NCBI RefSeq assembly: GCF_988243305.1
Contig: NZ_OZ547138.1
Strand: one strand, 5' to 3'
Source of the DNA: a plasmid
Length of the DNA stretch: 64,000 nucleotides
Shown here: positions 1-64,000 of the stretch, in pieces
Layout of the letters: every line of letters starts with the position of its first letter
How positions within the stretch are numbered: the first letter of the stretch is position 1
The notes under the pieces: generated by a model
The model's input: only the letters and a program-made list of their open reading frames with translations
The model's database searches: none
What the model was told of the DNA's origin: nothing
Made by a program: the position numbers and the translations under genes

Positions 1-36
1 TGTTATCTTGTTATCTTGTTATCTCAAGGTGTTATC
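1..36. repeat. Inverted-orientation copies of the 8-bp GATAACAA-type repeat (TTGTTATC x3 plus a partial copy), cut by the window edge; candidate second centromere-like site downstream of the partition operon
   Basis: tgttatcttgttatcttgttatc at 1-24 is the reverse complement of the tandem repeat at 1084-1147. Confidence 0.5.
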
Positions 37-334
37 TTTGTTTTACTTCTGCTATCAATCGTGATACCTCTGTTTTTGATAGTGTTTTAAGTGCTTCTAC
101 CGCCGCCCTGACAACATCAGAACGATTCACTCTGCCTTTACCTGAAACCATCTCAGCCGTTATAAGGGCATCAATGTCTTTTAGGTTTTCTTCAAAAAAA
201 GAAATACTCACTGGTTTTGCTTTGCTTACAACCGATGATTTATCTGATGACTTTTTGGTATTATCAAGGCCAGCCGTGCCACCGTTAATAAATGCTGCCT
301 CGTCACGAGGTGAAGTGTTTGCTCTATTTCTCAC
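32..334 (-). CDS. Small partition partner protein (ParG/ParB-like, putative RHH centromere-binding protein)
   Basis: 100-aa ORF overlapping the ParA stop by 4 nt (ATGA); basic C-terminal region; position immediately downstream of ParA. Confidence 0.5.
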   Translation of the reverse strand: MRNRANTSPRDEAAFINGGTAGLDNTKKSSDKSSVVSKAKPVSISFFEENLKDIDALITAEMVSGKGRVNRSDVVRAAVEALKTLSKTEVSRLIAEVKQR

Positions 335-957
335 AGAATAACCTCTTTCACTAACGCTTCGATTTCTTGCTGGGCTTTATCATTTTGCGTTTCAAAAATT
401 GTCATTGATTCGGCCCAAGCATCTCGATGTGCTTTACGATCACATACCCGGGAGTTTGCCAGATGCATTTCAGGGTAATCCTTAAGTACTTCAGCTGCCT
501 CATTGGCTTCATTAACAAACATATTTGTGGGCGTCATGTTTAAAACGAGATATCCCCGAACATCCTCATTAAAATCTTTTGCTGCTGTAAAAACGGAGCA
601 TGTATGAGGCACAACATCCAGGTCCATCTGAGATGGGCGCAAAGGAGAAATGAATACATCTGCGGCCATCAATCCACTACGCATTTCTGCGCTATCACGG
701 CCAGCACAGTCTGCAATAACAAAATCATAGGATTTTTCGTGTTCCTTTAACATGGCTTTGATGTTACCTGTCGCGCCTGTAACCGGAATATGAGGGAGAT
801 CTTCAGGGCGATTGTTGTACCAGGTTAATACTGATTTCTGGTCATCTGCGTCGACAATAATCACTCTATTGCCTAGTGACATCAGATACGCAGCTATAGA
901 TACCGCCAGTGTACTTTTACCTACCCCACCCTTTTGACTACCTAATACTATTATCAT
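331..957 (-). CDS. ParA-family (ParF-like, type Ib) partition ATPase
   Basis: Deviant Walker A motif GSQKGGVGKST near the N-terminus; 208 aa; followed by small partner gene and flanked by repeats. Confidence 0.85.
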   Translation of the reverse strand: MIIVLGSQKGGVGKSTLAVSIAAYLMSLGNRVIIVDADDQKSVLTWYNNRPEDLPHIPVTGATGNIKAMLKEHEKSYDFVIADCAGRDSAEMRSGLMAADVFISPLRPSQMDLDVVPHTCSVFTAAKDFNEDVRGYLVLNMTPTNMFVNEANEAAEVLKDYPEMHLANSRVCDRKAHRDAWAESMTIFETQNDKAQQEIEALVKEVIL

Positions 958-1036
958 TATAGCCTCATATTAAGCTGTTAAGTTAACAACTTAATATTGC
1001 CATCTGAACACGAACCATGCAATTATTTTTGTTATG

Positions 1037-1057
1037 TTAACAACTTAGTAAGTTGTT
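1037..1057. promoter_or_regulatory. Perfect palindrome TAACAACTTA-g-TAAGTTGTTA in the partition operon promoter region; candidate operator
   Basis: 10-bp inverted repeat arms; related half-site TTAACAACTTA also at 975-990. Confidence 0.35.
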
Positions 1058-1083
1058 AAGTATTTGATTTATAGATTAATTAA

Positions 1084-1147
1084 GATAACAAGACAACAAG
1101 ATAACAAGATAACAAGATAACAAGATAACAAGATAACAAGATAACAA
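1084..1147. repeat. Eight tandem 8-bp repeats (GATAACAA, one GACAACAA variant); candidate partition centromere (parC/parH-like) or iteron array
   Basis: Direct tandem repeats read from the sequence upstream of the ParA gene start. Confidence 0.6.
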
Positions 1148-1168
1148 TATTATGGGTGGATTACATAT

Positions 1169-2440
1169 TCATAACTGGGCTACTGGCAAATCTGTCCATC
1201 TGGTGGTATACGCAGGAGAAAGCATTTCCCGTTTCATTTGCCATTCAGGGGCGGTTCCTCGCCCCGCAAACCACACTTTCCCTTTTCCCGACTGGTTCAG
1301 TTCATCGAGTGTTTTCATTAACTTTTCACTGTTTTTACGGGGCTGGATTTCATCAAATAATCCCGGCTGCGCTATACCCGATGGTGTGAAATCAGCCAGC
1401 ATGACTCCTGCCTTCATATAGCGGTACCCTTCACGCCAGACATGGTTTAAGGCTCTGCATGCGGCGGCAATAATGTCCCGGCTGTCCTGTGTGGGCAATG
1501 GAAGCTTTTCCACAGCGGCATTGCTGTAACAGGGTTCTTTTACTGCAAAGGGGGATGTCCGTACAAATGTCGTCACCTGCCGGCAATACTGACGCTCCCC
1601 ACGTAGTTTCTCTGCGGCCCGCTCTGCATACTGAACAACAGCCTGGTGCATGGCATCTTTGTCTGTGATTCGTTCACCAAAACTGCGACTACAGACAATC
1701 TGCTGTTTTGCCGGTGGTGCTTCTTCCAGGGATATGCAGGACTCGCCGTTGAGTTCGCGTACCGTACGCTCAAGAATGACGCTGAAGTTTTTCCGGATGA
1801 ATGCCGTGTTAGCCTGCGCCAGCTGCAGTGCTGTGTTAATACCCAGCGCATTCAGCTTTTCCGTCAGTCTGCGTCCTACTCCCCAGACCTCACCAACTGG
1901 CTGCAGCCCCAGTAGCTTCAAGGTCCGATTACGGTTTTCTGCCGTCAGCGCGACCACACCGGAAAACTGTGGCCATTGCTTTGTTGCCCACTGGGCACTT
2001 TTAGCCAGCGTTTTTGTAGGCGCAATGCCCACCCCCATGGTGAGTCCTGTCCAGCTCTTTACCTGTTCCCTGAGCTGATGACCAAAAATCTCCGGAGAGA
2101 TGCAATGATTTATCCCCCGCAAATCAATGAACATTTCATCAATTGAGTAGGGCTCAACTGCGGGAGAAAGCGACTCCAGAACAGCCATAACCCGTTGGCT
2201 CATGCTGTGGTACAGCGCATAATTGCTGGAAAATACATGTATTTTCTTCTCCAGGCGCATTTGTCTCACCTGAAACCAGGGCTGCCCCATTCTGATGCCA
2301 AGGGCTTTTGCCTCCGGGCTGCGCGCGATCACACAGCCATCGTTATTGCTGAGTACGATGACCGGTTCGTTGCGAAGGTCCGGGCGGAAAACTTTTTCAC
2401 ATGAGGCGTAGAAACTGTTGATATCAGCCAGTGCAAACAT
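1169..2440 (-). CDS. impB: Error-prone Y-family DNA polymerase subunit (UmuC/ImpB/MucB family)
   Basis: 423-aa translation starts MFALADINSFYASCE, the conserved UmuC N-terminus; operon with impA and impC. Confidence 0.9.
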   Translation of the reverse strand: MFALADINSFYASCEKVFRPDLRNEPVIVLSNNDGCVIARSPEAKALGIRMGQPWFQVRQMRLEKKIHVFSSNYALYHSMSQRVMAVLESLSPAVEPYSIDEMFIDLRGINHCISPEIFGHQLREQVKSWTGLTMGVGIAPTKTLAKSAQWATKQWPQFSGVVALTAENRNRTLKLLGLQPVGEVWGVGRRLTEKLNALGINTALQLAQANTAFIRKNFSVILERTVRELNGESCISLEEAPPAKQQIVCSRSFGERITDKDAMHQAVVQYAERAAEKLRGERQYCRQVTTFVRTSPFAVKEPCYSNAAVEKLPLPTQDSRDIIAAACRALNHVWREGYRYMKAGVMLADFTPSGIAQPGLFDEIQPRKNSEKLMKTLDELNQSGKGKVWFAGRGTAPEWQMKREMLSPAYTTRWTDLPVAQL

Positions 2441-2877
2441 CAGCGTAACTCCCGCGTCCTGTGTATCACGTGAGTGACAACACCAAAAATACAGATGTTT
2501 TCCGGATACAGTGTGCGGAACTCCGGGCTGTCTGAAACCGGCTCCAGTGCCGGGCGTGGGCGCAACAGCAGTCGTTTGACGGTGAACTCACCGTCGATCT
2601 CAGCGATAACGATGTCCCCGTGTTGTGGTTTTTCGGCCCTGTCCACTACCAGCAGATCACCATTCTGCACGCCAGCCTGGTTCATCGATTCACCGCTGGC
2701 GCGCAGAAAGAAGGTGGCTGCAGGTCTGCTGATGCAATAGCTGTTCAGATCCAGTTCCTGCTCAGCATAATCAGTGGCAGGCGAAGGAAAACCGGCCTGG
2801 CAACGATCGGCAAACAACGGTCGCACGTAACTGTCATCGCCTGAAGGGTCAGCCGGACGGTGATAAACGGTACTCAT
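2440..2877 (-). CDS. impA: UmuD/ImpA-like LexA-type S24 self-cleaving protein
   Basis: 145 aa with LexA-like C-terminal domain (GDSM..VVDRA..K); start/stop overlap with impB. Confidence 0.85.
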   Translation of the reverse strand: MSTVYHRPADPSGDDSYVRPLFADRCQAGFPSPATDYAEQELDLNSYCISRPAATFFLRASGESMNQAGVQNGDLLVVDRAEKPQHGDIVIAEIDGEFTVKRLLLRPRPALEPVSDSPEFRTLYPENICIFGVVTHVIHRTRELR

Positions 2878-3122
2878 GCTGCAGGCAGCCAGCTGTCGTC
2901 CTGCCAGATTTCTTCCAGCAGAGACAGGATACGTTCTTTATCCTTGTCGTTGCGGGCTCCTGTGACAGATACAGACGGGGCGCTGCCCTGGTCTATACGC
3001 AGCCAGATTTCCGGGTAGTGTGGTTTCAGACGTTGTTCGATTTCATTCTGTAGCGCCTGAAGTGTGCCTGATTTGAGGTTTTTTGTGCTCTGGCGGTCGA
3101 AAAGAATTTCAATGCGGATCAT
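2874..3122 (-). CDS. impC: ImpC small protein (first gene of the impCAB operon)
   Basis: Internal ATG at 3122 gives an 82-aa product MIRIEILFDRQ...; the longer ORF start at 3293 lacks support; LexA box directly upstream. Confidence 0.7.
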   Translation of the reverse strand: MIRIEILFDRQSTKNLKSGTLQALQNEIEQRLKPHYPEIWLRIDQGSAPSVSVTGARNDKDKERILSLLEEIWQDDSWLPAA

Positions 3123-3146
3123 GTTCTCATCTCCCTTTTCTTTATG

Positions 3147-3162
3147 CTGTATGTTTATACAG
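3147..3162. promoter_or_regulatory. LexA box (SOS operator) CTGTATGTTTATACAG upstream of impC
   Basis: Matches the CTGT-N8-ACAG consensus; located 25 bp upstream of the impC start. Confidence 0.6.
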
Positions 3163-3516
3163 TATTCTAATAACTGAATCCGCACACAGTCAAATGTCAT
3201 TGTTGTGACTAAAAAACGCTCAATTCTCTGAGTGTGTGGCTGTATGCCTGCTGTGGGCTGCTGTGTCCAGCTTATCCACAGCATTTTGCGCACGGTTCTG
3301 TGAATAAAATACCTGGTTACCCAGGCCGTGCCGGCACGTTAACCGGGCTGCATCCGATGCAAGTGTGTCGCTGTCGCCGGCCTCCTCACCCGGTCACGTT
3401 TCGTCGTTCCTCCTCCACGCGCTGCGGCTTCGGGGCCGCACCTGCATTCGTATGCGGTCGCCCGGTTACAGGTGCGGCACGGCCTGATGGAGGCCGCATG
3501 TGAGAGGAGAATTCCC

Positions 3517-4443
3517 ATGCCAAACTGGTGCTCGAATCGTATGTATTTTTCTGGTGAACCGGCACAGATCGCTGAGATTAAACGACTGGCCAGCGGCGCA
3601 GTCACACCGTTTTATCGCCGCGCCACAAATGAAGGTATTCAGCTGTTTCTGGCCGGAAGTGCCGGACTTCTGCAGACCACTGAAGATGTGCAGTTTGAAC
3701 CGTGCCCCGGACTGACGGCTGCCGGACGTGGTGTTGTATCGCCGGAGAATATCGCGTTCACACGCTGGCTGACACACCTGCAGAACGGTGTGCTACTGGA
3801 TGAACAAAACTGCCTGATGCTGCATGAACTCTGGCTGCAGAGCGGTACTGGACAGCGTCGCTGGGAAGGATTACCGGACGATGTCAGGGATACCATCACC
3901 GCACTTTTCACCGCAAAAAGAGGTGACTGGTGTGGCTTCTGGAGTAACGAGGATGTATCGGTGTGGTGGAACCGTCTGTGTGACAACGTACTGCCGGAAA
4001 AAACCATGCCGTTTGACCTGCTGACGGTTTTGCCGACCCGCCTGGATATTGAAGTGAATGGCTTTAACGGCGGTGTTCTGAACGGTGTTCCTTCTGCATA
4101 TCACTGGTATACAGAACGGTATGGCGTGAAGTGGCCTTGTGGGTATGACCTGAATATCAGCAGTCAGGGGGAAAACTTCATTCAGGTAGATTTCGACACG
4201 CCGTGGTGTCAGCCGGAAAGCGACGTTGTTGCAGAATTAAGCCGCCGTTTCAGCTGCACAATGGAGCACTGGTATGCCGAACAGGGCTGCAATTTCTGTG
4301 GCTGGCAGCGATATGAGCGTGGCGAGCTTGTTGATGTGCTGTGGGGGGAGCTGGAATGGTCTTCCCCGACAGATGACGATGAGCTGCCGGAAGTCACCGG
4401 ACCTGCGTGGATAGTCGACAATGTGGCGCATTATGGCGGATGA
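3517..4443 (+). CDS. Conserved leading-region hypothetical protein (Cys/Trp-rich)
   Basis: ORF with GAGGAG RBS 7 nt upstream of ATG 3517; the longer frame from 3472 lacks an RBS. Confidence 0.5.
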   Translation: MPNWCSNRMYFSGEPAQIAEIKRLASGAVTPFYRRATNEGIQLFLAGSAGLLQTTEDVQFEPCPGLTAAGRGVVSPENIAFTRWLTHLQNGVLLDEQNCLMLHELWLQSGTGQRRWEGLPDDVRDTITALFTAKRGDWCGFWSNEDVSVWWNRLCDNVLPEKTMPFDLLTVLPTRLDIEVNGFNGGVLNGVPSAYHWYTERYGVKWPCGYDLNISSQGENFIQVDFDTPWCQPESDVVAELSRRFSCTMEHWYAEQGCNFCGWQRYERGELVDVLWGELEWSSPTDDDELPEVTGPAWIVDNVAHYGG

Positions 4444-4455
4444 AGTATGACGGAG

Positions 4456-4485
4456 ACGGGCGGGCAACCGCCCGTTTCTTTTCCG
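4456..4485 (+). terminator. Rho-independent terminator candidate
   Basis: Hairpin ACGGGCGGG-caac-CGCCCGT followed by TTCTTTTCC. Confidence 0.5.
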
Positions 4486-4827
4486 GTAAAGGATGTCGCC
4501 GGGCTCCTCTTTTTACTGCGCCGGCTGACGCGGCGCGGCAGGAACGCTGCCTGTGGTCAGTGTCCCGCGTCCGGTGGGCACGGGACGGGCGCTTTTACCG
4601 CTCCCGGCTGGCACCGGTGACAGTGTACGCCAGCCCGTCGCCCTTTTCTGATGAACGCCCTTCAAGCCGCTTTCGCGGCATAGCCTTGCCGTCAGAAAGA
4701 CGACGGCTGCGGTATTCCACGGTCGGCCTGACCCGTTACCGGACGCGGTGAACAGCCCACAGGCAGCGGGGAACGGGCACCACAGGGGTGCCCTCCCGGT
4801 GTCCTCTGTAAGAGAAGGAGCGTTGTT

Positions 4828-5511
4828 ATGTCCCGTTTTGTCCTCGGTAACTGCATCGATGTTATGGCCCGTATTCCTGATAACGCCATTGATTTCATAC
4901 TGACTGACCCGCCGTACCTCGTCGGTTTTCGTGACCGTTTCGGGCGCACCATCGCTGGCGATAAAACCGATGAATGGCTGCAACCGGCCTGTAATGAAAT
5001 GTACCGCGTACTCAAAAAAGACGCGCTGATGGTGAGCTTCTACGGCTGGAACCGCGTCGATCGCTTTATGGCCGCCTGGAAAAATGCGGGATTCAGCGTT
5101 GTTGGTCACCTGGTCTTCACCAAAAACTACACATCGAAGGCCGCATATGTGGGCTATCGCCACGAATGCGCCTACATCCTGGCAAAAGGCCGTCCACGTC
5201 TGCCACAAAACCCGCTGCCGGACGTGCTGGGCTGGAAATATTCGGGCAATCGTCATCACCCGACGGAAAAGCCCGTTACCAGCCTGCAACCGCTGATTGA
5301 GAGCTTCACACACCCGAACGCAATTGTGCTGGACCCGTTTGCAGGCAGCGGCTCAACCTGCGTCGCTGCCCTCCAGTCCGGACGCCGGTATATCGGTATC
5401 GAGCTGCTTGAGCAGTATCACCGTGCCGGGCAGCAACGCCTTGCCGCCGTGCAACGGGCCATGCAGCAGGGGGCCGCGAATGATGACTGGTTTATGCCGG
5501 AGGCTGCGTAA
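4828..5511 (+). CDS. Orphan N6-adenine DNA methyltransferase (beta-class, DPPY motif)
   Basis: Motif LTDPPYL near the N-terminus and FAGSGST near the C-terminus; no adjacent restriction endonuclease gene. Confidence 0.8.
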   Translation: MSRFVLGNCIDVMARIPDNAIDFILTDPPYLVGFRDRFGRTIAGDKTDEWLQPACNEMYRVLKKDALMVSFYGWNRVDRFMAAWKNAGFSVVGHLVFTKNYTSKAAYVGYRHECAYILAKGRPRLPQNPLPDVLGWKYSGNRHHPTEKPVTSLQPLIESFTHPNAIVLDPFAGSGSTCVAALQSGRRYIGIELLEQYHRAGQQRLAAVQRAMQQGAANDDWFMPEAA

Positions 5512-5733
5512 ATGAACTATGCCGGACACGAAAAACTGCGCGCCGACGTGGCGGAGGTGGCCAATGCCATGTGCGACCTGCGTACAACCATGAATGAGAT
5601 GGAGCAGCGGTACAGCTTTAATGCCGACACCCTGCCGGAACGTCTGGTGCGTCAGACGCTGTTTCGCGCAAACCGCCTCCTGATGGAGGCATATACCGAA
5701 ATTCTTGAACTGGATGCGTGCTTCAAAGATTAA
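5512..5733 (+). CDS. Small hypothetical protein, translationally coupled to the methyltransferase
   Basis: Start codon overlaps the methylase stop (TAAATG); 73 aa. Confidence 0.35.
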   Translation: MNYAGHEKLRADVAEVANAMCDLRTTMNEMEQRYSFNADTLPERLVRQTLFRANRLLMEAYTEILELDACFKD

Positions 5734-5745
5734 GGAGGAGACGAA

Positions 5746-6180
5746 ATGTACGGAACATGCGAAACGCTCTGCCGTGAGCTGGCAGCAAAGTATCCGGGAA
5801 ACACGCCGCTGATGCTGCTTATCTGGTCCCCGGAAGAGATTCAGGCCCTCGCTGACGGAATGGATATTTCTCTGTCCGATCATGAAATCAGAACCGTCCT
5901 GGCGCGCCTGGAGGACATCCCGGAAGACCAGCGGACTGAATCCGGTATTTCTTCCGGTGCGGCGATGGAGATTATCAATAACGTGAGAGAAAACCGCCAG
6001 GTGACCGTCCCTGCTGAACTGCTGGCGTCCCTGATTCAGACCGCCGAACAGGCACTGTGGAAACGTGAGTGGGCCGCCCGTGATAACGGCCTCGCCGTCC
6101 CGGAATGCGTCACCCGCCGACAGGCGGTGGTTAATCAGGCCCGCGCCCTGCTGAAAAACAACACACGCGAAAACGACTGA
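5746..6180 (+). CDS. Hypothetical leading-region protein; paralog of the ORF at 7881-8303
   Basis: 144 aa; GGAG RBS; shares motif R..VTVPA..L and acidic character with 7881-8303. Confidence 0.5.
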   Translation: MYGTCETLCRELAAKYPGNTPLMLLIWSPEEIQALADGMDISLSDHEIRTVLARLEDIPEDQRTESGISSGAAMEIINNVRENRQVTVPAELLASLIQTAEQALWKREWAARDNGLAVPECVTRRQAVVNQARALLKNNTREND

Positions 6181-6224
6181 TGTTATCGCCGCCTGCGGGC
6201 GGCGATTCAGGGAGACCATGAATC

Positions 6225-6995
6225 ATGAACGAAACGCTGAATGCACTGATTTATCGCCACGCCAGCAACCTGCTGCTGGCGCAGGGCTGGCCGGAAGAGA
6301 CGGATGTTGACCAGCGTAATCCGAAGTATCCGGGCTGGATCAGCATTTACGTGCGGCTGGATGTGCCCCGGCTGGCGACGTTACTTATCAACCGTCACGG
6401 CGGCGTACTGCCGCCGCTCCTGGCCTCCGCCATTCAGAAACTGACCGGAACCGGGGCGGAACTGGTACTGTCCGGCAGTCAGTGGCAGTCGCTGCCGGTA
6501 CTTCCGGCAGACGGAACACAGGTGTTTTTCCCGTATGCCGGAGAATGGCTGACCGAAGACGAAATCAGGGCAGTTCTTGATGCAGTGCGCAATGCAGTAC
6601 GAAGCATCTGTTACCAAGTGGCAGAAGATGCCCGGCGTATCCGGGCGGCGCTGACCACCACCGGTCAGACGTTGCTGACCCGCCAGACGCGCCGCTTTCG
6701 TCTGGTTGTGAAGGAAAGCGATTACCCCTGCTGGCTTGATGAAGATGACGAAAATCTGCCCGTGGTGCTCGATGCCATTCTGAACCGTGGCGCTCGTTTT
6801 TCGTCGGTGGAAATGTATCTGGTCAGTGAGTGTGTGGAGCATATCCTGTCCAGTGGGCTGGCCTGCGATGTGCTGCGTATACCTGATGAACCGTCCCGTC
6901 GCTGGTTTGACCGGGATATTCTGCGGGAGGTGGTCCTGGAAGCCCGGACTGAAATCCGCAGCATGGCGGATGCACTGGCGAAAATCCGGAAATGA
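6225..6995 (+). CDS. Hypothetical leading-region protein
   Basis: 256-aa ORF in the same orientation as neighbours. Confidence 0.45.
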
Positions 6996-7051
6996 TGACG
7001 CTGGCGGGGAAAATCTCCGCCTTTTCCAGCCGGTCCCCGGAAAGAGCAAAA

Positions 7052-7390
7052 GGATGTCGCCGCAGGCTCCGCTTTACCCGGCCATGCGGGGCATGGCCTT
7101 GTGGGTTTTCAGTTATGTGGCCTCAGCGTCGTGTGCGGGCTGTGCCGTGCCTCCATCGTAGCCGGGCTTCTGCGGGCGGGTTGCAAGGTAAGGTGAACCG
7201 CTGCGGTCACCCGGTCCCTCCTTCCCGTCTGCCGTGATTTTCCGGTCGTTCACCCGCTCAGATTTCGCGGTCTCACCCTCCAACTCCCGTCAGCCGTGCG
7301 CGTCAGGCTGCGGCTTCCCTTGCGCCCTTGCAACCCTGCAGGTCCGGCAAAGATGGAGGCACGGCACCGCCCGGTGTCGCGGAATATGTG
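7052..7390. repeat. Structured GC-rich repeat, family A copy 1 (ssi/Frpo-like candidate single-strand promoter) upstream of klcA
   Basis: About 340 bp near-identical to 14001-14340; both end just upstream of an antirestriction gene start. Confidence 0.6.
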
Positions 7391-7408
7391 AACAACGGAG
7401 GAAATCCC

Positions 7409-7834
7409 ATGCAGTATGCGAAACCTGTCACTCTGAACGTTGAAGAGTGCGACCGTCTGTCTTTTCTGCCTTACCTGTTTGGCCTGGATTTTCTGTATGC
7501 CGAAGCGTCTGTATACGCGCTGGCGAAAAAAATGATGCCGGAATATGAAGGCGGATTCTGGCACTTCATCCGCCTGCCGGACGGTGGCGGTTACATGATG
7601 CCGGATGGCGACCGTTTTCATCTGGTCAACGGTGAAAACTGGTTTGACCGTACCGTGAGTGCTGATGCCGCAGGCATCATTTTGACTTCCCTTGTGATTA
7701 ACCGCCAGTTGTGGCTGTACCACGACAGCGGGGATGCAGGGTTGACACACCTGTACAGGATGCGCGATGCGCAGTTGTGGAGCCACATCGAATTTCACCC
7801 CGAATGCAACGCGATTTACGCGGCACTTGACTGA
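7409..7834 (+). CDS. klcA: KlcA/ArdB-family antirestriction protein
   Basis: Internal start MQYAKPVTLNVEECDRLSFLPY with GGAGG RBS gives 141 aa typical of KlcA. Confidence 0.8.
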   Translation: MQYAKPVTLNVEECDRLSFLPYLFGLDFLYAEASVYALAKKMMPEYEGGFWHFIRLPDGGGYMMPDGDRFHLVNGENWFDRTVSADAAGIILTSLVINRQLWLYHDSGDAGLTHLYRMRDAQLWSHIEFHPECNAIYAALD

Positions 7835-7880
7835 TTAACGGACGGGGCGGCAATGCCGCCCCTGTAAAGGAGACGAGAAC

Positions 7881-8303
7881 ATGTACTGTACTGTTAAAGA
7901 AATCATCCGCGATGTACTGGATACAGACGTGCCGGACAGTGAATGCGTTTTTGCCGTGGTGCTGACCCGTGGGGATGTGCGTCACATAGCCCAGGACTGG
8001 AACCTGTCAGACGATGAGCTGGAAACCGTCATGCAGCGACTGGACGATGCCTTTGAGCATGGTGCGGATGTCAGCGTTGTTCACGACGTTGTTCGTGAAC
8101 TGATGGAAGAAAAGCGCGCCAGCCGTCATGTGACAGTCCCGGCGGTGATGCTGGAAAAAGTGATGGCGCTGGCAGGCAGTGAAATGAAGCGCCTGTATGC
8201 CGTCGGGAGTGAGAACGGGGGCGACGGTGACGCATTCGTCAGGGAGGAACGCGAAGCAATGGACGTTGTGTTACAGGCGCTGGACGGGGAGACGATGTCA
8301 TGA
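7881..8303 (+). CDS. Hypothetical leading-region protein; paralog of the ORF at 5746-6180
   Basis: 140 aa; related to 5746-6180. Confidence 0.5.
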   Translation: MYCTVKEIIRDVLDTDVPDSECVFAVVLTRGDVRHIAQDWNLSDDELETVMQRLDDAFEHGADVSVVHDVVRELMEEKRASRHVTVPAVMLEKVMALAGSEMKRLYAVGSENGGDGDAFVREEREAMDVVLQALDGETMS

Positions 8304-8491
8304 ATATCAGCACAGAAACCCGCGAAATTCTGCGTAATTACAGGGCCGTGATTAATGCGCGGCGTCGTGAAATGGGGCAGAAACCGCTCACCACCGCGCA
8401 GATTGTTGATGAAATCTGCGATTTTGTGGCGAATCAGCAGGCGGTTTTCCTGGGCGGTCACTACATCCTTCAGGGCAGCAGAAACAGGTGA
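8300..8491 (+). CDS. Small hypothetical protein
   Basis: 63 aa; start overlaps the preceding stop (ATGA). Confidence 0.3.
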   Translation: MNISTETREILRNYRAVINARRREMGQKPLTTAQIVDEICDFVANQQAVFLGGHYILQGSRNR

Positions 8492-8693
8492 TACAGGGGC
8501 AGGCGGTGGAGGCCGCCTGTCAGCCCGCGCGAAAACCCCAGGCAGGCTGACGCCTGCCGGAAACGCGGGGTGCAGCGCCTGCGGCGCTGCCGGCCCGGCT
8601 TTCCGGTCAGAAGGTAGTGTATGGCTGTATGCAGGGAACAGGAGTGATATTCCGTGACACTGTCACCGTTTCTGGCTGTCTTTTATTGCGCCC

Positions 8694-9200
8694 ACTTCGG
8701 CTCCCGGCTGCCTGGCGGCATCCGGTCGTCAGGCCCGACTCCGACGGGCAGCTGCTGGCGCACCCGCCAGTCTCCGCCGAACCCGCTGGCGCGGTTTCGG
8801 GCTGCCGCTACGGTCCGATGCGTGAAAACCCGGCTTGCAGCGACCGTTCCGGTCGCGCCGCCCCTGTCGCGCCGTGACCTGCGCTCCCTGCACACCTGAC
8901 GGTGTGTGAGGAAACTGCGCCTGATGGCGCAGCAGTCCTCCCTCCTGCCGCCACTCCTGCGGCCTGTTTCCCGCTGTGGACTTTCCGGGGGGCAGACGTA
9001 ACCCCCTCCCGTTCCATCTGTCCAGGGTGAGATGCACCGGCCACAAAATTTTTAGCCATGAACCCGGCAAAAAATTTTGCGTCCGCCCCCGGACAGCTGC
9101 CCCGTGAGGCGGTAAACGGGCCCCCATCGGAAAGGTCCACTGCGGGGAGAAAACCCTGTGAAGTGGACGGCAGGAGGAGCTTTCGCTCCTCTGAAGGGGC
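8694..9200. repeat. Structured GC-rich repeat, family B copy 1 (ssi/Frpo-like) upstream of ssb
   Basis: About 500 bp homologous to 15041-15545 and, in part, 18071-18395. Confidence 0.6.
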
Positions 9201-9260
9201 ACATGAACGTCCCGTCGCCGGTATCCGGTTTATCTCACATCTTTCAGTCAGGAGGTTCTT

Positions 9261-9788
9261 ATGAGTGCACGTGGTATCAACAAGGTCATCCTCGTCGGGC
9301 GTCTGGGCAATGATCCGGAGGTCCGTTACATCCCCAACGGGGGCGCAGTGGCAAACCTGCAGGTGGCCACGTCAGAAAGCTGGCGCGACAAACAGACGGG
9401 GGAGATGCGGGAGCAGACGGAATGGCACCGCGTGGTGCTGTTCGGCAAGCTCGCGGAAGTGGCAGGTGAATATCTGCGCAAGGGCGCGCAGGTCTACATC
9501 GAGGGGCAACTCCGTACCCGTAGCTGGGAAGATAACGGTATCACCCGTTACGTCACTGAAATTCTTGTTAAGACCACGGGCACCATGCAGATGCTGGGGA
9601 GTGCACCACAGCAGAACGCTCAGGCGCAACCGAAGCCTCAGCAGTACGGCCAGCCACAGAGTGCTGACGCAACGAAAAAAGGGAGCGCGAAAACGAAAGG
9701 CCGTGGACGTAAGGCTGCGCAGCCGGAGCCTCAGCCGCAACCGCCGGAGGGTGAGGATTACTGGTTTTCAGACGATATCCCGTTCTGA
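9261..9788 (+). CDS. ssb: Plasmid single-stranded DNA-binding protein
   Basis: 175 aa, N-terminal OB-fold sequence [19 protein letters not shown], Gln/Pro-rich linker, acidic tail DDIPF. Confidence 0.95.
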
Positions 9789-9838
9789 ATGACTGACTGT
9801 GAAAACCGCCCCGTCCAGTGCGGGGCATCACCGGAGAT

Positions 9839-10078
9839 ATGAGGATGAGCGAATATTTCAGAATATTTCAGGGGCTGCCTGACGGCTCCTTTACCCGCGA
9901 ACAGGCTGAAGCCGTTGCCGCACAGTACCGGAATGTCTTTATCGAGGATGATCAGGGAACGCATTTTCGCCTGGTTGTCCGCAATAACAGTGGCCTGGTC
10001 TGGCGTACCTGGAATTTTGAGGACGGTGCCGGGTACTGGATGAACCATGTCATCCGGAATTTCGGCATTCTTAAGTAA
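9839..10078 (+). CDS. Small hypothetical protein (start uncertain: 9818 GTG, 9839 or 9845 ATG)
   Basis: ORF downstream of ssb in the same orientation. Confidence 0.35.
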
Positions 10079-10136
10079 GAGAGGTGCCGGACGCGCGAAC
10101 GTCCGGCAGGACATAAGCAATTATAAGGGGATGATT

Positions 10137-12095
10137 ATGCCTGTAACGAAGTGTGAACCAGAAACCACCCGCAAAGCAAGCCGTAAATCTGTAAAAACGC
10201 AGGAAACTGTCCTGTCTGCCCTGCTGGCGCAGACGGAGGAAGTGAGCGTGCCGCTGGCCTCGCTGATTAAATCACCGCTGAATGTGCGCACGGTGCCGTA
10301 TTCTGCGGAGTCCGTCAGCGAACTGGCGGAGTCCATTAAGGGCGTTGGCCTGTTGCAGAATCTGGTCGTGCATACCCTGCCTGGTGACCGTTACGGTGTC
10401 GCCGCAGGTGGTCGCCGACTGGCTGCACTCAACATGCTGGCAGAGCGTGGCATTATTCCGGCTGACTGGCCTGTACGCGTGAAGGTTATTCCGCAGGAGC
10501 TGGCGACTGCCGCATCAATGACTGAAAACGGTCATCGTCGGGATATGCACCCTGCCGAACAGATTGCCGGATTCCGTGCGATGGCGCAGGAAGGCAAAAC
10601 GCCTGCACAAATCGGTGATTTGCTGGGCTATTCGCCCCGCCACGTTCAGCGAATGCTGAAACTGGCAGACCTTGCGCCTGTCATCCTCGATGCGCTGGCA
10701 GAAGACCGCATCACCACAGAGCACTGTCAGGCGCTGGCGCTGGAGAACGACACCGCGCGTCAGGTGCAGGTGTTTGAAGCCGCCTGCCAGTCGGGATGGG
10801 GCGGTAAACCGGAAGTACAGACCATTCGTCGTCTGGTGACCGAAAGTGAAGTGGCGGTGGCGGGGAACAGTAAATTCCGCTTTGTGGGGGCTGATGCCTT
10901 CTCGCCAGATGAACTGCGCACTGATTTGTTCAGCGACGACGAGGGTGGCTATGTGGACTGTGTTGCGCTCGATGCCGCCCTGCTGGAAAAACTCCAGGCT
11001 GTTGCAGAGTTCCTTCGGGAAGCCGAAGGCTGGGGATGGTGCGCCGGACGCATGGAGCCTGTCGGTGAGTGCCGTGAGGATGCCGGAACATACCGCTGTC
11101 TGCCGGAGCCGGAAGCGGTGCTGACGGAGGCGGAAGAAGAACGCCTGAACGAACTGATGACGCGTTACGACGCGCTGGAAAACCAGTGTGAGGAATCCGA
11201 CCTGCTGGAAGCAGAAATGAAGCTGATTGACTGCATGGCGAAGGTCAGGGCGTGGACGCCGGAGATGCGTGCCGGAAGTGGCGTGGTGGTGTCCTGGCGT
11301 TATGGAAACGTATGTGTCCAGCGTGGTGTGCAGTTGCGCAGTGAAGATGACGCGACTGATGACGCTGACCGCACGGAACAGGTGCAGGAGAAAGCGTCAG
11401 TGGAGGAAATCAGTCTGCCGTTGCTGACGAAAATGTCTTCCGAACGCACGCTGGCAGTCCAGGCAGCACTGATGCAGCAACCGGACAAATCCCTGACACT
11501 GCTGGCATGGACGCTCTGCCTGAATGTGTTTGACAGCGGAGCGTACAGTAAACCAGCACAAATCAGCCTGGAATGTAAACATTATTCGCTGACCAGCGAT
11601 GCGCCGTCAGGGAAGGAAGGTGCCGCATTCCTGGCGCTGATGGCAGAAAAAGCCCGTCTTGCGGCCCTGTTACCGGAGGGATGGTCACGGGACATGACGA
11701 CGTTCCTGTCACTCAGTCAGGAGGTGCTGTTATCCCTGCTCAGTTTCTGCACCGCATGCAGCCTTAACGGTGTCCAGACCCGCGAGTGTGGTCGCACGTC
11801 ACGCAGTCCGCTTGACTCACTGGAGAGCGCCATCGGTTTTCACATGCGCGACTGGTGGCAGCCGACGAAAGCAAACTTCTTCGGACACCTGAAAAAGCCG
11901 CAGATTATCGCAGCCCTGAATGATGCCGGACTGTCCGGTGCCGCACGGGACGCAGAGAAGATGAAGAAAGGCGATGCCGCTGAACATGCAGAGTTCCATA
12001 TGAAAGACAACCGCTGGGTGCCTGGCTGGATGTGTTCACCACGTCCACAGACGGATGCCACTGAACGCGCCGATAACCTGGCTGATGCCGCCTGA
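10137..12095 (+). CDS. ParB-like nuclease domain protein of the leading region
   Basis: N-terminal ParB/Srx-like region (LQNLVVHTLPGDRYGVAAGGRRLAAL); about 650 aa; start ATG 10137 preferred (AAGGGG RBS). Confidence 0.7.
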   Translation: MPVTKCEPETTRKASRKSVKTQETVLSALLAQTEEVSVPLASLIKSPLNVRTVPYSAESVSELAESIKGVGLLQNLVVHTLPGDRYGVAAGGRRLAALNMLAERGIIPADWPVRVKVIPQELATAASMTENGHRRDMHPAEQIAGFRAMAQEGKTPAQIGDLLGYSPRHVQRMLKLADLAPVILDALAEDRITTEHCQALALENDTARQVQVFEAACQSGWGGKPEVQTIRRLVTESEVAVAGNSKFRFVGADAFSPDELRTDLFSDDEGGYVDCVALDAALLEKLQAVAEFLREAEGWGWCAGRMEPVGECREDAGTYRCLPEPEAVLTEAEEERLNELMTRYDALENQCEESDLLEAEMKLIDCMAKVRAWTPEMRAGSGVVVSWRYGNVCVQRGVQLRSEDDATDDADRTEQVQEKASVEEISLPLLTKMSSERTLAVQAALMQQPDKSLTLLAWTLCLNVFDSGAYSKPAQISLECKHYSLTSDAPSGKEGAAFLALMAEKARLAALLPEGWSRDMTTFLSLSQEVLLSLLSFCTACSLNGVQTRECGRTSRSPLDSLESAIGFHMRDWWQPTKANFFGHLKKPQIIAALNDAGLSGAARDAEKMKKGDAAEHAEFHMKDNRWVPGWMCSPRPQTDATERADNLADAA

Positions 12096-12146
12096 TGAAC
12101 AACCACACCGCCCCGCCGGAGACGGGGCGGCAGAGGGAGAAATACG

Positions 12147-12584
12147 ATGATGAATACCGAACTGACACTGAATGCCCTGCAGTCCATGAATGCCCAGGAA
12201 TATGAAGAAATCCGTGCTGCGGGAAGCGATATGCGCCGTAATCTCACTCACGAGGTGATGCGTGAAGTGGACGCACCGGCTAACTGGATGATGAACGGAG
12301 AGTATGGCAGCGAGTTCGGGGGCTTTTTCCCCGTCCAGGTTCGTTTCACGCCAGCCCACGAACGTTTCCACCTGGCATTATGTTCGCCGGGAGACGTCTC
12401 TCAGCTCTGGATGCTGGTTCTGGTGAATGGTGGTGGACAGCCTTTCGCCGTCGTTCAGGTGCAACATATCTTCACGCCTGTCGCGATCAGTCACACGCTG
12501 GCGCTTGCCGCGACACTGGATGCGCAGGGATACAGTGTTAACGACATCATCCATATCCTGATGGCAGAAGGAGGTCAGGCATGA
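12147..12584 (+). CDS. psiB: Plasmid SOS inhibition protein B
   Basis: 145 aa; [23 protein letters not shown]...HILMAEGGQ matches the PsiB family. Confidence 0.9.
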
Positions 12585-13300
12585 GCGCACGTTCACGGGC
12601 ACTGATCCCCCTCAGCGCAGAACAACAGGCCGCCATGCAGGCGGTGGCTGTCACAGAACAACGTCGTCGTCAGGGACGCACACTTTCAGCATGGCCTTAT
12701 GCCACCGCTTTCTTTCGCTGCCTGAATGGCAGTCGCCGGATTTCGCTGACCGATCTCCGCTTTTTTGCCCCTGCGCTGACGAAGGAGGAATTTCATGGCA
12801 ACCGTCTCCTGTGGCTGGCTGCCGTGGATAAACTGATTGAAAGTTTTGGGGAAGTCTGTGTTCTTCCCCTGCCATCCGATGCGGGGCACCGTCTGTTCCC
12901 GTCCGTGCCTTTTCGTGAAGGTGAGCGTCGTCGTCAGAAAACCACGCTGACAGAGCAGAAATACAGCCGCCAGCGGGAACGTGAGGCAGAACGACGGGAA
13001 CTGGAATACCAGACATGTTTTGCTCAGGCGCAGATTGACCTTGCGTTTCATACTCCCGCCACGGTCGGAAGCTGGTTGTCCCGCTGGTCTGGTGTTGTTG
13101 AGGAGCATGATCTGGAAACGATTTTCTGGGGGTGGTGCGGGCGTTTTCCATCACTGTCATCATTTGACCGGTTTTTCTGGCAGGAGGAACCACTCTGGCG
13201 GCTGATTTTTGAAGCCGGTGAGGCCGGTCGTGGTGCACCGGTACAGGTACGTGCACTTGAGCAGTGGATGATCCCGAACAAGCTGGAGAACGTAATATGA
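12581..13300 (+). CDS. psiA: Plasmid SOS inhibition protein A
   Basis: 239 aa immediately downstream of psiB with overlapping start/stop, the conserved psiB-psiA arrangement. Confidence 0.85.
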
Positions 13301-13893
13301 TGAAATCAGACGAAAAATACCAGGTTCCCGCGTGGATGCGACCTCTGTTGCCGTTGCTCTGCAACACCGGGGGGAACGATCCGGAAGAACTGCTGAATGA
13401 TACAGAAACCACTGCCAGTGCGAATGTTGTCCGTTATGTACTGATAGTTGCTGTGCGGTCGCAGGTTGATCTGCTGCAGCTTCTGTACAGGAAAGGGCTG
13501 TTGCGCACAGAGATACCAGGTGGCTTTTCACCGGAAGAAGCGCAGGCACTCCTGGATAATCTGGTGCGCAGCCATATCAGCAAGGCGCTGTCGGGCGAGC
13601 GAATGGCAGCCCGTGACAGAAATGCCGATCTGGCCTGGATTGGACAGCAACTGGTCGATGCCGCCTGGTTTGTCCGTGCCACACTGGAAGCGCATGGGAT
13701 GAGCGTCGGAAATGAGAGTCCCCCTGCTCCGCCGGAGACAATGCCGGACATACAGACACGGGAACTGGTGATGTTGATCAAGCGACTGGCATCATCGCTG
13801 AAAGCGGTGAAACCGGACAGTTGTGTGGTGCGTGAAGCGCAGGACTGGCTGCGCGACAGAAAACTTGTGAGCATCACGGATGTTCTCCGGTGA
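13297..13893 (+). CDS. Hypothetical leading-region protein
   Basis: ATG 13297 overlaps the psiA stop; about 198 aa. Confidence 0.45.
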   Translation: MMKSDEKYQVPAWMRPLLPLLCNTGGNDPEELLNDTETTASANVVRYVLIVAVRSQVDLLQLLYRKGLLRTEIPGGFSPEEAQALLDNLVRSHISKALSGERMAARDRNADLAWIGQQLVDAAWFVRATLEAHGMSVGNESPPAPPETMPDIQTRELVMLIKRLASSLKAVKPDSCVVREAQDWLRDRKLVSITDVLR

Positions 13894-14000
13894 ACCAGTG
13901 GAGGTATGCTTGAGGGGCAGGGACATGCCAGTCATGATCGTTTCATATCAGGGGTGGTCTGGAGGTCATGCGGTGTGCTCCCTGCTCTCGCCGGAATAAG

Positions 14001-14340
14001 GAAGTCGCCGGCGGCTCCGCTTTTACCCGGCCATGCGGGGCATGGCCTTGTGGGTTTTCAGTTATGTGGCCGCCGTGTCGTGTGCGGGCTGTGCCGTGCC
14101 TCCATCGTAGCCGGGCTTCTGCGGGCGGGATGCAAGGTAAGATGAACCGCTGCGGTCACCCGGTCCCTCCTTCCCGTCTGCCGTGATTTTCCGGTCGTTC
14201 ACCCGCTCAGATTTCGCGGTCTCACCCTCCAACTCCCGTCAGCCGTGCGCGTCGGGCTGCGGCTTTCCTTGCGCCCTTGCATCCCTGCAGGCCCGGCAAA
14301 GATGGAGGCACGGCACCGCCCGGTGTCGCAGAACATGTGA
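14001..14340. repeat. Structured GC-rich repeat, family A copy 2 (ssi/Frpo-like) upstream of ardA
   Basis: Near-identical to 7052-7390. Confidence 0.6.
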
Positions 14341-14357
14341 CTATGGAGGATTCGGGA

Positions 14358-14858
14358 ATGTCTGTTGTTGCACCTGCTGTATACGTTGGAACCTGGCACA
14401 AATACAACTGTGGAAGCATCGCCGGACGCTGGTTTGACCTGACCACGTTTGATGATGAGCGCGACTTTTTCGCCGCCTGCCGTGCTCTTCACCAGGATGA
14501 AGCCGATCCTGAACTGATGTTTCAGGATTATGAGGGATTCCCGGGGAATATGGCCTCTGAATGTCATATCAACTGGGCCTGGGTTGAAGGCTTCCGCCGG
14601 GCACGGGATGAAGGCTGCGAAGAGGCTTATCGTCTCTGGGTGGATGATACCGGTGAGACGGATTTTGACAGCTTCCGCGATGCCTGGTGGGGCGAGGCTG
14701 ACAGTGAGGAGGCTTTTGCGGTTGAGTTCGCCAGTGATACCGGCCTGCTGGCTGACGTGCCGGAGACGGTGGCGCTCTATTTTGACTATGAGGCGTATGC
14801 GCGGGATTTATTCCTGGACTCCTTCACCTTTATTGACGGTCATGTGTTCCGTCGGTGA
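14358..14858 (+). CDS. ardA: ArdA antirestriction protein (DNA mimic, anti type I R-M)
   Basis: Internal start MSVVAPAVYVGTWHKYNCGSIAGRWFDL gives 166 aa, highly acidic; about 5 kb from oriT as in IncI1. Confidence 0.9.
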   Translation: MSVVAPAVYVGTWHKYNCGSIAGRWFDLTTFDDERDFFAACRALHQDEADPELMFQDYEGFPGNMASECHINWAWVEGFRRARDEGCEEAYRLWVDDTGETDFDSFRDAWWGEADSEEAFAVEFASDTGLLADVPETVALYFDYEAYARDLFLDSFTFIDGHVFRR

Positions 14859-15040
14859 TTTACTCCCCCGCTCCGGCGGGGGTATGGCCTGCCAGGCCGC
14901 CGGAAAACCCTGGCAGGCTTACGCCTGCCTGAAATGCAGGAGGGCCGCGCCTGCGGCGCTGCCCTTCCTGCCCGTCATGGTGTGAGGCATTTTTCTGTTA
15001 TGTCGTTTCTGTTGTTCTGATTTCCGGAGGCGGGGACACC

Positions 15041-15545
15041 TTCGGCTCCCGGCTGCCTGGCGGCATCCGGTCGTCAGGCCCGACTCCGACAGGCAGCTGC
15101 TGGCGCACCCGCCAGTCTCCGCCGAACCCGCTGGCGCGGTTTCGGGCTGCCGCTACGGTCCGATGTCTGAAAAACCAGGCTTGCAGCGACCGTTCCGGTC
15201 GCGCCGCCTCTGTCGCGCCGTGACCTGCGCTCCCTGCACACCTGACGGTGTGTAAGGAAACTGCGCCTGATGGCGCAGTTGTCTGCCCTTCCGCCGCCAC
15301 CCCTGCGGCCTGTTTCCCGCTGTGGACTTTCCGGGGGCTGAAGCGGCCACAACACGTGTCAGCCGTCCAGGGGGGAGATGTACCAGCCACAAAACTTTTT
15401 GCCGCAAGCGTCAAAAACTTTTGCGTCTGCCCCCGGACAACTGCCCCGTGCCGTGGCTGTCGCTGCCCCATCGGAAAGGTCCACTGCGGGGAGAAACCCC
15501 GAAGAAGTGGACGGCAGAAGGGGCTTTCGCCCCTCCGGGGGAGCA
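15041..15545. repeat. Structured GC-rich repeat, family B copy 2 (ssi/Frpo-like)
   Basis: Homologous to 8694-9200. Confidence 0.6.
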
Positions 15546-15589
15546 ACCGGTCGGCCCGGCGACCTGATTCAGCAGAAGGAGACGTTTTC

Positions 15590-16024
15590 ATGACAGTCAG
15601 CAGCACGATTTCCGTTTTTTGCCGCGACGGGGTGTTCCGTACCGTTTACTGCCACCTGCACGGTGAGCCGACCTGGAACGGTCGCATCCTGCATACCCAC
15701 TATGCCACCGGTCAGCAGGCCGAAGCCCTGGTTGAACACGGTGATATCCGTTGCCTCGGTCCCCGTTGCGACAAACCCGCCGGGCATACGCTTCAGAACC
15801 CGGTGGACGGTGTGACGGCTTATTACGGACGTGACAGTGGTTTCCGGATGGACAGTGAGGCGCGTGAGTACCGTTCTTTCAGGGAGGCCATCGCCACGGA
15901 AAGCACTGAAGAGGTGCGCTTCCATTATGTGTTCATCGACGGCTACTGGAAGGTGATGTACCGCACGCCGGAAGGCTGGAAGATGAAGTCGCTTGCGCTG
16001 GCACTGCGCCGCTGTCCGAAATGA
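15590..16024 (+). CDS. Hypothetical Cys/His-containing protein directly downstream of an ssi-like element
   Basis: ATG 15590 with AGAAGGAG RBS; 144 aa (MTVSSTISVFCRDGVF...). Confidence 0.5.
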   Translation: MTVSSTISVFCRDGVFRTVYCHLHGEPTWNGRILHTHYATGQQAEALVEHGDIRCLGPRCDKPAGHTLQNPVDGVTAYYGRDSGFRMDSEAREYRSFREAIATESTEEVRFHYVFIDGYWKVMYRTPEGWKMKSLALALRRCPK

Positions 16025-16030
16025 AAAAAA

Positions 16031-16051
16031 GGCAGGGCGATAAACCCTGCC
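16031..16051. terminator. Hairpin GGCAGGG-cgataaa-CCCTGCC flanked by an A-run; candidate (bidirectional) terminator
   Basis: Inverted repeat immediately after the stop of the 15590-16024 ORF. Confidence 0.3.
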
Positions 16052-16117
16052 TCTCTCCGCCGGCGCTTCCCCGCCAGGAAGCCCGGCATCTCAATCACTA
16101 TCTATGGAGATTATGCC

Positions 16118-16384
16118 ATGAGACCATCAATTATCTTCGCAACCGCCGAGTATGTAAAGCGTCTGCGTGAAGAGTGCCTGCGGGAGAATAAACCCCTGCA
16201 CCGCCATACCCGCTTCAGACGTCAGGAGCTGGCACAGGATGAGATTAACCCGGACGTCCTGGCGATGAGCGGTCATATCGCCAGACGCTGCAGTGAGCAG
16301 AAGCGGGTGCGTATCCCCGCTATGAAAGCCAGCGAATGGGGCCACCTGCTCCGCGCGCTTGAAATTGAACGGGTCTGCCACTGA
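16118..16384 (+). CDS. Small hypothetical protein
   Basis: 88 aa; GGAG RBS. Confidence 0.35.
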   Translation: MRPSIIFATAEYVKRLREECLRENKPLHRHTRFRRQELAQDEINPDVLAMSGHIARRCSEQKRVRIPAMKASEWGHLLRALEIERVCH

Positions 16385-16448
16385 TTAACCCTTGCCGTCT
16401 GCCTGTGCAGGCGGCAGGATACGTTCAGACATCTCACCAGGAGGAACC

Positions 16449-17351
16449 GTGAGTAAGAAGAAAAACACCACAACGCCCACGCCGCATGATGCCGCGTTCC
16501 GGTCGTTCCTGGCGAATCCCGACGTCGCCAGAGATTTTCTGGAACTGCATCTTCCGGCGGAGTACCGGCAGTTGTGCGACCTGTCCACGCTGAAGCTGGA
16601 ACCCGCCACCTTTGTAGAGCCGGACCTGCATCAGTACGCCAGCGATATCCTCTGGAGCGTGAAAACCACCGGGGGTGAAGACGGCTATGTTTATACGCTC
16701 ATCGAGCACCAGAGCACCGAAAATCTGTACATGCCTTTTCGCATGTTACGTTACAGTGTGGCGGCGATGCAGAGACATCTGGAGCAGCACAAAACGTTGC
16801 CACTGGTGATTCCGGTGCTGTTCTATCACGGTGAGCGCAGCCCGTACCCGTACAGCATGAACTGGCTGGACTGTTTTGAGAATCCGGCACTTGCGGCTAA
16901 AATATACACAAAGCCGTTTCCGCTGGTTGATATCACTGTCGTTGATGACAATGAAATCATGAATCATCGCCGGATGGCCGCACTGACGCTGCTGATGAAG
17001 CATATCCGCCATCGTGACATGATGGAGCTGCTGGACAAACTCCCGAAGGTCATGGTGGAAATTTCAGACGAGCAGGTGCGTGTTCTGATTCATTACATCG
17101 TTAACGCAGGGGACTCTGTATCACCGGAATTTATGCGGGCGCTGGCTGAGCGTCTGCCGCAGCATGAGGATAAACTGATGACTATCGCAGAACGTCTTGA
17201 GCAAAAAGGTCGCCAGGAGGGCAGGATGGAAGGTGCGCTTGAAAAAGCCCTGGCTATTGCGTGCCAGCTTCAGAAAATGGGGATGACGCCGGAGCAGATT
17301 AAGCAGGCTACCGGGCTTTCCGATGACGAACTGAAGAAAATCACTCACTGA
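16449..17351 (+). CDS. Rpn-family (YhgA-like) recombination-promoting nuclease / putative transposase
   Basis: GTG start with AGGAGG RBS; about 300 aa with the YhgA-like core (ASDILWSV...YTLIEHQS) and the characteristic repeated C-terminal tail (ERLEQKGRQEGRMEGALEKA). Confidence 0.7.
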   Translation: MSKKKNTTTPTPHDAAFRSFLANPDVARDFLELHLPAEYRQLCDLSTLKLEPATFVEPDLHQYASDILWSVKTTGGEDGYVYTLIEHQSTENLYMPFRMLRYSVAAMQRHLEQHKTLPLVIPVLFYHGERSPYPYSMNWLDCFENPALAAKIYTKPFPLVDITVVDDNEIMNHRRMAALTLLMKHIRHRDMMELLDKLPKVMVEISDEQVRVLIHYIVNAGDSVSPEFMRALAERLPQHEDKLMTIAERLEQKGRQEGRMEGALEKALAIACQLQKMGMTPEQIKQATGLSDDELKKITH

Positions 17352-17363
17352 TGAGAGTATCAC

Positions 17364-17389
17364 AGCCCGGCAAAATGCCGGGCTTTTTA
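17364..17389 (+). terminator. Rho-independent terminator after the Rpn gene
   Basis: Hairpin AGCCCGGC-aaaat-GCCGGGCT followed by TTTTT. Confidence 0.55.
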
Positions 17390-17413
17390 TCCAGCAGGAG
17401 CAGAGCAAACAGT

Positions 17414-17584
17414 ATGACGCTTGCAGAACGTCTTATACAGAAAGGTTTTGAAAAAGGCGCTCTTGAAGTGGCGCGGGAAATAGCCTGTCGGCTTCGGGAT
17501 ATGGGCTGGCCGCCGAAACGGATTCAGGAGGCTACCGGACTTTCCGGTGAAGAACTGAAAAAACTGTTTCCTGATGAGCAGTAG
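17414..17584 (+). CDS. Small protein homologous to the Rpn C-terminal domain (free-standing RpnS-like candidate)
   Basis: 56 aa from ATG 17414 (CAGGAG RBS); MTLAERLIQKG..GALEVAREIACRLRDMGWPPKRIQEATGLSGEELKKL aligns with the Rpn tail TIAERLEQKG..GALEKALAIACQLQKMGMTPEQIKQATGLSDDELKKI. Confidence 0.45.
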   Translation: MTLAERLIQKGFEKGALEVAREIACRLRDMGWPPKRIQEATGLSGEELKKLFPDEQ

Positions 17585-17614
17585 CCTGGCATTCAGCCAG
17601 GCTGTGAATCACGC

Positions 17615-17866
17615 TCACACATCCTCTGCCGTTTCCCCCAGTTCATTTTCCAGACGCCTGATGATATCTGCCTTACGCATCCCCTGCATGTGAGGCAGCA
17701 GGTCACGGACTGAAAGAGCCTGGGTGGTCCTCCAGACGGTGACGTCCACCTGTTCCGCATTTTCCCAGGCGTGCCATGTTCTCTGCGTCACGCCAAATTC
17801 TCTGGCCGCTTTTTCGCGTGACCAGAGCATGCTTTTTCGCCAGATTCGCAGTTCCCAGTCGGTCAT
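17615..17866 (-). CDS. Small HTH (XRE-like) DNA-binding protein
   Basis: 83 aa; segment LWSREKAAREFGVTQRTWHAWE resembles an HTH; palindromic operators in its upstream region. Confidence 0.5.
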   Translation of the reverse strand: MTDWELRIWRKSMLWSREKAAREFGVTQRTWHAWENAEQVDVTVWRTTQALSVRDLLPHMQGMRKADIIRRLENELGETAEDV

Positions 17867-17880
17867 AAAATACCTTTGAA

Positions 17881-17968
17881 AAAGTGAAAAAACTTCACTT
17901 TATTTTATCACCATAATCACCAAATCAGCGCGAAAAATAAGTGTGAAAAAGTGAAGAAATTTCACTTT
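17881..17968. promoter_or_regulatory. Two palindromic operator-like sites AAAGTGAA-N5-TTCACTTT (17881-17901 and 17948-17968)
   Basis: Two near-identical 21-bp palindromes 67 bp apart in an AT-rich intergenic region upstream of the HTH gene. Confidence 0.4.
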
Positions 17969-18070
17969 TTTTAATTGCAGATGTCGTGCTGTTTTCTCTG
18001 TTTTCACCTGTGCGGGAGTGGTGTGCCAGTGACCACCACATGCCATTGTTGTGCCGTCGTTTTTCTTCAG

Positions 18071-18395
18071 TCGCGCCGGATGCGGCGCTCCCTGCACACC
18101 TGACGGTGTGTAAGGCCACTGCGCCTGATGGCGCAGCTGTCTCTGCCTGTCTGCCGCCGCACTGCGGCCTGTTCTCCGCAGACGGACTTTCCGGGGGAAC
18201 ATACACGACCACATCCCGTTTCAGTTATCCAGGGGAGAGATGTACCAGCCACAAAACTTTTTGCCGCAGGCGTCAAAAACTTTTGCGTCTGCCCCCGGAC
18301 AACTGCCCCGTGACGTGGTGAGCATCCCCCGTCGGAAAGGTCCACTGCGGGGAAATCCCCGAAGACCCGGACGGCAGAAGGAGCTTCGCTCCTCC
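18071..18395. repeat. Structured GC-rich repeat, family B copy 3 (partial; ssi/Frpo-like)
   Basis: Homologous to the right-hand 330 bp of 8694-9200 and 15041-15545. Confidence 0.55.
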
Positions 18396-18442
18396 GGGAA
18401 ATGACCTGGCTGACCCGGCAGTCGTGACGATGAGGAGACAAT

Positions 18443-19294
18443 GTGATGAATCAGACTTTACCCACTGCTGACCTGAATACTGCCGGCACGACAGATATTA
18501 TTCCGTCTGTGGCCATCGACCGCATTATCGCGCAGCGTAACGAAGGTATTGCACTGTTCATGCAGGCGATGGAATGCCTGGCGACAGCACGCAGGATTCT
18601 GCTCGATGCTTCTGGTGACATTTTTCTCTACGGGTTTGAAGACTGCGTGACTGACTCTGTTCGATGCATGGATAAACCGGAAGAAGCAAAAAAGAATATC
18701 ACCCGTCTTGCCGACCGTAAAATCTGGGACCGCCTGATGGCGGATACGGGGATGTACACCTTCATGAGTTCATGCCAGCGTGATGAGTGGAACAGCCAGC
18801 TGATGAGCGACACCTGTCCTGAAATCACCCTGGACAATGTGCTGGCAACTTTTCGCCATCTGAATGCCAGCAAGATGCAGACATTTGAACAGAGACTGAT
18901 TGATGTCTACCGGAAATTGTCATGGGATTACAGAACCAATAATCCCTGCCGTCTGGGCAAGAAAATCATTATTGAAAACCTGCTGTACCGCTGGAGTAAC
19001 GGGCGTGTGACGCTGGACTGCAGCGGACGGGAGGCACTGGATGACCTGGTACGTCCGTTTTATCTGCTGGAGGGACGCAACGTTCCTGACTTCAGGAACA
19101 GCATCGGGGCGCAGTATGGTGAATATCTCGGGAACGGCGATAATGTCGGTAAGCTGTTAGAAGGGGAATATTTTACGGTGCGTGGCTACCAGAAAGGGAC
19201 CGTACACATTGTCTTTAAGCGTCCTGACCTTGTTGAAAAACTGAATGATATTATTGCACGGCATTATCCTGGTGCATTGCCGCCACGAGTCTGA
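18443..19294 (+). CDS. Hypothetical protein directly downstream of an ssi-like element
   Basis: 283-aa ORF with GAGGAG RBS, followed by a terminator. Confidence 0.5.
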   Translation: MMNQTLPTADLNTAGTTDIIPSVAIDRIIAQRNEGIALFMQAMECLATARRILLDASGDIFLYGFEDCVTDSVRCMDKPEEAKKNITRLADRKIWDRLMADTGMYTFMSSCQRDEWNSQLMSDTCPEITLDNVLATFRHLNASKMQTFEQRLIDVYRKLSWDYRTNNPCRLGKKIIIENLLYRWSNGRVTLDCSGREALDDLVRPFYLLEGRNVPDFRNSIGAQYGEYLGNGDNVGKLLEGEYFTVRGYQKGTVHIVFKRPDLVEKLNDIIARHYPGALPPRV

Positions 19295-19304
19295 TTAAAC
19301 AGAA

Positions 19305-19336
19305 AAGCCCTGGTATTTATGCCGGGGCTTTTTTTC
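19305..19336 (+). terminator. Rho-independent terminator candidate
   Basis: Imperfect hairpin AGCCCTGG...CCGGGGCT followed by TTTTTTT. Confidence 0.5.
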
Positions 19337-19378
19337 TGTAATCATCATAATCTCAGAACACGATGTGACATTGTCACA

Positions 19379-19714
19379 TCAATTGTTGTTCATATCGATG
19401 CCATCTTTCCTGCCTGAATCTGTCTTTTTAGGTGCTGTTTTAGAGGAAGAACGGCGGGATGGTTTTTTCGATTCTGCTTCCCGAATAATGTCGCGAAGTG
19501 CTTTCTCTCCTACTTCATACCCTGCATTTTTGAGCGTGTCACGAACATCTGCCAGTGTATAACCCTTTGTCCTTACCAGGACAATGATGTCATCACGAAT
19601 GGCATCAAGAAAATCACGCAATGTTTTCCGTTGAGCGGTGAGGTCCGGCAATTCCGATAAGGCAGCTTTTGCCAGCTGGATGTCATCATCTGAGTAAAAT
19701 TTTTTAGAAGCCAT
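19379..19714 (-). CDS. Hypothetical protein with basic Ser/Lys-rich C-terminal tail, divergent from nikA next to oriT
   Basis: ATG 19714 (MASKKFYSDDDIQ) with GAGAGA RBS; 111 aa. Confidence 0.45.
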   Translation of the reverse strand: MASKKFYSDDDIQLAKAALSELPDLTAQRKTLRDFLDAIRDDIIVLVRTKGYTLADVRDTLKNAGYEVGEKALRDIIREAESKKPSRRSSSKTAPKKTDSGRKDGIDMNNN

Positions 19715-19769
19715 TGGCACTTTCTCTCTGTTTTATGTTGAAGCCTGATTTTATCACCAAAACTGCCTC

Positions 19770-19935
19770 CTGGCAGGGCTGCGCCCTGCCTCTGCCGTCT
19801 GCATAAGACTATGATGCACAAAAATAACAGGCTATAATTGACCGAAAAACGGGACAGGATGTGGGAATGTCGGACCGCGCACGCGCACTCAGACATTCCC
19901 CACCTGGTCAGGGCTTTGCCCCGACACCCCGGTAA
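19770..19935 (-). other. oriT: Origin of transfer (oriT) region with inverted repeats; nick predicted on the minus strand
   Basis: Intergenic region immediately upstream of nikA-nikB; inverted repeats GGCAGGGC-tgc-GCCCTGCC (19783-19801) and GGAATGTC...GACATTCC (19864-19900); sequence resembles my recollection of the R64 nick region. Confidence 0.5.
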
Positions 19936-19945
19936 GGAGCAGACC

Positions 19946-20278
19946 ATGAGTGAGAAGAAAACCCGAACGGGCAGTGAGAACAGGAAGAGAATTGTAAAAT
20001 TCACGGCGAGATTCACGGAGGATGAGGCTGAAATCGTAAGAGAAAAAGCGGAGTCAAGTGGACAGACGGTTTCAACATTTATACGAAGTTCTTCACTGGA
20101 TAAGGTGGTTAACTGCCGTACTGACGACCGTATGATTGATGAGATTATGCGTCTTGGCCGCCTTCAGAAGCATCTGTTTGTGGAGGGAAAACGCACTGGT
20201 GATAAGGAGTATGCAGAGGTTCTTGTTGCCATTACTGAATATGTCAATGCTCTGCGAAGAGACTTAATGGGACGCTGA
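19946..20278 (+). CDS. nikA: Relaxosome accessory protein NikA (RHH, oriT binding)
   Basis: 110 aa MSEKKTRTGSENRKRIVKFTARFTEDEAEIV with AAGGAG RBS; directly upstream of the relaxase. Confidence 0.9.
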   Translation: MSEKKTRTGSENRKRIVKFTARFTEDEAEIVREKAESSGQTVSTFIRSSSLDKVVNCRTDDRMIDEIMRLGRLQKHLFVEGKRTGDKEYAEVLVAITEYVNALRRDLMGR

Positions 20279-20289
20279 GATAACTGCTG

Positions 20290-23001
20290 ATGAATGCCAT
20301 TATTCCGCACAAAAGACGTGACGGCAGGTCTTCCTTTGAAGACCTGATTGCGTACACGTCTGTGCGGGATGATGTGCAGGAAAATGAGCTCACAGAAGAC
20401 AGCGAAATCAAGAGTGATGTCCCTCACCGCAACCGTTTCAGACGGCTTGTTGATTATGCAACACGCCTGCGTAACGAAAAATTTGTCTCCCTGATTGATG
20501 TGATGAAGGACGGCAGTCAGTGGGTAAATTTCTATGGCGTAACCTGTTTCCATAACTGCAATTCACTGGAAACAGCTGCTGAAGAGATGCAGTACAAGGC
20601 GGACAAAGCTGTTTTTTCCCGTAATGATACAGACCCCGTTTTCCACTACATTCTTTCCTGGCCTGCGCATGAAAGCCCGCGTCCTGAGCAGCTTTTTGAC
20701 TGTGTGCGTCACACACTGAAATCTCTTGAACTCTCAAAACATCAGTACGTGGCTGCCGTTCATACGGACACGGATAATCTGCATGTGCATGTTGCCGTGA
20801 ATCGTGTACATCCTGAAACTGGTTATATTAACTGGCTTTCCTGGAGCCAGGAAAAACTCAGCCGTGCATGTCGTGAACTTGAACTTAAGCACGGATTCGC
20901 GCCTGATAATGGCTGCTTTGTGCATGCACCCGGCAACCGTATTGTGCGCAAAACAGCGCTGGTACGTGAGCGCCGTAATGCCTGGCGACGCGGGAAAAAG
21001 CAGACGTTCAGGGAATATATTGCGCAGATGTCGATTGCCGGGCTGCGTGAAGAGCCCGCACAAGACTGGTTGTCTTTGCATAAACGGCTGGCCAGTGATG
21101 GTCTGTATATCACGATGCAGGAAGGGGAACTGGTGGTGAAGGATGGCTGGGACAGAGCGCGGGAAGGTGTTGCACTCAGTTCGTTCGGACCGTCATGGAC
21201 AGCTGAAAAACTGGGGCGGAAACTGGGGGAATATCAGCCTGTACCGACAGATATTTTCAGTCAGGTGGGGACACCCGGTCGTTATGATCCGGAAGCCATA
21301 AACGTTGATATCCGGCCGGAAAAAGTGGCAGAAACGGAGAGTCTGAAACAGTACGCCTGCCGTCATTTTGCCGAACGCTTACCGGAAATGGCGAGAAATG
21401 GTGAGCTGGAAAGTTGCCTGGATGTGCACAGAACTCTGGCAAAGGCTGGATTATGGATGGGGATCCAGCACGGGCATCTGGTACTGCATGATGGATTTGA
21501 TAAACAACAGACACCAGTACGTGCAGACAGTGTGTGGCCGTTAATGACGCTGGATTATATGCAGGATCTGGATGGTGGATGGCAGCCTGTACCGAAGGAT
21601 ATTTTTACTCAGGTTATACCCGGAGAACGATTCCGGGGACGTAATCTTGGTACTCAGGCTGTCAGTGATTACGAATGGTATCGTATTCGGATGGGGACAG
21701 GTCCACAGGGAGCAATAAAGCGCGAACTGTTTTCCGATAAGGAAAGTCTGTGGGGGTACACGACTGTTCAGTGTGAGTCGTTGATTGAAGATATGATCGC
21801 GGGCGGGAATTTCAGCTGGCAGGCGTGCCATGAGATGTTTGCGCGTAAAGGGCTTATGTTGCAGAAACAGCATCATGGTCTTGTGATTGTGGATGCGTTT
21901 AATCATGAGCTCACACCAGTGAAGGCCAGCAGTATCCACCCGGATTTGACGTTATCCAGGGCTGAGCCGCAGGCAGGGCCATTTGAGATTGCAGGTGCAG
22001 ATATATTTGAACGGGTGAAGCCTGAATGTCGCTACAATCCGGAACTTGCTGCCAGCGATGAAGTGGAGCTCGGCTTCCGGCGCGATCCTGTACTGCGTCG
22101 TGAACGCCGTGAAGCCCGTGCAGCTGCGCGGGAAGATTTGCGCGCGCGTTATCTTGCATGGAAGGAGCACTGGCGTAAACCCGACTTACGTTACGGAGAA
22201 CGGTTACGGGAAATTCATGCTGCCTGCCGTCGGCGCAAGGCGTATATCCGTGTGCAGTTCCGGGATCCACAATTGCGTAAGCTGCATTACCATATTGCAG
22301 AAGTGCAGCGTATGCAGGCGCTGATCAGGCTGAAGGAGAGTGTGAAGGAAGAGCGGTTGTCACTGATTGCGGAGGGTAAGTGGTATCCTTTGTCCTACCG
22401 GCAGTGGGTGGAGCAACAGGCGGTACAGGGAGACAGAGCTGCATTATCACAGTTACGTGGCTGGGATTATCGTGATCGTCGCAAAGACAAGCGACGAACA
22501 ACGAATGCCGACCGCTGCGTGATTCTCTGTGAACCGGGAGGAACTCCACTTTATGAAGACACTGGCGTTCTCGAAGCCCGTCTGCAGAAAGATGGCAGTG
22601 TGCGTTTTCGTGATCGGAGGAATGGCGAGTTAGTCTGTGTGGATTATGGGGACCGTGTGGTGTTCTACCATCATCAGGACAGAAATGAACTGGTGGATAA
22701 GCTGAATCTGATTGCTCCTGTATTGTTTGATCGTGAGCCAAGAATGGGTTTTGAACCGGAAGGCTCATATCAACAGTTTAATGATGTATTTGCGGAAATG
22801 GTGGCCTGGCATAATGCAGCTGGAATAACCGGAAGTGGACACTTTGTAATCAGCCGCCCGGATGTGGATTTACATCGTCAGCGTAGTGAACAGTACTACC
22901 ACGAATATATCAGGCAACAGAAAAGCATATCCGGGGGGCATGGCGCATCTTATGCTCCAGTTCAGGATAATGAGTGGACGCCACCATCACCTGGAATGTA
23001 G
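20290..23001 (+). CDS. nikB: MOBP-family relaxase NikB
   Basis: 903-aa ORF with relaxase histidine motif HVHVAVNRVHPETG; nikA-nikB organisation typical of IncI-complex plasmids. Confidence 0.9.
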   Translation: MNAIIPHKRRDGRSSFEDLIAYTSVRDDVQENELTEDSEIKSDVPHRNRFRRLVDYATRLRNEKFVSLIDVMKDGSQWVNFYGVTCFHNCNSLETAAEEMQYKADKAVFSRNDTDPVFHYILSWPAHESPRPEQLFDCVRHTLKSLELSKHQYVAAVHTDTDNLHVHVAVNRVHPETGYINWLSWSQEKLSRACRELELKHGFAPDNGCFVHAPGNRIVRKTALVRERRNAWRRGKKQTFREYIAQMSIAGLREEPAQDWLSLHKRLASDGLYITMQEGELVVKDGWDRAREGVALSSFGPSWTAEKLGRKLGEYQPVPTDIFSQVGTPGRYDPEAINVDIRPEKVAETESLKQYACRHFAERLPEMARNGELESCLDVHRTLAKAGLWMGIQHGHLVLHDGFDKQQTPVRADSVWPLMTLDYMQDLDGGWQPVPKDIFTQVIPGERFRGRNLGTQAVSDYEWYRIRMGTGPQGAIKRELFSDKESLWGYTTVQCESLIEDMIAGGNFSWQACHEMFARKGLMLQKQHHGLVIVDAFNHELTPVKASSIHPDLTLSRAEPQAGPFEIAGADIFERVKPECRYNPELAASDEVELGFRRDPVLRRERREARAAAREDLRARYLAWKEHWRKPDLRYGERLREIHAACRRRKAYIRVQFRDPQLRKLHYHIAEVQRMQALIRLKESVKEERLSLIAEGKWYPLSYRQWVEQQAVQGDRAALSQLRGWDYRDRRKDKRRTTNADRCVILCEPGGTPLYEDTGVLEARLQKDGSVRFRDRRNGELVCVDYGDRVVFYHHQDRNELVDKLNLIAPVLFDREPRMGFEPEGSYQQFNDVFAEMVAWHNAAGITGSGHFVISRPDVDLHRQRSEQYYHEYIRQQKSISGGHGASYAPVQDNEWTPPSPGM

Positions 23002-23021
23002 GGATGAGGAGTGGATATTAA

Positions 23022-23055
23022 AAATCTTAACTTGTATTAGTTAAGATTTTCTTTG
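23022..23055 (+). terminator. Rho-independent terminator after nikB
   Basis: Perfect 11-bp inverted repeat AAATCTTAACT-tgtatt-AGTTAAGATTT followed by a T-rich tract. Confidence 0.55.
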
Positions 23056-23104
23056 CTCTGACAGAGCTATGGTACTGAGATCTATATGGATTGAGGAGCA
23101 ATAT

Positions 23105-23500
23105 ATGGGGGTAAAGAAAATCGTTATGCTGGCTATTTTAGTCAGCTTTGTGGCGGGATGTGCGCCATTACATCCTTCAAATTGCCATAAAACTACAGCC
23201 CTGGGTAGTTGCAGTTCAGGACGTTGGGATGATCAGGATGAATGGGGGGAGCAAGCACGGGGAATCAGGGATGCAATTAATGCTAAACTTGATGATCCGC
23301 AAAAATGGAAAAGGAAAAAATGCAGGTTGCATATGGAATTCTCCCGGGATGGCACGGCGTTAAAAATATCAACCAGTAATGGCGATAAAGCCTATTGCGA
23401 AGCGATAAAGTCAGCAGCCCATAAAGCTAAATTCCCGGCCTTCAACAATCCGGAAGTTTATAGAGATTTTCAAAAATCCGGCTTTGACATGCGCGGTTAG
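23105..23500 (+). CDS. Putative lipoprotein
   Basis: Internal start MGVKKIVMLAILVSFVAGC gives a signal peptide with lipobox VAGC. Confidence 0.55.
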   Translation: MGVKKIVMLAILVSFVAGCAPLHPSNCHKTTALGSCSSGRWDDQDEWGEQARGIRDAINAKLDDPQKWKRKKCRLHMEFSRDGTALKISTSNGDKAYCEAIKSAAHKAKFPAFNNPEVYRDFQKSGFDMRG

Positions 23501-23785
23501 CTCCACGACATATCTGTAGGGCTAACAGAAGACTGTCAGGTTGGCTGATTACTACACTGGAACCTGAGGTACTTTGCCTCAGGTTATGTTGACATACTCA
23601 AAAATAGATTCTTACATTATCCCGGTAACGGCGTCCTTCATCGGCCTGCCAGTTACCATCAATGGTATTGGTACCCTCGTTCTTTCTGTCTGTGATGTTA
23701 ATAAGGGCAAAATTAATCAGCATGTCTGGCAGGAATGATTCCGCGTCTGGCACAGCCAGGCACCTGATGGCATGAAATGCCGCTA

Positions 23786-23812
23786 AGCCCGCGTAATTGC
23801 GGGCTTTTTTTT
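23786..23812 (+). terminator. Strong orphan rho-independent terminator hairpin (possible small-RNA 3' end)
   Basis: AGCCCGC-gtaatt-GCGGGCT followed by eight T; no protein gene ends nearby on this strand. Confidence 0.4.
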
Positions 23813-24042
23813 GTTTGTGTTTGGCACGATCTGGCAACGGGAGGAAGCGCCAAGCACCGTTTGAGCATGGCATTAAAGCTGGTATTATGGTTTGGCGATG
23901 CCATGATTGATGCCGATACCATGCTGCGTTCTTTTGTGTGTTCATGGTATTAATATTCTATAAGTTACTGTTTCGTAAGAAAAAATACGATAAATTCGAG
24001 ATTTTTTCAGCATGGTATCGGAGACGAAGAAGGACAAGGTAC

Positions 24043-24591
24043 ATGCTGACCGATACCAAGCTGCGCAATCTCAAGCCCAGGGACAAACTCTACAAAGTGA
24101 ATGACCGGGAAGGTCTCTATGTGGCAGTGACTCCAGCCGGCTCCATCTCGTTCCGTTACAACTACTCAATCAACGGTCGGCAGGAGACCATCACCTTTGG
24201 GCGTTATGGTGTCGGTGGCATCACCCTGGCCGAAGCCCGCGAGCTGTTGGGTGACGCCAAGAAGATGGTTGCGGCGGGCAAGTCGCCGGCCAAGGAGAAA
24301 GCCCGAGACAAGGCGCGGGTGAAAGATGCAGAGACGTTCGGTGCCTGGGCGGAGAAGTGGCTGCGTGGCTACCAGATGGCCGACTCCACCCGCGATATGC
24401 GCCGCTCGGTTTATGAGCGTGAGCTGAAGCCGAAATTCAGCAATCAGAAGCTGGTGGAGATCACCCACGAAGACTTGCGGGCGCTGGCTGATGCCATTGT
24501 TGAGCGAGGCGCACCGGCCACCGCCGTTCATGTGCGTGAAATCGTGTTGCAGGTATTTCGCTGGGCCATCGAGCGTGGGCAGAAGGTCGAA
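24043..24591 (+). pseudogene. int: N-terminal fragment of a P4-like tyrosine integrase, truncated by IS26
   Basis: MLTDTKLRNLKPRDKLYKVNDREGLYVAVTPAGSISFRYNY is a typical integrase arm-binding N-terminus; the frame runs into the IS26 terminal repeat at 24592. Confidence 0.6.
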
Positions 24592-25411
24592 GGCACTGTT
24601 GCAAATAGTCGGTGGTGATAAACTTATCATCCCCTTTTGCTGATGGAGCTGCACATGAACCCATTCAAAGGCCGGCATTTTCAGCGTGACATCATTCTGT
24701 GGGCCGTACGCTGGTACTGCAAATACGGCATCAGTTACCGTGAGCTGCAGGAGATGCTGGCTGAACGCGGAGTGAATGTCGATCACTCCACGATTTACCG
24801 CTGGGTTCAGCGTTATGCGCCTGAAATGGAAAAACGGCTGCGCTGGTACTGGCGTAACCCTTCCGATCTTTGCCCGTGGCACATGGATGAAACCTACGTG
24901 AAGGTCAATGGCCGCTGGGCGTATCTGTACCGGGCCGTCGACAGCCGGGGCCGCACTGTCGATTTTTATCTCTCCTCCCGTCGTAACAGCAAAGCTGCAT
25001 ACCGGTTTCTGGGTAAAATCCTCAACAACGTGAAGAAGTGGCAGATCCCGCGATTCATCAACACGGATAAAGCGCCCGCCTATGGTCGCGCGCTTGCTCT
25101 GCTCAAACGCGAAGGCCGGTGCCCGTCTGACGTTGAACACCGACAGATTAAGTACCGGAACAACGTGATTGAATGCGATCATGGCAAACTGAAACGGATA
25201 ATCGGCGCCACGCTGGGATTTAAATCCATGAAGACGGCTTACGCCACCATCAAAGGTATTGAGGTGATGCGTGCACTACGCAAAGGCCAGGCCTCAGCAT
25301 TTTATTATGGTGATCCCCTGGGCGAAATGCGCCTGGTAAGCAGAGTTTTTGAAATGTAAGGCCTTTGAATAAGACAAAAGGCTGCCTCATCGCTAACTTT
25401 GCAACAGTGCC
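24592..25411 (+). mobile_element. IS26: IS26 (820 bp) copy 1
   Basis: 14-bp terminal inverted repeats GGCACTGTTGCAAA (24592) and TTTGCAACAGTGCC (25411); no 8-bp target duplication. Confidence 0.95.
24655..25359 (+). CDS. tnpA: IS26 transposase Tnp26
   Basis: 234 aa MNPFKGRHFQRDIILWAVRWYCKYGISYRELQEM. Confidence 0.95.
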   Translation: MNPFKGRHFQRDIILWAVRWYCKYGISYRELQEMLAERGVNVDHSTIYRWVQRYAPEMEKRLRWYWRNPSDLCPWHMDETYVKVNGRWAYLYRAVDSRGRTVDFYLSSRRNSKAAYRFLGKILNNVKKWQIPRFINTDKAPAYGRALALLKREGRCPSDVEHRQIKYRNNVIECDHGKLKRIIGATLGFKSMKTAYATIKGIEVMRALRKGQASAFYYGDPLGEMRLVSRVFEM

Positions 25412-25480
25412 GGATTGAATATAACCGACGTGACTGTTACATTTAGGTGGCTAAACCCGTCAAGCCCTCAGGAGTGAATC

Positions 25481-26386
25481 ATGACCGTAGTCACGACCGC
25501 CGATACCTCCCAACTGTACGCACTTGCAGCCCGACATGGGCTCAAGCTCCATGGCCCGCTGACTGTCAATGAGCTTGGGCTCGACTATAGGATCGTGATC
25601 GCCACCGTCGACGATGGACGTCGGTGGGTGCTGCGCATCCCGCGCCGAGCCGAGGTAAGCGCGAAGGTCGAACCAGAGGCGCGGGTGCTGGCAATGCTCA
25701 AGAATCGCCTGCCGTTCGCGGTGCCGGACTGGCGCGTGGCCAACGCCGAGCTCGTTGCCTATCCCATGCTCGAAGACTCGACTGCGATGGTCATCCAGCC
25801 TGGTTCGTCCACGCCCGACTGGGTCGTGCCGCAGGACTCGGAGGTCTTCGCGGAGAGCTTCGCGACCGCGCTCGCCGCCCTGCATGCCGTCCCCATTTCC
25901 GCCGCCGTGGATGCGGGGATGCTCATCCGTACACCGACGCAGGCCCGTCAGAAGGTGGCCGACGACGTTGACCGCGTCCGACGCGAGTTCGTGGTGAACG
26001 ACAAGCGCCTCCACCGGTGGCAGCGCTGGCTCGACGACGATTCGTCGTGGCCAGATTTCTCCGTGGTGGTGCATGGCGATCTCTACGTGGGCCATGTGCT
26101 CATCGACAACACGGAGCGCGTCAGCGGGATGATCGACTGGAGCGAGGCCCGCGTTGATGACCCTGCCATCGACATGGCCGCGCACCTTATGGTCTTTGGT
26201 GAAGAGGGGCTCGCGAAGCTCCTCCTCACGTATGAAGCGGCCGGTGGCCGGGTGTGGCCGCGGCTCGCCCACCACATCGCGGAGCGCCTTGCGTTCGGGG
26301 CGGTCACCTACGCACTCTTCGCCCTCGACTCGGGTAACGAAGAGTACCTCGCTGCGGCGAAGGCGCAGCTCGCCGCAGCGGAATGA
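25481..26386 (+). CDS. mph(A): Macrolide 2'-phosphotransferase Mph(A)
   Basis: 301 aa MTVVTTADTSQLYALAARHGLKLHG; part of the canonical IS26-mph(A)-mrx-mphR(A)-IS6100 module. Confidence 0.95.
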   Translation: MTVVTTADTSQLYALAARHGLKLHGPLTVNELGLDYRIVIATVDDGRRWVLRIPRRAEVSAKVEPEARVLAMLKNRLPFAVPDWRVANAELVAYPMLEDSTAMVIQPGSSTPDWVVPQDSEVFAESFATALAALHAVPISAAVDAGMLIRTPTQARQKVADDVDRVRREFVVNDKRLHRWQRWLDDDSSWPDFSVVVHGDLYVGHVLIDNTERVSGMIDWSEARVDDPAIDMAAHLMVFGEEGLAKLLLTYEAAGGRVWPRLAHHIAERLAFGAVTYALFALDSGNEEYLAAAKAQLAAAE

Positions 26387-27621
26387 GCGAACGTCGATAT
26401 AGCCCGCTCGCGACGCTGTTCGCGGCGACCTTTCTCTTCCGGATCGGCAACGCGGTGGCGGCCCTCGCGCTTCCATGGTTCGTCCTGTCTCATACAAAGA
26501 GCGCGGCCTGGGCGGGCGCCACGGCCGCTAGCAGCGTCATCGCGACCATCATCGGCGCGTGGGTTGGTGGTGGCCTCGTCGATCGGTTCGGGCGCGCGCC
26601 CGTCGCATTGATCTCGGGTGTGGTGGGCGGCGTGGCCATGGCGAGCATCCCACTGCTCGATGCCGTTGGCGCCCTCTCGAACACTGGGCTGATCGCTTGC
26701 GTGGTGCTCGGTGCCGCGTTCGACGCACCCGGTATGGCCGCGCAGGACAGTGAGCTGCCCAAACTCGGCCACGTCGCCGGGCTCTCCGTTGAGCGCGTCT
26801 CGTCACTGAAAGCGGTGATCGGGAACGTCGCGATTCTAGGTGGCCCGGCCCTTGGGGGGGCCGCAATCGGCCTGCTTGGCGCTGCGCCAACGCTCGGGCT
26901 GACGGCGTTCTGCTCCGTCCTTGCAGGTCTGCTCGGCGCGTGGGTGCTTCCCGCGCGTGCCGCTCGGACGATGACCACGACGGCGACTCTCTCCATGCGC
27001 GCCGGCGTCGCTTTTCTCTGGAGCGAACCCCTGCTGCGCCCTCTCTTTGGTATAGTGATGATCTTCGTGGGCATCGTTGGCGCCAACGGCAGCGTCATCA
27101 TGCCTGCGCTGTTTGTAGATGCAGGACGCCAAGTAGCAGAGCTCGGGCTGTTCTCCTCAATGATGGGGGCTGGTGGTCTCCTTGGCATTGCCATTCATGC
27201 GTCGGTCGGCGCCCGGATATCAGCGCAGAACTGGCTGGCGGTGGCATTTTGTGGCTCTGCGGTGGGCTCGCTTCTGCTTTCACAGTTGCCAGGCGTGCCG
27301 GTGCTGATGTTGTTGGGCGCGCTCGTGGGACTGCTGACCGGCTCAGTCTCTCCCATTCTCAACGCTGCCATCTACAACCGCACGCCGCCAGAACTTCTCG
27401 GCCGGGTACTCGGCACGGTCTCGGCGGTGATGCTGTCAGCCTCGCCCATGGTTATGCTTGCGGCCGGCGCGTTTGTCGACCTTGCTGGTCCGCTCCCTGG
27501 CCTCGTTGTATCGGCCGTGTTTGCGGGGCTCGTGGCTCTACTCTCGCTCCGTCTTCAATTTGCTACAATGGCGGCGGCAGCCACAGCCTCCGCCCCAACC
27601 CATACAGAAGGTGAACACTGA
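26383..27621 (+). CDS. mrx: MFS-type membrane protein Mrx
   Basis: 412-aa polytopic membrane protein; start overlaps the mph(A) stop. Confidence 0.9.
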   Translation: MSERRYSPLATLFAATFLFRIGNAVAALALPWFVLSHTKSAAWAGATAASSVIATIIGAWVGGGLVDRFGRAPVALISGVVGGVAMASIPLLDAVGALSNTGLIACVVLGAAFDAPGMAAQDSELPKLGHVAGLSVERVSSLKAVIGNVAILGGPALGGAAIGLLGAAPTLGLTAFCSVLAGLLGAWVLPARAARTMTTTATLSMRAGVAFLWSEPLLRPLFGIVMIFVGIVGANGSVIMPALFVDAGRQVAELGLFSSMMGAGGLLGIAIHASVGARISAQNWLAVAFCGSAVGSLLLSQLPGVPVLMLLGALVGLLTGSVSPILNAAIYNRTPPELLGRVLGTVSAVMLSASPMVMLAAGAFVDLAGPLPGLVVSAVFAGLVALLSLRLQFATMAAAATASAPTHTEGEH

Positions 27622-28205
27622 TGCCCCGCCCCAAGCTCAAGTCCGATGACGAGGTACTCGAGGCCGCCACCGTAGTGCTGAAGCGTTGCGGTCCCATAGA
27701 GTTCACGCTCAGCGGAGTAGCAAAGGAGGTGGGGCTCTCCCGCGCAGCGTTAATCCAGCGCTTCACCAACCGCGATACGCTGCTGGTGAGGATGATGGAG
27801 CGCGGCGTCGAGCAGGTGCGGCATTACCTGAATGCGATACCGATAGGCGCAGGGCCGCAAGGGCTCTGGGAATTTTTGCAGGTGCTCGTTCGGAGCATGA
27901 ACACTCGCAACGACTTCTCGGTGAACTATCTCATCTCCTGGTACGAGCTCCAGGTGCCGGAGCTACGCACGCTTGCGATCCAGCGGAACCGCGCGGTGGT
28001 GGAGGGGATCCGCAAGCGACTGCCCCCAGGTGCTCCTGCGGCAGCTGAGTTGCTCCTGCACTCGGTCATCGCTGGCGCGACGATGCAGTGGGCCGTCGAT
28101 CCGGATGGTGAGCTAGCTGATCATGTGCTGGCTCAGATCGCTGCCATCCTGTGTTTAATGTTTCCCGAACACGACGATTTCCAACTCCTCCAGGCACATG
28201 CGTAA
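27621..28205 (+). CDS. mphR(A): TetR-family repressor MphR(A)
   Basis: 194 aa with N-terminal HTH; start overlaps the mrx stop. Confidence 0.9.
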   Translation: MPRPKLKSDDEVLEAATVVLKRCGPIEFTLSGVAKEVGLSRAALIQRFTNRDTLLVRMMERGVEQVRHYLNAIPIGAGPQGLWEFLQVLVRSMNTRNDFSVNYLISWYELQVPELRTLAIQRNRAVVEGIRKRLPPGAPAAAELLLHSVIAGATMQWAVDPDGELADHVLAQIAAILCLMFPEHDDFQLLQAHA

Positions 28206-28643
28206 ACGGAGGTGTGCAGAGTCCCTGCGGCAGGCGACGAACACGACCGTCGTCGATTAGTACCGGTACGGTCGGTGGTATCGAAGTCTTGATCACCACT
28301 CAGGTCTACGGCTTACAAATGGTGACCATCCCGATACTTGCGTCAGAGCACCGGGCCGATTCTTTGACAGTGAATCACTCCCGTAAGGTTGTGCCGGTGT
28401 GGGTGTCCCGGGTCGAGACGATACTCCGCCAATGCGCCCAGCAAACAACCTGGCCATCGCAGGTGGTGGGGAGCGGTGTGGCGGATGAGTTGGACAAGTT
28501 GGTGTAGCAGCACGAGCACGGCGAGATAACATCGCAGGAGTTCGACATGCTCAAGAGACAGCTGATTGCGAATCGCGATGCAGATTCATAACCCGATTGC
28601 GGGTTGGCTTCACTCCACCATCACCGAGCAGACTAGCACGGCG

Positions 28644-29523
28644 GGCTCTGTTGCAAAGATTGGCGGCAGTCAGAGGTAGGCTGTCGCTCTGCGCCGATCA
28701 GGCGGCTGCTGCGAAATGGTGGTTGAGCATGCCCATGGCCTCCGTCAGCGCCGAGGGCCCAATGCCAAAAGCTCTCTCCACAAGGCGCACCTCGCCCCTG
28801 ATGCCGGGCTGCAGGCACCAGGGGCGAGCCTGTCCTTTGCGCAGGGCTCGCATGACTTCGAATCCCTTGATCGTGGCATAGGCCGTGGGGATCGATTTGA
28901 AACCGCGCACCGGCTTGATCAGTATCTTGAGCTTTCCGTGATCGGCCTCGATCACGTTATTGAGATACTTCACCTGCCGGTGGGCCGTCTCCCGGTCCAG
29001 CTTTCCTTCGCGCTTCAATTCGGTGATCGCTGCACCATAGCTCGGCGCTTTGTCGGTATTGAGCGTGGCAGGCTTTTCCCAGTGCTTCAGGCCTCGCAGG
29101 GCCTTGCCCAGGAACCGCTTCGCTGCCTTGGCGCTGCGGGTCGGCGACAGGTAGAAATCGATCGTGTCGCCCCGCTTGTCGACTGCCCGGTACAGGTAGG
29201 TCCACTTGCCCCGCACCTTGACGTAGGTTTCATCCAGGCGCCAGCTCGGATCAAAGCCACGCCGCCAGAACCAGCGCAGCCGCTTCTCCATCTCCGGGGC
29301 GTAGCACTGGACCCAGCGATAGATCGTCGTATGGTCGACCGAAATGCCGCGTTCCGCCAGCATTTCCTCAAGGTCGCGATAGCTGATCGGATAGCGACAA
29401 TACCAGCGCACCGCCCACAGGATCACATCACCCTGGAAATGGCGCCACTTGAAATCCGTCATCGTTCCGTCCGTCCAATCTCCGCCAAGCATGCTCAAGC
29501 TTCACGATTTTTGCAACAGAGCC
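28644..29523 (-). mobile_element. IS6100: IS6100 (880 bp)
   Basis: Terminal inverted repeats GGCTCTGTTGCAAA (28644) and TTTGCAACAGAGCC (29523). Confidence 0.95.
28698..29462 (-). CDS. tnpA: IS6100 transposase
   Basis: MTDFKWRHFQGDVILWAVRWYCRYPISYRDLEEM, IS6-family transposase. Confidence 0.9.
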   Translation of the reverse strand: MTDFKWRHFQGDVILWAVRWYCRYPISYRDLEEMLAERGISVDHTTIYRWVQCYAPEMEKRLRWFWRRGFDPSWRLDETYVKVRGKWTYLYRAVDKRGDTIDFYLSPTRSAKAAKRFLGKALRGLKHWEKPATLNTDKAPSYGAAITELKREGKLDRETAHRQVKYLNNVIEADHGKLKILIKPVRGFKSIPTAYATIKGFEVMRALRKGQARPWCLQPGIRGEVRLVERAFGIGPSALTEAMGMLNHHFAAAA

Positions 29524-29688
29524 CACACGAGTATTGAGCATAGTCGAGATTGGTGCAGATCACTTCTGATATTGAACTGTCAGGAGCTGGCTGCACAACA
29601 GCCATTACGCCCAATCAACTGGTGCAGTCGTCTTCTGAAAATGACAATCCAGTTAGGGTATAGCTCAACCTGACATAGAAGCAAAAAC

Positions 29689-29994
29689 TCAACCACCTTC
29701 TACCAACTCTCCGAACAGCTCCTTGACCTTTGTTTTCGCATCAGCAAGTGCAGTTCTGCCTTGTTCAGTGATGTCATAAACACGCCGTTCACGTCGCCCG
29801 GTGCGTTCGTGGCGTGAGGTCAGATAGCCTTTTTTTTCCAGGCCGTGCAGCATCGGGTACACGGTGCCAGCGCTCATCTCGTAGCCGTGTCGGCGTAGCT
29901 CTTCGATGATCCCCAGCCCAAAGACAGGTTCCTCGGCTGCATGGTGAAGGATGTGCAGGCGGATCAAACCGCCGTAGAGGTCTTTGTCAGTCAT
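29689..29994 (-). CDS. padR: PadR-family transcriptional regulator
   Basis: 101 aa with PadR-like winged HTH (GYEMSAGTVYPMLHGLEKKGYL); canonical partner of chrA in class 1 integron 3' regions. Confidence 0.8.
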   Translation of the reverse strand: MTDKDLYGGLIRLHILHHAAEEPVFGLGIIEELRRHGYEMSAGTVYPMLHGLEKKGYLTSRHERTGRRERRVYDITEQGRTALADAKTKVKELFGELVEGG

Positions 29995-30004
29995 TTTTTG
30001 TGCC

Positions 30005-31210
30005 TCACAGAGCGACGCTCAACAGCCACCCAGCTGCACCGCTACCGAGGACAACCAGCCACGGCGGGAGCTTCCAGAACATAAGTGCGACAAGGGCAAC
30101 TAATGCCAAGCCGAAGTCTTGCGGCTGAAAGATGGCGCTAGTCCATACAGGCTGATACAGCGCGGCCAGCAGCAAGCCGACTACAGCGGCATTGATCCCG
30201 GCCAGCGCAGCTTGGATGCCTGTATTGCGGCGCAAACGCTCCCAAAATGGCATTGATCCGACGACCAGCAAGAACGAGGGCGCGAAGATAGCCAGCAGAC
30301 ACACAATGCCGCCGATCCAGCCCGACGGGGCGGTGTTCATCGAGGCACCAAGAAACGCGGCGAACGTGAACAAAGGGCCGGGCACCGCTTGAGCTGCCCC
30401 GTACCCCGCGAGAAAGGATTCATTGTTGACCCAGCCGGAGGGCACCACTTCGGCTTGCAGTAATGGCAGCACAACGTGACCACCGCCGAACACCAGTGAT
30501 CCGACACGATAGAAGGAATCCACCATTGCCATGGTTTGACTTGGCATCAGTTCGGCCAACACCGGCAGGCCAATCAGCAAGACAAAGAACAGCGAGAGCC
30601 AAAGCACGCCGGCCCGGTGACTGACCGTGATAGGTAGGGGGTCATGCTCAACAACTTTCGCTGGCTTGAACAATAACCGGCCTGCGATGCCTGCGATAGC
30701 AATCACGCCAACCTGTCCCCACGCGGACGGCACAAGTAAAACGACGCAGGTAGCAATTGCCATGATGGTGACTCGCAGCCCATCCGTGCATAGGTTACGC
30801 GCCATGCCCCATACTGCTTGAGCGACCACGGCCACAGCCACCACTTTTAAGCCATGCAACGCGCCCTGCGAGACGTAATCGCCATAGCTGGAGATGCCGA
30901 GCGCAAAAAGGATCAAGGCTATGGCAGACGGCAGCGTGAAGCCAGCCCAAGCAGCCAGCGCCCCGCTGTATCCAGCCCGAGACAGTCCTACCGCTATGCC
31001 GACCTGGCTGCTTGCAGGCCCTGGCAAGAACTGACAAAGCGCGACCAAGTCAGCATAGCTCCGTTCGGAGAGCCAGCGCCGCCGTGTGACAAATTCGGCG
31101 CGGAAGTAGCCCAAGTGCGCAATGGGGCCGCCAAAAGATGTCAATCCAAGCCGCAGAAAAATAAGAAAGACCGACCATGGTCTGCTGTCATCGGTAGGGT
31201 TATTCGTCAT
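30005..31210 (-). CDS. chrA: Chromate ion transporter ChrA
   Basis: 401-aa polytopic membrane protein with CHR-family repeats. Confidence 0.9.
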   Translation of the reverse strand: MTNNPTDDSRPWSVFLIFLRLGLTSFGGPIAHLGYFRAEFVTRRRWLSERSYADLVALCQFLPGPASSQVGIAVGLSRAGYSGALAAWAGFTLPSAIALILFALGISSYGDYVSQGALHGLKVVAVAVVAQAVWGMARNLCTDGLRVTIMAIATCVVLLVPSAWGQVGVIAIAGIAGRLLFKPAKVVEHDPLPITVSHRAGVLWLSLFFVLLIGLPVLAELMPSQTMAMVDSFYRVGSLVFGGGHVVLPLLQAEVVPSGWVNNESFLAGYGAAQAVPGPLFTFAAFLGASMNTAPSGWIGGIVCLLAIFAPSFLLVVGSMPFWERLRRNTGIQAALAGINAAVVGLLLAALYQPVWTSAIFQPQDFGLALVALVALMFWKLPPWLVVLGSGAAGWLLSVAL

Positions 31211-31365
31211 ACTTTCGCCTTCATGATCTGCAACGAGTTGATCAATAATAAGCGAAATTCGATAACGAAATTCGATATAAATCTAGAAAAAAATACCTCT
31301 ATGTGTACTACGCAGTTTTAGCTGTGGCTTTCACAGGAGCACGCTTACTTACGGCTTAGCGTGCT

Positions 31366-31569
31366 TTATTTTCCGTTTTCTGAGGCGATCCCTAGGAGCT
31401 CGGATCTCAGGACGAAGGTCTCCGCGAATGTCCGGTCGATCCGCGCGACGTCCCAGGCGGGCGTTCCCTTGGCGGACATCCACGCCGCAGCGTCGTGCAT
31501 CAGCCGCACAACCTCGTCGATATCACCCGAGCAGGCGACCCGAACGTTCGGAGGCTCCTCGCTGTCCAT
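31366..31569 (-). pseudogene. orf5: Truncated orf5 (GNAT acetyltransferase remnant of the 3'-conserved segment)
   Basis: MDSEEPPNVRVACSGDIDEVVRLMHDAAAWM is the orf5 N-terminus; ORF is only 67 aa. Confidence 0.6.
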
Positions 31570-31696
31570 TCGCTCCCCTGGCGCGGTATGAACCGCCGCC
31601 TCATAGTGCAGTTTGATCCTGACGAGCCCAGCATGTCTGCGCCCACCTTCGCGGAACCTGACCAGGGTCCGCTAGCGGGCGGCCGGAAGGTGAATG

Positions 31697-32536
31697 CTAG
31701 GCATGATCTAACCCTCGGTCTCTGGCGTCGCGACTGCGAAATTTCGCGAGGGTTTCCGAGAAGGTGATTGCGCTTCGCAGATCTCCAGGCGCGTGGGTGC
31801 GGACGTAGTCAGCGCCATTGCCGATCGCGTGAAGTTCCGCCGCAAGGCTCGCTGGACCCAGATCCTTTACAGGAAGGCCAACGGTGGCGCCCAAGAAGGA
31901 TTTCCGCGACACCGAGACCAATAGCGGAAGCCCCAACGCCGACTTCAGCTTTTGAAGGTTCGACAGCACGTGCAGCGATGTTTCCGGTGCGGGGCTCAAG
32001 AAAAATCCCATCCCCGGATCGAGGATGAGCCGGTCGGCAGCGACCCCGCTCCGTCGCAAGGCGGAAACCCGCGCCTCGAAGAACCGCACAATCTCGTCGA
32101 GCGCGTCTTCGGGTCGAAGGTGACCGGTGCGGGTGGCGATGCCATCCCGCTGCGCTGAGTGCATAACCACCAGCCTGCAGTCCGCCTCAGCAATATCGGG
32201 ATAGAGCGCAGGGTCAGGAAATCCTTGGATATCGTTCAGGTAGCCCACGCCGCGCTTGAGCGCATAGCGCTGGGTTTCCGGTTGGAAGCTGTCGATTGAA
32301 ACACGGTGCATCTGATCGGACAGGGCGTCTAAGAGCGGCGCAATACGTCTGATCTCATCGGCCGGCGATACAGGCCTCGCGTCCGGATGGCTGGCGGCCG
32401 GTCCGACATCCACGACGTCTGATCCGACTCGCAGCATTTCGATCGCCGCGGTGACAGCGCCGGCGGGGTCTAGCCGCCGGCTCTCATCGAAGAAGGAGTC
32501 CTCGGTGAGATTCAGAATGCCGAACACCGTCACCAT
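31697..32536 (-). CDS. sul1: Sulfonamide-resistant dihydropteroate synthase Sul1
   Basis: 279 aa from [21 protein letters not shown]; overlaps the qacEdelta1 stop as in the 3'-CS. Confidence 0.97.
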
Positions 32537-32877
32537 GGCGTCGGCCTCCGCAGCGACTTCCACGATGGGGATCGGGCGAGCAAAAAGGCAGCAATTATGA
32601 GCCCCATACCTACAAAGCCCCACGCATCAAGCTTTTGCCCATGAAGCAACCAGGCAATGGCTGTAATTATGACGACGCCGAGTCCCGACCAGACTGCATA
32701 AGCAACACCGACAGGGATGGATTTCAGAACCAGAGAAAGAAAATAAAATGCGATGCCATAACCGATTATGACAACGGCGGAAGGGGCAAGCTTAGTAAAG
32801 CCCTCGCTAGATTTTAATGCGGATGTTGCGATTACTTCGCCAACTATTGCGATAACAAGAAAAAGCCAGCCTTTCAT
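32530..32877 (-). CDS. qacEdelta1: Truncated SMR efflux protein QacEdelta1
   Basis: 115 aa [27 protein letters not shown]. Confidence 0.95.
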
Positions 32878-33082
32878 GATATATCTCCCAATTTGTGTAG
32901 GGCTTATTATGCACGCTTAAAAATAATAAAAGCAGACTTGACCTGATAGTTTGGCTGTGAGCAATTATGTGCTTAGTGCATCTAACGCATAGTTGAGCGG
33001 CGGGCGCAGCCCGTCCGCTTGAACGCCGAGTTAGGCATCAGATGCCCTCGGCGCGGGTCGATGCACTTTTCGCACATGCCGC
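32878..33082 (-). other. attC: attC recombination site of the aadA5 cassette plus cassette/3'-CS boundary
   Basis: Intergenic segment between the aadA5 stop and qacEdelta1 with GTTAG/CTAAC core-like repeats; boundaries approximate. Confidence 0.45.
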
Positions 33083-33871
33083 TCAACGCAAGATTCTCTC
33101 AATCGTTGCTTTGGCATATCGAACGAACGCGGCCGTCTCTTCGACGCGCATTGCTAGGTCGTCGTCCTCGCTACCCAGGTACGCCGCGCGTGCCTTGCAG
33201 ATGAGGGGCCGATGCTCGGCAGGCAAACGCTCCGATACCCATGCGGCAGCAACGTCCTTAGGAGCAATGAGACCAGTTGAAGCGCTGTACCAAATGCGAG
33301 CAAGAGCAAGAACGACGTTCCGCTCGTCACCCTTCCAATCCGACTCTGCATTCCACTGGGCAATAGTGTCGAAAAGCGCCTTGGAGAAATGCTCCTTCGG
33401 CACCGGCTCGAAAAACGTGGCTGCGGATGGGCCTAGAAGCGCAAGGCTGTGTTGCCTCGCCTTGGTCAGCAAAATCGCAAGATCGTGATCCAGAACGGCA
33501 GGCTCGAACGTTCCGGAAAGGATGTCGTGGCGGAGCCACTCACCGAACTGAAGCTCACGCCGCGCCGGATAGCGCCAAGGCACTACTTCGCTTCGAGCGA
33601 CAACAGTTAGCTCCAGCGGTCGCCATGTTCCGCCATCGCCTGGCGGTGATGAGACTTTCAGCAAATCGAGCATTAGCGCCTGCCGGAGCGAATCGTTAGG
33701 TGCGGCGCTGACGGTCACGAGCAAGTCTATGTCGCTGTCCGGCTTCAGCCCTCCATCGATCGCAGATCCGAACAGGTGGATTGTGTCCAGTGTCGCAGCC
33801 AGATGGCGCTCGATCACCGCGCGAGCGTGGGACAGCTGCTTGAAAACTTGTGCAGGGAAAAATTCACCCAT
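33083..33871 (-). CDS. aadA5: Aminoglycoside (3'') adenylyltransferase, aadA5-type
   Basis: 262 aa MGEFFPAQVFKQLSHARAVIERHL; aadA family; sequence recalled as aadA5 (dfrA17-aadA5 array). Confidence 0.85.
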   Translation of the reverse strand: MGEFFPAQVFKQLSHARAVIERHLAATLDTIHLFGSAIDGGLKPDSDIDLLVTVSAAPNDSLRQALMLDLLKVSSPPGDGGTWRPLELTVVARSEVVPWRYPARRELQFGEWLRHDILSGTFEPAVLDHDLAILLTKARQHSLALLGPSAATFFEPVPKEHFSKALFDTIAQWNAESDWKGDERNVVLALARIWYSASTGLIAPKDVAAAWVSERLPAEHRPLICKARAAYLGSEDDDLAMRVEETAAFVRYAKATIERILR

Positions 33872-34001
33872 GATGCCTAACGTTAAGTTCAGCGGCAGCT
33901 TTTAAGTTGCGGCTTTGTGGAATACTTTTGCGCAGCAAAACCACAAAGACGCGACTTAAAAGCTGTCCAAGGAGCGAAGCGACTGGTGCTGCAACGCATT
34001 G
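33872..34001 (-). other. attC: attC site of the dfrA17 cassette
   Basis: Short intergenic segment between cassettes; boundaries approximate. Confidence 0.45.
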
Positions 34002-34475
34002 TTAGCCTTTTTTCCAAATCTGGTATGTATAATTTATATTAGACATAAAAAACTGTTCAAAAACCAAATTGAAATTCTCAGGCATTATAGGGAATTTGAT
34101 ATCACCTTCGACTTCAACGTGAACAGTAGACAAATGAATTATATCTGCTTTTTCAATAAGGCTATTATAGATTTGACCCCCGCCAGAGACATATACATGA
34201 TCTGTAACTTTTGATAGCTCTTTCAAAGCATTTTCTATTGAAGGAAAAACTAGGACGTTTTCATTTGAGCTTGAAATTCCGTTCTTTGACACTACTGCAT
34301 ATTTGCGATTTGGAAGAACACCCATAGAGTCAAATGTTTTTCTTCCGACAAGGAGCCATTGATTATATGTGAGCGCTTTAAAGAGTAGTTGCTCACCTTT
34401 TACTGACCACGGGATATCAGGACCACTACCGATTACGCCATTTTCTGACACTGCAGAAATCAATGATATTTTCAA
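34002..34475 (-). CDS. dfrA17: Trimethoprim-resistant dihydrofolate reductase, dfrA17-type
   Basis: 157 aa from [23 protein letters not shown]; first cassette next to attI1. Confidence 0.85.
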
Positions 34476-34632
34476 TTTAACTCCCTTAATGGCTAACTTT
34501 GTTTTAGGGCGACTGCCCTGCTGCGTAACATCGTTGCTGCTCCATAACATCAAACATCGACCCACGGCGTAACGCGCTTGCTGCTTGGATGCCCGAGGCA
34601 TAGACTGTACAAAAAAACAGTCATAACAAGCC
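34476..34632 (-). other. attI1: attI1 integration site region of the class 1 integron
   Basis: Region between the intI1 start and the first cassette. Confidence 0.6.
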
Positions 34633-35646
34633 ATGAAAACCGCCACTGCGCCGTTACCACCGCTGCGTTCGGTCAAGGTTCTGGACCAGTTGCGTGAGCG
34701 CATACGCTACTTGCATTACAGTTTACGAACCGAACAGGCTTATGTCCACTGGGTTCGTGCCTTCATCCGTTTCCACGGTGTGCGTCACCCGGCAACCTTG
34801 GGCAGCAGCGAAGTCGAGGCATTTCTGTCCTGGCTGGCGAACGAGCGCAAGGTTTCGGTCTCCACGCATCGTCAGGCATTGGCGGCCTTGCTGTTCTTCT
34901 ACGGCAAGGTGCTGTGCACGGATCTGCCCTGGCTTCAGGAGATCGGAAGACCTCGGCCGTCGCGGCGCTTGCCGGTGGTGCTGACCCCGGATGAAGTGGT
35001 TCGCATCCTCGGTTTTCTGGAAGGCGAGCATCGTTTGTTCGCCCAGCTTCTGTATGGAACGGGCATGCGGATCAGTGAGGGTTTGCAACTGCGGGTCAAG
35101 GATCTGGATTTCGATCACGGCACGATCATCGTGCGGGAGGGCAAGGGCTCCAAGGATCGGGCCTTGATGTTACCCGAGAGCTTGGCACCCAGCCTGCGCG
35201 AGCAGCTGTCGCGTGCACGGGCATGGTGGCTGAAGGACCAGGCCGAGGGCCGCAGCGGCGTTGCGCTTCCCGACGCCCTTGAGCGGAAGTATCCGCGCGC
35301 CGGGCATTCCTGGCCGTGGTTCTGGGTTTTTGCGCAGCACACGCATTCGACCGATCCACGGAGCGGTGTCGTGCGTCGCCATCACATGTATGACCAGACC
35401 TTTCAGCGCGCCTTCAAACGTGCCGTAGAACAAGCAGGCATCACGAAGCCCGCCACACCGCACACCCTCCGCCACTCGTTCGCGACGGCCTTGCTCCGCA
35501 GCGGTTACGACATTCGAACCGTGCAGGATCTGCTCGGCCATTCCGACGTCTCTACGACGATGATTTACACGCATGTGCTGAAAGTTGGCGGTGCCGGAGT
35601 GCGCTCACCGCTTGATGCGCTGCCGCCCCTCACTAGTGAGAGGTAG
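34633..35646 (+). CDS. intI1: Class 1 integron integrase IntI1
   Basis: 337 aa [53 protein letters not shown]. Confidence 0.97.
34720..34748 (-). promoter_or_regulatory. Pc: Cassette promoter Pc, hybrid variant (-35 TGGACA, 17-bp spacer, -10 TAAACT) inside intI1
   Basis: Read on the minus strand: TGGACA-taagcctgttcggttcg-TAAACT. Confidence 0.7.
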
Positions 35647-35823
35647 GGCAGCGCAAGTCAATCCTGGCGGATTCACTACCCCTGCGCGAAGGCCATCGGT
35701 GCCGCATCGAACGGCCGGTTGCGGAAAGTCCTCCCTGCGTCCGCTGATGGCCGGCAGCAGCCCGTCGTTGCCTGATGGATCCAACCCCTCCGCTGCTATA
35801 GTGCAGTCGGCTTCTGACGTTCA

Positions 35824-35848
35824 GTGCAGCCGTCTTCTGAAAACGACA
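35824..35848. mobile_element. IRi, 25-bp inverted repeat marking the intI1 end of the class 1 integron
   Basis: GTGCAGCCGTCTTCTGAAAACGACA is the reverse complement of TGTCGTTTTCAGAAGACGGCTGCAC. Confidence 0.8.
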
Positions 35849-36199
35849 ATGGAGGTGGTAGCCGAGGGTGTGGAAACACCCGACTGCCTTGCGTGGTTGC
35901 GGCAGGCGGGTTGCGACACGGTGCAGGGTTTCCTGTTCGCCAGGCCGATGCCGGCGGCGGCCTTCGTCGGCTTCGTCAACCAATGGAGGAACACCACCAT
36001 GAACGCCAATGAACCGAGCACCAGTTGCTGCGTGTGCTGCAAGGAAATCCCGCTCGATGCCGCCTTCACGCCGGAAGGGGCCGAGTACGTGGAGCATTTC
36101 TGCGGGCTGGAGTGCTATCAGCGCTTCCAGGCGCGGGCCAGCACTGCGACCGAAACCAGCGTCAAACCGGACGCTTGTGATTCGCCGCCGTCAGGTTGA
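35849..36199 (+). CDS. tnpM: TnpM (urf2M-derived putative transposition modulator of Tn21)
   Basis: 116-aa ORF starting immediately after IRi ([28 protein letters not shown]), the Tn21 signature of integron insertion. Confidence 0.7.
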
Positions 36200-36374
36200 G
36201 GCATACCCTAACTTGATGTCAGGCAGGGCCGCGCCGCTTCGTCAGAATAGAGTCTGCTTTCCCATTTTTTGACACATGCCCGCGAAGGTTATAGATTTCA
36301 GCCTGACAGAAATGGGCTTTGAGGCACAACGGAACAGAAAGTGCACTTAAGCCGCCTTCAACCAAGGAGACATC
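36200..36374. other. res: res (resolution) site region of the Tn21-family transposon
   Basis: Intergenic region between tnpM and tnpR; assigned by position. Confidence 0.5.
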
Positions 36375-36935
36375 GTGCAGGGGCACCGCATCGGCTACGT
36401 CCGGGTCAGCAGCTTTGACCAGAACCCGGAACGCCAGCTGGAACAAACCCAGGTGAGCAAGGTGTTCACCGACAAGGCATCGGGCAAGGACACCCAGCGC
36501 CCCCAGCTCGAAGCGCTGCTGAGCTTCGTCCGCGAAGGCGATACAGTGGTGGTGCACAGCATGGATCGGCTGGCCCGCAACCTCGATGACCTGCGTCGCT
36601 TGGTACAGAAGCTGACTCAGCGCGGCGTGCGCATCGAGTTCCTGAAGGAGGGCCTGGTGTTCACTGGCGAGGACTCGCCGATGGCCAACCTGATGCTGTC
36701 GGTGATGGGGGCCTTCGCTGAGTTCGAGCGCGCCCTGATCCGCGAGCGGCAGCGTGAGGGCATCGCCTTGGCCAAGCAGCGTGGCGCGTACCGGGGCCGC
36801 AAGAAAGCCCTGTCCGATGAGCAGGCTGCTACCCTGCGGCAGCGAGCGACGGCCGGCGAGCCCAAGGCGCAGCTTGCCCGCGAGTTCAACATCAGCCGGG
36901 AAACCCTCTACCAGTACCTCCGCACGGACGACTGA
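36375..36935 (+). CDS. tnpR: Serine resolvase TnpR (Tn21 subgroup)
   Basis: 186 aa MQGHRIGYVRVSSFDQNPERQLE with catalytic serine and C-terminal HTH. Confidence 0.9.
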   Translation: MQGHRIGYVRVSSFDQNPERQLEQTQVSKVFTDKASGKDTQRPQLEALLSFVREGDTVVVHSMDRLARNLDDLRRLVQKLTQRGVRIEFLKEGLVFTGEDSPMANLMLSVMGAFAEFERALIRERQREGIALAKQRGAYRGRKKALSDEQAATLRQRATAGEPKAQLAREFNISRETLYQYLRTDD

Positions 36936-36938
36936 CAC

Positions 36939-39869
36939 ATGCCGCGTCGCTTGATCCTCTCGGCCACGGAGCGGGACACCCTGCTTGCGCTGCCGGAAAG
37001 CCAGGATGACCTGATCCGCTACTACACCTTCAACGACTCCGACCTGTCGCTGATCCGCCAGCGACGCGGCGACGCCAACCGCCTCGGCTTCGCCGTGCAG
37101 CTCTGCCTGCTGCGCTACCCCGGTTACGCGCTGGGAACCGACAGCGAGCTGCCCGAGCCGGTCATCCTGTGGGTGGCGAAGCAAGTCCAGGCCGAGCCGG
37201 CGAGCTGGGCAAAGTACGGCGAGCGCGACGTGACCCGTCGCGAGCATGCCCAGGAACTGCGCACCTACCTGCAACTGGCCCCGTTCGGCCTGTCCGACTT
37301 CCGCGCCCTGGTGCGCGAGCTAACCGAGCTGGCCCAGCAGACCGACAAAGGCTTGCTGCTGGCCGGTCAGGCCCTGGAGAGCCTACGGCAGAAACGACGC
37401 ATCCTGCCGGCGCTGAGCGTGATTGACCGGGCCTGCTCGGAAGCCATTGCGCGAGCCAATCGGCGGGTCTACCGCGCCCTGGTCGAACCACTCACGGACT
37501 CGCATCGGGCCAAGCTGGACGAGCTGTTGAAGCTCAAGGCCGGCAGCAGCATCACCTGGTTGACCTGGCTGCGCCAGGCACCGCTGAAACCCAACTCTCG
37601 GCACATGCTGGAACACATCGAGCGGCTGAAGACATTTCAGTTGGTGGACTTGCCCGAAGGCCTGGGCCGGCACATCCACCAGAACCGCCTGCTCAAGCTG
37701 GCCCGCGAGGGTGGGCAGATGACGCCCAAAGACCTCGGTAAGTTCGAGCCGCAGCGCCGCTACGCGACCCTGGCCGCCGTGGTGCTGGAGAGCACCGCGA
37801 CCGTGATCGATGAGCTGGTCGATCTGCATGACCGCATCCTGGTCAAGCTGTTCAGCGGCGCGAAGCACAAGCATCAGCAGCAGTTCCAGAAGCAGGGCAA
37901 GGCGATCAACGACAAGGTGCGCCTGTACTCCAGGATCGGCCAGGCGCTGCTGGAAGCGAAGGAAAGCGGCAGCGACCCCTATGCCGCCATCGAGGCGGTG
38001 ATTCCCTGGGACGAGTTCACCGAGAGCGTCAGCGAGGCCGAGCTGCTGGCCCGGCCGGAAGGCTTCGACCACCTGCACCTGGTCGGCGAGAACTTCGCCA
38101 CCCTGCGCCGTTACACGCCGGCCGCGCAAGGCGTGCTGGCAGCCGTGCAGACCCTGCGTGAGATGAACGCCGACAACCTGCGCAAGGTGCCGGCCGATGC
38201 ACCCACGGCCTTCATCAAGCCGCGCTGGAAGCCGCTGGTGATCACCCCGGAAGGCCTCGACCGGAAATTCTACGAAATCTGCGCCCTGTCCGAGCTGAAG
38301 AACGCCCTGCGCTCCGGCGACATCTGGGTCAAGGGCTCGCGGCAGTTCCGCGACTTCGACGACTACCTGCTGCCGGCCGAGAAGTTCGCCGCACTCAAGC
38401 GCGAGCAGGCCCTGCCCCTGGCGATCAACCCGAACAGCGACCAGTACCTGGAAGAGCGTTTGCAGCTGCTGGACGAGCAGTTGGCCACCGTCACCCGCCT
38501 GGCCAAGGACAACGAGCTGCCCGATGCCATCCTCACCGAGTCAGGGCTGAAAATCACCCCGCTGGATGCGGCGGTGCCGGATCGGGCGCAGGCGCTGATC
38601 GACCAAACCAGCCAGTTACTGCCGCGCATCAAGATCACCGAACTGCTGATGGACGTGGACGACTGGACGGGCTTCAGCCGCCACTTCACCCACTTGAAGG
38701 ACGGGGCCGAGGCCAAAGACAGGACGTTGCTGCTGTCCGCAATCCTCGGTGATGCGATCAACCTCGGGCTGACCAAGATGGCCGAGTCGAGCCCCGGCCT
38801 GACCTACGCCAAGCTGTCCTGGCTGCAAGCCTGGCACATCCGCGACGAAACCTATTCGGCGGCCTTGGCCGAGCTGGTCAACCACCAGTATCGCCACGCC
38901 TTTGCCGCCCACTGGGGCGACGGCACGACCTCATCCTCCGATGGCCAGCGCTTCCGCGCGGGTGGCCGGGGCGAGAGCACCGGGCACGTCAACCCGAAGT
39001 ACGGTAGCGAGCCGGGACGGCTGTTCTATACCCATATCTCCGACCAGTACGCGCCGTTCAGCACCCGCGTGGTGAATGTCGGCGTCCGCGATTCCACCTA
39101 TGTGCTCGACGGCCTGCTGTACCACGAGTCCGACCTGCGGATCGAGGAGCACTACACCGACACGGCCGGCTTCACCGATCACGTCTTTGCCCTGATGCAC
39201 CTGCTAGGCTTCCGCTTCGCGCCGCGCATCCGCGACCTCGGCGAAACCAAGCTGTACGTGCCGCAGGGCGTGCAAGCCTACCCGACGTTGCGCCCGCTGA
39301 TCGGCGGCACCCTGAACATCAAGCACGTGCGTGCCCACTGGGACGACATCCTGCGCCTGGCCAGCTCGATCAAGCAGGGCACCGTCACCGCCTCGCTGAT
39401 GCTGCGCAAGCTCGGCAGCTACCCGCGCCAGAACGGACTGGCCGTGGCCCTGCGCGAGCTGGGCCGGATCGAGCGCACGCTGTTCATCCTGGACTGGCTG
39501 CAAAGTGTTGAACTGCGCCGCCGCGTGCATGCCGGCCTGAACAAAGGTGAGGCGCGCAACTCGCTGGCCAGGGCGGTGTTCTTCAACCGCCTTGGGGAAA
39601 TCAGGGATCGGAGCTTCGAGCAGCAGCGCTACCGGGCCAGCGGCCTCAACCTGGTGACGGCGGCTATCGTGCTGTGGAACACGGTGTACCTGGAACGCGC
39701 CACCCAGGGGTTGGTCGAGGCCGGCAAGCCGGTGGACGGCGAGCTGCTGCAATTCCTGTCGCCGCTGGGCTGGGAGCACATCAACCTAACCGGCGATTAC
39801 GTCTGGCGGCAGAGCCGCAGACTGGAAGACGGGAAGTTTCGGCCCTTACGGATGCCCGGAAAACCTTAG
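36939..39869 (+). CDS. tnpA: Tn3-family transposase TnpA (Tn21 subgroup; 3' end in a Tn1721-type IR)
   Basis: 976-aa [34 protein letters not shown]; the stop lies inside the 38-bp terminal repeat. Confidence 0.9.
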
Positions 39870-39902
39870 CGTACGATTTTTTCCGAATTCTGCGGGCTCC
39901 CC
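39865..39902. mobile_element. 38-bp Tn3-family terminal inverted repeat, Tn1721-type
   Basis: CTTAGCGTACGATTTTTTCCGAATTCTGCGGGCTCCCC, reverse complement of GGGGAGCCCGCAGAATTCGGAAAAAATCGTACGCTAAG. Confidence 0.8.
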
Positions 39903-40200
39903 TATCTCATCTGCGCAAGGCAGAACGTGAAGACGGCCGCCCTGGACCTCGCCCGCGAGCGCCAGGCGCACGAGGCCGGCGCGCGGACCCGCGCCACGGC
40001 CCACGAGCGGACGCCGCAGCAGGAGCGCCAGAAGGCCGCCAGAGAGGCCGAGCGCGGCCGTGAGGCTTGGACGCTAGGGCAGGGCATGAAAAAGCCCGTA
40101 GCGGGCTGCTACGGGCGTCTGACGCGGTGGAAAGGGGGAGGGGATGTTGTCTACATGGCTCTGCTGTAGTGAGTGGGTTGCGCTCCGGCAGCGGTCCTGA

Positions 40201-40851
40201 TCAATCGTCACCCTTTCTCGGTCCTTCAACGTTCCTGACAACGAGCCTCCTTTTCGCCAATCCATCGACAATCACCGCGAGTCCCTGCTCGAACGCTGCG
40301 TCCGGACCGGCTTCGTCGAAGGCGTCTATCGCGGCCCGCAACAGCGGCGAGAGCGGAGCCTGTTCAACGGTGCCGCCGCGCTCGCCGGCATCGCTGTCGC
40401 CGGCCTGCTCCTCAAGCACGGCCCCAACAGTGAAGTAGCTGATTGTCATCAGCGCATTGACGGCGTCCCCGGCCGAAAAACCCGCCTCGCAGAGGAAGCG
40501 AAGCTGCGCGTCGGCCGTTTCCATCTGCGGTGCGCCCGGTCGCGTGCCGGCATGGATGCGCGCGCCATCGCGGTAGGCGAGCAGCGCCTGCCTGAAGCTG
40601 CGGGCATTCCCGATCAGAAATGAGCGCCAGTCGTCGTCGGCTCTCGGCACCGAATGCGTATGATTCTCCGCCAGCATGGCTTCGGCCAGTGCGTCGAGCA
40701 GCGCCCGCTTGTTCCTGAAGTGCCAGTAAAGCGCCGGCTGCTGAACCCCCAACCGTTCCGCCAGTTTGCGTGTCGTCAGACCGTCTACGCCGACCTCGTT
40801 CAACAGGTCCAGGGCGGCACGGATCACTGTATTCGGCTGCAACTTTGTCAT
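40201..40851 (-). CDS. tetR(A): Tetracycline repressor TetR(A)
   Basis: 216 aa from MTKLQPNTVIRAALDLLNEVGVDGLTTRKLAERLGVQQPALYWHF. Confidence 0.95.
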   Translation of the reverse strand: MTKLQPNTVIRAALDLLNEVGVDGLTTRKLAERLGVQQPALYWHFRNKRALLDALAEAMLAENHTHSVPRADDDWRSFLIGNARSFRQALLAYRDGARIHAGTRPGAPQMETADAQLRFLCEAGFSAGDAVNALMTISYFTVGAVLEEQAGDSDAGERGGTVEQAPLSPLLRAAIDAFDEAGPDAAFEQGLAVIVDGLAKRRLVVRNVEGPRKGDD

Positions 40852-40956
40852 GCTTGACACTTTATCACTGATAAACATAATATGTCCACCAACTTATCAG
40901 TGATAAAGAATCCGCGCGTTCAATCGGACCAGCGGAGGCTGGTCCGGAGGCCAGAC

Positions 40957-42156
40957 GTGAAACCCAACAGACCCCTGATCGTAATTCTGAGCACTGTCGC
41001 GCTCGACGCTGTCGGCATCGGCCTGATTATGCCGGTGCTGCCGGGCCTCCTGCGCGATCTGGTTCACTCGAACGACGTCACCGCCCACTATGGCATTCTG
41101 CTGGCGCTGTATGCGTTGATGCAATTTGCCTGCGCACCTGTGCTGGGCGCGCTGTCGGATCGTTTCGGGCGGCGGCCGGTCTTGCTCGTCTCGCTGGCCG
41201 GCGCTGCTGTCGACTACGCCATCATGGCGACGGCGCCTTTCCTTTGGGTTCTCTATATCGGGCGGATCGTGGCCGGCATCACCGGGGCGACTGGGGCGGT
41301 AGCCGGCGCTTATATTGCCGATATCACTGATGGCGATGAGCGCGCGCGGCACTTCGGCTTCATGAGCGCCTGTTTCGGGTTCGGGATGGTCGCGGGACCT
41401 GTGCTCGGTGGGCTGATGGGCGGTTTCTCCCCCCACGCTCCGTTCTTCGCCGCGGCAGCCTTGAACGGCCTCAATTTCCTGACGGGCTGTTTCCTTTTGC
41501 CGGAGTCGCACAAAGGCGAACGCCGGCCGTTACGCCGGGAGGCTCTCAACCCGCTCGCTTCGTTCCGGTGGGCCCGGGGCATGACCGTCGTCGCCGCCCT
41601 GATGGCGGTCTTCTTCATCATGCAACTTGTCGGACAGGTGCCGGCCGCGCTTTGGGTCATTTTCGGCGAGGATCGCTTTCACTGGGACGCGACCACGATC
41701 GGCATTTCGCTTGCCGCATTTGGCATTCTGCATTCACTCGCCCAGGCAATGATCACCGGCCCTGTAGCCGCCCGGCTCGGCGAAAGGCGGGCACTCATGC
41801 TCGGAATGATTGCCGACGGCACAGGCTACATCCTGCTTGCCTTCGCGACACGGGGATGGATGGCGTTCCCGATCATGGTCCTGCTTGCTTCGGGTGGCAT
41901 CGGAATGCCGGCGCTGCAAGCAATGTTGTCCAGGCAGGTGGATGAGGAACGTCAGGGGCAGCTGCAAGGCTCACTGGCGGCGCTCACCAGCCTGACCTCG
42001 ATCGTCGGACCCCTCCTCTTCACGGCGATCTATGCGGCTTCTATAACAACGTGGAACGGGTGGGCATGGATTGCAGGCGCTGCCCTCTACTTGCTCTGCC
42101 TGCCGGCGCTGCGTCGCGGGCTTTGGAGCGGCGCAGGGCAACGAGCCGATCGCTGA
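40957..42156 (+). CDS. tet(A): Tetracycline efflux MFS transporter Tet(A)
   Basis: 399 aa from GTG (VKPNRPLIVILSTVALDAVGIGLIMPVLPGLLRDL); divergent from tetR(A). Confidence 0.95.
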   Translation: MKPNRPLIVILSTVALDAVGIGLIMPVLPGLLRDLVHSNDVTAHYGILLALYALMQFACAPVLGALSDRFGRRPVLLVSLAGAAVDYAIMATAPFLWVLYIGRIVAGITGATGAVAGAYIADITDGDERARHFGFMSACFGFGMVAGPVLGGLMGGFSPHAPFFAAAALNGLNFLTGCFLLPESHKGERRPLRREALNPLASFRWARGMTVVAALMAVFFIMQLVGQVPAALWVIFGEDRFHWDATTIGISLAAFGILHSLAQAMITGPVAARLGERRALMLGMIADGTGYILLAFATRGWMAFPIMVLLASGGIGMPALQAMLSRQVDEERQGQLQGSLAALTSLTSIVGPLLFTAIYAASITTWNGWAWIAGAALYLLCLPALRRGLWSGAGQRADR

Positions 42157-42187
42157 TCGTGGAAACGATAGGCCTATGCCATGCGGG

Positions 42188-43072
42188 TCAAGGCGACTTC
42201 CGGCAAGCTATACGCGCCCTAGGAGTGCGGTTGGAACGTTGGCCCAGCCAGATACTCCCGATCACGAGCAGGACGCCGATGATTTGAAGCGCACTCAGCG
42301 TCTGATCCAAGAACAACCATCCTAGCAACACGGCGGTCCCCGGGCTGAGAAAGCCCAGTAAGGAAACAACTGTAGGTTCGAGTCGCGAGATCCCCCGGAA
42401 CCAAAGGAAGTAGGTTAAACCCGCTCCGATCAGGCCGAGCCACGCCAGGCCGAGAACATTGGTTCCTGTAGGCATCGGGATTGGCGGATCAAACACTAAA
42501 GCTACTGGAACGAGCAGAAGTCCTCCGGCCGCCAGTTGCCAGGCGGTAAAGGTGAGCAGAGGCACGGGAGGTTGCCACTTGCGGGTCAGCACGGTTCCGA
42601 ACGCCATGGAAACCGCCCCCGCCAGGCCCGCTGCGACGCCGACAGGATCTAGCGCTGCGTTTGGTGTCAACACCAACAGCGCCACGCCCGCAGTTCCGCA
42701 AATAGCCCCCAGGACCGCCATCAATCGTATCGGGCTACCTAGCAGAGCGGCAGAGATGAACACGACCATCAGCGGCTGCACAGCGCCTACCGTCGCCGCG
42801 ACCCCGCCCGGCAGGCGGTAGACCGAAATAAACAACAAGCTCCAGAATAGCGAAATATTAAGTGCGCCGAGGATGAAGATGCGCATCCACCAGATTCCCG
42901 TTGGAATCTGTCGGACGATCATCACGAGCAATAAACCCGCCGGCAACGCCCGCAGCATCGCGACCGTCATCGGTGAGAAGTTCGGCAGGTATTGGGTGGT
43001 GACAATGTAGGTGCTGCCCCAAATGGCAGGTGCTATCGCTGTGAACAATAAATCGGGCGTGCGTAATGACAT
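42188..43072 (-). CDS. pecM: EamA-family membrane protein PecM (Tn1721 tet module)
   Basis: 294-aa polytopic membrane protein convergent with tet(A). Confidence 0.8.
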   Translation of the reverse strand: MSLRTPDLLFTAIAPAIWGSTYIVTTQYLPNFSPMTVAMLRALPAGLLLVMIVRQIPTGIWWMRIFILGALNISLFWSLLFISVYRLPGGVAATVGAVQPLMVVFISAALLGSPIRLMAVLGAICGTAGVALLVLTPNAALDPVGVAAGLAGAVSMAFGTVLTRKWQPPVPLLTFTAWQLAAGGLLLVPVALVFDPPIPMPTGTNVLGLAWLGLIGAGLTYFLWFRGISRLEPTVVSLLGFLSPGTAVLLGWLFLDQTLSALQIIGVLLVIGSIWLGQRSNRTPRARIACRKSP

Positions 43073-43463
43073 GCGATTACAAGACCTCCGCTACGGCGAT
43101 GGGTTTTTGAGAGTTGCAGGCGCCGCGATGACCGCACCCTGACTTGGACTGGCCCTGCCTCGCACCAATCCACCTGCGGCTATGGCCGCGATCATGCGAG
43201 GCCCGAAAATTACACGACCTGTACACGTCCGCCGAACCCGGAACGCAACAGAGCTTCGTGGGCATCCCGATCCGGGTCGTAGCAGCAGTCCTGGACCAAA
43301 CGCACGTCGTAGTCCGCATCACTAGCCCAGGCGACGCTTGAAAGAACAACGCCGGTGGTGCTTATCCCGGCCATGACAAGCGTGCTTACGCCGCGCGTCC
43401 GAAGGTCGGCGTCGAGCGCCGTGCCATAAAAGACGCTGGCTCGCGGACATGCATAGAAAAGGT

Positions 43464-44283
43464 GGCACTGTTGCAAAGTTAGCGATGAGGCAGCCTTTTG
43501 TCTTATTCAAAGGCCTTACATTTCAAAAACTCTGCTTACCAGGCGCATTTCGCCCAGGGGATCACCATAATAAAATGCTGAGGCCTGGCCTTTGCGTAGT
43601 GCACGCATCACCTCAATACCTTTGATGGTGGCGTAAGCCGTCTTCATGGATTTAAATCCCAGCGTGGCGCCGATTATCCGTTTCAGTTTGCCATGATCGC
43701 ATTCAATCACGTTGTTCCGGTACTTAATCTGTCGGTGTTCAACGTCAGACGGGCACCGGCCTTCGCGTTTGAGCAGAGCAAGCGCGCGACCATAGGCGGG
43801 CGCTTTATCCGTGTTGATGAATCGCGGGATCTGCCACTTCTTCACGTTGTTGAGGATTTTACCCAGAAACCGGTATGCAGCTTTGCTGTTACGACGGGAG
43901 GAGAGATAAAAATCGACAGTGCGGCCCCGGCTGTCGACGGCCCGGTACAGATACGCCCAGCGGCCATTGACCTTCACGTAGGTTTCATCCATGTGCCACG
44001 GGCAAAGATCGGAAGGGTTACGCCAGTACCAGCGCAGCCGTTTTTCCATTTCAGGCGCATAACGCTGAACCCAGCGGTAAATCGTGGAGTGATCGACATT
44101 CACTCCGCGTTCAGCCAGCATCTCCTGCAGCTCACGGTAACTGATGCCGTATTTGCAGTACCAGCGTACGGCCCACAGAATGATGTCACGCTGAAAATGC
44201 CGGCCTTTGAATGGGTTCATGTGCAGCTCCATCAGCAAAAGGGGATGATAAGTTTATCACCACCGACTATTTGCAACAGTGCC
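43464..44283 (-). mobile_element. IS26: IS26 (820 bp) copy 2, inverted relative to copy 1
   Basis: Terminal repeats GGCACTGTTGCAAA (43464) and TTTGCAACAGTGCC (44283); no target duplication. Confidence 0.95.
43516..44220 (-). CDS. tnpA: IS26 transposase Tnp26
   Basis: Protein identical to the copy at 24655-25359. Confidence 0.95.
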   Translation of the reverse strand: MNPFKGRHFQRDIILWAVRWYCKYGISYRELQEMLAERGVNVDHSTIYRWVQRYAPEMEKRLRWYWRNPSDLCPWHMDETYVKVNGRWAYLYRAVDSRGRTVDFYLSSRRNSKAAYRFLGKILNNVKKWQIPRFINTDKAPAYGRALALLKREGRCPSDVEHRQIKYRNNVIECDHGKLKRIIGATLGFKSMKTAYATIKGIEVMRALRKGQASAFYYGDPLGEMRLVSRVFEM

Positions 44284-45151
44284 AGCTGAAACAGGCGCCA
44301 TAGTAGGTCGCATAGGTGATGCATCAAATCGGCTTAGCGAACACACCCGAGGCCTACTAAAGGATATTGAGTCAAGCAATGTACTTACAGTTGAGCAGCA
44401 GGCAGAGACAGATCAAATAGCAACGGCAGTAAACCAAATGGTGGCAAGCATTCAAGAGGTTGCGAGCAATGCACAGCATGCTGCAGATGCGGCCGGAAGA
44501 GCAGACACTGAGACGGCATCTGGCCAGCGTCTGGTAGCCCACACAAGCCAGTCAATCACTGCCCTTGAAGGTGAAATTAGGCAAGCCACTCAGGTTATTC
44601 ATGAGCTTGAAGGTCAAAGTAACGAGATATCAAAAGTTCTTGACGTTATACGAGGGATCGCCGAGCAAACGAATTTGTTGGCACTCAACGCAGCAATTGA
44701 GGCCGCGCGTGCTGGTGAGCAGGGGCGTGGTTTTGCTGTTGTCGCCGATGAGGTTCGCAGTCTTGCTGCTCGCACACAGCAATCGACAACGGATATTCAA
44801 AGCATGATCAGCGCTCTACAAGAGCGAGCGCAATCCGCTGTTACAGTCATGGAGCAAAGTAGTCGGCAAGCGCACACGAGTGTAGCTCACGCAGAGGAAG
44901 CAGCTACAGCTCTTGATGGAATTGGCCAACGCGTTAACGAAATTACCGACATGAACGCGCAAATAGCGACTGCGGTCGAGCAGCAGGGAGCAGTAAGTGA
45001 AGACATAAACCGCAGTATTATCAATATACGCGATGCTGCTGATACCAATGTACAGACCGGGCAGAATAATTTGCAAAGTGCGAAATCTGTCGCTCAGTTA
45101 ACTAGCGCTCTGAGCGAACTGGCAAAACAGTTTTGGGAAAAACGAGGATAA
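44284..45151 (+). pseudogene. C-terminal fragment of a methyl-accepting chemotaxis-like protein (Tn1721 mcp/orfI-like), N-terminus removed by IS26
   Basis: MCP signalling-domain sequence ([33 protein letters not shown]); frame begins at the IS26 boundary. Confidence 0.6.
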
Positions 45152-45302
45152 CGCTTTTCAGTATCTCGACAGGGATAACTTACTTTACCATCGGTTATCC
45201 CTTTTAGCCGCACAAATTTTAGCCATGGCTTTTCAGGAAGTCAGGGCTATCAGAATGGCCTTAGAAAGCCTAGTCAAAGAGCTGTCACGAGAACACCGTT
45301 AG

Positions 45303-45340
45303 CTTAGCGTACGATTTTTTCCGAATTCTGCGGTTCCCCC
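45303..45340. mobile_element. 38-bp Tn3-family terminal inverted repeat, Tn1721-type, second copy
   Basis: CTTAGCGTACGATTTTTTCCGAATTCTGCGGTTCCCCC; same orientation as the copy at 39865. Confidence 0.75.
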
Positions 45341-45516
45341 TAGAAAGCTTCTTTAAATCATTAAAGGCTGAGTTGATTTGGCGCAGACACTGGCAAACAA
45401 GGCGAGATATTGAGATTGCAATCTTCGAATATATAAATGGCTTTTATAATCCACGCCGAAGACATTCAACACTCGGCTGGAAATCGCCGGTGGCATTTGA
45501 GAAAAAAGCCGCTTAA
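45341..45516 (+). pseudogene. 3' fragment of an IS3-family transposase gene (integrase-core C-terminus; IS1133-like remnant as in Tn5393)
   Basis: Translation ...IFEYINGFYNPRRRHSTLGWKSPVAFEKKAA* is a typical IS3-family OrfB C-terminus; abuts the Tn1721 IR. Confidence 0.5.
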
Positions 45517-45622
45517 AATGAGAGATAGACCGGAACACAACCGGTGCAAGTCCATAGCAACTCGTTTCTTTTCGCAGGTTGAGCCACCTCCGCGCTTCAT
45601 CAGAAAACTGAAGGAACCTCCA

Positions 45623-46426
45623 TTGAATCGAACTAATATTTTTTTTGGTGAATCGCATTCTGACTGGTTGCCTGTCAGAGGCGGAGAATCTGGTGATTTT
45701 GTTTTTCGACGTGGTGACGGGCATGCCTTCGCGAAAATCGCACCTGCTTCCCGCCGCGGTGAGCTCGCTGGAGAGCGTGACCGCCTCATTTGGCTCAAAG
45801 GTCGAGGTGTGGCTTGCCCCGAGGTGATCAACTGGCAGGAGGAACAGGAGGGTGCATGCTTGGTGATAACGGCAATTCCGGGAGTACCGGCGGCTGATCT
45901 GTCTGGAGCGGATTTGCTCAAAGCGTGGCCGTCAATGGGGCAGCAACTTGGCGCTGTTCACAGCCTATCGGTTGATCAATGTCCGTTTGAGCGCAGGCTG
46001 TCGCGAATGTTCGGACGCGCCGTTGATGTGGTGTCCCGCAATGCCGTCAATCCCGACTTCTTACCGGACGAGGACAAGAGTACGCCGCAGCTCGATCTTT
46101 TGGCTCGTGTCGAACGAGAGCTACCGGTGCGGCTCGACCAAGAGCGCACCGATATGGTTGTTTGCCATGGTGATCTCTGCATGCCGAACTTCATGGTGGA
46201 CCCTAAAACTCTTCAATGCACGGGTCTGATCGACCTTGGGCGGCTCGGAACAGCAGATCGCTATGCCGATTTGGCACTCATGATTGCTAACGCCGAAGAG
46301 AACTGGGCAGCGCCAGATGAAGCAGAGCGCGCCTTCGCTGTCCTATTCAATGTATTGGGGATCGAAGCCCCCGACCGCGAACGCCTTGCCTTCTATCTGC
46401 GATTGGACCCTCTGACTTGGGGTTGA
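45623..46426 (+). CDS. strA: Streptomycin phosphotransferase APH(3'')-Ib
   Basis: 267 aa from TTG (MNRTNIFFGESHSDWLPVRGGESGDFVFRRGDG). Confidence 0.9.
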   Translation: MNRTNIFFGESHSDWLPVRGGESGDFVFRRGDGHAFAKIAPASRRGELAGERDRLIWLKGRGVACPEVINWQEEQEGACLVITAIPGVPAADLSGADLLKAWPSMGQQLGAVHSLSVDQCPFERRLSRMFGRAVDVVSRNAVNPDFLPDEDKSTPQLDLLARVERELPVRLDQERTDMVVCHGDLCMPNFMVDPKTLQCTGLIDLGRLGTADRYADLALMIANAEENWAAPDEAERAFAVLFNVLGIEAPDRERLAFYLRLDPLTWG

Positions 46427-47262
46427 TGTTCATGCCGCCTGTTTTTCCTGCTCATTGGCACGTTTCGCAACCTGTTCTCATTGCGGACACCTTTTCCAGC
46501 CTCGTTTGGAAAGTTTCATTGCCAGACGGGACTCCTGCAATCGTCAAGGGATTGAAACCTATAGAAGACATTGCTGATGAACTGCGCGGGGCCGACTATC
46601 TGGTATGGCGCAATGGGAGGGGAGCAGTCCGGTTGCTCGGTCGTGAGAACAATCTGATGTTGCTCGAATATGCCGGGGAGCGAATGCTCTCTCACATCGT
46701 TGCCGAGCACGGCGACTACCAGGCGACCGAAATTGCAGCGGAACTAATGGCGAAGCTGTATGCCGCATCTGAGGAACCCCTGCCTTCTGCCCTTCTCCCG
46801 ATCCGGGATCGCTTTGCAGCTTTGTTTCAGCGGGCGCGCGATGATCAAAACGCAGGTTGTCAAACTGACTACGTCCACGCGGCGATTATAGCCGATCAAA
46901 TGATGAGCAATGCCTCGGAACTGCGTGGGCTACATGGCGATCTGCATCATGAAAACATCATGTTCTCCAGTCGCGGCTGGCTGGTGATAGATCCCGTCGG
47001 TCTGGTCGGTGAAGTGGGCTTTGGCGCCGCCAATATGTTCTACGATCCGGCTGACAGAGACGACCTTTGTCTCGATCCTAGACGCATTGCACAGATGGCG
47101 GACGCATTCTCTCGTGCGCTGGACGTCGATCCGCGTCGCCTGCTCGACCAGGCGTACGCTTATGGGTGCCTTTCCGCAGCTTGGAACGCGGATGGAGAAG
47201 AGGAGCAACGCGATCTAGCTATCGCGGCCGCGATCAAGCAGGTGCGACAGACGTCATACTAG
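46426..47262 (+). CDS. strB: Streptomycin phosphotransferase APH(6)-Id
   Basis: 278 aa from MFMPPVFPAHWHVSQPVLIADTFSSLVWKV; overlaps the strA stop. Confidence 0.9.
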   Translation: MFMPPVFPAHWHVSQPVLIADTFSSLVWKVSLPDGTPAIVKGLKPIEDIADELRGADYLVWRNGRGAVRLLGRENNLMLLEYAGERMLSHIVAEHGDYQATEIAAELMAKLYAASEEPLPSALLPIRDRFAALFQRARDDQNAGCQTDYVHAAIIADQMMSNASELRGLHGDLHHENIMFSSRGWLVIDPVGLVGEVGFGAANMFYDPADRDDLCLDPRRIAQMADAFSRALDVDPRRLLDQAYAYGCLSAAWNADGEEEQRDLAIAAAIKQVRQTSY

Positions 47263-47330
47263 ATATCAAGCGACTTCTCCTATCCCCTGGGAACACATCA
47301 ATCTTACCGGAGAATATCGTTGGCCAAAGC

Positions 47331-47368
47331 CTTAGCGTAGGATTTCGCCCTCTCCCGCAAACGACCCC
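47331..47368. mobile_element. Tn5393-type 38-bp terminal inverted repeat downstream of strB
   Basis: CTTAGCGTAGGATTTCGCCCTCTCCCGCAAACGACCCC, a Tn3-family GGGG...CTAAG repeat. Confidence 0.7.
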
Positions 47369-47381
47369 AGGAGGAAAGGGC

Positions 47382-47606
47382 ATGAAGAAGCCGAACCAAG
47401 ACGACGAGCCGTTTTTCATCACCGAGGAGATTGCGGCCGAAATGATCGCCGGCGGCTATGAGTTCGAGCTGCCGCCCATTCCTTGCACCATCCGCCTACG
47501 CGACGTGCTGGAGCGCATGACCGATGCTGAGCTAGCATTGCAGCCGGGCGAGATCGCCGACCAGGAGCGTGAACGCTGCCGGCGCAAGCCGTGTTCAACC
47601 TCATGA
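47382..47606 (+). CDS. Small hypothetical ORF just outside the Tn5393 IR
   Basis: AGGAGG RBS 6 nt upstream of ATG; 74 aa; function unknown. Confidence 0.3.
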   Translation: MKKPNQDDEPFFITEEIAAEMIAGGYEFELPPIPCTIRLRDVLERMTDAELALQPGEIADQERERCRRKPCSTS

Positions 47607-47705
47607 TCTGGTCATGGTATTTTTCATGGCACTGAGCCTGATAGTTCTTGCAAATTGTTGTCACTAAAGGGTTTTGTGTGCTTGTTTACAATCGAGTGGG
47701 AGTGA
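47606..47705. repeat. ISCR2-associated end-like sequence, copy M (motifs CATGGTATTTTTCATGG and CTTGTTTACAATCGAGTGGGA)
   Basis: Shares two motifs at identical 51-nt spacing with 50893-50995. Confidence 0.4.
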
Positions 47706-47816
47706 CGGGCACTGGCTGGCAATGTCTAGCAACGGCAGGCATTTCGGCTGAGGGTAAAAGAACTTTCCGCTAAGCGATAGACTGTATGTAAACACAGTAT
47801 TGCAAGGACGCGGAAC

Positions 47817-49310
47817 ATGCCTCATGTGGCGGCCAGGACGGCCAGCCGGGATCGGGATACTGGTCGTTACCAGAGCCACCGACCCGAGCAAACCCTTCTC
47901 TATCAGATCGTTGACGAGTATTACCCGGCATTCGCTGCGCTTATGGCAGAGCAGGGAAAGGAATTGCCGGGCTATGTGCAACGGGAATTTGAAGAATTTC
48001 TCCAATGCGGGCGGCTGGAGCATGGCTTTCTACGGGTTCGCTGCGAGTCTTGCCACGCCGAGCACCTGGTCGCTTTCAGCTGTAAGCGTCGCGGTTTCTG
48101 CCCGAGCTGTGGGGCGCGGCGGATGGCCGAAAGTGCCGCCTTGCTGGTTGATGAAGTACTGCCTGAACAACCCATGCGTCAGTGGGTGTTGAGCTTCCCG
48201 TTTCAGCTGCGTTTCCTGTTTGCCAGCCGGCCCGAGATCATGGGGTGGGTGCTGGGCATCGTTTACCGCGTCATTGCCACGCACCTGGTCAAGAAAGCGG
48301 GCCATACCCACCAAGTGGCCAAGACGGGCGCGGTCACCCTGATCCAGCGTTTTGGATCGGCGCTCAATCTGAATGTTCACTTCCACATGCTGTTTCTCGA
48401 CGGTGTGTATGTCGAGCAATCCCACGGCTCAGCGCGTTTCCGCTGGGTCAAGGCGCCGACCAGCCCAGAGCTCACCCAGCTGACGCACACCATCGCCCAC
48501 CGGGTGGGTCGCTATCTGGAACGGCAAGGCCTGCTGGAACGGGATGTCGAAAACAGCTATCTGGCCTCGGATGCGGTGGATGACGACCCGATGACACCCC
48601 TGCTGGGGCACTCGATCACTTACCGTATCGCTGTCGGTTCACAGGCGGGGCGAAAGGTGTTCACTTTGCAAACTCTGCCGACCAGTGGTGATCCGTTCGG
48701 TGACGGGATTGGCAAGGTAGCCGGGTCCAGCCTGCACGCCGGCGTGGCGGCCAGGGCCGATGAACGCAAGAAGCTCGAACGGCTGTGCCGGTACATCAGC
48801 CGCCCGGCGGTATCCGAGAAGCGGCTGTCGTTAACACGAGGCGGCAACGTGCGCTACCAGCTCAAGACGCCGTACCGGGACGGCACCACGCACGTCATTT
48901 TCGAACCATTGGATTTCATTGCAAGGCTGGCCGCCCTGGTACCGAAGCCCAGAGTCAACCTAACCCGCTTCCACGGGGTGTTCGCACCCAACAGTCGGCA
49001 CCGGGCGTTGGTCACGCCGGCAAAACGGGGCAGGGGCAACAAGGTCAGGGTGGCTGATGAACCGGCAACACCAGCACAACGGCGAGCGTCGATGACATGG
49101 GCGCAACGGCTCAAGCGTGTTTTCAATATCGACATCGAGACCTGCAGCGGCTGCGGCGGCGCCATGAAAGTCATCGCCTGCATTGAAGACCCTATAGTGA
49201 TCAAGCAGATCCTTGATCACCTGAAGCACAAAGCCGAAACCAGCGGGACCAGGGCGTTACCCGAAAGCCGGGCGCCACCGGCTGAGCTGCTCCTGGGTCT
49301 GTTTGACTGA
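47817..49310 (+). CDS. rcr2: ISCR2 rolling-circle (IS91-family) transposase
   Basis: 497 aa with Cys-rich zinc-binding N-terminus (CESCHAEHLVAFSCKRRGFCPSCGARRM) and HUH-type core; classic sul2 neighbour. Confidence 0.9.
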   Translation: MPHVAARTASRDRDTGRYQSHRPEQTLLYQIVDEYYPAFAALMAEQGKELPGYVQREFEEFLQCGRLEHGFLRVRCESCHAEHLVAFSCKRRGFCPSCGARRMAESAALLVDEVLPEQPMRQWVLSFPFQLRFLFASRPEIMGWVLGIVYRVIATHLVKKAGHTHQVAKTGAVTLIQRFGSALNLNVHFHMLFLDGVYVEQSHGSARFRWVKAPTSPELTQLTHTIAHRVGRYLERQGLLERDVENSYLASDAVDDDPMTPLLGHSITYRIAVGSQAGRKVFTLQTLPTSGDPFGDGIGKVAGSSLHAGVAARADERKKLERLCRYISRPAVSEKRLSLTRGGNVRYQLKTPYRDGTTHVIFEPLDFIARLAALVPKPRVNLTRFHGVFAPNSRHRALVTPAKRGRGNKVRVADEPATPAQRRASMTWAQRLKRVFNIDIETCSGCGGAMKVIACIEDPIVIKQILDHLKHKAETSGTRALPESRAPPAELLLGLFD

Positions 49311-49485
49311 CGAGCCTGAAGGCCAACGATACCAATCAAAATGCTGCGTTCACAGCGCCGCGGCAGGGATCCGCCGTGCTGGTTGTCGGAAAAGGAGCCG
49401 CTAGTGGGAAAGAGGAGGGTAAATTTTCAGCGTTGCTGGCTCCCCGTCAGCCGGATTGGGTTGCATCGCAGGGGTGTCGAAAGAG

Positions 49486-49788
49486 TCAACTGCGGTCCAA
49501 AGCTGTTGGACTTGGGTGAAAAGGGCGTTTATTCTTCCTATACGTTGTCGGCAGCGGGCCAAAAAGGAATACGTCCATGCCCATCGAGGTGAAACCGGCT
49601 GTGAGCGCGGGTTCAAGCATATAGCCCGACAGGCGCGTATCCTTGCCGATCACGACACGATGGCGGTGGTCACCGCGACGAAAGACACGGCCAGCCGCCA
49701 TGCCGACGCGCAAGGCGGTTTCCGCCGTCATCGCGCCTTCGTTGGCTTTGCCACGAATACCGTCTGTGCCGAAATATTTGCGCACCAT
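49486..49788 (-). pseudogene. glmM: Truncated phosphoglucosamine mutase gene (glmM remnant)
   Basis: N-terminus [18 protein letters not shown] of GlmM followed by out-of-context sequence; lies between ISCR2 and sul2. Confidence 0.7.
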
Positions 49789-49874
49789 AAGGTCGATTAT
49801 CCTGTCGTCGGGTCGCCCTCAAAGGGGACATGCCTGCTGAACCGCGAATATAGAGAAATATCCCGAATGTGCAG

Positions 49875-50690
49875 TTAACGAATTCTTGCGGTTTCTTTCA
49901 GCGCCGCCAATACCGCCAGCCCGTCGCGCAAGGGGCGCGGCTCGTGTGTGCGGATGAAGTCAGCTCCACCTGCGGCGGCGGCAAGCTCTGCAGCGAGTGT
50001 CGCGGCCCCGACATCCCCCGGACCACGGCCTGTGAGCGCGCGCAGAAAGGATTTGCGCGAAACAGACAGAAGCACCGGCAAATCGAAGCGCAGCCGCAAT
50101 TCATCGAACCGCGCCAGCACCGAGAGCGAGGTTTCGGGAGCAGCCCCCAGAAAAAACCCCATGCCGGGATCAAGGACAAGGCGGTTGCGTTTGATACCGG
50201 CACCCGTCAGCGCCGCGATGCGCGCGTCAAAGAACGCCGCAATGTGATCCATGATGTCGCCAGCGGGTGCCTCGCGCCGATCTGCCTGCCCGTCTTGCAC
50301 CGAATGCATAACGACGAGTTTGGCAGATGATTTCGCCAATTGCGGATAGAACGCAGCGTCTGGAAAACCGCGAATATCATTGAGATAGGCCACACCACGC
50401 GACAAGGCATAGGCTTGCGTCGCGGGTTGATAACTGTCGAGCGAGACGGGAATGCCATCTGCCTTGAGCGCGTCCAGCACCGGCGCGATACGCGCGATTT
50501 CTGTGTCGGACGAAACAGGCGCGGCGTCGGGATTGCTGGATGCCGGACCGAGGTCGATCACATCTGCCCCCTCGGCCATCAGCTTACGCGCCTGCGCAAT
50601 GGCTGCGTCTGGCGCCAGATACCGGCCTCCATCGGAGAAACTGTCCGAGGTTATGTTGACGATGCCGAAAATGATGAGCGATTTATTCAT
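49875..50690 (-). CDS. sul2: Sulfonamide-resistant dihydropteroate synthase Sul2
   Basis: 271 aa MNKSLIIFGIVNITSDSFSDGGRY. Confidence 0.95.
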   Translation of the reverse strand: MNKSLIIFGIVNITSDSFSDGGRYLAPDAAIAQARKLMAEGADVIDLGPASSNPDAAPVSSDTEIARIAPVLDALKADGIPVSLDSYQPATQAYALSRGVAYLNDIRGFPDAAFYPQLAKSSAKLVVMHSVQDGQADRREAPAGDIMDHIAAFFDARIAALTGAGIKRNRLVLDPGMGFFLGAAPETSLSVLARFDELRLRFDLPVLLSVSRKSFLRALTGRGPGDVGAATLAAELAAAAGGADFIRTHEPRPLRDGLAVLAALKETARIR

Positions 50691-50892
50691 GGGGGCTTCT
50701 ATAATAATAATAATCGAGCATGAGTCTCATACGGATGCTCGGGTCGAAAGGGAATCCCCAGGCGAGTAACCTGTTTGCGGTGATCCATTAGCTGCAGGAG
50801 CAGAATAGCATACATCTGGAAGCAAAGCCAGGAAAGCGGCCTATGGAGCTGTGCGGCAGCGCTCAGTAGGCAATTTTTCAAAATATTGTTAA

Positions 50893-50995
50893 GCCTTTTC
50901 TGAGCATGGTATTTTTCATGGTATTACCAATTAGCAGGAAAATAAGCCATTGAATATAAAAGATAAAAATGTCTTGTTTACAATAGAGTGGGATC
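50893..50995. repeat. ISCR2-associated end-like sequence, copy R, beyond sul2
   Basis: CATGGTATTTTTCATGG ...51 nt... CTTGTTTACAATAGAGTGGGA. Confidence 0.4.
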
Positions 50996-51146
50996 TGGGA
51001 ATTCATACCAATATCCATAGAAGTGAATCTATTACGAACGTGGGGAACCCTGGCACCATTTTTTGTGCTGCCCATATTTGTTTTCATGTATAATTCATAA
51101 TCAAAGCGTTCATCCTGATTTAGCTTAACTGATTAAAATCCGTAGA

Positions 51147-51440
51147 TTATGATTTTATCAGTTTTGTGACTTTATTTATTATGGGGAGCTTACCCAGTAT
51201 TTCGAAATTATCGGGAGAACACTTGTACCATCTGTTTGAGCCTGCAAGTATTTCTCTGTCCCATCGTCTGACCCTCTCCCCGTTTCTGAGTATGCATATC
51301 ATATAGTTTTCGGGCACCATCAGTGTCCGGGCTGCCAGAAGACTATTTTTAAACGTCAGGGAAGTGATATTGATATCTTCTCCGGAATTTTTACGATAAA
51401 TAACAGACCATGAGTTTGTTTCCGGGCTACTAATACACAT
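51147..51440 (-). CDS. Hypothetical protein downstream of trbC
   Basis: 97-aa ORF; weak support. Confidence 0.3.
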   Translation of the reverse strand: MCISSPETNSWSVIYRKNSGEDINITSLTFKNSLLAARTLMVPENYMICILRNGERVRRWDREILAGSNRWYKCSPDNFEILGKLPIINKVTKLIKS

Positions 51441-51553
51441 TTATTGTACCTCTGGTGATGGATTGAAATCCTGAATCCTCCGCTTACTATGGTGAGCGGA
51501 GGAGATTAATAATCGCGTAAAGGTTGTTATTAAAATCAGCCATACAGGTGTTA

Positions 51554-53857
51554 TCAGAATCTTTTTTTACGACTCTCTTGTTTTCCACCTGATGGTGTCT
51601 GAGCGACATTTTTTTTATGGGGCGGGGATGCAGTTAGATCCGGTACAGGTAACAGCATCTCCAGGGGGAGCAGAGTATTCAGAATCGCCTTCACTGAAGG
51701 TATATCTTCAGGACCGGAGTGTTCCTCTTCCGGACGATTCAGTGTGATATAACATACCCGGCGTTCTTCCCTGGTTGTGTTATTGATAGTGTGCACAGCC
51801 TTTTTCCACAGTTCGTTTGCCCGGGATTCGATATCTGTATCATATTGCGGAAGCAGATCCAGTGATGTCTGCGCTGTTGCCAACTGGCGCTGGAATGTAT
51901 CAATGATACGGTAAGGCTCTGTACGGTTTTTACGACGTTTACGGGATGGTTTTGCTGTCAGTACACCGATGATGCTGCTGACATGCTCCGGTGTGGGGAG
52001 CCTGCGCTGCACTGTCCTGGGGACGAGACGGCGGAGACGCTCCAGCCGGGGGGCTTCAACGGAAATATAGCGGTTGATGACCACCGGATCACTGTCGCAA
52101 CTTTTCTCGCTGTCCGGAATATACACAGAGGCTGACGGCACCACATCCCCCTGGAAAACGGTAAAGAACTCACCAGCATTCAGTCTGATCAAATCCTGCA
52201 CGTCGATTTTGCTTTCCATCTGGATGGTGATCTGGTTACCGTCCACCCAGGACTCACCCATCACACCATCGTGGCGCTGCAGGCTGCCCATTCTGGCCCG
52301 TGCCTCTTCACCGGCGGCATTTTTCACCGTTCTTGCCGTTTTGTCGTCACTGACAATGCGTCCGGCGAATTTGGTGCCGGCGTTCTGCATCAGTGTGGCG
52401 GTGTTGGTGGCGGAGGTCTGCCCTTCAATTCGCTCCTGATCCTGCGCCGTCATTATCAGGGAAAACTCCAGTGAACGTACCTGGGTGGCCTCCACAGCAA
52501 TGCGGTCTGTGTAGTAGGCACCGACTTCGTCAAGGATACAGATATAGGGGAAGCTGCCTTTGTATTTTTTGACTTCCAGGGTCTGTGCATCTGTGCCTTC
52601 CAGCCGGTAGCCCAGGTCACGGGCGAGGAGCATGCTCTGCTGGGTGACGAACATACGACCGAGTGCCGACGTGGTATGAGCCGATGTGTCCAGTGCAGGG
52701 ATCATCACAATCAGAATGCGGTCGCTGTGAATACTGTCGCGAATATCGATGTCGCCGGCATCTGCCGCAAAGACGTCCCCGAAGGTTTCGGCAAAGGTTG
52801 TGAACGTTTCCGAGAACTGACCGGAGAGATAAGCATGCTGTTTACGGGGCTCCTCAGTCCAGGCTGACGGCGTTCTCACCAGTGACATATCGAATCCCGG
52901 GACATCCTGCAGGTAGTTTCGCAGTGGTGCGATAGCTTCTTCCGGCCACTGGTCATCAAGGCCACGGCAATAGAGTTTTGCCATCCCTTCCAGCGTCATA
53001 TGTTCCCGTAACATCTGCAGGGACATGGTTTTACCTTCCCGGACGCACCAGAATTTTGTGCCAAAGACCAGGGCCTTGTTCATGGCTATCGCCCGTGACT
53101 GCCATTCACCGCCCTGAACGTTCTGGGGCAGCATGGACTGCATGGTTTCGGCGGTGAAGGCTTCGGTGCTGAATGCGAACGGGTTCCAGGTGTTTGACTG
53201 TGGGCGGGATTTTTCGCCGCTCTGAATGATTTCACTGCGGGATTTTCCGCCGTTCATGAAGTTGATGACTTCGATATCATCCTCCCTGCCAAAACGTCGG
53301 GAGAGATACCAGATTGTCCTCGTGGTATCGTTCTGTGCCTTTCCGTCAACAAAGGTAAAGCCTCTTCCCCAGCAGAGCGGGTTGAGCAGCCAGGCAAAGG
53401 TGGTTTCTGTTTTACCGCCACCGGTGGTGGCAAAAAACATGACATGCCGGGTGAGGTCATCCATGCTCAGCCAGAGCTCACGACCGATATCGTTGATACG
53501 GCGGTAACCGACATAAAAAATCCCCCGGGCGGGGAATGTTTCATCCGCTTCATACTGAAACAGGGTGGGCCAGAAGCTGAAGAGGCTTCTCCTGACCTTT
53601 CTGTCCTGGGAGGGGTCATCAAGGCTGAGTGTCATGGGCATACGCAGGGGGCATCGCCAGCGTTGCAGCATGAATATCACGGAGGTGACCAGGGTGAACA
53701 GCAGGCAGACAGGAAGGGCCAGTGGCCATATCAGCGCCGTAATGATACTGCCGGCCAGACACAGACCAGTGATGTTCAGGTTATGCAGTGCATTCCACAA
53801 CGGGTTTCCCCAGGCCGTGCGGTGTATGAGGTCAGGATTAACGTGGTGCTGGCTCAT
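51554..53857 (-). CDS. trbC: Conjugal transfer ATPase TrbC (type IVB coupling-protein-like, Walker A)
   Basis: 767 aa; N-terminal transmembrane segments, Walker A FFATTGGGKTET; trbA-trbB-trbC operon convergent with nikB. Confidence 0.8.
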   Translation of the reverse strand: MSQHHVNPDLIHRTAWGNPLWNALHNLNITGLCLAGSIITALIWPLALPVCLLFTLVTSVIFMLQRWRCPLRMPMTLSLDDPSQDRKVRRSLFSFWPTLFQYEADETFPARGIFYVGYRRINDIGRELWLSMDDLTRHVMFFATTGGGKTETTFAWLLNPLCWGRGFTFVDGKAQNDTTRTIWYLSRRFGREDDIEVINFMNGGKSRSEIIQSGEKSRPQSNTWNPFAFSTEAFTAETMQSMLPQNVQGGEWQSRAIAMNKALVFGTKFWCVREGKTMSLQMLREHMTLEGMAKLYCRGLDDQWPEEAIAPLRNYLQDVPGFDMSLVRTPSAWTEEPRKQHAYLSGQFSETFTTFAETFGDVFAADAGDIDIRDSIHSDRILIVMIPALDTSAHTTSALGRMFVTQQSMLLARDLGYRLEGTDAQTLEVKKYKGSFPYICILDEVGAYYTDRIAVEATQVRSLEFSLIMTAQDQERIEGQTSATNTATLMQNAGTKFAGRIVSDDKTARTVKNAAGEEARARMGSLQRHDGVMGESWVDGNQITIQMESKIDVQDLIRLNAGEFFTVFQGDVVPSASVYIPDSEKSCDSDPVVINRYISVEAPRLERLRRLVPRTVQRRLPTPEHVSSIIGVLTAKPSRKRRKNRTEPYRIIDTFQRQLATAQTSLDLLPQYDTDIESRANELWKKAVHTINNTTREERRVCYITLNRPEEEHSGPEDIPSVKAILNTLLPLEMLLPVPDLTASPPHKKNVAQTPSGGKQESRKKRF

Positions 53858-54962
53858 TGTGATACTCCTCGCTATCTGTTGCTTTCAGGAAGAGGCGAAC
53901 GGAAGTGGCGTCTTTCAGGATGCCGGACGGCAGGTGCCAGCCGGTATCTGATAACACCCAGGGGGTTCCGCCAAAACCGAACTGGCGGAAAGCCTGGTTA
54001 TTGACATCGATGGCAGCACGTGCGGCGGTCAGACACTGTCCATCCTGTGCGGCCGGTGCATCGCCGGTGGGGGCCATACCACTGTCAGCGGAATACAGCT
54101 GATGCCATCCGGTCGCCCGTTTTTGTGAGTCCGGTTCACACAGCAGCGGAGCAGTCCGCTTTGTACTGGACTCCCCGCCAATCACGGAGACCGGATAAAT
54201 CACCACGCTGAATTCCCGGGCCAGTTGCTTAAGCGCGGGTTCCAGCAGACGGCAGTTGATGCATGCGGGGTCAAGGAAGGCGTACAGCGTGCGTTCATGA
54301 CCAGTGGACAGGTTAATGGTGAACATCCCCCGGTCTGCGTTGCGTTTAAGTACTGTGGCCAGATTACGGCGGGCCTCAGCGGCCTGAACGTGTTGTTCTT
54401 CCGTCACTGCCGTCGGGGCGGGGGCAGAAGAAGGTTCCTGCTGTGTGGGAGCCGGGCGGGCCGGGATGCTGTTAACATGATGTTCCGTATGTGGGCGTGG
54501 TGTCTCTGTGTCGGTTACTGGTTCAGCTCTCCATTCCTGAGATGTAGGGTAAGCCAGCGTGGAAGGGGGCTCTGCCTTCATCCAGTGGTAACCTGCAACT
54601 GTCGCCGGCAGAGCAATTCCGGCGATAAAGCCACACATCAGTGTCCGCCAGAAGCCATTTTTCCGGGAGGGATGTTTTCCTTTTCCGGCATATTCGGCAT
54701 CCAGGCAGGCATCAATCGCTGAGAGCATTCTGCCGATGTGATGTCCGGGACGTTCTGCATCAACGGTATCAACAAGCACCGTTTCGGTTATTTCGCGAAA
54801 AGGGGAACTGAAGGACAGGTGCATCAGCCTGTTATTACGGTTAATCAGTGCGCCCAGTTCTGTGACTGGCAGGATGGCAATCACCTCCCGATTACCGTCA
54901 GGGTACAGGGCGATCAGGGACAGGTGTTTATTATTCAGTGTTGCAGTGTAGTGGATGGTCAT
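53838..54962 (-). CDS. trbB: Conjugal transfer protein TrbB (thioredoxin-like, CxxC)
   Basis: 374 aa with CINC motif, Pro/Thr-rich linker and a transmembrane segment. Confidence 0.7.
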   Translation of the reverse strand: MTIHYTATLNNKHLSLIALYPDGNREVIAILPVTELGALINRNNRLMHLSFSSPFREITETVLVDTVDAERPGHHIGRMLSAIDACLDAEYAGKGKHPSRKNGFWRTLMCGFIAGIALPATVAGYHWMKAEPPSTLAYPTSQEWRAEPVTDTETPRPHTEHHVNSIPARPAPTQQEPSSAPAPTAVTEEQHVQAAEARRNLATVLKRNADRGMFTINLSTGHERTLYAFLDPACINCRLLEPALKQLAREFSVVIYPVSVIGGESSTKRTAPLLCEPDSQKRATGWHQLYSADSGMAPTGDAPAAQDGQCLTAARAAIDVNNQAFRQFGFGGTPWVLSDTGWHLPSGILKDATSVRLFLKATDSEEYHNEPAPR

Positions 54963-56293
54963 TGTTCTTTTTCCTTGTCGGCGGGATGCTGTTTTTCGGT
55001 GGTTTCGGTGGTTTCGGTGGTTTCGGTGGTTTCGGTGGTTTCGGTGGTTTCGGTGGTTTCGGTGGTTTCGGTGGTTTCACCAGTGTCAGTGTCTTCGTCG
55101 TTATCATGGCGGCGGGGTATCACGTCATCCGTGAGTGACCAGCGGGTCCTGATCTGACGTTTACGATCGCGATCTGGCTGAGGTTCGTCCCATATCAGGC
55201 CCAGCCCCAGCATGTCCCGTCGAAGCCCTTCAATGGCCTCTTCCACACAGGGTTCCGGGCAGGGGAGGCCGAGACGGCTGGCTTCATTTTCTGCCCGGGC
55301 AACGGCCACCACGCCGGCCCCTTCGATGAAGCCTTTTGTGGTGTTTGCCCGGTGAAGGGCATAGAAGAGCGTCCGGTCAACGCCCTTGAGCCACAGCCAG
55401 TTCGGAGGCGTCAGGCGCAAATCATGTGCGTAAAGCCAGACCAGACCGCTGCGAACGTAACGGTGCTGCCTGAGCCACTGTTGTGCGCCTTCTGTTTTGA
55501 TGACCCGGATAAAGGCGTTTCTGGCCAGTGAATACACCGGCGTGCTGAAACGCCCCTGGTCCCGTTTACTTTTGAGCCTGCAGGAGAGATTGAGGTTGTT
55601 CATCAGGGCTACCGCTGCTTTCCGGTCACCGAGGAAGAACTGCAGGCCAAAGATGGCAAAGAGCGCTTTTTCATGTGGGGCCATGTCTTTCCAGCTGGTC
55701 AGTGGTTGCCCCAGTTGCGCCATGAAGCACTGGCGTGTGGACGCAACATCGAGCTGCATGTTGCGGATAAGGTTGTTCTGCTCCACAAAGACTTCGGGGG
55801 TTAGTGCGACACGGCGCTCGGGACGTTTTTGTCCGTGGAAGAGTCTGTTGTTGTCTCCATCAGCCAGAACGGGGGCGATCGCCGGTGACAGAGCTGAAAA
55901 AATATGGGGCAGTGTGTGGATATTCAGTGGCCTGCGGGTAAAACGGGGCTGGGCCGGATGGTGAAACCACATCCACAGAAAGCCGAATGTCATGGGAAGC
56001 AGAATCAACCAGAGGATCCCCACTGTCCGGGACATAACATCCAGCCACTGGCCGAAAGTGATGGTTGCCGCGTTGTTAGCAGTGATGGCCAGCAGGTTGT
56101 AACGGGGGGCGGCAAAGTTGTGAAAGGGCCCCCAGTCAATCATGCCCCACAGTGTGTGCAGGATCAGGCAGGAGGCGAAGACGATTTCAGGTAAAAAGCG
56201 CCAGATGATAATCGCAAAGAGCAGGCATATGGCACCGACGATATACCATATAGCCATTGGATCTTCGGCGGCAGACGTCTGTTGGTAAGACAC
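54959..56293 (-). CDS. trbA: Conjugal transfer membrane protein TrbA with C-terminal TET tandem repeat
   Basis: 444-aa polytopic membrane protein, first gene of the trb operon; C-terminus GETTETTETTETTETTETTETTETTE. Confidence 0.7.
   Translation of the reverse strand: MSYQQTSAAEDPMAIWYIVGAICLLFAIIIWRFLPEIVFASCLILHTLWGMIDWGPFHNFAAPRYNLLAITANNAATITFGQWLDVMSRTVGILWLILLPMTFGFLWMWFHHPAQPRFTRRPLNIHTLPHIFSALSPAIAPVLADGDNNRLFHGQKRPERRVALTPEVFVEQNNLIRNMQLDVASTRQCFMAQLGQPLTSWKDMAPHEKALFAIFGLQFFLGDRKAAVALMNNLNLSCRLKSKRDQGRFSTPVYSLARNAFIRVIKTEGAQQWLRQHRYVRSGLVWLYAHDLRLTPPNWLWLKGVDRTLFYALHRANTTKGFIEGAGVVAVARAENEASRLGLPCPEPCVEEAIEGLRRDMLGLGLIWDEPQPDRDRKRQIRTRWSLTDDVIPRRHDNDEDTDTGETTETTETTETTETTETTETTETTETTEKQHPADKEKEQ
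54994..55080. repeat. Tandem 9-bp repeat (GGTTTCGGT, about 9.5 copies) within the 3' end of trbA
   Basis: Perfect tandem repeats read directly; encode the (TTE)n tract on the minus strand. Confidence 0.85.
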
Positions 56294-56436
56294 GGGGATT
56301 CCTCCATCGATAAATAGATAAATTTCGGGATGAGGCTGAGTGGAATTAATGCGAACAATCGCCGGTAATGACTGGGCAGGGCTGAATTCAGCAGGGCATT
56401 TTCACAGGAACAGCAGAAGGTGGTGAGAGACAGGCA

Positions 56437-56535
56437 CAAAAAAGCCGACTGGTGAGGCCGGCTTTTTTGCGATCCCAGGGAGAGTGGGTGGCTCTGGCCC
56501 GGAGGAAGTCTCTTTTCAACTAACGTTACCAGAAT
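56437..56535 (-). ncRNA. Candidate antisense antitoxin small RNA 1 (predicted, type I TA unit 1)
   Basis: Minus-strand promoter-like TTGCGA-17-TATTCT near 56560-56590, 34-nt segment complementary to the toxin-1 5' UTR (motif 56491-56524 versus 56727-56758), terminated by a hairpin plus T-run on the minus strand (56437-56467). Confidence 0.35.
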
Positions 56536-56829
56536 ATCGTTATATTCACCTGATCGCAATCTGTTCGTTACAGTCTATTGTTCCGGGAGTAGCGATATCG
56601 CCTGAAACAAGTATAATCAGCAAGTTAGCCTTGTCTGGAGACTTACCTTCGCATCAATCCATCGGGACTATGGATCTGTGCTATTCAAAGACCTGGCCGG
56701 ACAAACAGGTGGTGCTGCGTCTGGTGCTCTGGCCGGAGGAAGTCTCTTTTCAGCTAACAATGAAAGAGCTGTTGTGACAGGCAATGTAAGAGTAAACAAC
56801 AGTGATTTCCTCCATTGATGGAGAAACGG

Positions 56830-56925
56830 ATGATTAACCTGTTAATCATCGTTCTCAGGGCGGTTGTTGCTGTGGCTAACGCAGTGATAGCAATCCTGGA
56901 ACTGATCCGGGAACTGGTTGACTGA
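56830..56925 (+). CDS. Candidate DinQ/TisB-like type I toxin, 31-aa hydrophobic peptide (copy 1)
   Basis: MINLLIIVLRAVVAVANAVIAILELIRELVD; RBS GGAG embedded in the palindrome CTCCATTGATGGAG; strong terminator downstream. Confidence 0.55.
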   Translation: MINLLIIVLRAVVAVANAVIAILELIRELVD

Positions 56926-56946
56926 TAATCCCGGAAACGTACTTAA

Positions 56947-56975
56947 GGGCAGAGGGTCACCGCCCTCTGCCCTTT
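56947..56975 (+). terminator. Rho-independent terminator of toxin unit 1
   Basis: 10-bp stem GGGCAGAGGG-tcaccg-CCCTCTGCCC followed by TTT. Confidence 0.6.
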
Positions 56976-57163
56976 AATAATCTACGGACAGATTACTTTC
57001 TGTACTTCCAGAGCCTGTTTCTGTGAGTCAAACATGAGCTGGTTTTTACCGACTACACCCAAGTAAATATATTCGATATCTCCCATTTGCCGTATTTTCG
57101 TAAAATTCAACAGGAAATATTCAACGGGAGTGAGAGAACTGCTGTCCGGGGAGGAGGTACAGA

Positions 57164-57262
57164 CGCAAAAAAACCGACTGGTGAGGCCGGTTTTTTTGCG
57201 ATTCCGGATCGAAGTTGGTAGCCCTGACCGGAAGATAACTGCCTATAACTGACTATGAAATA
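57164..57262 (-). ncRNA. Candidate antisense antitoxin small RNA 2 (predicted, type I TA unit 2)
   Basis: Minus-strand promoter-like TTGCAG-17-TATTAT near 57285-57315, segment 57221-57252 matching the toxin-2 5' UTR motif (57410-57441), hairpin plus T-run 57166-57197. Confidence 0.35.
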
Positions 57263-57513
57263 ATACGGCTGAAATAATATTTCTGCAAGCACAGTATAAG
57301 TATATACTCGGTGTGTCAGCTTTGAGGCACGTTCTTTCCGGCATATCGTTCACCGGGATGAACAGGTTGCAAGTCCTGGCCAAAACATCAGGTGGTGCTG
57401 GTTTTGGTGCTCTGGCCGGAGAAGAACTGTCTATAACTGACACTATAGAAAACGTGGCGACAGGCAATGTAAGGGCAAACCACGGTGTTCTTTCTCCATT
57501 GATGGAGAAGCGG

Positions 57514-57609
57514 ATGATTAACCTGTTAATCATCGTTCTCAGGGCGGTTGTTGCTGTGGCTAACGCAGTGATAGCAATCCTGGAACTGATCCGGGAACTG
57601 GTTGACTGA
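57514..57609 (+). CDS. Candidate DinQ/TisB-like type I toxin, 31-aa peptide (copy 2, identical coding sequence)
   Basis: Coding sequence identical to 56830-56925, same RBS palindrome and terminator. Confidence 0.55.
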   Translation: MINLLIIVLRAVVAVANAVIAILELIRELVD

Positions 57610-57630
57610 TAATCCCGGAAACGTACTTAA

Positions 57631-57659
57631 GGGCAGAGGGTCACCGCCTTCTGCCCTTT
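57631..57659 (+). terminator. Rho-independent terminator of toxin unit 2
   Basis: GGGCAGAGGG-tcaccg-CCTTCTGCCC followed by TTT. Confidence 0.6.
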
Positions 57660-57997
57660 AACAAAATATGCTCAGGTTAAAAATCGAAAACCTTCCTGCA
57701 CTTCCTGTGCCTGTTCCCGTGAGTCAAACATGAGCCGGCTTTTACCCGGAACTCCCCAGGAAATATATTCTACATCCACCCACCATTTTCCGTATTCTTC
57801 ATACGGTCCGGATATCACTTTAGTGACAAATGCATCAACCAGGTTCATTTTTACACCTTTCTGTTATTCTGCTTATTACGACCAGCAGACAGCAAATATT
57901 AAAAATAACGCGGCGGTAAAAATGGCAATTTTTTCCATGCTGTATTTTTGCCATTTATTTTCTTTGAAATGGTTTTTTTCTTCATATCAGCAAATAA

Positions 57998-58465
57998 TTA
58001 TTTCTTATTCTGTTTTCTCCAGGTCCATGGTGGTACCGGATTTTTATCTGCCCATAATCCCCGCTTCAGGGCGCGGGCATCACGCTGGAGCGGCGGGAGA
58101 GTATAGTCATTATTGTAGTCCGGGTACACCCAGGCAGCGCCGTTACGGACCTGCCAGCGATTTGCTTCTGTGCCGTCAGCGGTATAGACCCGGCCGAGAA
58201 TACGGCCATACCTGTCTGTCTGCGCGTATTGCACGGTTACGGGCTTTCCGGCCACCAGGTCCTTCAGCTGAGTGGCTGACCAGCGTCCAAAGGGCTGTTT
58301 CTTTTCCGGTGCATCAATATTAGCCAGACGGACCCTGACAGGCTTTTTGTCCTGTAATATTTCCAGCGTATCACCATCAAGAACGCGGATGACGTGCCCC
58401 TGAATCTGTGCGGCACAGAGAGAGGCGGAAAAAATAATGGTGAGTGAAAATATATATTTTATCAT
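57998..58465 (-). CDS. nuc: Secreted thermonuclease-like endonuclease (SNase family, plasmid nuc-type)
   Basis: 155 aa with signal peptide and SNase-like motifs (VIRVLDGDTLEI, RLANIDAPE, DRYGRILGRV). Confidence 0.8.
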   Translation of the reverse strand: MIKYIFSLTIIFSASLCAAQIQGHVIRVLDGDTLEILQDKKPVRVRLANIDAPEKKQPFGRWSATQLKDLVAGKPVTVQYAQTDRYGRILGRVYTADGTEANRWQVRNGAAWVYPDYNNDYTLPPLQRDARALKRGLWADKNPVPPWTWRKQNKK

Positions 58466-58567
58466 TTCATCGTCTCCTTTTTATTTATGAAAACAGGTGC
58501 AATTAATATTGCGAAATAATAACGTTCAGGTGTGTTTTTTTTGGCAGTGTGATACTTCACGCAGGGC

Positions 58568-59248
58568 ATGAATTCCAGTACGCTGATATCCGTGATGATA
58601 CGGCAACAGATATCCGGTGACGGTATGCAGGAACATATTGATTATCAGATTGAGAAATATCAGTTCAGGGCCAGGAATGAGTCACCGCGACTGATGCGCC
58701 AGTGGGAAGATGTCATGCGTGAATGCCGTGATACCGGAGCAGGAGCCAGGGAGCGGCTGCGGATTGCCTTACTTAATGTTGATTATGTGACCAGTTTTGA
58801 ACTGCCGTTTCGTCTGCTGTTAACCCGGACACCGCAGATGATTGACAGCGTGCGGCGGGAATGGCAGCTCAGCCAGAAAAAAGTTGTATTCAATGAGCGG
58901 CAGCGGGGATGTGTATACAGTCTGCAGAATGACTTATCCGGCGTGCCGGATAGCTTCAGTTACAGTCTTGCGACGCGAATACGGCGGGCGGACAGCTATG
59001 GCATGACGACGCGTTGTTTCACTGATATAGCCGGGCAGGTTAAAGCCCCGACAGCACGGCTGAAACTGGCGCTGGAAAGCGGGTTAATTGTCACCGCGCT
59101 GGATGGTCTGTTCTGGCTTGGTATTCAACGTATTGCCGCAGATGTGCAGCGGCTGCGTCAGTCCGGAATGACAATCATCACCCGGGATGTTGAGGTCTCA
59201 GACTCGCTGACCGGAACCACACGGGTTGTTTCCGGGTACAGCCTTTGA
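58568..59248 (+). CDS. Hypothetical protein (start uncertain, possibly ATG 58626)
   Basis: 226-aa ORF; no recognisable motif. Confidence 0.4.
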   Translation: MNSSTLISVMIRQQISGDGMQEHIDYQIEKYQFRARNESPRLMRQWEDVMRECRDTGAGARERLRIALLNVDYVTSFELPFRLLLTRTPQMIDSVRREWQLSQKKVVFNERQRGCVYSLQNDLSGVPDSFSYSLATRIRRADSYGMTTRCFTDIAGQVKAPTARLKLALESGLIVTALDGLFWLGIQRIAADVQRLRQSGMTIITRDVEVSDSLTGTTRVVSGYSL

Positions 59249-59449
59249 TTTATGCAACAAAGTATCGCAGCGTCGAATATGAGCTATGGCCAGATTTTTG
59301 TTAATCGTGGTTGTTGCAACATGTAAGGCGAATGACCACACTATTCTGGCACGCTCGTAATCATGCTGAAATTCTGCTTCCTGTCCTGCCGTGATGAGTT
59401 CCGACCAGGACATACGGCGAAGTGTATGTCTGTCAGTAATATCCGTCAT
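59198..59449 (-). CDS. Small hypothetical protein (fourth gene of a coupled four-gene cluster)
   Basis: 83 aa; start overlaps the upstream gene stop by 4 nt. Confidence 0.35.
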   Translation of the reverse strand: MTDITDRHTLRRMSWSELITAGQEAEFQHDYERARIVWSFALHVATTTINKNLAIAHIRRCDTLLHKSKAVPGNNPCGSGQRV

Positions 59450-59661
59450 GAGCTCTCAGCCTCCTCCTTCGTATTTCCGTCAGAAACACAAACGCCCCGC
59501 AGAGAAAATTCGCCAACATTCTCCTTTTTAATGGCGCGCAATGCATCGCGGCAGGCCCGTTCGGTATGAAAGGCCTGGCTGTGCACCGCCAGTGTGGGCT
59601 GACGGGCATCACCGGAAGAGACATTAAAGGGCGATGAAAGCCAGAAAATCAGTAGCCACAT
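59446..59661 (-). CDS. Small hypothetical protein with N-terminal hydrophobic segment (third gene)
   Basis: 71 aa; MWLLIFWLSSPF signal-like N-terminus. Confidence 0.35.
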   Translation of the reverse strand: MWLLIFWLSSPFNVSSGDARQPTLAVHSQAFHTERACRDALRAIKKENVGEFSLRGVCVSDGNTKEEAESS

Positions 59662-59664
59662 GCG

Positions 59665-60048
59665 TCACACCTCGTCCTTTTTATGCGGGTATCTGGACAG
59701 AATATTGAGCGCCTGTAATGGCGCTTCATGCATTTCACGGATACAACGGGCATCGGTGATATTTTCCCGGTAATGTGTGGTTTCCAGCATCATATGATGC
59801 ATATGGAGCATCCGGGCCAGGGCTGCGCGGAGTTCTTCAATATGTTGTTCATGGGAATGCTGGCGGGGCTGTATCCGGCAGAGAGGGATAACCTCCACAT
59901 CATCCGGGTGCGCGCGAAGCCACGCGTCAGTGACTGCAATGTCGTCAGTGTAAAACCATGTGCCGGATGTCCCGTTGGCCAGAAAACGCATTTTCCAGGT
60001 TTCTGGGGTGGCGGTTGTGTTGTTATCTTTCATGGTGCCACCACTCAT
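59665..60048 (-). CDS. Hypothetical protein (second gene)
   Basis: 127 aa; start overlaps the upstream gene stop. Confidence 0.4.
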   Translation of the reverse strand: MSGGTMKDNNTTATPETWKMRFLANGTSGTWFYTDDIAVTDAWLRAHPDDVEVIPLCRIQPRQHSHEQHIEELRAALARMLHMHHMMLETTHYRENITDARCIREMHEAPLQALNILSRYPHKKDEV

Positions 60049-60236
60049 TCAACAGGCTTAATGCTGTCCAGGCGCAGTCTGCTCAGACTGTCGTGGCTGC
60101 CACAGCGGCGTCCAGTGCTTTTGCTGTAGCACTCCTGCCCCCTGATACACCATGCCGTTGGCGTTTCGTAGAGGCTGACACGTCGGGTTTTATCTTTAAT
60201 GATGAGAAGCCCGGTGTGAGTTTTTGTCTTTTTCAT
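60045..60236 (-). CDS. Small hypothetical protein (first gene)
   Basis: 63 aa. Confidence 0.3.
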   Translation of the reverse strand: MKKTKTHTGLLIIKDKTRRVSLYETPTAWCIRGQECYSKSTGRRCGSHDSLSRLRLDSIKPVE

Positions 60237-60323
60237 CGGTGGGGTACAAACGCAGAAATTTTGTTGTCATCAGTTTTTGCCTGCAGAGGCCTGAAAAGAC
60301 AGCGTTTTCAGGCCCTGTTCAGG

Positions 60324-60566
60324 TTAGTGAATATTCTTGCCTGGCTTTTCGGCAATATCAATCCCCTGAAGTTGCATGGATATCCCATGCCCATTGAGCA
60401 TCTGGCTGTCCATGGAATGGATACCGCATGTCATCATCAGGTTGTAACAAAGCGTACTCAGCATGGTGAGCGCCTCTTCTGAGGATTTACAATGTGTATT
60501 CATAAGGGCCAGAAACTGCTCAACAACATCCGGGTTAATGCTGGTACTGTGTATTTCATCCTTCAT
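60324..60566 (-). CDS. Small hypothetical protein (start taken at MKDEIHST)
   Basis: 80 aa from an internal ATG with a weak RBS; the longer ORF extends to 60644. Confidence 0.35.
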   Translation of the reverse strand: MKDEIHSTSINPDVVEQFLALMNTHCKSSEEALTMLSTLCYNLMMTCGIHSMDSQMLNGHGISMQLQGIDIAEKPGKNIH

Positions 60567-60747
60567 GATGTGTCCTTGTTTTTTATTATTTTGCATTTCA
60601 GAAAATAACACGATGCCTGCAGCCCGGAAAACAGATGTGTGCACACGTAGTCACTTTCCGGCTTTATTTCTGTCCCTGACACAAAATACGTGGTGGCATG
60701 AAAAGGATTGTGGCGGACAGGAAAACGATTAGAATAGCGGCGGGCGC

Positions 60748-61041
60748 TTGAGGCTGTATGCCGAAAGCGTTTTGTGGACGGCATGTAGCAGAAAGCCCCA
60801 GGCGATTTTTTTATCAATCAACCCAGGGCCCACTGTAATGCCTAGACAACATTATAGTAGCCCGATGACGGCCGAAAGGCAATGGAGGGGCTGCGATGCC
60901 ACAACGAACGTTTTTAATGATGTTAATCGTCGTCTGTGTGACGATACTGTGTTTTGTCTGGATGGTGAGGGATTCGCTTTGCGGATTTCGTATCGAGCAG
61001 GGAAATACGGTGTTTGTGGCAACGTTAGCCTACGAAGTTAA
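60748..61041 (+). CDS. pndC: Candidate PndC (mok-like frame overlapping pndA; true start uncertain)
   Basis: ORF overlapping pndA in another frame, as in hok/mok-type loci. Confidence 0.35.
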   Translation: MRLYAESVLWTACSRKPQAIFLSINPGPTVMPRQHYSSPMTAERQWRGCDATTNVFNDVNRRLCDDTVFCLDGEGFALRISYRAGKYGVCGNVSLRS

Positions 61042-61048
61042 ACGTTAA
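60896..61048 (+). CDS. pndA: Hok-family type I toxin PndA
   Basis: 50 aa MPQRTFLMMLIVVCVTILCFVWMVRDSLCGFRIEQGNTVFVATLAYEVKR, GGAGG RBS. Confidence 0.85.
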   Translation: MPQRTFLMMLIVVCVTILCFVWMVRDSLCGFRIEQGNTVFVATLAYEVKR

Positions 61049-61185
61049 CGGGCAACACGGCGGCAGGACATCTGCCGCCGGATTGTTGCGAAGGCTGACC
61101 TCAATGCGCCTTGTTTGTCTTTTTTACCGGACGACTGCTGGATGCTGCTGTCCGGCAGCTATTATTTTTTCCGTCCTGTGCGTCA

Positions 61186-62772
61186 TCAATTATGACAGTC
61201 GCTCTCATTTGGTTGTCTCTGGTTAGATGTATTATTAGATATTTTCGGGGTAATTCGATAAAAGTTATCCACTTCAGCACCAGACTGAATGATATATGCA
61301 ATAAGATCTAAACGATGAATCTCGTATCGTGTACGTAACTCCATCATTTCACGCCATGCTAAAATCCTTGATGTTTTCAGTTCAGCCTCTATAAGTTTCC
61401 ATGTGTTTGTTGAGATGGCATGTTCTTCCAGCTGACGTAACGAGAACCTATCACTAATGACCAACCATCCCCATCCTCGAGTATGTGCCCATTTGCGACC
61501 TGCATTACTTTTTATTCTCGTGAGACTCAAGGTCATTCGGTCTGTTGGCTTCACTTCCATAAGTAGGCACCGACCATCAACTGTCGCAATGAGTAAATCT
61601 GGATAGTATTTTTTTGATTTGTTTTTAAAACAATATGGAATAGAAAATGGTTGTTCTTGATAGAAAAGAACCTGATCGCAACATTCTAATAGATTCATTA
61701 TTTTAAACTCAAGCCCTGATTCGTACTGGACTGTACGACCTAATTTTTGAGAGTAAAAGAATCCAGATATGTCAGTATCATTAACCGCTCTCTGTGAACA
61801 TAGCTGTTCTACGGGGGGAGGAGGTGCGATATATTTTGGCCAATGTGTATTGTCTAGCCATTTACTGAATATGAACTCAACTCTTTCTTTCTTGATTCGG
61901 GCTCTTTCCTGAGCGTGAGCGTGTGCTAATTCTGCTCTTCGTTCACGTAACTTCTGCTTTTGTAATTGTGATATTAATGAGAGCGAATTTTTTATTTCAT
62001 CTCGTCTTGCTTTAGGAATGCCTGCGGCAAAAATGATGAATTTGGCGGCTAACTCAGAGGATGTAACGAAATCCCGATGAACAATACGATAAATCCATAC
62101 TGCTATATCATATGGTGAATTACCTATTGAGTTAATAAGGGCTTTAAGGCAAGCTCCAGGTGTCCCTTCATAGCGAGATTTAGCAGCTAGTAAGCCAAGG
62201 GCTCGTTCCTGAAGTTGTCTTACCCTTTCACGGGAAATTCCTAATTTGACGGCAATATCTGCCAGAGAATGAGGTGAATCATCTGTGCCGAGTCGCATTA
62301 GAAGAATATATTGATGTCGTTTATTAGATAAACTTTCGATAGCAGAATGAATTAGCATAATGACATCATGTTCATCGGCTATATAATCTTTAAAATCTGT
62401 ATTGGGTTGGCAGAGGGGGAGTGGGGTATTTTGTTTAAAACTATTCTTTTGTATTTCAACTTTATCATGAGCAATTGTTTTTGCAGTGCTCAATGATATT
62501 AAATTATTGATGATACTATTGTGTTCTTGGCGAGGAATCTTGTTGAAGTAATTGCTGAGATCATTCACCGTGTTTATATCGTTGAACTCAAGAAACTCAG
62601 AAGGAAGCAGGCGTTTGATTGCTCCACGTATTCCCCCGGACGATCGTTGATGTGTTTGAGTAAGTTTTTTTAGCGAGACGCCCTCCGCTATGGATACGAG
62701 AAGACGCTGTAACTCTTCAGTATTCCATGGAGTACCATGTCGTGCTGGAAAATTGCTGCGGGATTCAGACAT
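61186..62772 (-). CDS. Hypothetical protein combining a sigma-70 region-4-like HTH with a C-terminal PD-(D/E)xK (TnsA-like) nuclease-fold domain
   Basis: 528 aa; middle segment LADIAVKLGISRERVRQLQERALGLL; C-terminal YESGLEFK...YPDLLIATVDGRCLLMEVKP resembles the E...D...EVK catalytic arrangement of TnsA-like endonucleases. Confidence 0.5.
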   Translation of the reverse strand: MSESRSNFPARHGTPWNTEELQRLLVSIAEGVSLKKLTQTHQRSSGGIRGAIKRLLPSEFLEFNDINTVNDLSNYFNKIPRQEHNSIINNLISLSTAKTIAHDKVEIQKNSFKQNTPLPLCQPNTDFKDYIADEHDVIMLIHSAIESLSNKRHQYILLMRLGTDDSPHSLADIAVKLGISRERVRQLQERALGLLAAKSRYEGTPGACLKALINSIGNSPYDIAVWIYRIVHRDFVTSSELAAKFIIFAAGIPKARRDEIKNSLSLISQLQKQKLRERRAELAHAHAQERARIKKERVEFIFSKWLDNTHWPKYIAPPPPVEQLCSQRAVNDTDISGFFYSQKLGRTVQYESGLEFKIMNLLECCDQVLFYQEQPFSIPYCFKNKSKKYYPDLLIATVDGRCLLMEVKPTDRMTLSLTRIKSNAGRKWAHTRGWGWLVISDRFSLRQLEEHAISTNTWKLIEAELKTSRILAWREMMELRTRYEIHRLDLIAYIIQSGAEVDNFYRITPKISNNTSNQRQPNESDCHN

Positions 62773-63045
62773 GATTTTATCTTTATGTTTTCTAGGTACT
62801 GCCTTGAGTGTGTGGTTATGATAATTATTTATAATGATATTGTTATCTTTTATAGATAACTGATATGCAGAATTGTATTGATTTTGTCTACAGTGGGCAA
62901 GACAGTGCTAAGAATTTGTGGGGAAAACATAGAGACTCCATGCGGCGTCCTGAGATAGACGGCAGACAGGCATTCTGCCTGAAAAGAAAAAGCCGGTTCA
63001 GAGAAAACCGGCTGACGGATTATCGTCTAACAGTTGATAGCTACC

Positions 63046-63693
63046 TCAAAATACTTCTGCAACAGGAACACCGGCAACTTTTTCCCACTCTTTAACCCGA
63101 TACCGGATCATCTGTGGGAAACGTTCCTTGTACTCATATCCACGTGCAGCCATGGTGTGCATGGTGTTGGCCAGCGTCCTTGATGAGATGCCGGAGATTT
63201 CCAGTGGGATCATCGGCAGACTCACATATGTAGTGTGGATTTCCAGCTTGCCGTCTTCAGCAACCGTGCGGGTAAAGTTGTGAATATCCAGACCAATCAC
63301 ATCCATCACATTGTTCGGATAAATGCGCACATACAGCATGGTGCCGTTTTTAATGTCGATCCCGAAATAACAACTCTTCGAGAATGACAGTTGCTCATAA
63401 TCGCTGGTTGGAGCAAAGTGACAGCTTTCTTTTATCTGCTGAACAACCTGCTGGACTTTCTTTTTTTTCGCTCTGGTTCTCAGATATAGCCAGAGTAATG
63501 GGAGAATTATTAATGCCCAGCATCCATATGCAAAAATAAAATCCATTGTTTGAGATAAGGCTGAATCATGAACAATTAGTGTTCCGAAAAAAGCATAAAA
63601 TAATAAGCATGGTATGCCAAATATGAAATACGCATTGCGAACAAGGTAATAATATGGCCACCAGGAAGGATATCTGCTTTTTGTTGTACTCAT
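63046..63693 (-). CDS. Inner-membrane protein (two N-terminal TM helices plus soluble domain); possible entry-exclusion (ExcA-like) protein
   Basis: 215 aa; sits directly downstream of a partial gene that may be a traY-like transfer gene; exclusion assignment is positional only. Confidence 0.4.
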   Translation of the reverse strand: MSTTKSRYPSWWPYYYLVRNAYFIFGIPCLLFYAFFGTLIVHDSALSQTMDFIFAYGCWALIILPLLWLYLRTRAKKKKVQQVVQQIKESCHFAPTSDYEQLSFSKSCYFGIDIKNGTMLYVRIYPNNVMDVIGLDIHNFTRTVAEDGKLEIHTTYVSLPMIPLEISGISSRTLANTMHTMAARGYEYKERFPQMIRYRVKEWEKVAGVPVAEVF

Positions 63694-63780
63694 AATAAAC
63701 CCCCATATTCACCTGAATATATTTTAATCTCTTCAGGTGAATATGGCAATAGTGTTTTATTGGTTTTTCGATATTTTTAT

Positions 63781-64000
63781 TTATTGTTTTATTCCGTCTT
63801 TATCATCTCCATTAACATTTTTCAGTTTTTCTTCACGAACGCCAGGTGTTCTGCGCATATTGGTATTACCTCCGGCAATAATATCTTTGACTGAAGAAAC
63901 CATATTCCCCAGCATATTAACACCGTCACGTCCGCCCAGAAAATTAATTACATGGTCAGGCAGATAAGCCTGAAGCGCAAAAACGGCTGCAACCAGTGTG
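63781..64000 (-). CDS. 3' end of a gene running off the window (C-terminus ...KDIIAGGNTNMRRTPGVREEKLKNVNGDDKDGIKQ); possibly a conjugal transfer gene
   Basis: Open minus-strand frame from the window edge to stop TAA at 63781-63783; partial, absent from the ORF track. Confidence 0.4.
   Translation of the reverse strand, partial: TLVAAVFALQAYLPDHVINFLGGRDGVNMLGNMVSSVKDIIAGGNTNMRRTPGVREEKLKNVNGDDKDGIKQ

Follow-up and report, generated by a model that had tools for sequence, protein, structure and literature searches.

The locus described here raises the question of what a protein that joins a sigma-type DNA-binding module to a nuclease domain is doing on an IncI-type resistance plasmid, and whether it works together with the small membrane protein encoded next to it. 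The original prediction offered two answers: a defence module made up of a DNA-binding nuclease and a membrane protein, or a transfer regulator beside an exclusion protein. The window, i.e. the whole stretch of plasmid DNA that was analysed, is 64,000 nucleotides long, and the gene and the modules of its product are located in it as follows:

61186..62772, minus strand: coding sequence of the 528-aa protein (61 kDa, pI 9.3), identical to RefSeq WP_000004564.1
62599..62745, minus strand: N-terminal module of three helices (aa 10-58), whose likeness to Myb/SANT or GcrA is one of pattern only
62173..62370, minus strand: region 4 of sigma-70 (aa 135-200), primary-sigma type; the recognition helix reads SRERVRQ
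61843..62172, minus strand: helical linker, aa 201-310, from AF2 secondary structure, including one 54-residue helix (254-307)
61453..61785, minus strand: TnsA-type PD-(D/E)xK catalytic core, aa 330-440, from sequence and structure comparison
61243..61440, minus strand: C-terminal winged-helix domain, aa 445-510, occupying the position of the TnsA C-terminal domain

The RefSeq name of WP_000004564.1 is 'TnsA endonuclease N-terminal domain-containing protein'. From the N- to the C-terminus the protein consists of the three-helix module, sigma-70 region 4, the long helical linker, the TnsA-type PD-(D/E)xK domain and the winged helix, and three of its modules are of the HTH type. No hydrophobic segment reaches transmembrane level in the hydropathy analysis, and the protein is predicted to be, most likely, a soluble, single-polypeptide DNA nuclease. 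The linker is a possible oligomerisation element. Domains known to read DNA modifications, such as PUA or SRA, were not detected in a domain search of the protein.

The original prediction of a TnsA-like PD-(D/E)xK nuclease was confirmed; structure prediction revealed a nuclease fold, and TnsA was the closest fold in the structure comparison. The catalytic candidates are E351/E355, D392, E406 and K408, the E/D/ExK site is intact and agrees with the E/D/(E/Q)xK pattern of TnsA domains, and the catalytic residues are conserved to about 97-100% among 204 representatives. The best NCBIfam match is the model for a TnsA-like transposase subunit (NF033179, 2.4e-12), at 46.8 bits where the cut-off is 110. 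Compared to Tn7 TnsA, the endonuclease subunit of the heteromeric Tn7 transposase (PDB 1f1z, 1t0f), the protein has about 330 additional N-terminal residues with HTH modules that Tn7 TnsA does not contain, while tnsB, tnsC, tniQ and transposon ends are missing here. Neither tnsB (DDE transposase) nor tnsC (AAA+) nor any other transposase gene adjoins the gene, either in the window or at any of 12 loci with homologues, and no terminal inverted repeats or target-site duplications were found at the cassette borders, 61117 and 62957. An identity as a Tn7-transposase subunit is unsupported on these grounds and on the score below the NF033179 cut-off, although the catalytic domain fits. A type II restriction-modification system is likewise unsupported, since no DNA methyltransferase gene lies alongside the nuclease gene, be it in the window or at the homologue loci examined. 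The activity of Tn7 TnsA requires TnsB and TnsC, and an autonomous TnsA-type nuclease is therefore an assumption.

The sigma region 4 call held up too, being borne out by matches in Pfam (2e-8) and to the PDB profile of sigma-A region 4 (7e-16). The domain is 35% identical to region 4 of E. coli sigma-70. The E, R, R and Q residues of the sigma recognition helix read the -35 promoter hexamer. Their counterparts E182, R183, R185 and Q186 are kept in 192-200 of the 201 members, so that the -35-reading residues are conserved family-wide to the same degree as the catalytic ones; the -35-contacting residues are common to the 528-aa protein and to sigma-70 region 4 as seen in structures that include the alpha-CTD/sigma-4/UP-(-35) DNA complex (PDB 1ku7, 3n97). 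The protein is nevertheless not a sigma factor, because region 2 is absent: no Sigma70_r2 match was obtained with Pfam at E<=10, and the matches to sigma-factor models in NCBIfam are confined to the C-terminal 50-100 residues of the models, with scores far under the cut-offs. Unlike sigma-70, it lacks regions 1-3, and with them the core-binding and -10 functions, and it carries a nuclease as fusion partner; its DNA specificity is a predicted one.

Some relatives carry an RNA polymerase alpha-CTD-like domain directly N-terminal of sigma region 4. This arrangement was seen in 12 of 212 proteins, and the Pfam model RNA_pol_A_CTD matches 5-7 of the 35 long members (best 5e-15). The domains retain equivalents of R265/N268 and G296/K298, and the order alpha-CTD followed by region 4 is the order of both modules on UP-element/-35 DNA, as in the 3n97 complex. 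In this family, modules with which RNA polymerase recognises promoters are thus joined to a nuclease. The three-helix module of the 528-aa protein has an invariant G13, W16 and E20 and an RHxR motif. Its sub-HMM recognises 97 of the 201 members that match both region 4 and the nuclease, and many of the remaining members lack it or have a different N-terminal extension. A Pfam search with this module gave no significant match; in a PDB profile search the signals were limited to Myb hints at E 0.2-8, apart from a WH2 match that is spurious, and hhalign against the GcrA N-terminus gave a weak probability of 62%. Judged from sequence patterns, the Myb/GcrA likeness is a weak lead rather than a finding.

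Sixty-six close relatives of the protein were found, and the family comprises at least 452 clusters at 50% identity (E<=1e-30) from Proteobacteria, Actinobacteria, Firmicutes and Bacteroidetes. The neighbours in AFDB belong to Proteobacteria, Actinobacteria, Bacilli, Bacteroidetes and Chloroflexi, and are all unnamed or mislabelled 'sigma-32'. The proteins are conserved over their full length across phyla, with an N-terminal region that varies among members (Myb-like, alpha-CTD-like or none). The members are found in databases as 'sigma-32', 'RNA polymerase sigma subunit', 'TnsA transposase' or a CsgD-family regulator, and none of the first three labels suits the family. When genome contigs were scanned with the family alignment, only L016 (Nonomuraea) was a true member among the matches listed, and the back-translated ERVRQ... 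pattern in that scan matched genuine sigma factors. No model in PADLOC-DB v2.0.0 matched apart from a partial match to SspB (4e-4, residues 171-274), which was set aside as a match to the HTH region; a match to PHROG phrog_218, 'head closure', was set aside as the nuclease core matching a family that bears that label. The literature searched contained nothing on the protein, its accession, the sigma-4/TnsA domain pair, defence genes of IncI plasmids or alpha-CTD/sigma-4 nuclease fusions. Published END nucleases, anti-conjugation systems and telomeric transposons were checked as candidates and found to be unrelated.

The surroundings of the gene on the plasmid are made up of the following features:

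61117..62957, minus strand: accessory gene cassette of 1841 bp, i.e. the 528-aa gene with its own upstream region
62818..62900, minus strand: candidate own promoters, TTGCCC-17-TACAAT and ATAACA-17-TATCAT, from a consensus scan only
60896..61048, plus strand: pndA, a Hok/Gef-family toxin gene, the other neighbour of the cassette and outside the feature
62991..63013, minus strand: excA intrinsic terminator (9-bp stem with 5 GC pairs, T-run), which parts excA from the cassette
63046..63693, minus strand: excA, encoding the 215-aa IncI surface/entry exclusion protein, with two transmembrane segments by hydropathy (NCBIfam NF033891, 6.4e-80; RefSeq annotation)

The GC content of the cassette is 39% compared to 55% for the window, which marks it as foreign to the plasmid. 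The alignment with the IncK2/Z plasmids pHB42-5 and pEC1107-NDM stops at window position 61116 and restarts at 62958; in these plasmids the cassette is absent and pnd lies directly beside excA. The insertion into the IncI plasmid replaced 156 bp and split no recognisable target. The candidate promoters sit in an AT-rich leader, and a block within this stretch recurs upstream of the homologues in Pectobacterium, Providencia and Salmonella. The gene is found in about 280 of 1873 related plasmids (~15%), and in 268 of 5426 complete E. coli genomes (~5%), where it is carried by plasmids only and is at least 99% identical. In about a fifth of the E. coli carriers the gene is truncated or disrupted by an IS, which shows that it is dispensable and may mean that it is costly. 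The region has previously been reported as variable, with FinQ and IS609 found there in other IncI1 plasmids (PMC8004404). The gene is adjacent to excA because the cassette was inserted into this known variable trbA-excA region, and the adjacency does not reflect a functional pairing.

No neighbouring gene is common to the 13 loci compared, and the gene is solitary throughout. The relatives are found in islands, on plasmids and in one prophage, at unrelated intergenic positions, and some of the chromosomal islands contain no conjugation genes. Two distant representatives, P0088 and P0067, were left out of the comparison as their contigs were too short. A known defence system is located within 8 kb in 6 of the 11 contexts outside IncI, a small and non-random sample. 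These are Gabija in Pectobacterium (GajA 9e-269, GajB 2e-230), about 300 bp upstream of the homologue; a Lamassu-like system in Xanthomonas (LmuB-like SMC and SIR2); Borvo on a Providencia plasmid (BovA 2e-128); BREX in Salmonella (brxA/B/C/pglX); Thoeris in an integrase island (ThsB 4e-132, together with an HNH protein and a STAND-like NTPase); and an OLD-family ATPase in an M. abscessus prophage. No recognised defence genes were seen in the Streptomyces, Stenotrophomonas and rpoD-hipA contexts.

The best explanation, to which we assign a probability of roughly 0.5 as a whole, is that the 528-aa protein acts alone, not tied to ExcA, as a nuclease for defence or conflict directed against invading DNA, and that the cassette is a horizontally acquired accessory gene of IncI-gamma/I1-complex plasmids. 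Support for defence by the nuclease on its own comes from genomic context only, and this part of the original prediction survives, while the pairing of the nuclease with the membrane protein does not. The nuclease would protect the plasmid-bearing cell, and hence the plasmid, against DNA of phages or rival plasmids. The HTH modules presumably bind promoter-like DNA, and would bring the TnsA-type nuclease there or license it to cut. Unless it is kept in check, a nuclease that reads -35-like hexamers should be toxic; neither a regulator nor an immunity gene was seen for it. Self DNA might be spared if host promoters are occupied by RNA polymerase, if several sites or oligomerisation via the long helix are needed, or if a phage factor activates the nuclease. 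Shedu/SduA (bioRxiv 10.1101/2023.08.10.552793) is similarly a single PD-(D/E)xK polypeptide with a conserved core and a variable N-terminus, encoded by a solitary gene in defence islands, and the modular modification-dependent restriction enzymes (PMC12191111) are also single polypeptides whose nuclease core is conserved and whose N-terminal part varies. In contrast to both, the present family belongs to a TnsA-type clade, not DUF4263 or PLD, and has no PADLOC model; moreover, its putative sensor modules are RNA polymerase-derived, unlike those of Shedu/SduA, and its defence role is a predicted one. A sigma-derived module has a precedent in defence in MzaA, a member of the sigma-70 family that belongs to the MZA anti-phage system (NCBIfam NF041931). 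The match to this model is weak (1.7e-6, 27 bits, region 4 only, with a cut-off of 800 bits), and MzaA differs in being part of a five-gene system and in having no TnsA domain.

It is unlikely, though the best of the alternatives, that the protein is an integrated-decoy sensor, in which region 4, and the alpha-CTD of relatives, mimic RNA polymerase surfaces rather than mainly read DNA. Binding of a phage takeover factor would then turn the nuclease on in a response resembling abortive infection. Sigma region 4 and the alpha-CTD are RNA polymerase surfaces targeted by T4 AsiA, the T4 ADP-ribosyltransferases Alt and ModA and many phage activators. The fused modules are specifically RNA polymerase-derived, with a primary-sigma-type region 4, and match these targeted surfaces; phage G1 ORF67 bound to sigma-A domain 4 (4g6d) is among the structural matches, and the defence-island context of relatives would fit as well. 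However, the near-invariant residues of region 4 are the DNA-contacting ones and the alpha-CTD-like domains retain the DNA-binding R265 and N268 equivalents, which is the pattern predicted by retained DNA binding, and no connection of the family with a phage protein is apparent.

A selfish or relic mobile-element nuclease is rather improbable. It would be either a Tn7-like orphan or a free-standing homing-type endonuclease gene whose product cuts promoter-like sites between genes, so that repair copies the gene into them and it spreads. The TnsA fold and the sub-cut-off NF033179 match agree with such an origin, as do the foreign GC content and the solitary cassette with its candidate promoter at unrelated intergenic positions. 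On the other hand, tnsB, tnsC or a transposase gene lies beside none of the 13 loci, repeats and duplications are absent, in IncI 156 bp were replaced and no recognisable target was split, and conservation of the full-length protein and its catalytic residues across phyla is opposed to a decaying relic.

Very doubtful is a plasmid gene regulator, whose sigma-type HTH would control transfer, exclusion or maintenance genes with a secondary or inactive nuclease. The three HTH-type modules, the location inside the transfer region between pnd and excA, and the annotation as a sigma factor or CsgD-family regulator in some sources could be taken in its favour. Against it count the lack of region 2, the relatives in islands devoid of conjugation genes, the conserved catalytic residues, and the absence of the gene from R64, R621a and pESBL (PMC4288162) and from about 85% of related plasmids. 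The idea of a transfer regulator is unsupported because the reference IncI plasmids without the gene encode complete sets of transfer and exclusion genes, and pESBL has been demonstrated to be self-transmissible (PMC4288162). The 'Hft' transfer-control locus of pESBL was considered as a candidate for this gene and rejected, since the 270 bp of Hft lie elsewhere and the gene is missing from pESBL.

The membrane protein is ExcA (NF033891), in line with the exclusion protein named as an alternative in the original prediction. In IncI ExcA/TraY entry exclusion, ExcA is present throughout the group, whereas the 528-aa gene is absent from the exclusion-defining plasmids, and a membership of the exclusion system was rejected as R64, R621a and pESBL lack the gene. 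A two-gene module in which ExcA senses or anchors and the nuclease executes, as the neighbouring position on the same strand with a 273 bp gap might suggest, is already contradicted and most improbable: excA has its own terminator between the genes, in a part common to plasmids without the cassette, the nuclease gene is a separate insert in ~15% of the IncI plasmids that all have excA as a core gene, and relatives in other bacteria have no ExcA-like or other membrane-protein partner at the loci examined.

Returning to the defence nuclease, the family may tentatively be proposed as a new class of immune nuclease in which one protein is assembled from RNA polymerase promoter-recognition modules, i.e. 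sigma region 4 with or without an alpha-CTD and a Myb/GcrA-like domain. Such proteins might recognise exposed UP/-35 architecture on incoming DNA and cut there, or the modules might be integrated decoys that sense phage proteins hijacking sigma region 4 or the alpha-CTD, whereupon the nuclease is released. If true, this accessory gene, which is common on clinical IncI resistance plasmids and present in ~5% of complete E. coli genomes, would encode an immunity factor carried by plasmids.

As a practical consequence, the present database labels of family members are misleading. If the protein is a defence nuclease, a widespread, unnamed family would join the bacterial immune repertoire, and targeting or sensing by means of borrowed promoter-reading parts of RNA polymerase would be an unusual principle. 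A sizeable share of the epidemic IncI-gamma/I1 multiresistance plasmids would then carry immunity against phages or plasmids, with a bearing on phage therapy and plasmid competition.

The original prediction described two neighbouring open reading frames, encoding a fusion of sigma-70 region 4 with a TnsA-like nuclease and a small membrane protein with two transmembrane segments. Both are present:

61186..62772, minus strand: gene of the 528-aa protein (WP_000004564.1)
63046..63693, minus strand: excA

Pfam recognises both domains of the fusion, Sigma70_r4 at residues 150-193 (E 2.2e-8) and Tn7_TnsA-like_N at residues 366-440 (E 1.8e-11). A profile from 37 relatives matches solved primary sigma region-4 fragments (E 7e-16), and the acidic and lysine motifs align with ES.LEF, PD and E.K of a solved CAST TnsA; the two domain assignments were thus confirmed. 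With a mean pLDDT of 89, the AlphaFold2 model built on the alignment of the 37 relatives is confident, and only residues 1-5, 102-121 and 514-528 are disordered. In agreement with the proposed nuclease fold, the core is predicted to run on into a winged helix, as in TnsA.

For full-length relatives carrying both Pfam domains, identity is 43-60% in Dickeya, Pectobacterium, Salmonella, Providencia, Buttiauxella and Mangrovibacter, about 40% in Xanthomonas and Stenotrophomonas, and about 30% in Streptomyces, Kitasatospora and Archangium. An exhaustive profile search gave at least 452 family clusters at 50% identity (E<=1e-30), and AFDB neighbours widen the range to Bacilli, Bacteroidetes and Chloroflexi. 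These neighbours are all unnamed or called 'sigma-32' or 'sigma subunit', and many family members bear the database names 'RNA polymerase factor sigma-32', 'RpoS', 'sigma subunit' or 'CsgD family regulator'. Such labels are misleading, since they stem from the region-4 match alone; the source names for the exact 528-aa protein are derived from its domains only. A sigma factor is ruled out, as region 2 is missing.

When conservation was counted over 204 family representatives, the catalytic candidates were near-invariant: D392 (200/201), E406 (198/202), K408 (196/202), E355 (201/202) and E351, kept as E or D in 197/202. The sigma recognition helix is conserved as strongly (E182 in 194, R183 in 195, R185 in 192 and Q186 in 200 of 201), and the equivalent sigma-70 residues, E585, R586, R588 and Q589, make contact with the -35 hexamer. 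Judged from this conservation, selection appears to act on the nuclease chemistry as well as on the surface with which region 4 reads DNA. In three members from Streptomyces and Kitasatospora (P0051, P0055, P0056) a conserved stretch of about 45 aa, PSPEDIE.ARTPAGGWTR.QLA.WGV.WPPP.GWK (about columns 808-856 of the family alignment), is added at the C-terminus; it is missing from the proteobacterial members.

The N-terminus is variable. The Myb-like module of the window protein is found in 97 of the 201 members with region 4 and nuclease, 61 have nothing N-terminal of region 4, and the remainder carry other extensions. Among 35 longer members, Pfam finds RNA_pol_A_CTD in five to seven (best E 5e-15) and GcrA in one (6e-4). 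By our own HMM, 12 of 212 proteins have an RNA polymerase alpha C-terminal domain (alpha-CTD)-like domain on the N-terminal side of region 4; carriers include family members P0108, P0112, P0166, P0168, P0140 and others, none of them in the window. Equivalents of R265, N268, G296 and K298 of the E. coli alpha-CTD are kept in these domains; in alpha-CTD these residues bind the UP element. On UP/-35 DNA, the alpha-CTD of RNA polymerase lies directly upstream of sigma region 4, and these family polypeptides show the two modules in that same order. The solved ternary complex 3n97 was among the top structural matches. This shared N-to-C order within one polypeptide suggests that the members concerned would read a promoter-like composite site.

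The window matches, at 100% identity, conjugative multiresistance plasmids of the IncI-gamma/K1 type from E. coli and Shigella, among them p1-S1-KEN-03-A, p866 and pHUSEC41-1. Its features are, in order:

leading region (ardA, psiB, ssb), with an Rpn-family recombination-promoting nuclease gene at 16449-17351, plus strand, present at the same place in R621a
nikAB
about 24655-50700: multiresistance island of about 26 kb between nikB and trbC (IS26 - mph(A)/mrx/mphR - IS6100 - chrA - sul1-qacEdelta1-aadA5-dfrA17-intI1 - TnAs1 - tetR/tet(A) - IS26 - strAB - ISVsa3 - sul2)
trbCBA, with trbA at 54959..56293, minus strand
56300-61116: trbA-excA variable region, unlike R64 in order and content, with two copies of dqlB (DinQ-like type I toxin gene) and several small ORFs of no known kind
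57998..58465, minus strand: secreted thermonuclease-family gene in this region
58568..59248, plus strand: gene of a 226-aa HTH protein in this region
Hok/Gef (pnd) toxin gene, adjoining the cassette rather than trbA
61117..62957: cassette with the 528-aa gene
excA
start of traY

The trbA-excA interval has been reported before as a variable region, which in other IncI1 plasmids holds FinQ or IS609 (PMC8004404). Close to the TrbA C-terminus, a (TET)n tract is encoded by 9.4 perfect tandem copies of the 9-bp unit TTTCGGTGG (54994-55078). This looks like a contingency-type length polymorphism of a transfer protein, because TrbA varies from about 402 aa in R64, R621a and pESBL to 423-444 aa in this plasmid lineage.

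The 215-aa neighbour has the two expected hydrophobic segments and is indeed an exclusion protein, the IncI surface-exclusion protein ExcA (NCBIfam NF033891, E 6e-80), but its pairing with the 528-aa gene is incidental. A good intrinsic terminator ends excA at 63013..62991, and in IncK2/Z plasmids pnd immediately adjoins excA. The alignment with these plasmids stops at 61116 and picks up again at 62958, so a 1841-bp insert, made up of the 528-aa gene with its own 185 bp of upstream DNA, takes the place of 156 bp. The insert has 39% GC vs 55% for the window, and neither terminal repeats nor a target duplication were found at its borders. R64, R621a and pESBL, the reference plasmids, do not have the gene; pESBL is self-transmissible, and its transfer requirements have been mapped (PMC4288162). 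The predicted two-gene module is therefore wrong, and a part in entry exclusion or transfer control, the other option offered, is ruled out by the same reference plasmids. Carriage is limited to about 280 of about 1870 related plasmids. The gene occurs in 268 of 5426 complete E. coli genomes, always on plasmids and at least 99% identical, and about one fifth of these copies are truncated or IS-disrupted.

Upstream of the gene (62800-62860, minus strand) there is a conserved block, TATCA[CT][TC][GA]TAAAT...CAT, found also upstream of the Pectobacterium, Providencia and Salmonella homologues (loci L002, L008 and L010), which indicates that the promoter or operator moves along with the gene. The block could be an autoregulatory site.

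Across 13 loci the family gene is always solitary, and known defence systems are often adjacent to it.

Defence-related neighbours of the family gene
Pectobacterium: Gabija about 300 bp upstream, McrB-like gene downstream
Xanthomonas: LmuB-like SMC protein and SIR2
Providencia plasmid: Borvo BovA and NOV_C protein
Salmonella: BREX
Integrase-bounded island: Thoeris ThsB, HNH protein and STAND-like NTPase
M. abscessus prophage: OLD-family ATPase

Other variable islands (a tmRNA-integrase island, PIN toxin-antitoxin genes, RHS toxins, rpoD-hipA) had no recognised defence systems, and one Streptomyces context is nondescript. No neighbour family recurs among 336 ORFs (4 kb on each side, 13 loci) save a housekeeping gene and a pair of HNH_2-type nuclease ORFs directly adjoining the family gene (L010, 7160-7816, plus strand; L103, 9786-10844, plus strand). 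The latter, the sole recurring non-housekeeping neighbour, lie on opposite sides of the gene in unrelated loci and share 29% identity (E 7e-11). In a gammaproteobacterial genome (L101, 1454-9596) the homologue is found a few kb downstream of housekeeping rpoD and a gene for a hipA-like kinase, and the DNA between includes an uncalled 2.3 kb; this placement may be coincidence or an insertion hotspot. A search of 50,697 phage records yielded a single full-length relative, and the gene is therefore not typical of phages.

The suggestion of a defence module is thus plausible for the nuclease alone, given the defence-system neighbours elsewhere, and not for a pair with the membrane protein. A Tn7 transposase subunit is ruled out, there being no TnsB or TnsC, no transposon ends and a score under the family cut-off. 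The 528-aa protein had no match in the PADLOC v2 models, and the literature that was searched contained no paper about it. The reading with the best support is a nuclease that works alone in conflicts with invading DNA, its gene being cargo of plasmids, islands and prophages; this reading is based on anatomy, conservation and a small neighbourhood sample, and its probability is put at about 0.5. The HTH modules borrowed from the transcription machinery would bind promoter-like DNA, or sense something at such DNA, and the TnsA-type domain would then cut DNA. The protein would belong with the single-protein defence-type nucleases. More tentatively, and with the odds rather against it, the RNA polymerase-derived modules may make it an immune nuclease that reads promoter architecture, or else an integrated decoy for RNA polymerase-hijacking phage proteins.
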